Shown: in pieces, positions 1 to 5,649 of the stretch
Position numbering within the stretch: the first letter of the stretch is position 1
Layout: each line of letters starts with the position of its first letter
Source of the DNA: a virus
Strand: one strand, 5' to 3'
Length of the DNA stretch: 5,649 nt
Virus record (IMG/VR): IMGVR_UViG_3300022758_000056
Coordinates: 1 to 5,649 of that record
The notes under the pieces: model-generated
Seen by the model: only the letters and a program-made list of their open reading frames with translations
Databases searched by the model: none
What the model was told of the DNA's origin: nothing
Made by a program: the position numbers and the translations under genes

Positions 1-125
1 AAAAAAATGCCATTGCATCCCTAATCGAAAGAAACATGGAAACTGACAAACAGTATGCCGAACAACTGGCCGATAAAGAAGCAGTCATGAAGAAGAAGAT
101 GTCCAAAGCAAAGGGCGTTTTTTAG
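1..125 (+). CDS. Rep (VP4) C-terminal fragment, a duplicate of 5523..5647 created by linearising the circle
   Basis: Same frame and sequence as the end of ORF 4733..5647 (...KNAIASLIERNMETDKQYAEQLADKEAVMKKKMSKAKGVF), with stop TAG at 123-125. Confidence 0.9.
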   Translation, partial: KNAIASLIERNMETDKQYAEQLADKEAVMKKKMSKAKGVF

Positions 126-127
126 CT
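1..127 (+). repeat. Terminal direct repeat, copy A (circular-genome overlap; identical to 5523..5649)
   Basis: Aligned by eye: 1-127 (AAAAAAATGCCATTGCATCC...AAGGGCGTTTTTTAGCT) equals 5523-5649 base for base. 5521-5522 (AC) precede the second copy. This implies a circular unit of 5522 nt. Confidence 0.97.
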
Positions 128-134
128 CTGGTGT

Positions 135-184
135 CACTCAGCCAAGTAACTATCAAGTATATATACTTGGCTGAGTGTTTTTTT
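135..184 (+). terminator. Rho-independent terminator downstream of rep
   Basis: Perfect 14-bp stem, CACTCAGCCAAGTA (135-148) with TACTTGGCTGAGTG (164-177). The loop is 15 nt and is followed directly by T7 (178-184). It starts 10 nt after the rep stop. Confidence 0.85.
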
Positions 185-194
185 AGTTTTATCA

Positions 195-237
195 GCACGC
201 GCGCGCACGCGCACGTAATCGCGCACATGCACGCACG
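195..237. repeat. Alternating purine-pyrimidine (CG/CA)n tract, potentially Z-DNA-forming in the duplex replicative form
   Basis: GCACGCGCGCGCACGCGCACGTA (195-217) is 23 nt of perfect R-Y alternation. GCGCACATGCACGCACG (221-237) is 17 nt of perfect alternation. Only 3 nt separate the two blocks. Confidence 0.8.
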
Positions 238-266
238 ATTTTTATTATATTATTATTTATTATTTA
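238..266. repeat. Pure A/T tract (TTA/TAT-type microrepeats), a candidate DNA-unwinding element
   Basis: ATTTTTATTATATTATTATTTATTATTTA contains no G or C over 29 nt. It directly abuts the GC-rich alternating tract. Confidence 0.7.
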
Positions 267-299
267 CTTGTTGTAGCCGTAGTAGTAGGGAGTGTTGAA

Positions 300-383
300 A
301 TGTTGAATACTATAATTTTTTATCAGTGGAACGATATTTTGTGGTTAATTTTGATGTTGATACTTTTGTGGATAACTTGTTGA
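300..383 (+). CDS. Possible 27-aa hydrophobic peptide (MLNTIIFYQWNDILWLILMLILLWITC)
   Basis: ATG at 300 follows GGGAG (288-292) with a 7-nt spacer, and the stop is TGA 381-383. The hydrophobicity may simply reflect the T/G-rich repeats the ORF overlaps. Confidence 0.2.
   Translation: MLNTIIFYQWNDILWLILMLILLWITC
340..348 (-). promoter_or_regulatory. DnaA-box-like 9-mer (TTAACCACA on the - strand)
   Basis: + strand TGTGGTTAA. It has one mismatch to TTATNCACA and sits in the repeated context TTTTGTGG. Confidence 0.4.
367..375 (-). promoter_or_regulatory. Perfect consensus DnaA box (TTATCCACA on the - strand)
   Basis: + strand TGTGGATAA is the reverse complement of TTATCCACA. It is followed by CTTGTTGAA. 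Confidence 0.55.
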
Positions 384-401
384 ATTGTTGAAAGTGTAGC
401 A

Positions 402-410
402 ATATGCACA
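402..410 (+). promoter_or_regulatory. DnaA-box-like 9-mer in the opposite orientation (ATATGCACA)
   Basis: Matches TTATNCACA except at position 1. It overlaps the left arm of hairpin 405-424. Confidence 0.3.
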
Positions 411-424
411 AAACTATTTGTGCA
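405..424 (+). other. Hairpin with 8-bp stem and 4-nt loop
   Basis: TGCACAAA (405-412), loop ACTA, TTTGTGCA (417-424). The inverted repeat is perfect. Confidence 0.6.
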
Positions 425-430
425 ACTTTT

Positions 431-439
431 TGTGGAAAA
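431..439 (-). promoter_or_regulatory. DnaA-box-like 9-mer (TTTTCCACA on the - strand)
   Basis: + strand TGTGGAAAA fits the relaxed consensus TT(A/T)TNCACA. It is followed by CCTGTTGAA, the same composite layout as at 364-384. Confidence 0.45.
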
Positions 440-509
440 CCTGTTGAAAGTGTTAAAAGTGTTGAAAACGCAATTAAAGGCCGTCCGGCGAGCGGGACCG
501 GAAAGTTAC

Positions 510-549
510 GTCATGCTCTTCGTACGGCGCACCGCGCCTAGCGCATGAC
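510..549 (+). other. GC-rich nested stem-loop, a candidate ssDNA structural signal
   Basis: Outer stem is GTCATGC (510-516) with GCATGAC (543-549). Inner stem is GGCGC (526-530) with GCGCC (534-538) and a 3-nt loop. A further hairpin, TCCGG (484-488) with CCGGA (497-501), lies just upstream. Confidence 0.5.
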
Positions 550-586
550 CTTCAATGCAAAATTCTTCTGACTTTTTCCAAAAGTC

Positions 587-616
587 TTGACAAGCCCTCT
601 TTTTTTATGATATAAC
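587..616 (+). promoter_or_regulatory. Sigma70-type promoter for the rightward operon
   Basis: -35 TTGACA (587-592), 18-nt spacer, -10 TATAAC (611-616). TG at 608-609 gives an extended -10 (TGATATAAC). Confidence 0.65.
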
Positions 617-695
617 GTAAATAGTCAGACAGCACAGAGGTACATTTAACAAATTCTATTTTTACAAAATAACTTTACGAAAGAGGTGAACTGCT

Positions 696-800
696 CTGAC
701 CATCCAAGAAATCAAGACACTGTTTGACAACATCCAGAAAATCCTTGCAATGCTGGACAAAATCTACCACGCAGTAACAGGCAACGAACCGGAGGCGTAA
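696..800 (+). CDS. Possible small ORF lacking a canonical start (...LTIQEIKTLFDNIQKILAMLDKIYHAVTGNEPEA)
   Basis: The frame is open from 690 to TAA 798-800. AAGAGG (681-686) lies 9 nt before a CTG at 696, and the only ATG (750) would give 16 aa. Codon-position-1 G content is about 31%, which is coding-like. Confidence 0.25.
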   Translation: MTIQEIKTLFDNIQKILAMLDKIYHAVTGNEPEA

Positions 801-801
801 A

Positions 802-1131
802 ATGGAGAACAAACCATGGAACGTAAGAGACCAGACCGACGAGAACCTTATGCGGGAGTTGACGAAAACCTACAAAGCGATAGACGCCGCATACAGTATG
901 ATCAGAAAGGCCGCAAAATCGAAGACGCAAAATATTACGTTGACCTTGTGTTCCGAAAGAAAGCAGCTGCAAACGACATTGAGGTGGAAATCCTCAGAAG
1001 GGAAATCAACCATGGCAAAGAGGAGTAAAGTCCGCAAATCGAAAGACGCAAAAATCTACAACAAGACCGCACGAAAGACCAAGGCAATCAACCTGGGAAG
1101 CGGGGCAATGCGAGGGGGTATCCGACTGTGA
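802..1131 (+). CDS. 109-aa ORF whose C-terminal 39 aa form the basic DNA-binding module; a possible long isoform
   Basis: ATG 802 follows GGAGG (791-795) with a 6-nt spacer. However, codons at about 920-1011 in this frame have poor coding periodicity (about 10% G at position 1). Confidence 0.35.
   Translation: MENKPWNVRDQTDENLMRELTKTYKAIDAAYSMIRKAAKSKTQNITLTLCSERKQLQTTLRWKSSEGKSTMAKRSKVRKSKDAKIYNKTARKTKAINLGSGAMRGGIRL
816..1028 (+). CDS. Hypothetical 70-aa protein
   Basis: ATG 816 follows GGAG (804-807) with an 8-nt spacer. Periodicity is strong, with about 40% G at codon position 1 overall and about 49% in the 3' half. The sequence looks plausible (...KIEDAKYYVDLVFRKKAAANDIEVEILRREINHGKEE). 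Confidence 0.5.
   Translation: MERKRPDRREPYAGVDENLQSDRRRIQYDQKGRKIEDAKYYVDLVFRKKAAANDIEVEILRREINHGKEE
1012..1131 (+). CDS. Small basic DNA-binding/packaging protein (microvirus J / gokushovirus ORF8-like)
   Basis: MAKRSKVRKSKDAKIYNKTARKTKAINLGSGAMRGGIRL is 39 aa with 13 K/R. I recall the C-terminal MRGGIRL-type ending from gokushovirus small basic proteins. A weak SD, AAGGG (997-1001), lies upstream. Confidence 0.7.
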   Translation: MAKRSKVRKSKDAKIYNKTARKTKAINLGSGAMRGGIRL

Positions 1132-1239
1132 GCGCTGTATTCGCAAGCATGACTATGGCATTTATCGCGGGCGGGATTTTACCTCATCATTAACACAATC
1201 AACATCATCAAGGAATGGTTCAAATAAGGAGGCAACCAT

Positions 1240-1476
1240 ATGAACGTATACGGAATCTTTGATACCTGCGTGATGGGTTACATCACCATCTTTACCGAAC
1301 GTGACGACAAAGTGGCCGAACGTAATTTCAAAATCGCACTGACCGACGAACGAAACATCATGAGCAAGACTCCGAGCGACTATCGGCTGGTGCGACTGGC
1401 AAAATTCGACGAGAAAACGGGCCTGTTTGAGAACGAAAAGGAGAACATCTTCGATGGCGTATCGCTCAGTAAGTAA
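1240..1476 (+). CDS. Conserved small microvirus protein (gokushovirus VP5/ORF5-like)
   Basis: Excellent SD, AAGGAGG (1226-1232), 7 nt before the ATG. The 78-aa product has the motif ...SKTPSDYRLVRLAKFDEKTGLF..., which resembles the ...PEDY.L.ELG.FD..TG... signature I recall for this family. Confidence 0.65.
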   Translation: MNVYGIFDTCVMGYITIFTERDDKVAERNFKIALTDERNIMSKTPSDYRLVRLAKFDEKTGLFENEKENIFDGVSLSK

Positions 1477-1933
1477 CTTCAGGGAAACCGCAACGACAAA
1501 ACCTACCGAGGCCGGAGAAACCGTAAGGCGTACATACCTTTGGGAGTTCAACGAAAAAGGCGAAAAGGTCCTGGTGCTTGACCAGATCATCGACCAGCAG
1601 GCGGAAATCGACAGCTATCTAGAAGAGACCAAGCTTGAAAACATCATCCGGCGGGCATCCATCGACCCTGACCTTGCGGCTAGACTGGTGCCAGACATGG
1701 GTGGCGGGCTTCAAGACGCAACCGAGATGCCGGAGAATCTAATGGAGCTGCAGAACATCATGCTGCGGGCCGAGCAAATCTGGGATGAAATCCCAAAAGA
1801 AATCAAGCTCAAGTTTGACAATGACGTTGATAAATTTGTCACAAGCTTCGGCACTGTCAATTGGGCAAAAAATCTGGGCATCTATCAGGAAGCAAAAAAC
1901 CCGAGGGAACCGAAAACGGAGGCGACTGAATGA
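1454..1933 (+). CDS. Internal scaffolding protein VP3
   Basis: AAGGAG (1438-1443) lies 10 nt before ATG 1454; the ORF track starts at an upstream TTG (1427) that has no SD. The C-terminal part, ...MPENLMELQNIMLRAEQIWDEIPKEIKLKFDNDVDKFV..., matches the remembered gokushovirus scaffold pattern (F..LP..IR..F.N.P..F). The stop overlaps the VP1 start as ATGA (1930-1933). Confidence 0.8.
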   Translation: MAYRSVSNFRETATTKPTEAGETVRRTYLWEFNEKGEKVLVLDQIIDQQAEIDSYLEETKLENIIRRASIDPDLAARLVPDMGGGLQDATEMPENLMELQNIMLRAEQIWDEIPKEIKLKFDNDVDKFVTSFGTVNWAKNLGIYQEAKNPREPKTEATE

Positions 1934-2577
1934 ACAGAAACAAAGATGCAGGATTTAACCAAGTACCGCGGCTGGACATTACGCGAAGTCGCTTCAAACG
2001 GCGGCAGGATGTCAAGCTGACGATGAACGCGGGCCAGCTCATCCCGTTTTACGTGGACGAAGTATTACCCGGCGATACCTTCAGCATCGACCAGGCAGCA
2101 ATTATCCGTATGACAACTCCTATCTTCCCGGTTATGGACAACTGTTATATGGATATTTACTATTTCTACACGCCTAATCGTATCATCTGGGACAACTTCA
2201 AGCGATTCATGGGCGAAAACGATAAAGGACCATGGACGCAGACTCAAGAATACACCATTCCGCAAGTCGAAATCACCGGCACAACCGAAAAACCAGCACC
2301 GTACGAAGGAAGCATCATGGATTATATGGGCATTCCTACCAAGGTAAGCAAGGGAACAGATACGGCATTCAGAGTCAATGCACTGCCGTTCCGGGCATAC
2401 GCCATGATTTGGCAGGAGTGGTTCCGAGACCAGAACGTGGACAATCCGGTCATCAACTTCAAAGGAGACGGATTAATACATTACACAGACAATGAAGAAA
2501 AGGAATGGACGGAACAAAGCCCGATCTCCAATACATTCTCAATCAAGCATACACCGGCGGCAGACCTCTACCTGTAA
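1930..2577 (+). CDS. Major capsid protein VP1, N-terminal segment (frame broken before the gene is complete)
   Basis: GGAGG (1918-1922) lies 7 nt before the ATG. Capsid motifs include RSRFKRRQDVKLTMNAGQLIPFYVDEVLPGDTF, FYTPNRIIWDNFKRFMGEN and LPFRAYAMIWQEWFRDQN. It ends at TAA 2575-2577, while the remaining capsid sequence continues in another frame. Confidence 0.9.
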   Translation: MNRNKDAGFNQVPRLDITRSRFKRRQDVKLTMNAGQLIPFYVDEVLPGDTFSIDQAAIIRMTTPIFPVMDNCYMDIYYFYTPNRIIWDNFKRFMGENDKGPWTQTQEYTIPQVEITGTTEKPAPYEGSIMDYMGIPTKVSKGTDTAFRVNALPFRAYAMIWQEWFRDQNVDNPVINFKGDGLIHYTDNEEKEWTEQSPISNTFSIKHTPAADLYL

Positions 2578-3641
2578 ACAAATACCACGACTATTTTACC
2601 AGCGCGCTACCAAGTCCGCAGAAGGGACCAGCAATTAGATTGCCAATAACTGGAAGCGCACCTCTAGGAATGTACAACGCCAGTAACGGAAGCGTAACCA
2701 TTGATAGCCAAAAAATGGAAGAAATTCTGACAAGTGCAGGAATGACAACCTCTGGAAGCTTATTCACCGCAAACACATGGGACATAGGCATGGGCCCTAC
2801 AAGAAACAAAGGCCTTGCGGTCGGAACCGGGACGGAAGAAACGTATACAGGCGTAGCCTTGGGAGCTGACTTATCAAATGTAACAGCCGCAACCATCAAT
2901 CAGCTGCGGCAAGCATTCCAGGTACAGAAGTACTATGAGCAGCTGGCGCGTGGTGGCAGCCGCTACCGCGAGATGATTTACAGTCTGTTCCATACCAAGA
3001 TTTCGGACAAAACTGTGCAGATTCCGGAATATCTGGGCGGTACACGCATCACCATCAACATGAGTCAGGTCATCCAGACCAGCGGCACGACTACCGAGAG
3101 TCCGCAGGGTAACGCCGCGGCAATCAGTGTTACGCCGTACAACGGCAGTATGTTTACCAAGAGTTTCGAAGAGCACGGCTATGTTATCGGCGTGTGCTGC
3201 ATCCGGCATGACCATACCTACCAGCAGGGCTTGGAGCGCATGTGGAGTCGCAAGACTAATCTGGACTTCTACTATCCCGTCTTTGCAAACCTAGGCGAAC
3301 AGGCCATTCTGAAGAAGGAGCTGTATCTCACTGGTACAAGCACCGATGAACAGGCCTTTGGTTATCAGGAAGCTTGGGCAGAATACCGCATGAAGCCGAA
3401 CCGCATCAGCGGCAAGTTCCGGTCAAATGCAAAGGGGACGTTGGACAGCTGGCACTACGGCGACAACTACAAGGAGACTCCGAGCCTGAGCCAGGCATGG
3501 ATGAAGGAAGGAGATTCCGAGATTCAGAGGACTCTGGCAGTGGACAACGAACCTCAGTTCATCATGGACACGGTCATTGACAACACCAGCGTCAGACCTA
3601 TGCCTATGTACAGCATCCCGGGTCTCGTGGACCATCACTAA
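2505..3641 (+). CDS. Major capsid protein VP1, C-terminal segment (-1 frame relative to 1930..2577)
   Basis: Contains PLPVNKYHDYFTSALPSPQKG and the rest of a capsid-length sequence. This frame is open from 2496. The ATG at 2505 has no SD and is probably an internal Met rather than a true start. Confidence 0.9.
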   Translation: MDGTKPDLQYILNQAYTGGRPLPVNKYHDYFTSALPSPQKGPAIRLPITGSAPLGMYNASNGSVTIDSQKMEEILTSAGMTTSGSLFTANTWDIGMGPTRNKGLAVGTGTEETYTGVALGADLSNVTAATINQLRQAFQVQKYYEQLARGGSRYREMIYSLFHTKISDKTVQIPEYLGGTRITINMSQVIQTSGTTTESPQGNAAAISVTPYNGSMFTKSFEEHGYVIGVCCIRHDHTYQQGLERMWSRKTNLDFYYPVFANLGEQAILKKELYLTGTSTDEQAFGYQEAWAEYRMKPNRISGKFRSNAKGTLDSWHYGDNYKETPSLSQAWMKEGDSEIQRTLAVDNEPQFIMDTVIDNTSVRPMPMYSIPGLVDHH

Positions 3642-3650
3642 AGTTTTTCG

Positions 3651-3676
3651 TTATTGTTATTCTAGAATAGCAATAA
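3651..3676. repeat. 26-nt near-perfect palindrome centred on TCTAGA
   Basis: TTATTGTTATTCT (3651-3663) pairs with AGAATAGCAATAA (3664-3676). The arms are 13 nt with one T:G position. Confidence 0.7.
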
Positions 3677-3704
3677 TATAACGTAACAACGACAAAAATA
3701 AAAA

Positions 3705-3740
3705 GTCTCAGCTGAGGGCATCAGCTGAGACCTCAGCTGA
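3705..3740. repeat. Three copies of the 8-bp palindrome TCAGCTGA; the first two form an 11-bp hairpin
   Basis: TCAGCTGA occurs at 3708-3715, 3721-3728 and 3733-3740. GTCTCAGCTGA (3705-3715) pairs with TCAGCTGAGAC (3721-3731) around the loop GGGCA. Confidence 0.75.
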
Positions 3741-3751
3741 TGAAAGGGGGA

Positions 3752-3783
3752 AAGCCCGGGGCAAAAACCCTGGGCTTATTTTT
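3752..3783 (+). terminator. Terminator-like stem-loop with T-run abutting the VP2 start
   Basis: AAGCCCGGGG (3752-3761) pairs with CCCTGGGCTT (3768-3777), giving 10 bp including one G:U. The loop is CAAAAA, followed by ATTTTT (3778-3783). ATG 3784 comes immediately after. Confidence 0.6.
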
Positions 3784-4038
3784 ATGGGATTTTTCGCAGC
3801 AGCACTACCAATACTTAAAACAGTAGCACCATCGATCATAAGCTGGGGCGTGAACAAGCTTTTAGGCGGAAACATGTCAGAAAGCAGCGGAGGAAGCCAA
3901 CAGCACAACGAAAGCTATAGCCAAGGCGGAGGCCAAAGCAGCGCCGCCAGCGGCGTAAACCGAGAGCAAAATCTGCAAGACTGGAACAGTATGCTGGGAG
4001 CAATTCAGAGCAATATGCAAAGCCAGCAAAAAGTTTAA
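3784..4038 (+). CDS. Minor capsid/pilot protein VP2, N-terminal segment
   Basis: MGFFAAALPILKTVAPSIISWGVNKLLGG... followed by a G/S/Q-rich stretch is a typical VP2 N-terminus. It ends at TAA 4036-4038, just after an A5 run. Confidence 0.7.
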   Translation: MGFFAAALPILKTVAPSIISWGVNKLLGGNMSESSGGSQQHNESYSQGGGQSSAASGVNREQNLQDWNSMLGAIQSNMQSQQKV

Positions 4039-4048
4039 CCGTCGAAGC

Positions 4049-4624
4049 ATGTTCGAACAAATGGGCTATAACACCATGGCGGCAATCACTCAGGGTGTAT
4101 ATAACCAGATAAGCAACAACGCGGCGATGGCCTACAACAGCGCAGAAGCAGCCAAAAACAGAGCTTGGCAAGAGCAAATGAGCAACACAGCTTATCAGCG
4201 AGCCGTGGAAGATATGCGAAAAGCAGGCATCAACCCTATCTTAGCGTACCAACAGGGCGGAGCAAGCACGCCAGGAGGTGCACAGGGTACGATCAGTGGA
4301 GCAAGTATGGGTCTCGCAAGCAGCAGTGCAGCGACAGCAAGCGCTCTCGGAGTAAGCCAGAACCACAACAACACATGGAGCAAAAGCGAAAGCAACTGGT
4401 ACAACGCAGCGCAAGCAGTTGGAGACGCAACAAGCTGGTCACACACAAGCGCAGACAAAGCGTTTAATGCATTCAAGGACATCTTCAACGACCTCAGCAA
4501 CCTAAACAGTGGCGTCGGCGGAGGTGCAGGGAGAAAGCCAACCAAAGATGAGCTTGAATACAAGCCGGGAAGAGACTTCATAGGAAGCAAAAACATCGAA
4601 TATTGGAAAGGAAAACTTAAATAA
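4049..4624 (+). CDS. Minor capsid/pilot protein VP2, C-terminal segment (+1 frame relative to 3784..4038)
   Basis: Carries the VP2 signature AEAAKNRAWQEQMSNTAYQRAVEDMRKAGINPILAYQQGG. No SD precedes ATG 4049 or the next in-frame ATGs. This frame is open from 3959. Confidence 0.85.
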   Translation: MFEQMGYNTMAAITQGVYNQISNNAAMAYNSAEAAKNRAWQEQMSNTAYQRAVEDMRKAGINPILAYQQGGASTPGGAQGTISGASMGLASSSAATASALGVSQNHNNTWSKSESNWYNAAQAVGDATSWSHTSADKAFNAFKDIFNDLSNLNSGVGGGAGRKPTKDELEYKPGRDFIGSKNIEYWKGKLK

Positions 4625-4668
4625 ATAAATGGGATGCAATAAACCGTTAATCCGGTTTTATGTACCTC

Positions 4669-4698
4669 ATGACAGAGAGGCGAGCGGGCGTGTATACT
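4669..4698 (+). promoter_or_regulatory. Candidate sigma70-type promoter for rep
   Basis: ATGACA (4669-4674), 18-nt spacer, TATACT (4693-4698), about 35 nt upstream of the rep ATG. The spacing matches the promoter at 587-616. Confidence 0.4.
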
Positions 4699-4710
4699 CG
4701 CTCGCTTCTT
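4675..4710 (+). other. Stable hairpin overlapping the candidate rep promoter
   Basis: The core is GCGAGCG (4680-4686) with CGCTCGC (4699-4705). It extends to 12 bp with two G:T pairs (4675-4686 with 4699-4710). The 12-nt loop contains the putative -10. Confidence 0.6.
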
Positions 4711-4732
4711 TAATGCGACACATAAGACCAGT

Positions 4733-5647
4733 ATGAAATATGAAGATTTGATGTATCGTAAAGATGTGATGATGATTCCATGCGGACAATGCACAGGATG
4801 CAAACTACGCAAGCGCAAAGACTGGGCCACGCGGATGGAGCTGGAAGCATACAGCCACAAAAAGGAAAGCATCTGGTTTATCACACTGACCTATGATGAC
4901 AACCATGTGCCAACGCAGGACACAGAAACAGGGGAAATCTTCAAAGGAGGCGTGAACGTATGGAAAGACACCTCAGAGCGTCCTAGAACGGTGCAAACTT
5001 TAAACGTGGAGGATATCCAACTATTTATGAAGAGGCTAAGGAAGGCCGTCAGCGAGCCTCTCAGATACTTCCTAGCCGGAGAGTATGGAGACAACACCTC
5101 AAGACCACACTATCACATGATACTATACGGGTGGTATCCAGACGACTTAAAGCCAATTCACAGGCTGTCAAGGTTTGGACACTACACGAGCGATAAGCTG
5201 GTCAAAGTCTGGGGACAAGGGACAGTTGACATAGCTCAAGCAACGCCAGAGACGTATAACTACGTAGCTGGATATGTGACCAAGAAGCTGTACGGAAACG
5301 ACAAAGACAAGTACAGGAAAATGGGACTCATACCGCCATTCTGCGTAATGAGCCGAAAGCCAGGACTCGGAGACGAATGGTTTCAAAAGAATCAAGAAAG
5401 ACTATGGCAACTTGGATACATCCAGCTGACAAACGGAAAGAGAGCAGCCATTCCAGAATATTATTGGCGAAAGCTGGAAGCTGAAAATCCTGAAAAGGCG
5501 TGGAGAATCAAGCAGTATCGACAAAAAAATGCCATTGCATCCCTAATCGAAAGAAACATGGAAACTGACAAACAGTATGCCGAACAACTGGCCGATAAAG
5601 AAGCAGTCATGAAGAAGAAGATGTCCAAAGCAAAGGGCGTTTTTTAG
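4733..5647 (+). CDS. Replication initiation protein VP4 (HUH rolling-circle endonuclease)
   Basis: N-terminal PCGQCTGCKLRKRKDW. Motif I is FITLTY (4877-4894). Motif II is HYH within RPHYHMILYG (5108-5116). Motif III is YVAGYVTKK (5261-5287). 304 aa, with stop TAG 5645-5647. Confidence 0.93.
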   Translation: MKYEDLMYRKDVMMIPCGQCTGCKLRKRKDWATRMELEAYSHKKESIWFITLTYDDNHVPTQDTETGEIFKGGVNVWKDTSERPRTVQTLNVEDIQLFMKRLRKAVSEPLRYFLAGEYGDNTSRPHYHMILYGWYPDDLKPIHRLSRFGHYTSDKLVKVWGQGTVDIAQATPETYNYVAGYVTKKLYGNDKDKYRKMGLIPPFCVMSRKPGLGDEWFQKNQERLWQLGYIQLTNGKRAAIPEYYWRKLEAENPEKAWRIKQYRQKNAIASLIERNMETDKQYAEQLADKEAVMKKKMSKAKGVF

Positions 5648-5649
5648 CT
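5523..5649 (+). repeat. Terminal direct repeat, copy B (identical to 1..127)
   Basis: See copy A. Confidence 0.97.

Follow-up and report, generated by a model that had tools for sequence, protein, structure and literature searches.

Microviruses replicate with an HUH nickase of their own and with the elongation and primosome machinery of the host, and we know of no microvirus that uses the chromosomal initiator DnaA. What, then, does a region laid out like a chromosomal origin do in the genome of a gokushovirus? The window (the whole stretch of 5,649 nucleotides analyzed here) represents a circular gokushovirus genome of 5,522 nt, with positions 1 to 127 repeated at 5523 to 5649 (127-nt overlap). 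Its HUH Rep (PF23343), also known as VP4, is encoded by the only replication gene in the genome, and the region in question directly follows the Rep/VP4 stop codon (positions 123 to 125). The first-pass annotation described positions 126 to 689 as unusually poor in ORFs, and no ORF of at least 60 amino acids (aa) is indeed present there on either strand; the longest ones touching the region are at 131 to 298 (55 aa), 85 to 228 (47 aa), and 404 to 541 (45 aa). The two + strand ORFs tested against PHROG (131 to 298 and 404 to 541) matched no family. With its 564 nt, the region makes up 10.2% of the true genome length of 5,522 nt, in agreement with the earlier estimate of about 10%, and every module that had been listed for it was found. 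The A/T tract next to DnaA boxes, which had been read as the layout of a chromosomal-type origin, is accompanied also by DnaA-trio-like triplets, a spacer fixed at 4 nt, and tandem boxes whose orientation and register are those of validated oriC unwinding modules (Table 1). In a rolling-circle microvirus, one would not expect such a DnaA-type layout, which suggests that a host factor is recruited.

At least 160 gut gokushovirus genomes have the modules with order and orientation unchanged, so that the conservation asked about in the annotation is now established, and the region is kept in 43 GenBank gokushovirus records. It is located between Rep/VP4 and the structural operon, where the module always adjoins the Rep gene, and some genomes match the window in this region only. 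The single-base frameshifts in the VP2 and Rep genes of the window indicate imperfect sequence quality and could speak for an assembly chimera or for captured host DNA without function. Against this stand the circular overlap, the identical module order in GenBank, IMG/VR, and ENA assemblies from humans, pigs, monkeys, and dogs, and the compensatory evolution in hairpin A described below, as well as the result that blastn of positions 230 to 560 gave no match in 72,556 plasmids or in Escherichia coli genomes. The chimerism that the annotation had asked to be checked is excluded by the circular overlap and by the independent assemblies from several sources, and the conservation effectively refutes the artefact reading, to which we assign a negligible probability.

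Table 1. Features of the region between the Rep gene and the structural operon, in window coordinates
Feature	Position	Strand	Description
Hairpin A	135-177	+	Arms 135-153 and 159-177; directly after the Rep/VP4 stop codon; T-run 178-184
Alternating purine-pyrimidine (CG/CA)n tract	195-237		Runs 195-217 and 220-237 around central AAT
Pure A/T tract, DUE-like (DNA-unwinding-element)	238-266		29 nt
ACTTGTTGTAG block, candidate Rep nick site N1	266-276	+	A/T-tract/trio junction; near-invariant
DnaA-trio-like run	271-288	+	Six triplets, TTG TAG CCG TAG TAG TAG
Spacer GGAG	289-292	+	4 nt, trios to first box
Two abutting DnaA-box-like elements	293-309	+	TGTTGAAA (293-300), TGTTGAATA (301-309)
Second box array	340-394	+	TGTGGTTAA (340), TGTTGATAC (355), TGTGGATAA (367), TGTTGAATT (378), TGTTGAAAG (386)
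Hairpin F	405-424		TGCACAAA-ACTA-TTTGTGCA; between second and third box arrays
Third box array	431-468	+	TGTGGAAAA (431, consensus), TGTTGAAAG (442), TGTTAAAAG (451), TGTTGAAAA (460)
GC-rich structured element	484-549	+	Hairpins 484-502 and 510-549
Promoter block	570-616	+	Hairpin 570-586, -35 at 587-592, 18-nt spacer, -10 at 608-616

The core of the region (positions 238 to 309) matches the basal unwinding system (BUS) of oriC in order, strand, orientation, and spacing. In Bacillus subtilis and others, the BUS consists of DnaA boxes 6 and 7, a GC spacer, DnaA-trios, and an A/T-rich DUE (Richardson 2016/2019; Pelliciari 2021, PMC8287927), and C. difficile oriC2 is among the BUS systems compared (PMC7561715). 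According to the published rules, at least three consecutive DnaA-trios (3'-[G/A]A[T/A]-5'), preferably with GAT next to the box, lie 0 to 16 bp from a box with at most two mismatches to the standard motif, and a second tandem box has at most four; the spacer averages 4 bp and is G/C-rich, and reversing the tandem boxes inactivates incC. In the window, three consecutive trios with a central A are found at 280 to 288 as box-proximal TAG triplets, which correspond to the preferred trio 3'-GAT-5', and a further TAG is present at 274 to 276. The A/T-rich element beyond the trios is the pure A/T tract, and TnnT, which forms the core of the DnaD recognition element, is repeated on the strand complementary to the trios. 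The block of TAG triplets between the A/T tract and the first boxes had not been noticed in the first-pass annotation. In a sample of the relatives drawn without regard to trios, those proximal to the box are conserved and the fourth is variable, and the substitutions (TAA and CAG) retain a central A. In about 146 of 156 genomes, the spacer measures 4 nt; its sequence varies (GGAG, GGGC, GCAA, AGTA, GCAC, and others), and it is G-rich like the GC cluster of the BUS, GGAG being also the spacer predicted for the C. acetobutylicum oriC.

The two boxes following the spacer have the strand and orientation seen in seven validated scaffolds and the 8-nt offset of B. subtilis boxes 7 and 6 (TGTGGATT TGTGGATAA). 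They are weak in the window, each with three mismatches to TGTGGATAA and two to the B. subtilis motif TGTGGAWAA, so that they fall short of the strictest published rule with the former and pass with the latter; the rule is loose, with two chance matches elsewhere in the genome. Among the relatives, box 1 is TGTTGAAA in 71, TGTGGAAA in 52, and AGTGGAAA in 13, and box positions 2, 3, and 6 to 8 are invariant. When applied to 160 genomes, the published rules recovered the locus in 97 with the perfect E. coli box and in 154 if the B. subtilis motif was used; elsewhere in these genomes, the background is 0.04 to 0.09 matches per kb. In addition, the strands of the seven validated scaffolds (PMC8287927 supplement) were matched without gaps to both strands of the whole genome and to 300 dinucleotide shuffles. 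Five of the seven have their best genome-wide match at positions 271 to 274 on the + strand (B. subtilis, 28/41; S. aureus, 24/38; S. elongatus, 26/41; L. monocytogenes, 24/38; D. radiodurans, 25/42), with scores reached by 0 to 2 of the 300 shuffles, and the same locus is the best scaffold match in about 130 to 155 of 160 related genomes. The B. subtilis scaffold reads TAGTAGAAGTAATAGTAG-GGCC-TGTGGATT-TGTGGATAA, and window positions 271 to 309 read TTGTAGCCGTAGTAGTAG-GGAG-TGTTGAAA-TGTTGAATA. Seven phage genomes have a 23-mer in common with the S. elongatus BUS.

The likeness to validated BUS modules thus comprises order, strand, orientation, spacing, GAT trios, the 4-nt spacer, the A/T tract beyond the trios, and additional upstream box clusters, and the anatomy is conserved. 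However, the BUS is located next to dnaA/dnaN, whereas the window module resides in a 5.5-kb rolling-circle ssDNA phage, its dominant box has T at position 4, and its two distal "trios" are TTG and overlap a Rep-nick-like motif. A chromosomal origin is expected next to dnaA/dnaN and at the GC-skew switch. Given its position between Rep/VP4 and the structural operon of a microvirus of this size, the module appears to act like a BUS, or to mimic one, and is no chromosomal oriC.

The A/T tract is the longest A/T run in the genome (the next longest is 14 nt) and coincides with its least stable 30-nt duplex window (-25.0 versus a mean of -40.3 ± 3.6 kcal/mol). Among the relatives, the A/T-only composition is kept, the sequence varies, and the length is roughly 12 to 29 nt; as ssDNA, positions 236 to 312, the tract included, are unstructured. 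At the junction with the trios, the + strand reads ACTTG|TTG (266 to 273), identical to the phiMH2K loop motif, and a cut at N1 would fall between G270 and T271. The sequence (A/T)ACTTGTTGTAG is present in 143 of 157 genomes, and 11 have ATTTG, in which the C of ACTTG is changed to T (about 8%). The Rep of the window belongs to the same family (PF23343) as the HUH Reps of phiX174 and pC194, and ACTTG(A/T)T occurs both in the phiX174 origin (CAACTTG|ATA, with rep_origin annotated at nt 4306) and at the pC194 origin. The phiX174 origin, however, is inside gene A and without host-initiator sites, unlike the window region. In the classical gokushoviruses phiMH2K and Chp2, which have no BUS-like module, the nick motif is shown in a hairpin loop (ACTTGTTGTA in the intergenic hairpin of phiMH2K and CTACTTGAT in the Chp2 hairpin), whereas the + strand copy in the window is unstructured and flanked by the DUE and the DnaA module. 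In the window, the loop of hairpin A also contributes a second nick-like copy, TACTTGATAG, which is on the opposite strand and competes with N1 as the candidate Rep site; the exact CTTGATA is found only there, on the - strand.

This loop holds the invariant sequence CTATCAAG (150 to 157), the reverse complement of which on the - strand is CTTGATAG. The terminator scan missed hairpin A because its loop exceeds the 8-nt limit of the scan, and the free energy of the hairpin as ssDNA is -15.9 kcal/mol (z, -7.8). It is present in 136 of 160 genomes in at least three compensated stem versions, with 7 of 14 pairs changed on both sides, and its covariation score of 0.337 compares with 0.113 in shuffles (reached by 0 of 500) and with at most 0.12 in slid controls. 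The stem and the run of seven T residues in the window are terminator traits; the long loop, however, does not vary, and other stem variants have a weak T-run or none. Hairpin A is probably the terminator of the single transcription unit and would have an added sequence-specific role. A XerCD/dif-like site was also considered for hairpin A; by eye, the dif arms are unconvincing, and there are no integrated copies to define an attachment site. Because of the invariant loop and covarying stems of hairpin A and the Rep-nick-like motif at the A/T-trio junction, the region is probably part of a Rep-driven origin rather than an alternative to it.

The adjacent (CG/CA)n tract forms an imperfect palindrome and could adopt a Z-DNA or cruciform structure. 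Of 112 genomes, 79 have a purine-pyrimidine tract of at least 16 nt; some relatives carry an unrelated GC-rich hairpin in its place, others (L010 to L012) lack it, and one genome (L004) has a perfect 18-bp hairpin at this position. The substitutions among the relatives are transitions that preserve the alternation instead of pairing, which disfavors a simple hairpin.

Downstream of the core, the annotation had distinguished DnaA-box/iteron composites. The repeats are present as described, but they do not fall into two separate classes: all belong to one 9-mer family, TGT(T/G)GAAAA, and they are DnaA-box variants, with neither a separate iteron class nor a plasmid-type iteron-binding initiator. 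Only two boxes of the consensus TTWTNCACA occur in the genome, at 367 and 431 on the same strand, the former (TGTGGATAA) being a perfect consensus box, and the exact heptamer TGTTGAA occurs six times, always on the + strand within 293 to 466 and nowhere else in the genome. The same-strand box density is 7.7 per 100 nt in the cluster versus 0.86 elsewhere; relative to the composition of the region, box-like 9-mers are moderately enriched (14 versus 8.0 ± 2.2 in shuffles). An A/T-rich spacer at 310 to 339, which holds a small palindrome, precedes the second array, of which CTTGTTGAATTGTTGAAAG is nearly invariant in 112 genomes. Hairpin F, found in 51 of 112 genomes, has an invariant stem, a variable loop, and box-like arms (TTGTGCA). 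Across 160 genomes, the fourth letter of the heptamer is T 1171 times, G 215 times, A once, and C 0 times. TGTTGAA was also compared with the Spo0A 0A-box, the consensus of which we take to be TGTCGAA with C at position 4, and this reading was rejected, as C is never found there. Genomes with 44 to 58% Rep identity keep eight to nine boxes of the same consensus, and their cores are 72 to 79% identical at the nucleotide level; in one genome, module exchange is seen.

Masai and Arai reportedly described in 1990 the ABC primosome, which depends on DnaA and assembles on hairpins with a DnaA box. Such a primosome needs the box in a hairpin stem in ssDNA, whereas the window boxes are direct repeats and their complement is absent from the genome, so that they would stay single-stranded in the virion strand; this idea was rejected. 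A weak 15-nt pairing of 360 to 374 with 403 to 417 exists and is not conserved in the consensus.

In the GC-rich element, the first hairpin is formed by TCCGG/CCGGA (484 to 488 with 498 to 502), and in the second an outer stem GTCATGC/GCATGAC (510 to 516 with 543 to 549) encloses GGCGC-ACC-GCGCC (526 to 538). The element is highly conserved (102 of 160 genomes), with two sequence types and one architecture; the 12 predicted pairs are mostly invariant, and one genome has a double compensatory change. It could be an ssDNA priming site (complementary-strand origin) or a site of protein binding, and its TAGCGC might be read as ssoA-like by comparison with CS-6. No known RNA family explains the hairpins, as an Rfam 15 covariance-model scan of the whole window gave no match at E values up to 1. 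The promoter block begins with a small hairpin (GACTTTT-TCC-AAAAGTC) holding an inverted box-like TTTTCCAAA (574 to 582). The -35 element TTGACA and the extended -10 element TGaTATAAC were read directly from the sequence; a consensus scan omitted the promoter because the -10 hexamer ends in C. The promoter, predicted to drive the operon of a small ORF, VP5, VP3, and VP1, is conserved in relatives L001, L002, L005, and L007, and there are relatives with an extra promoter and cargo ORFs inserted at about position 585.

In our view, region 126 to 689 probably controls the replication and expression of a gut gokushovirus and has an oriC-type DnaA module as its core (238 to 468). The best explanation, held with moderate confidence, is a hybrid origin in which host DnaA would melt the duplex for Rep or for helicase loading. 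Host DnaA-ATP would bind the boxes on the double-stranded replicative form (RF), polymerize onto the TAG trios of the + strand, and melt the A/T tract in the manner of a Firmicutes chromosome origin. Once melted, the DNA would offer the near-invariant ACTTG|TTG as ssDNA to the HUH Rep for nicking and/or let the host replicative helicase be loaded. The module would be flanked by hairpin A, as a terminator with a sequence-specific loop, by a GC-rich/RY clamp, and by the operon promoter, and the GC-rich ssDNA hairpins could serve as the complementary-strand priming site. DnaA binding, DnaA-driven melting, and the coupling to Rep nicking are what we infer from the sequence, and a filament of DnaA on the trios of the + strand might obstruct Rep instead of assisting it. 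More tentatively, a large clade of gut gokushoviruses may have swapped the nick-exposing hairpin for a host DnaA unwinding module, with DnaA-ATP licensing rolling-circle replication or even supporting theta replication. DnaA-ATP is a read-out of the host growth state. If this proposal is true, replication of the phage would be tied to the cell cycle of its host, and this could be why gut Clostridia stably carry microviruses over long periods although these do not integrate.

The module could instead form an autonomous theta-type (oriC-like) replicon, replicated bidirectionally by two host helicases without Rep and carried like a plasmid in a cell-cycle-coupled manner. This proposal overlaps with the hybrid origin and is close to the idea of the first-pass annotation; rolling circle would then serve only for progeny ssDNA. 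It would account for the completeness of the BUS, including the repeated TnnT opposite the trios, for the resemblance of the upstream box arrays to the distal DnaA-box subregion of the B. subtilis incC, and for the lack of an integrase and of any prophage copies found, and the compact classical gokushoviruses without the module point to an accessory function. However, a 5.5-kb genome without partition or copy-control functions, the need of the functional origins of B. subtilis and C. difficile for more than the BUS, and the nick-like motif exactly at the DUE/trio junction, which suggests Rep coupling, make an autonomous replicon unlikely, and theta-type or autonomous replication would be only one of several possible uses of the module. 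The mobile replicons RK2 oriV, pSC101, F, R6K, and P1 oriR also have DnaA boxes by an A/T-rich DUE together with direct repeats (PMC10797057). Plasmid theta origins, however, need a plasmid-encoded iteron initiator and 17- to 22-bp iterons, with DnaA assisting, whereas the window has 9-mer boxes, canonical trios, and no initiator gene, its only Rep being of the HUH type (PF23343) and its repeats being of the DnaA-box family. The same review (PMC10797057) states that trio-type interactions of DnaA with ssDNA have not been reported for plasmid DUEs.

The boxes could also act through their number, titrating DnaA in proportion to the RF copy number so as to block or reprogram initiation in the host, or their occupancy could signal the growth state to the promoter. 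The 10 to 12 boxes per genome in a dense same-strand cluster, and the inverted box-like TTTTCCAAA 5 nt upstream of the -35 hexamer, are compatible with such a sink or sensor, and in B. subtilis DnaA-box clusters located outside oriC are known to regulate initiation and transcription (PMC3245932). E. coli datA and the B. subtilis DBC are likewise box clusters outside oriC with a replication-related role, but these titration sites are without trios and a DUE, both of which the window has. Since titration alone leaves the trios, the fixed 4-nt spacer, the strict orientation, and the A/T tract unexplained, all of them traits of an unwinding device, we regard this function as improbable. Slightly less probable still is that the TGTTGAAA repeats and the TAG block are phage-specific iterons bound by Rep (VP4) or another phage protein, after the pattern of double-strand origins in rolling-circle plasmids and CRESS-DNA viruses, and that the BUS likeness is coincidental. 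Rolling-circle replicons commonly have iterons by the nick site, T stands in place of the canonical G at box position 4 of the dominant repeat, and the constant proximity to the Rep gene would fit as well. The bind locus of pMV158 is an example of such iterons (PMC1851628). Rep-specific iterons are nevertheless disfavored by repeats that remain unchanged across Reps of 44 to 58% identity, by the free interchange of G and T at position 4 and the many genomes with perfect consensus boxes, and by Chp2 and phiMH2K, which have homologous Reps but no such repeats; moreover, the joint match to the BUS in order, orientation, spacer, and trio sequence exceeds that of shuffles.

The host is presumably a member of the Clostridia. 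T or G at box position 4 is also seen in the predicted BUS boxes of C. acetobutylicum, C. botulinum, Butyrivibrio, and R. albus, as well as in the validated scaffold of E. faecalis. The Ruminococcus albus oriC is predicted to carry TGTTGAAAA-ACC-TGTTGAAAA, and [C.] saccharolyticum and phage variants have TAGTAGTAGGGGCTGTGG in common. One contig joins such a phage to Lachnospiraceae DNA, with the junction inside feoB and VP1, and may be a chimera. Scanning of 185,579 species genomes with the near-invariant core pattern gave 21 matches, all of them by chance in unrelated coding repeats. Chlamydiae were considered as hosts because DoriC lists TTTTCAACA for C. pneumoniae AR39, but Chp2 is without the module and the samples are from the gut; Clostridia fit better.

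Literature on gokushoviruses, microviruses, or Microviridae in combination with DnaA, DnaA box, or oriC, and on DnaA-trios in combination with phage, did not describe the module. A conserved oriC-type unwinding module would be a new way to open a rolling-circle origin and would offer a mechanism for growth-state-coupled replication or nonintegrative persistence. The boxes, spacer, and trios of the phages should mirror those of the host oriC and could thus provide a sequence handle on the hosts of the most abundant gut ssDNA phages. The module would also give a minimal natural BUS of about 70 nt, in many variants, for the study of DnaA-trios. Phage use of the host BUS module may be broader than in these phages; canonical BUS modules are carried also by some dsDNA-phage contigs.

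The window represents a complete circular gokushovirus genome of 5,522 nt, bases 1 to 127 being an exact 127-nt direct repeat of bases 5523 to 5649, and the overlap of the circular record falls within the Rep gene. All of the genes are carried on the plus strand, and the closest GenBank relatives are gut Gokushovirinae from the faeces of human, pig, monkey, and dog. The first-pass annotation had singled out positions 126 to 689 as an unusually long ORF-poor region composed of several modules. No ORF of at least 60 amino acids was found there, and each of the listed modules was recovered at about the position assigned to it. Two plus-strand ORFs tested within the region matched no PHROG family, and no Rfam family was matched across the whole window. 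The promoter is missed by a simple promoter scan because its -10 hexamer ends in C.

Coordinates of the genes and of the noncoding elements in the window
Feature	Position(s)	Strand	Remarks
Hairpin A followed by T-run	135-177 (hairpin)		
Alternating purine-pyrimidine (RY) tract	195-237		
A/T-only run	238-266		29 nt; longest such run and least stable duplex of the genome
Consensus DnaA boxes	367, 431		The only two in the genome
GC-rich hairpins (GC-rich element)	484-549		
Promoter TTGACA-18-TGaTATAAC	587-616		Read from the sequence
Small conserved ORF	from ~696	+	
J-like basic protein	1012-1131	+	
VP5	1240-1476	+	PF20577
VP3 scaffold protein	1427-1933	+	PF09675
VP1	1930-3641	+	
VP2	3784-4624	+	
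Rep/VP4	4733-5647, continuing into 1-125	+	

The center of the region resembles the basal unwinding system (BUS) of bacterial oriC, which is defined as single or tandem DnaA boxes followed by a spacer of 0 to 16 bp (GC cluster of ~4 bp), at least three DnaA-trios (.A., with 3'-GAT-5' preferred), and then an A/T-rich DUE (PMC8287927, PMC6669920, PMC7561715). In B. subtilis, the experimentally validated strand of the scaffold reads 5'-TAGTAGAAGTAATAGTAG-GGCC-TGTGGATT-TGTGGATAA (PMC8287927), and positions 271 to 309 of the window read TTGTAGCCGTAGTAGTAG-GGAG-TGTTGAAA-TGTTGAATA. In each case six triplets are followed by a spacer of 4 nt and then by boxes of 8 and 9 nt, and strand and orientation agree. 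The plus-strand consensus from 112 genomes is [A/T tract] ACTTG TTG TAG nnG TAG TAG TAG [4 nt] TGTKGAAA (A/T)GTTGAAWA.

Every validated scaffold was slid across the whole genome on both strands, with 300 dinucleotide shuffles as the control. The scaffolds of B. subtilis (28/41), S. aureus, S. elongatus, L. monocytogenes, and D. radiodurans matched best at positions 271 to 274 of the plus strand, with scores equalled in 0 to 2 of the 300 shuffles; over the same search space, the E. faecalis and H. pylori scaffolds gave no significant match. This locus was also the best scaffold match in ~130 to 155 of the 160 element-bearing genomes, and a 23-mer, GTAGTAGTAGGGGCTGTGGAAAA, is common to the S. 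elongatus BUS and seven phage genomes. With three mismatches each to the perfect E. coli box, TGTGGATAA, the two trio-proximal boxes of the window are weak and fail the published rule; measured against the B. subtilis motif TGTGGAWAA, they have two mismatches each and pass, and the window itself is thus a borderline case. Of the 160 genomes, 97 satisfy the rule at this locus with the E. coli box and 154 with the B. subtilis motif, compared with 0.04 to 0.09 hits per kb elsewhere. In a sample of genomes not selected on trios, the three box-proximal TAGs were conserved, with TAA and CAG replacements retaining the central A, and the fourth triplet was unconstrained. The spacer between trios and boxes was constant in length and unconstrained in sequence; box positions 2, 3, and 6 to 8 were invariant, and position 4 was G or T. 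Variation of this kind at trios, spacer, and boxes is what would be predicted for a BUS.

Iterons and DnaA boxes had both been named in the first-pass annotation. Their aligned positions coincide across genomes, and they belong to one family, TGT(T/G)GAAAA. Six exact copies of TGTTGAA occur in the window, on one strand only and all inside positions 293 to 466, and box 1 types in the clade include TGTGGAAAA and TGTTGAAAA. The T variant is not exotic: it is present in TGTTGATTC of the validated scaffold from E. faecalis and in the predicted BUS boxes of C. acetobutylicum (...TAGTAGTAG-GGAG-TGTGGATT-TGTTGATAA), C. botulinum (TGTTGATA-TGTTAATAA), Butyrivibrio proteoclasticus (TGTTGAAA), and Ruminococcus albus (TGTTGAAAA-ACC-TGTTGAAAA). 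A reading of the repeats as Spo0A 0A-boxes was rejected, as position 4 is never C (T, 1,171; G, 215; A, 1). A short palindrome was seen by eye in the A/T-rich spacer that separates the first two boxes from the second array (310 to 354) and in aligned relatives; its changes between genomes are compensated (TTTAACGTT..AACGTAAA versus TTTAACGCT..AGCGTAAA), and it may form a small hairpin or bind a dimeric protein.

The region was matched by blastn in 43 GenBank gokushovirus records, always directly 3' of the VP4 stop in an unannotated VP4-to-VP5 gap of 1.0 to 1.6 kb, and pattern scans of IMG/VR enlarged the set to 160 genomes. Lack of conservation or an assembly chimera had been named as grounds for dismissing the region; since it is conserved in relatives in a fixed module order, it is neither, and we regard an artefact as having a negligible probability. 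By megablast, several genomes were similar to the window in the noncoding stretch only. The core of one genome (L035) has 94% nucleotide identity to that of the window with only 47% amino acid identity in Rep, which implies module exchange, and a noncoding module much closer than the genes was also observed for MT135258, MG945391, MG945157, and KT264799. These comparisons indicate that the module has been swapped by recombination between divergent gokushovirus lineages. In some relatives (L001 and L005 to L012), a point equivalent to window position ~585, beyond the GC-rich element and ahead of the conserved promoter, has received one to three small, variable cargo ORFs, which have a TTGACA/TATAAT promoter and a ribosome-binding site of their own; the window is the minimal version without cargo. 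In one relative (L224/L225) this slot encodes a Peptidase_M15-like protein.

No BUS-like module was identified in the compact genomes (4.4 to 4.6 kb) of Chp2, phiMH2K, and SpV4. Chp2 has a 14-bp intergenic hairpin with the loop TCTACTTGATC, and phiMH2K has a 10-bp hairpin with a loop that includes CTACTTGTTGTAA; the viral-strand synthesis origin in the phiX174 record, at nt 4306, is CAACTTG/ATATTAATAAC, and the pC194 origin includes CTTGATA. In the window, the same motif, ACTTGTTGTA, forms a near-invariant block at positions 266 to 275 of the plus strand; it sits precisely where the A/T tract gives way to the trios and, unlike its counterparts in the hairpin loops of Chp2 and phiMH2K, is not part of a hairpin. 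This suggests that the clade may expose the Rep nick site through DnaA-driven melting rather than hairpin extrusion. The C of this motif is replaced by T in ~8% of genomes, and the loop of hairpin A contains, on the minus strand, a still closer match (TACTTGATAG) to the phiX/pC194/Chp2 motif; both places are candidate Rep cut sites. In Chp2 (positions 2811 to 2950), the consensus-type box TGTGCAAAA occurs twice on one strand, at 2820 and 2832, ~90 nt upstream of the 14-bp hairpin with its phiX-like nick motif, which hints that classical gokushoviruses may also have DnaA boxes near the putative origin.

Hairpin A is a structure under selection: two-sided changes were seen in 7 of 14 pairs, and its covariation score was 0.337 versus 0.113 in shuffles (reached by 0 of 500), while slid controls did not exceed 0.12. 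In 136 of 160 genomes the loop is invariant and reads (A/C)CTATCAAG. The RY tract, present in ~70% of genomes, has substitutions that retain alternation and not pairing, and some genomes without it have an unrelated GC-rich hairpin in its place. The GC-rich element is highly conserved in sequence, its outer 7-bp stem enclosing GGCGC-ACC-GCGCC; a compensatory change was found in one genome only, and another sequence type has equal architecture. In single-stranded DNA folding, hairpins A and F (405 to 424) and the GC-rich element were stable and positions 236 to 312 unstructured. Within 570 to 592, a small hairpin, GACTTTT-TCC-AAAAGTC, contains an inverted DnaA-box-like sequence, TTTTCCAAA (574 to 582), ends directly upstream of the -35 element (587 to 592), and could serve DnaA-dependent promoter control or looping to the box at 431.

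In the model that we favor, DnaA-ATP would bind the boxes on the replicative form and then extend along the plus-strand trios, opening positions 238 to 270; this opening would license Rep nicking at G270/T271 and/or helicase loading. We consider the DnaA-module part of this model probable and hold its coupling to Rep with less confidence. TnnT repeats, which are recognised by DnaD in B. subtilis, are present on the strand complementary to the trios. A role as an autonomous theta-type replicon allowing plasmid-like carriage is compatible with the same model, although we think it unlikely. Still less probable is a role as a sink for DnaA, or as a sensor of growth state that acts on the adjoining promoter. 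Marginally below that we place phage-specific iterons with a coincidental resemblance to a BUS: where Rep is only 44% to 58% identical (VP1, 51% to 59%), the 200-nt core retains 72% to 79% nucleotide identity and eight to nine boxes of unchanged consensus, and repeats that do not covary with Rep point to a conserved protein of the host, rather than a phage-specific one, as the binder.

Judged from its sequence, the element is a device of a known kind, the BUS, and what is new is its occurrence in a rolling-circle ssDNA phage, where it is possibly fused to a Rep nick site. In full-text literature searches, incomplete in coverage, that paired gokushovirus, microvirus, or Microviridae with DnaA or oriC, and DnaA-trio with phage, no report of such a module was found, and a 2024 review describes DnaA-ssDNA interaction as unreported for plasmid DUEs (PMC10797057). 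With the generic pattern TAGTAGTAG-N4-TGTGGATAA, canonical BUS-like modules were also identified in IMG/VR dsDNA-phage contigs of 12 to 160 kb (L228/L231/L239, L230, L235, L238, and L243). These have six to nine consensus DnaA boxes within 300 nt and no microvirus genes, and L243 encodes a DnaB-like helicase as well; phage use of such modules may therefore be wider than the microviruses.

Rep homologues were numerous on genome-sized contigs (>6,800), and a search of 185,579 species genomes with the core pattern gave chance matches only and no prophage. In contig L224 (ENA ERZ15610145 NODE_3616), bacterial DNA of ~4 kb is joined to a gokushovirus that is present as 1.76 tandem copies (period, 5,888 nt) and has the complete module, in which six boxes match the consensus. 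The bacterial part is from Lachnospiraceae (89% to 90% identity to named MAG proteins) and encodes MerR, an aldo/keto reductase, a DtxR-like protein, two FeoA proteins, and the FeoB N terminus. The junction, at nt 4007, reflects either illegitimate recombination (concatemer integration) or chimeric assembly, and the contig is weak evidence of the host because the junction lies within both feoB and VP1. L224, the box type, the strong Shine-Dalgarno sites, and the TTGACA/extended -10 promoters agree in pointing to Clostridia as the inferred host class.

VP1, VP2, and Rep of the window are each split into two ORFs, at ~2505 to 2577 (VP1), at ~4033 (VP2), and at ~4634 and ~4711 (Rep N terminus). 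Comparison with L159, a close relative with intact genes, shows single-base indels at the VP2 and Rep splits, and the position of the VP1 indel was not located; such frameshifts suggest a defective genome or errors in sequencing or assembly. The VP1-VP2 gap (3642 to 3783) is another noncoding stretch, with an A/T-rich palindrome at ~3655 to 3690, CAGCTGA repeats, and terminator-like hairpins at 3702 to 3734 (minus strand) and 3752 to 3777 (plus strand).

Follow-up and report, generated by a model that had tools for sequence, protein, structure and literature searches.

Organization of the region downstream of VP4

The window, by which we mean the whole 5,649-nt stretch of viral DNA that was analyzed, contains a repeat-rich region at 239-468, between the Rep gene VP4 and a group of small ORFs and VP5. 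Small basic or "DNA-binding" proteins are encoded at 1013-1131 and 1240-1476. The sequence-only reading had centered on repeats from position 337 onward; we found that the most diagnostic elements lie upstream of these, at 239-309, and consist of DnaA-trios, a spacer, tandem proximal boxes and an AT-rich tract. The elements of the region are as follows.

195-238: alternating C/G-rich tract with direct repeats resembling CGCGCACG, located after the VP4 terminator hairpin and before the AT-rich tract; in most relatives
239-268: AT-rich tract, candidate DNA-unwinding element, 97% A+T over 30 nt
268-288, +: DnaA-trio array TTG TTG TAG CCG TAG TAG TAG; the three box-proximal trios have the consensus 3'-GAT-5'
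289-292, +: G-rich spacer GGAG, 4 nt
293-301 and 301-309, +: tandem proximal DnaA boxes TGTTGAAAT and TGTTGAATA, starts 8 nt apart
340-348, +: weak box-like 9-mer TGTGGTTAA, one mismatch to TGTGGATAA; window-specific, not kept in close relatives
355-363, +: box variant TGTTGATAC; TGTTGATAA-type boxes are known in the C. acetobutylicum origin module
367-375, +: TGTGGATAA, perfect E. coli/B. subtilis-type DnaA box (reverse complement TTATCCACA)
378-386 and 386-394, +: second tandem pair TGTTGAATT and TGTTGAAAG, starts 8 nt apart; kept in all relatives examined
405-412 and 417-424, +: perfect 8-bp hairpin TGCACAAA-ACTA-TTTGTGCA, an inverted repeat inside the box array
431-439, 442-450, 451-459 and 460-468, +: distal boxes TGTGGAAAA, TGTTGAAAG, TGTTAAAAG and TGTTGAAAA, spacing 9-11 nt

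A scan of the whole window against Rfam gave no match at E ≤ 1, and a promoter/terminator scan made no call for the promoter seen by eye at 588-617 or for the VP4 terminator hairpin at 135-177. The hairpin at 405-424 was terminator-like in the consensus scan and was retained in both the minimum-energy and the centroid folds of the single-stranded DNA. Where the AT-rich tract meets the trios, ACTTGTTG is conserved; the window has two copies, at 266 and 375.

TGTTGAA occurs six times within 293-468, always on the + strand (293, 301, 378, 386, 442 and 460), against about 1.0 expected, and none of 200 shuffles reached six. Together with the variants TGTTGAT (355) and TGTTAAA (451), this bears out the six copies and two variants counted in the sequence-only reading. 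The three same-strand 9-mer repeats that it described, including a perfect TTATCCACA, are also present. TTTTGTGG lies at 337, 364 and 428, with an unrelated extra copy on the - strand at 4855-4862 (four copies against about 0.41 expected, with 0 of 200 shuffles reaching four), and the reverse complements read TTAACCACA (340-348), the perfect TTATCCACA (367-375) and TTTTCCACA (431-439). Taken alone, matches with at most one mismatch are not unusual, as the whole window has three against 1.15 expected and three were obtained in 23 of 200 shuffles. The unusual feature is the clustering of near-consensus 9-mers: all eight 9-mers of the 5523-nt genome that lie within one mismatch of TGTGGATAA or TGTTGAAAA fall inside 293-468, on one strand. 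In total there are 11 boxes in the same orientation, two proximal and about nine further ones. A Bacteroidetes-type promoter motif, TAnnTTTG, was considered over TTTTGTGG and dropped; by eye it fits one of the three copies.

The two motifs had been read as a composite repeat, but they do not form such a unit, as relatives swap TGTGGATAA, TGTTGAAAA, TGTGGAAAA and CGTGGAAAA at homologous positions. TGTTGAA and TGTGGA(A/T)AA belong to a single 9-mer family, TGT(T/G)GA(A/T)AA. The perfect box at 367-375 is kept in six close relatives (L001, L002, L003, L007, L008 and L016) and also in L081/L328, and is missing from most other relatives, the more distant ones having TGTTGAAAA at the homologous position; at the distal positions 431-468, TGTGGAAAA, TGTTGAAAA and CGTGGAAAA replace one another. 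The 9-mer at 340-348, previously counted as the first box, is not conserved even in close relatives, while ATATGCACA (402-410), proposed as an inverted fourth box, forms the left arm of the perfect hairpin and is probably no box.

Resemblance to the basal unwinding system of chromosomal origins

In element order, strand and spacing, the sequence at 239-309 reads as the basal unwinding system (BUS) of the B. subtilis chromosome origin, which consists of the incC DnaA-boxes #6/#7, DnaA-trios and an AT-rich region (Richardson 2016/2019; PMC8287927; PMC10721633). Positions 274-309 have the layout 5'-TAG CCG TAG TAG TAG-GGAG-TGTTGAAA-TGTTGAATA, with the AT-rich tract on the 5' side. The TAG repeats span 274-288 (TAG at 274-276, TAG TAG TAG at 280-288), GGAG directly precedes the first proximal box, and the second box begins 12 nt from the trios. 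Written as a tailed scaffold, the core is 5'-TAGCCGTAGTAGTAGGGAGTGTTGAAATGTTGAATAC. The scaffold used in B. subtilis unwinding assays is 5'-TAGTAGAAGTAATAGTAG-GGCC-TGTGGATT-TGTGGATAA (PMC8287927, supplement), and the corresponding origin sequences are ...TAGTAGTAG-GGAG-TGTGGATT-TGTTGATAA in C. acetobutylicum and (TAG)6-GGCT-TGTTGATA-TGTTAATAA in C. botulinum (PMC8287927). The spacers of the three species are thus GGCC, GGAG and GGCT, respectively (PMC8287927).

A BUS has at least three consecutive trios (NAN, consensus 5'-TAG-3') on the strand that reads 5'-trios-boxes(TGTGGATAA)-3'. The window has such an array, and its strand and polarity agree with those of the B. subtilis scaffold oHM558. 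The gap between trios and boxes in a BUS is 0-16 bp (about 4 bp and G/C-rich), with the upstream box some 10-13 bp from the trios; here GGAG occupies 4 nt, the distal box lies at 12 nt, and a 19-20 nt geometry recurs across phages. The proximal pair has the strand and the 8-nt offset of B. subtilis boxes #7/#6, TGTGGATT-TGTGGATAA. In the B. subtilis origin, and in 113 chromosomal origins described below, an AT-rich region likewise lies on the 5' side of the trios, where the window has its AT-rich tract. According to the published rule, the better box has at most two mismatches to the species motif and the second at most four (PMC8287927). When the lineage motif TGTTGAAAA is used, the boxes at 293-301 and 301-309 have one mismatch each and comply with this rule; with the E. 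coli motif each has three, so that the better box exceeds its limit by one. Relatives carrying TGTGGAAAA, which has one mismatch to the E. coli motif, comply under either motif. In Firmicutes, a BUS is located between dnaA and dnaN on a chromosome; the element studied here belongs to a microvirus, in which it separates VP4 from the small ORFs/VP5. Given this location, it would work like a BUS or copy one, rather than being a chromosomal origin.

Distribution, spacing and orientation in microviruses

The cassette was found in 98 microvirus genomes, which share 32-95% identity with this phage in VP4 (Rep) and 38-90% in VP1, and it always adjoins VP4. Because these genomes were gathered with patterns containing trios or boxes, the conservation of these two elements is partly built in, which does not apply to the spacing, the box profile or the blast-derived relatives (L001-L016). 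Of 63 distinct middle sequences, 54 place the first box 20 nt from AACTTGTTG and eight place it at 19 nt; the remaining one is 22 nt long and unrelated. The trio region was left free in the search, and 62 distinct phage versions keep TAG-NNG-TAG-TAG-TAG. Variants among the three box-proximal trios are limited to TAA (four cases), CAG (one) and TTG (one), and five of these six retain the central A.

A second lineage of distant 4.7-kb microviruses (L337 and L343) has (TAG)5-6-GCAT-TGTGGAAATGTGGAAAA together with four to five copies of TGTGGATAA, and L343 additionally has one TGTTGATAA. Their canonical boxes indicate that the box dialect shifts with lineage while the grammar stays. Similar modules were also seen in larger dsDNA phage contigs.

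This conservation bears on the possibility that the cluster is only a sponge or sensor for DnaA, which would titrate the protein so that host initiation is stopped or dnaA is de-repressed, or would let DnaA regulate a downstream phage promoter, with no unwinding of phage DNA. A multicopy replicative form with eleven boxes would necessarily take up much DnaA, and a candidate promoter was seen by eye about 120 nt downstream (TTGACA at 588, TG-n-TATAAC at 609-617). However, titration needs boxes alone and would not account for the conserved TAG trios, the spacer fixed at 4-5 nt, the proximal pair offset by 8 nt and the 97% A+T tract, elements that stay in register across phages with 32-95% identical Rep. 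We therefore consider a role restricted to titration or promoter control unlikely, also in view of the orientation of the cassette. It runs along the genes in 80 of the 98 genomes and is inverted in the other 18, which belong to two clades; between MG945233 and MG945447 there is an exact 211-nt in-place flip, with the AT-rich tract inside the flipped segment. While titration is independent of orientation and fits the 18 inverted cassettes, a flip alters the distance and phase to any promoter, and the candidate promoter was not called by the consensus scan.

Orientation also bears on functions that are tied to one strand. DnaA-dependent melting might make a nick site available in single-stranded form to VP4, an HUH endonuclease; one candidate is AACTTG/TTG, at the trio boundary, which resembles the CTTG|ATA nick sites of phiX174 and pC194. 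HUH enzymes cleave single-stranded DNA, and both the position of the cassette next to VP4 and the conserved ACTTGTTG at the boundary, with its copies at 266 and 375, are consistent with such a role. In the 18 inverted cassettes, however, ACTTGTTG is flipped along with the rest, the flanks are collinear and the nick would fall on the non-coding strand. Moreover, the C of ACTTG varies in close relatives (ATTTG, AATTG), L337 and L343 have neither TTGTTG nor ACTTGTTG, and part of the anchor's conservation stems from its inclusion in the search patterns. Inside VP4, a phiX-like CAACTTGGATA is shared only by the closest relatives. Help for rolling-circle nicking is accordingly an improbable function of the cassette.

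A signal acting on the packaged single strand appears considerably less probable still. Such a signal would be a complementary-strand origin with its DnaA box in a hairpin, of the type of the "ABC primosome" A site, in which a DnaA binding box is reportedly held in a hairpin. As a single-stranded phage it requires a signal for priming, and the trios are on the coding strand, presumably the packaged one, in 80 of 98 genomes. But the single-stranded fold of 230-600 is not more stable than that of shuffled sequence (z = -0.17), the boxes are unpaired direct repeats with the perfect box at 367-375 outside any stable stem, and in 18 genomes the cassette is on the opposite strand.

The same boxes in Clostridial dnaA-dnaN origins

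A phage-derived pattern, TAGTAGTAGN{3,6}GTKGAAAN{1,2}GTTGAW, was scanned against 185,579 species genomes and matched at least 120 bacterial loci, against a calculated chance expectation of only a handful. Among the matches listed, 113 of 120 are dnaA-dnaN intergenic origins, mostly from Oscillospiraceae, Ruminococcus and other Clostridia. These loci are flanked by dnaN immediately on the 5' side and/or by dnaA immediately on the 3' side, with both genes on the opposite strand, as in the B. subtilis incC layout, and Pfam confirmed DnaA and DnaN at all five loci tested. Fifteen origins from Ruminococcus, Oscillospiraceae and Clostridia have 12-20 TGTTGAAA boxes per 600 nt and no TGTGGATAA, and in all eight of those examined the boxes are restricted to the dnaA-dnaN spacer. 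TGTTGAAATGTTGAA adjoins the trios in many Oscillospiraceae and Ruminococcus origins too. The profiles of 953 phage and 365 host boxes nearly coincide (position-4 T:G of 0.84:0.16 vs 0.87:0.13), with the host loci having been picked by the same phage-derived pattern.

TGTTGAA had been offered as a possible iteron of an unknown protein; it instead appears to be a DnaA-box dialect, one that fills the dnaA-dnaN origins of Ruminococcus and Oscillospiraceae. In the related scenario of iterons bound by a phage protein (VP4 or a small DNA-binding protein), as in iteron plasmids and CRESS-DNA viruses, the likeness to an origin would be coincidental. The direct repeats do adjoin a rep gene, and the phage encodes small basic/"DNA-binding" proteins. 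However, the repeats do not co-vary with Rep, with the same profile at 95% to 32% VP4 identity; this profile is that of host chromosomal origins, to which 113 of the 120 listed genome matches belong; and the register of trios, spacer and tandem boxes has no counterpart in iteron origins. We thus judge phage-protein iterons to be very unlikely.

The DnaA proteins of these likely hosts differ from those of E. coli and B. subtilis by the DNA-contact changes P423V, T435S and H439Y. Loci with the variant residues (n = 27) have on average 10.0 T-type and 1.6 G-type boxes, and loci with canonical DnaA (n = 14) have 1.6 and 2.2, respectively. The enrichment in origins and the co-varying DnaA residues suggest that TGTTGAAAA (= TTTTCAACA) is the DnaA box of Ruminococcus-type bacteria. 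Ruminococcus/Oscillospiraceae are the probable hosts. The sequence-only reading had reasoned that relatives conserving the repeats without the DnaA-consensus positions would point to a different binding factor. The relatives do keep the repeats and not the E. coli consensus positions; taken literally, this speaks against DnaA, yet it is misleading, since the origin of the likely host itself shows the same departure from the E. coli consensus.

TGTTGAA is also one base away from TGTCGAA, the "0A box" of Spo0A, through which this regulator of spore formers might silence the phage. Spo0A silencing is known from phi29, and the likely hosts are Clostridia. Nevertheless, position 4 of 967 phage boxes is C in 2, T in 796 and G, which is DnaA-like, in 157; the host origins are essentially devoid of TGTCGAA, and the trios and spacer would be left over. 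Control by Spo0A is therefore extremely improbable.

Recent wholesale capture of a host origin was considered and rejected, as the similarity of phage and host origins in blastn is confined to a core of about 33-70 nt. A related gokushovirus prophage is integrated in Pusillibacter faecalis (Oscillospiraceae), the only Firmicute microvirus-like match, which speaks for this host range; the cassette is missing from this integrated relative, a point against the origin-mimic reading. A plasmid collection gave zero matches to the cassette.

A probable mimic of the host origin

We consider it likely, with a probability of about 0.7, that positions 239-468 form a self-contained cassette, some 230 nt long and with the grammar of a Clostridial dnaA-dnaN origin, which recruits host DnaA to the duplex form and melts the AT-rich tract. 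The cassette is built like the host replication start site, and the phage therefore probably borrows host DnaA. The sequence grammar, the identity to real origins, the conservation, the rigid spacing and the orientation independence were all observed directly. DnaA binding, unwinding and phage use of the opened DNA are predictions from these features. Host DnaA-ATP would fill the boxes on the double-stranded replicative form and then polymerize from the tandem proximal boxes along the TAG-trio strand, so that the AT-rich tract melts. The phage would gain a DnaA-dependent duplex opening, most likely used to load the host helicase/primosome for replicative-form replication or episomal maintenance. 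Sequestration of DnaA by the multicopy element would be an unavoidable side effect. The earlier proposal that host DnaA is recruited or titrated receives strong comparative support, although its two-motif reading was wrong and the E. coli-type box is merely one interchangeable variant.

We know of no need for DnaA in rolling-circle phages. In the open-access literature we found no prior description of DnaA or DnaA boxes in connection with Microviridae or gokushoviruses, of DnaA-trios in bacteriophages, or of TTTTCAACA, in line with the sequence-only reading, which likewise knew of none for Microviridae. If the origin-mimic reading is correct, the host's chromosomal initiator is something that an ssDNA phage with rolling-circle replication needs or manipulates, and the very abundant, uncultured gut gokushoviruses would have their first defined cis-acting replication element in the cassette. 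As a handle for host prediction, TGTTGAAAA-type boxes would point to Ruminococcus/Oscillospiraceae and the canonical boxes of the other microvirus lineage elsewhere. Another outcome is a lineage-specific box, TTTTCAACA, that goes together with corresponding substitutions in domain IV of DnaA across a major group of gut bacteria. A core of about 70 nt plus a box array, in either orientation, may represent a portable minimal origin-unwinding module, which bears on what is sufficient for DnaA-driven opening. Larger dsDNA phage contigs have similar modules, so mimicry of origins could be a widespread phenomenon. A broader and decidedly tentative possibility is that many gut gokushoviruses and other carriers of the module are DnaA-dependent "mini-chromosome mimics", whose duplex is opened and replicated from a pirated host-origin unwinding module. 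Under this possibility, a rolling-circle phage regarded as strictly lytic would have a plasmid-like carrier state coupled to the cell cycle, and the host lineage could be read from the DnaA-box dialect.

Comparison with known systems

The chromosomal BUS and the cassette share element order, strand polarity, 5'-TAG trios, a 4-nt G-rich spacer, 8-nt tandem boxes and an AT-rich flank. The cassette differs in residing in a 5.5-kb ssDNA phage beside a rolling-circle Rep gene, in having all its boxes in one direction and, judging from the genomes compared, in occurring in either orientation relative to the genome. Plasmid and phage origins such as P1 oriR, pSC101, F and RK2 oriV are Rep-iteron origins in which DnaA boxes are auxiliary and number one to a few, and which lack a DnaA-trio/spacer/tandem-box module. 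They resemble the cassette as mobile replicons that would recruit host DnaA via boxes near an AT-rich region, but in the phage cassette the boxes are the sole repeats and the full chromosomal unwinding grammar is present. E. coli datA and the B. subtilis DnaA-box clusters are chromosomal regulators without trios or an unwinding element. The cassette is like these titration loci in being a dense DnaA-box cluster able to sequester the initiator, and unlike them in being viral and in having trios and an AT-rich tract. Finally, the replication signals of phiX174, namely the gene-A origin CAACTTG|ATATTAATAAC and the PriA assembly site, are strand-specific, recognized by gpA and PriA, and DnaA-free. 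They too are cis-acting and come from the same virus family, and the window has a short resemblance to them at ACTTG, whereas its cassette appears to be orientation-free and oriC-like.

Genome Context of the Cassette

The window represents a single circular gokushovirus genome of 5523 nt; the two ends of the window (1-126 and 5524-5649) are identical and form a terminal overlap. All of its genes are on the + strand:

4629-5647, continuing into 1-125, +, VP4 Rep
1013-1131, +, small basic protein
1240-1476, +, VP5
1427-1933, +, VP3
1930-3641, +, VP1
3784-4624, +, VP2

The closest records are uncultured gut Microviridae/Gokushovirinae from the faeces of human, pig, monkey and dog. Compared with relatives and family profiles, VP4 (4629-4712 / 4709-5644), VP1 (1930-2577 / 2505-3641) and VP2 (3784-4038 / 4049-4624) are frameshifted, so the window is either a defective genome or a sequence with indel errors. 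The cassette described here is located in the long non-coding stretch that separates VP4 from the genes after it, at 126 to about 700. It is unaffected by these frameshifts, and about 100 other genomes corroborate it.

Two further elements occur in this stretch. In most relatives the AT-rich tract and the VP4 terminator hairpin (135-177) are separated by an alternating C/G tract with CGCGCACG-like repeats (195-238), potentially Z-DNA-forming. Nested GC-rich stem-loops occupy 470-552 (e.g., GTCATGC at 510-516 with GCATGAC at 543-549, and GGCGC/GCGCC within); they are kept in many relatives and substituted by other GC-rich structure in some clades, and the flanking segment retains gene orientation where the DnaA cassette is inverted. 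As a candidate strand-specific signal, these stem-loops may serve as a complementary-strand origin or as a Rep nick hairpin.

Repeats and Core Layout

The sequence-only reading had described three composite repeats at 337-466, each pairing a DnaA-box-like 9-mer with TGTTGAA iterons. Inspection of the window sequence confirmed that these repeats exist: TGTTGAA has six copies, all on the + strand and confined to 293-466, against about one expected (at least six in 0 of 200 shuffles), TTTTGTGG occurs three times, at 337, 364 and 428, and a single perfect TTATCCACA lies on the - strand at 367-375 with a one-mismatch copy on each side. All genomic 9-mers that match TGTGGATAA or TGTTGAAAA with no more than one mismatch are on the + strand in 293-468. 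All three box-like 9-mers are present; even close relatives do not conserve the first (340-348). ATATGCACA (402-410), described as a fourth near-match, forms one of the two arms of a perfect 8-bp hairpin (405-424). In the homologous region of 16 GenBank relatives, single-strand TGTTGAA arrays of 4-9 copies were found in all 16; most occurrences of TTTTGTGG and of the perfect E. coli-type box are in the closest clade. Among these relatives TGTGGATAA, TGTTGAAAA, TGTGGAAAA and CGTGGAAAA are interchanged at homologous positions; the "DnaA-like 9-mer" and the "iteron", previously taken as two motifs, are therefore one 9-mer family, TGT(T/G)GA(A/T)AA, one position away from TGTGNA(A/T)AA, the relaxed E. 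coli consensus.

The diagnostic part of the cassette lies just upstream of the composite repeats and has the layout of the basal unwinding system (BUS) of bacterial chromosomal origins. The order is the same in all relatives: an AT-rich tract, ACTTGTTG-TAG-NNG-TAG-TAG-TAG, 4-5 nt starting with G or A, and two tandem boxes. Its elements in the window are:

239-268, AT-rich tract, 97% A+T
268-288, DnaA-trios, + strand reading
289-292, spacer GGAG
293-301, proximal box TGTTGAAAT
301-309, second proximal box TGTTGAATA

Conservation and Inversion Among Phages

An IMG/VR scan revealed the cassette in many further microvirus-sized contigs. The core persists over 98 genomes in which identity to the window falls from 95% to 32% for VP4 and from 90% to 38% for VP1; because the patterns used to collect the phage and host sets included parts of the module, those parts are conserved partly by construction, whereas spacing, profiles, gene neighbourhoods and blast-derived relatives are unaffected. 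Another scan, with its anchors outside the trios, recovered 63 distinct sequences, one of them unrelated; the other 62 are phage versions, all of which retain TAG-NNG-TAG-TAG-TAG. AACTTGTTG lies 20 nt from the first box in 54 of these versions and 19 nt from it in 8. Variants of the three box-proximal trios were TAA, CAG and one TTG, with the central A present in 5/6, as the trio rule demands.

In 80 genomes the cassette runs in gene direction; in 18, from two separate clades, it runs against the genes. Between MG945233 (1173-1383) and MG945447, exactly 211 nt are inverted in place with both flanks collinear, which defines the cassette boundaries as the AT tract through the last box. In two distant 4.7-kb microviruses with VP4 about 30% identical (L337, 59-330; L343, 2331-2620), (TAG)5-6-GCAT-TGTGGAAATGTGGAAAA is followed by 4-5 copies of TGTGGATAA, with one TGTTGATAA in addition in L343. 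There the module runs opposite to the genes and adjoins the VP4 3' end; its grammar is the same, with the box dialect changed to canonical TGTGGATAA. It is an attractive idea that the cassette aids Rep nicking at AACTTG/TTG, but this site inverts together with the cassette, is variable in close relatives and is absent from both distant microviruses.

Origin-like trio and tandem-box modules were also seen in larger IMG/VR contigs (9-160 kb), presumably dsDNA phage: L316, L319, L322, L345 and about 25 more. No DnaA or DnaN homologues were detected in them by tblastn. The L319 module (6316-6345) has a divergent phage beta-clamp-like gene on one side and Cas4-like nuclease and RecT genes on the other.

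Bacterial Origins, Box Dialect and Probable Host

The phage-derived pattern TAGTAGTAGN{3,6}GTKGAAAN{1,2}GTTGAW was run on 185,579 species, one genome each, and matched at least 120 loci, where a handful would be expected by chance (an estimate for uniform composition). In 113 of the 120 matches listed, dnaN was found 5' of the trios (40-720 nt, mostly <400) and/or dnaA 3' of the boxes (about 80-1360 nt, mostly 100-560), both on the opposite strand, as at B. subtilis incC. Pfam confirmed DnaA and beta clamp at 5/5 loci tested, and the only microvirus contig among the 120 matches listed was L236. The genomes of the matches listed are overwhelmingly from gut or rumen (Oscillospiraceae, Ruminococcus, Acutalibacteraceae, other Clostridia/Eubacteriales, Selenomonas).

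Fifteen of these origins, including that of R. flavefaciens, lacked TGTGGATAA and contained TGTTGAAA boxes at 12-20 per 600 nt, and at the 8 of these loci examined the boxes were restricted to the dnaA-dnaN spacer. Position profiles were almost equal between 953 boxes from 100 phage cassettes and 365 boxes from the 15 host origins, with position 4 T:G ratios of 0.84:0.16 and 0.87:0.13, respectively, and A preferred at positions 7-9 in both. We conclude that TGTTGAAAA (TTTTCAACA) is the predicted DnaA box of Ruminococcus/Oscillospiraceae-type bacteria and that the phage boxes are in the same dialect, which looks like an undescribed one. The alternative that the boxes are iterons for a phage protein is contradicted by their lack of co-variation with Rep and their identity to host origins. 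Spo0A boxes were also excluded, as position 4 was C in only 2 of 967 boxes.

Loci with the non-P/S/Y type of DnaA had a mean of 10.0 T-type and 1.6 G-type boxes (n = 27), compared with 1.6 and 2.2 for loci with canonical P/T/H DnaA (n = 14). The DnaA of bacterial locus L209 retains E. coli R399, D433 and H434 and carries P423V, T435S and H439Y; P423 and H439 are DNA-contact positions. Base-contacting residues of DnaA are R399, D433, H434 and T435 (PMC13451751). In Ruminococcus/Oscillospiraceae dnaA-dnaN origins (among L137-L256; for example L209, 2732-3050, L199, L210 and L154), 12-20 TGTTGAAAA replace TTATCCACA, and DnaA domain IV of those genomes has P423V/A, T435S and H439Y.

Judging by the box dialect, the probable hosts are Ruminococcus/Oscillospiraceae-type Clostridia. 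Two features found by eye fit the same Clostridial group: strong ribosome-binding sites of the AGGAGG type and a candidate TTGACA/extended -10 promoter. A complete gokushovirus-like prophage located beside xerC in Pusillibacter faecalis (Oscillospiraceae) MM59 pMM59_01 (233-238 kb; VP1 (MCP) 47% identical) fits such a host; the DnaA-box/trio cassette is absent from this prophage.

Proposed Mechanism

The region does not fold more stably as ssDNA than shuffled sequence does (z = -0.17), and the boxes are unpaired direct repeats, giving no support to a ssDNA DnaA-box hairpin. Given this lack of structure and the occurrence of the cassette on either strand, the substrate is most plausibly the double-stranded replicative form. 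The cassette is very probably an origin-type DnaA-binding module. Going beyond these sequence-level observations, we infer that host DnaA-ATP would load onto the box array of the replicative form, spread from the tandem boxes (293-309) to the TAG strand (274-288) and open 239-268. The opened DNA would likeliest be used for host helicase/primosome entry, a specific use to which we give even odds, and this would allow DnaA-dependent (theta-type) replication or replicative-form maintenance alongside Rep-driven rolling circle. On a multicopy element, DnaA sequestration would follow automatically. Pure DnaA titration or transcriptional sensing would leave the trios, spacer, register and AT tract unexplained. 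Overall, we assign the origin-mimic explanation a probability of about 0.7.

Comparison With Known Systems

The literature available to search yielded no description of DnaA boxes, DnaA-trios or origin-like modules for Microviridae. The DnaA-trio consensus is 3'-GAT-5', i.e., 5'-TAG-3'. The B. subtilis scaffold unwound in vitro by DnaA is 5'-TAGTAGAAGTAATAGTAG-GGCC-TGTGGATT-TGTGGATAA, and the modules of C. acetobutylicum (...TAGTAGTAG-GGAG-TGTGGATT-TGTTGATAA) and C. botulinum ((TAG)6-GGCT-TGTTGATA-TGTTAATAA) already have T at box position 4 (supplement, PMC8287927). The phage cassette shares with the B. subtilis scaffold the strand, the order, the 4-nt spacer and the 8-nt box offset, and is predicted to work like, and to copy, the chromosomal BUS. 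It agrees with the BUS on all sequence-level criteria when the lineage motif is used, whereas with the E. coli motif the proximal boxes of the window are one mismatch beyond the published threshold; its location is not that of a chromosomal origin. Auxiliary DnaA boxes are used by some plasmid and phage origins (P1, pSC101 and RK2); the cassette differs from these in lacking separate Rep iterons and in carrying a trio module.

Follow-up and report, generated by a model that had tools for sequence, protein, structure and literature searches.

The major capsid gene VP1 of the gokushovirus genome analyzed here (the window, by which we mean the whole stretch of 5,649 nucleotides) is recorded in two reading frames, and in all likelihood this reflects homopolymer-length errors in the contig and not a frameshifting mechanism. 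A run of five A residues at 2498–2501 would have been recorded in the consensus as four, and the missing A would throw the 570-aa VP1 out of frame and leave two apparent capsid ORFs of 215 and 378 aa. The virus itself would then encode one ordinary VP1 with no recoding. What settles the matter is the presence in the same contig of three further one-base lesions, in orf75, VP2, and VP4, which went unnoticed in the first-pass annotation of this DNA. Because the VP1 slip is one of four one-base run-length slips in the contig, we take it to be a sequencing or assembly error.

Genome and gene content

An end-to-end comparison of the window revealed an exact terminal direct repeat of 127 nt. Since the first and last 127 bases are identical, the window is a circular genome with a unit of 5522 nt, and the repeat is the overlap left by the assembler. 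The length of the overlap suggests a de Bruijn assembler run at k=127.

5523–5649, no strand: terminal direct repeat, an exact copy of 1–127

The window is a metagenome-assembled gokushovirus (Microviridae), the genome of a small gut phage. Pfam searches of the window identified Phage_F (PF02305, the F-type major capsid protein of Microviridae), Chlamy_scaf (VP3, a scaffold protein of the Chlamydia phage type), Phage_ORF5 (VP5), and REP_ORF2-G2P (Rep), and the gene order, orf75-orf39-VP5-VP3-VP1-VP2-VP4, is that of the relatives. VP1 is accordingly found in the company expected of a gokushovirus, with a VP3 scaffold, VP5, a VP2 pilot protein, and a VP4 Rep on a circular genome of ~5.5 kb. The closest GenBank records are Gokushovirinae from human and pig feces, with ~80–84% nucleotide identity.

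Several features outside the coding sequences were also observed. Direct repeats with TGTTGAA(A/T) and TTTTGTGG(A/T)TAAC motifs as their units cluster in the noncoding region at 290–470 (families D1, D3, D4, and D5). They may act as regulatory or iteron-like elements near the origin, and a few pig gokushoviruses show ~75–81% conservation over the region. An unusual alternating purine-pyrimidine stretch (CACGCGCGCGCACGCGCACG...CGCGCACATGCACGCACG) occupies 192–238. It lies just 3' of the Rep stop and of a hairpin (19 nt, 135–177) that precedes a T run (families D2 and I1). A promoter-like arrangement of TTGACA, 18 nt, and TATAAC was read from the sequence at 587–616, ahead of the genes that begin at 802; the consensus promoter scan left it out on account of the final C in its second hexamer. 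Two strong hairpins lie downstream of the VP1 stop, one at 3702–3734 (GTCTCAGCTGAGG...CCTCAGCTGA-type arms) and one at 3752–3777, which is followed by ATTTTTAT and is terminator-like on the plus strand; the VP2 start at 3784 comes directly after it. At the boundary of the VP2 stop and VP4 start (4615–4631), the window has 4–5 extra bases, with TAAATAAATAAATG against TAAATG-like sequences in the relatives, where VP4 starts directly after the VP2 stop. The position of these bases is harmless, and they could be natural or a further assembly quirk.

The VP1 split and its break point

The VP1 split is truly present in the sequence, far beyond chance. The N-terminal piece runs from an ATG at 1930 to a stop at 2575–2577 (215 aa, codon starts mod 3 = 1). 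The C-terminal piece is in the frame mod 3 = 0, where no stop occurs from 2496 (just past a TGA at 2493–2495) until 3639–3641, which amounts to 381 codons, or 378 aa when counted from the ATG at 2505. The two frames overlap by 82 nt (2496–2577). Both pieces score far above the Pfam cutoff of 25 bits, and since the N-terminal piece matches positions 2–166 of the Phage_F profile PF02305 (E = 7.5e-46) and the C-terminal piece positions 173–501 (E = 3.8e-99), the two abut on the profile, which is fully covered once they are joined.

1930–2502, plus strand: N-terminal part of VP1, codons 1–191, frame mod 3 = 1 (Phage_F 2–166 and tblastn of the intact protein P0001)
2502–3641, plus strand: C-terminal part of VP1, codons 192–570 and stop, frame mod 3 = 0 (Phage_F 173–501 and tblastn of P0001)
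2496–2577, plus strand: 82-nt stretch open in both VP1 frames (stops at 2493–2495, mod 0, and 2575–2577, mod 1)
2498–2501, plus strand: A4 run with one A missing (A5 in relatives), the VP1 break point (single 1-nt gap against relatives)

Within the overlap only 2497–2504 matters for the break, and the A4 run at 2498–2501 is the sole homopolymer of at least 4 bases in the 82 nt. In a DNA alignment with five GenBank relatives, the window shows just one gap, of 1 nt, inside GAAG-AAAAGG, and a single 1-nt gap at the break was likewise found against five closer contigs (L171, L172, L169, L009, and L008). Four of the latter (L008, L009, L171, and L172), which have an identical local peptide, read GAA GAA AAA GGA ATG GAC and hence A5 against the A4 of the window. 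The conserved flanks around the break are separated by 149 nt in the window, against 150 nt in all relatives of this group. Protein alignment with six GenBank VP1s gave the same position, as the N-terminal frame of the window matches them through ...YTDNEEK and the C-terminal frame from GMDGTKPDL....

Adding one A to the run yields a 1713-nt ORF that aligns with four relatives without gaps. The repaired VP1 has 570 residues, 569 of which are identical to those of P0001, an intact VP1 that carries PF02305. When P0001 was searched against the window with tblastn, residues 1–191 matched 1930–2502 with 100% identity and residues 191–570 matched 2499–3638 with 99.7% identity. Two intact proteins, P0001 and P0004, contain the peptide across the junction, DNEEK followed by GMDGTK, as does P0174, whose frame is unbroken at this point. 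An alternative repair in which GG becomes GGG (AAG GGA) gives the same protein and would be compatible with the window by itself; against it, AAAAAGGA is read in each of the four relatives whose peptide is DNEEKGMDG or DDEEKGMDG, which makes this repair less likely. For the repaired frame, comparison with four relatives gave dN/dS values of ~0.06–0.10 upstream of the break and ~0.10–0.12 downstream, and with such low values on both sides the two halves of VP1 show the signature of a single functional gene. We are highly confident that VP1 is one ordinary 570-aa gene interrupted by a homopolymer-length error, with no recoding involved.

Much of what the first-pass annotation had proposed agrees with these results. 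It had described the split with correct coordinates, read both pieces as capsid sequence, named the A4 run as a candidate site, and projected a joined product of about 570 aa with the junction ...DNEEKGMDGTK.... Its proposal to align the region with intact VP1 homologues did locate the break, at the A run, and the extra base restoring one ORF that it had reckoned would mark an error is seen in the near-identical P0001 and P0174. Three options had been left open, namely a homopolymer indel error, a defective genome, and frameshifting; the first stands, the second is disfavored, and the third is not supported.

VP1 in related viruses

The first-pass annotation had also considered that two separate capsid ORFs might be a conserved arrangement. 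That arrangement is ruled out by the relatives. All 74 distinct relatives that span the VP1 junction, among ~170 related loci fetched, read through it in one frame, and the six GenBank VP1 genes are uninterrupted across it. The top 120 protein matches to VP1 are 546–575 aa long, with most matches at 565–575 aa, and many VP1s from gut gokushoviruses are 80–93% identical to the repaired VP1.

Frame breaks do occur in VP1 elsewhere among public gokushovirus contigs, each at another position. Breaks were seen in L063 (3870–4007), L064 (1456–1467), L152 (2697–2728), and L162 (882–885), while L123 is broken throughout and looks scrambled. As a rough base rate, then, a few percent of the capsid genes in such assemblies are broken. 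These scattered breaks look like sporadic errors, unlike a conserved signal.

Other one-base lesions in the contig

To survey the contig for lesions, we used proteins from three intact relatives as tblastn queries against the window, and made local alignments with five to seven relatives per site and genome-wide alignments with six. In the tblastn searches, orf75 (a small, conserved gene), VP2, and VP4 each switch frame once in the window.

915–918, plus strand: orf75 lesion (gene 802–1028), A4 where the sister protein implies A5 (tblastn frame switch at 903–915)
4028–4032, plus strand: lesion in the gene for VP2, the DNA pilot protein (3784–4624), A5 with one base in excess (tblastn frame switch at 4016–4035)
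4709–4711, plus strand: lesion in VP4, the Rep gene (4629–5647), T3 against T4 in relatives (tblastn frame switch)

The window thus carries four uncompensated 1-nt indels in four genes (915–918, 2498–2501, 4028–4032, and 4709–4711), comprising three contractions (orf75, VP1, and VP4) and one expansion (VP2), in sequence with dN/dS of ~0.1. All four are in A/T runs of 3–5 bases and are consistent against six genomes; A/T runs of at least 3 bases account for only 12.7% of the genome. In the genome-wide alignments they are the sole uncompensated non-triplet indels inside genes. Two other differences were examined and set aside as lesions: the non-triplet gaps in the C-terminus of VP3 (~1892–1917) compensate each other and lie in a variable tail, and the 4–5-nt difference at the VP2/VP4 boundary is not a lesion.

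At the orf75 site, the window has a 1-nt gap against all seven aligned relatives and in six of six genome-wide comparisons. The more distant relatives have AACAA here, and repair with an inserted C was tried; it gave no exact database match, unlike an inserted A, whose product matches exactly a protein (P0126) on a 5588-nt JGI contig. Since it is the inserted A and not the C that gives the exact match, the orf75 lesion is also a run-length change (A5 to A4). The VP2 site has a 1-nt excess against six relatives. Removing one A leaves A4 in the repaired gene and a product of 279 aa, which again matches exactly a protein (P0141) on a 5588-nt JGI contig, and the ORFs at 3784–4038 and 4049–4624 are fragments of this single VP2 gene. 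In VP4, residues 1–28 of the query align at 4629–4712 and residues 28–339 at 4709–5644 in a different frame, and here the window lacks one base, both against five relatives aligned locally and in six of six genome-wide comparisons. The lesion leaves a 304-aa Rep ORF from 4733, which is a fragment of one gene. A sequence look-up with the repaired VP4 (339 aa) returned no exact match, although the break is clear from the alignments.

Sister contigs of the same virus

The intact counterparts of three of the four broken genes are each found on a 5588-nt JGI contig: P0001 (VP1), P0126 (orf75), and P0141 (VP2). From the matching length of 5588 nt and the shared source, the three are probably on one and the same contig. 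This sister would have A5 at the VP1 run, judging from its protein, in which a lysine (AAA or AAG) is followed by glycine. A pattern scan of IMG/VR that allowed 3–6 bases at the run gave no matches, not even the window, exact-protein look-ups of P0001 and P0141 likewise returned nothing, and in protein-guided scans of IMG/VR and the metagenome collection for DNA encoding a P0001-type protein the best match had 92% amino acid identity.

A 5649-nt JGI contig, evidently the window itself, is the sole source of the window's broken products. They are P0172 (the 215-aa VP1 piece), P0157 (the 304-aa Rep), and P0125, a 323-aa product of the gene caller that stands in for the 378-aa VP1 ORF. Look-ups of the 215-aa and 378-aa ORFs in the contig index had no match, and P0172 and P0125 come from the cluster table.

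A further contig, a 1647-nt JGI contig that encodes P0174, is informative in another way. P0174 equals the repaired VP1 of the window for 262 residues, a stretch that spans the junction, before its frame is lost. Window DNA given A5 at 2498 and A7 at 2710–2715 translates to P0174 exactly (313 of 313 aa).

2710–2715, plus strand: A6 run within the VP1 gene, of correct length in the window and A7 in the 1647-nt JGI contig (the simulated product equals P0174)

Since P0174 is reproduced by A7 at this run, the same virus from the same source has had different homopolymers miscounted in different contigs. On the evidence of the predicted proteins, the same virus appears at least once with the run lengths of orf75, VP1, and VP2 all correct.

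Origin of the lesions

Our reading is that the lesions probably do not stem from the virus but from sequencing, consensus calling, or amplification. The VP1 lesion is a single-base homopolymer change against intact near relatives (A5 to A4 at 2498–2501), it is accompanied by three like events elsewhere in otherwise constrained coding sequence, and the sister proteins P0001, P0126, and P0141 are intact while P0174 errs at another run (A7 for A6). One observation counts against this reading, in that the k=127-like overlap hints at a short-read assembly, in which such errors are less usual. De Bruijn assembly at k=127 is usually performed on Illumina reads, where indels in runs of 3–5 bases are uncommon.

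An alternative, which we regard as unlikely, is that the four indels are true mutations, carried by a variant that replicates only when co-infecting intact genomes complement it, or are slips of the polymerase made in whole-genome amplification of the sample. Replication, too, is prone to slip at homopolymer runs, an intact and near-identical genome exists as a possible helper, and five of the related contigs (L063, L064, L123, L152, and L162) have VP1 frame breaks of their own, albeit at other positions. Such a genome, however, would have to carry four lethal frameshifts in a single consensus, each arisen independently, and three of these would hit genes (VP1, VP2, and VP4) that are essential in the microviruses studied so far. 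Moreover, VP1 differs from the intact copy by only 1 aa in 570, a ratio of indels to substitutions unlike that of mutational decay. With another contig of the virus broken elsewhere, at a different run, the pattern resembles random miscalling, not a lineage, and the circularity of the contig speaks against a decaying integrated prophage. A stronger form of the idea is that all four lesions are real and that a multiply defective gokushovirus is maintained at high frequency by its intact sister, perhaps with low-level slippage at the A/T runs; we think this more doubtful still. If the lesions were real, they would bear on defective interfering genomes in single-stranded DNA phages, but nothing here favors that.

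Frameshifting and transcriptional slippage

It is highly improbable that VP1 is produced by ribosomal -1 frameshifting, in which the Lys-tRNA would slip from AAG (2500–2502) to AAA (2499–2501) at A_AAG. The idea has a basis in the sequence, as the site is a Z_ZZN tetramer (A_AAG, 2499–2502) in the correct register for the N-terminal frame (codons GAA GAA AAG), and a slip there would yield the exact homologous junction ...EEK followed by GMD.... In E. coli, A_AAG is the most shift-prone of the -1 tetramers (PMC4066793). Tetramers that lack a stimulator nevertheless gave only ~0.147% frameshifting against a background of 0.112%, and even the best of them, A_AA.G, reached ~5.6% with the strong IS3 pseudoknot, the top of the measured range (Sharma et al. 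2014, PMC4066793). Thus, ~0.15% for a bare tetramer and at most 5.6% with a pseudoknot are far too low for the most abundant protein of the virion.

The surroundings of the site do little for frameshifting either. The first-pass annotation had seen no canonical slippery heptamer and no obvious stimulator, and we came to the same view. The heptamer at the site is A_GAA_AAG, in which the P-site GAA cannot re-pair on AGA, and there is no X_XXY_YYZ sequence. RNA folding was compared with that of shuffled sequences in a search for a stimulator, an approach that does not specifically cover pseudoknots: the 98 nt of downstream RNA (2503–2600) fold at -10.1 kcal/mol with z = 0.22, and 113 of 200 shuffles fold as well, while a wider fold (2470–2580) has z = 0.84 and is no better than the shuffles. 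No Shine-Dalgarno-like element (GGAGG or AGGAG) is present in 2480–2499. The two-frame arrangement is conserved in none of the 74 relatives, and frameshifting in this contig would have to extend to three more genes, by +1 in VP2 and by -1 in orf75 and VP4. Among the papers searched, none links Microviridae capsid genes with frameshifting.

Least credible of all is transcriptional slippage, in which RNA polymerase would restore the missing A in a fraction of the mRNAs: the lesion does sit in a homopolymer, but productive slippage needs ~8–9 or more A/T, the run is too short for this (A4 in the window and A5 in the relatives), and the gene of the relatives is intact with A5.

Implications for annotation

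There is nothing biologically new in the VP1 split, which is a correct observation of an artefact. VP1 should be annotated as one 570-aa gene, and orf75, VP2, and VP4 need one-base repairs as well. The source annotation already records the truncated products, namely the 215-aa and 323-aa VP1 fragments and the 304-aa Rep. For genome scans more generally, this case offers a useful control: when an essential gene appears split, the other genes of the contig should be checked for like lesions before recoding is considered.

Comparison with known systems

Known bacterial -1 frameshift sites, such as those of dnaX (A_AAA_AAG) and of the IS1/IS3 family (A_AAG), have in common with the VP1 site a tetramer in the right register. 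Unlike them, the VP1 site is without a heptamer, an upstream Shine-Dalgarno-like element, conservation, and, judging from the folding comparison, a downstream hairpin or pseudoknot. The known sites also make a minor or regulated product, whereas VP1 is needed in bulk.

Homopolymer miscalls in assemblies offer a closer parallel. As in the window, these miscalls add or remove one base at a time, only within short A/T runs; several can occur per contig, in both directions and at different runs in different contigs, with the coding sequence otherwise pristine. Such miscalls classically come from flow-based and nanopore reads, and in this respect the window differs, as its k=127-like overlap hints at short-read de Bruijn assembly. 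Compared with the VP1 genes of other Gokushovirinae (for example, PV067914, KT264790, and MG945138), the window stands apart only in its recorded frame, which is off by one base.
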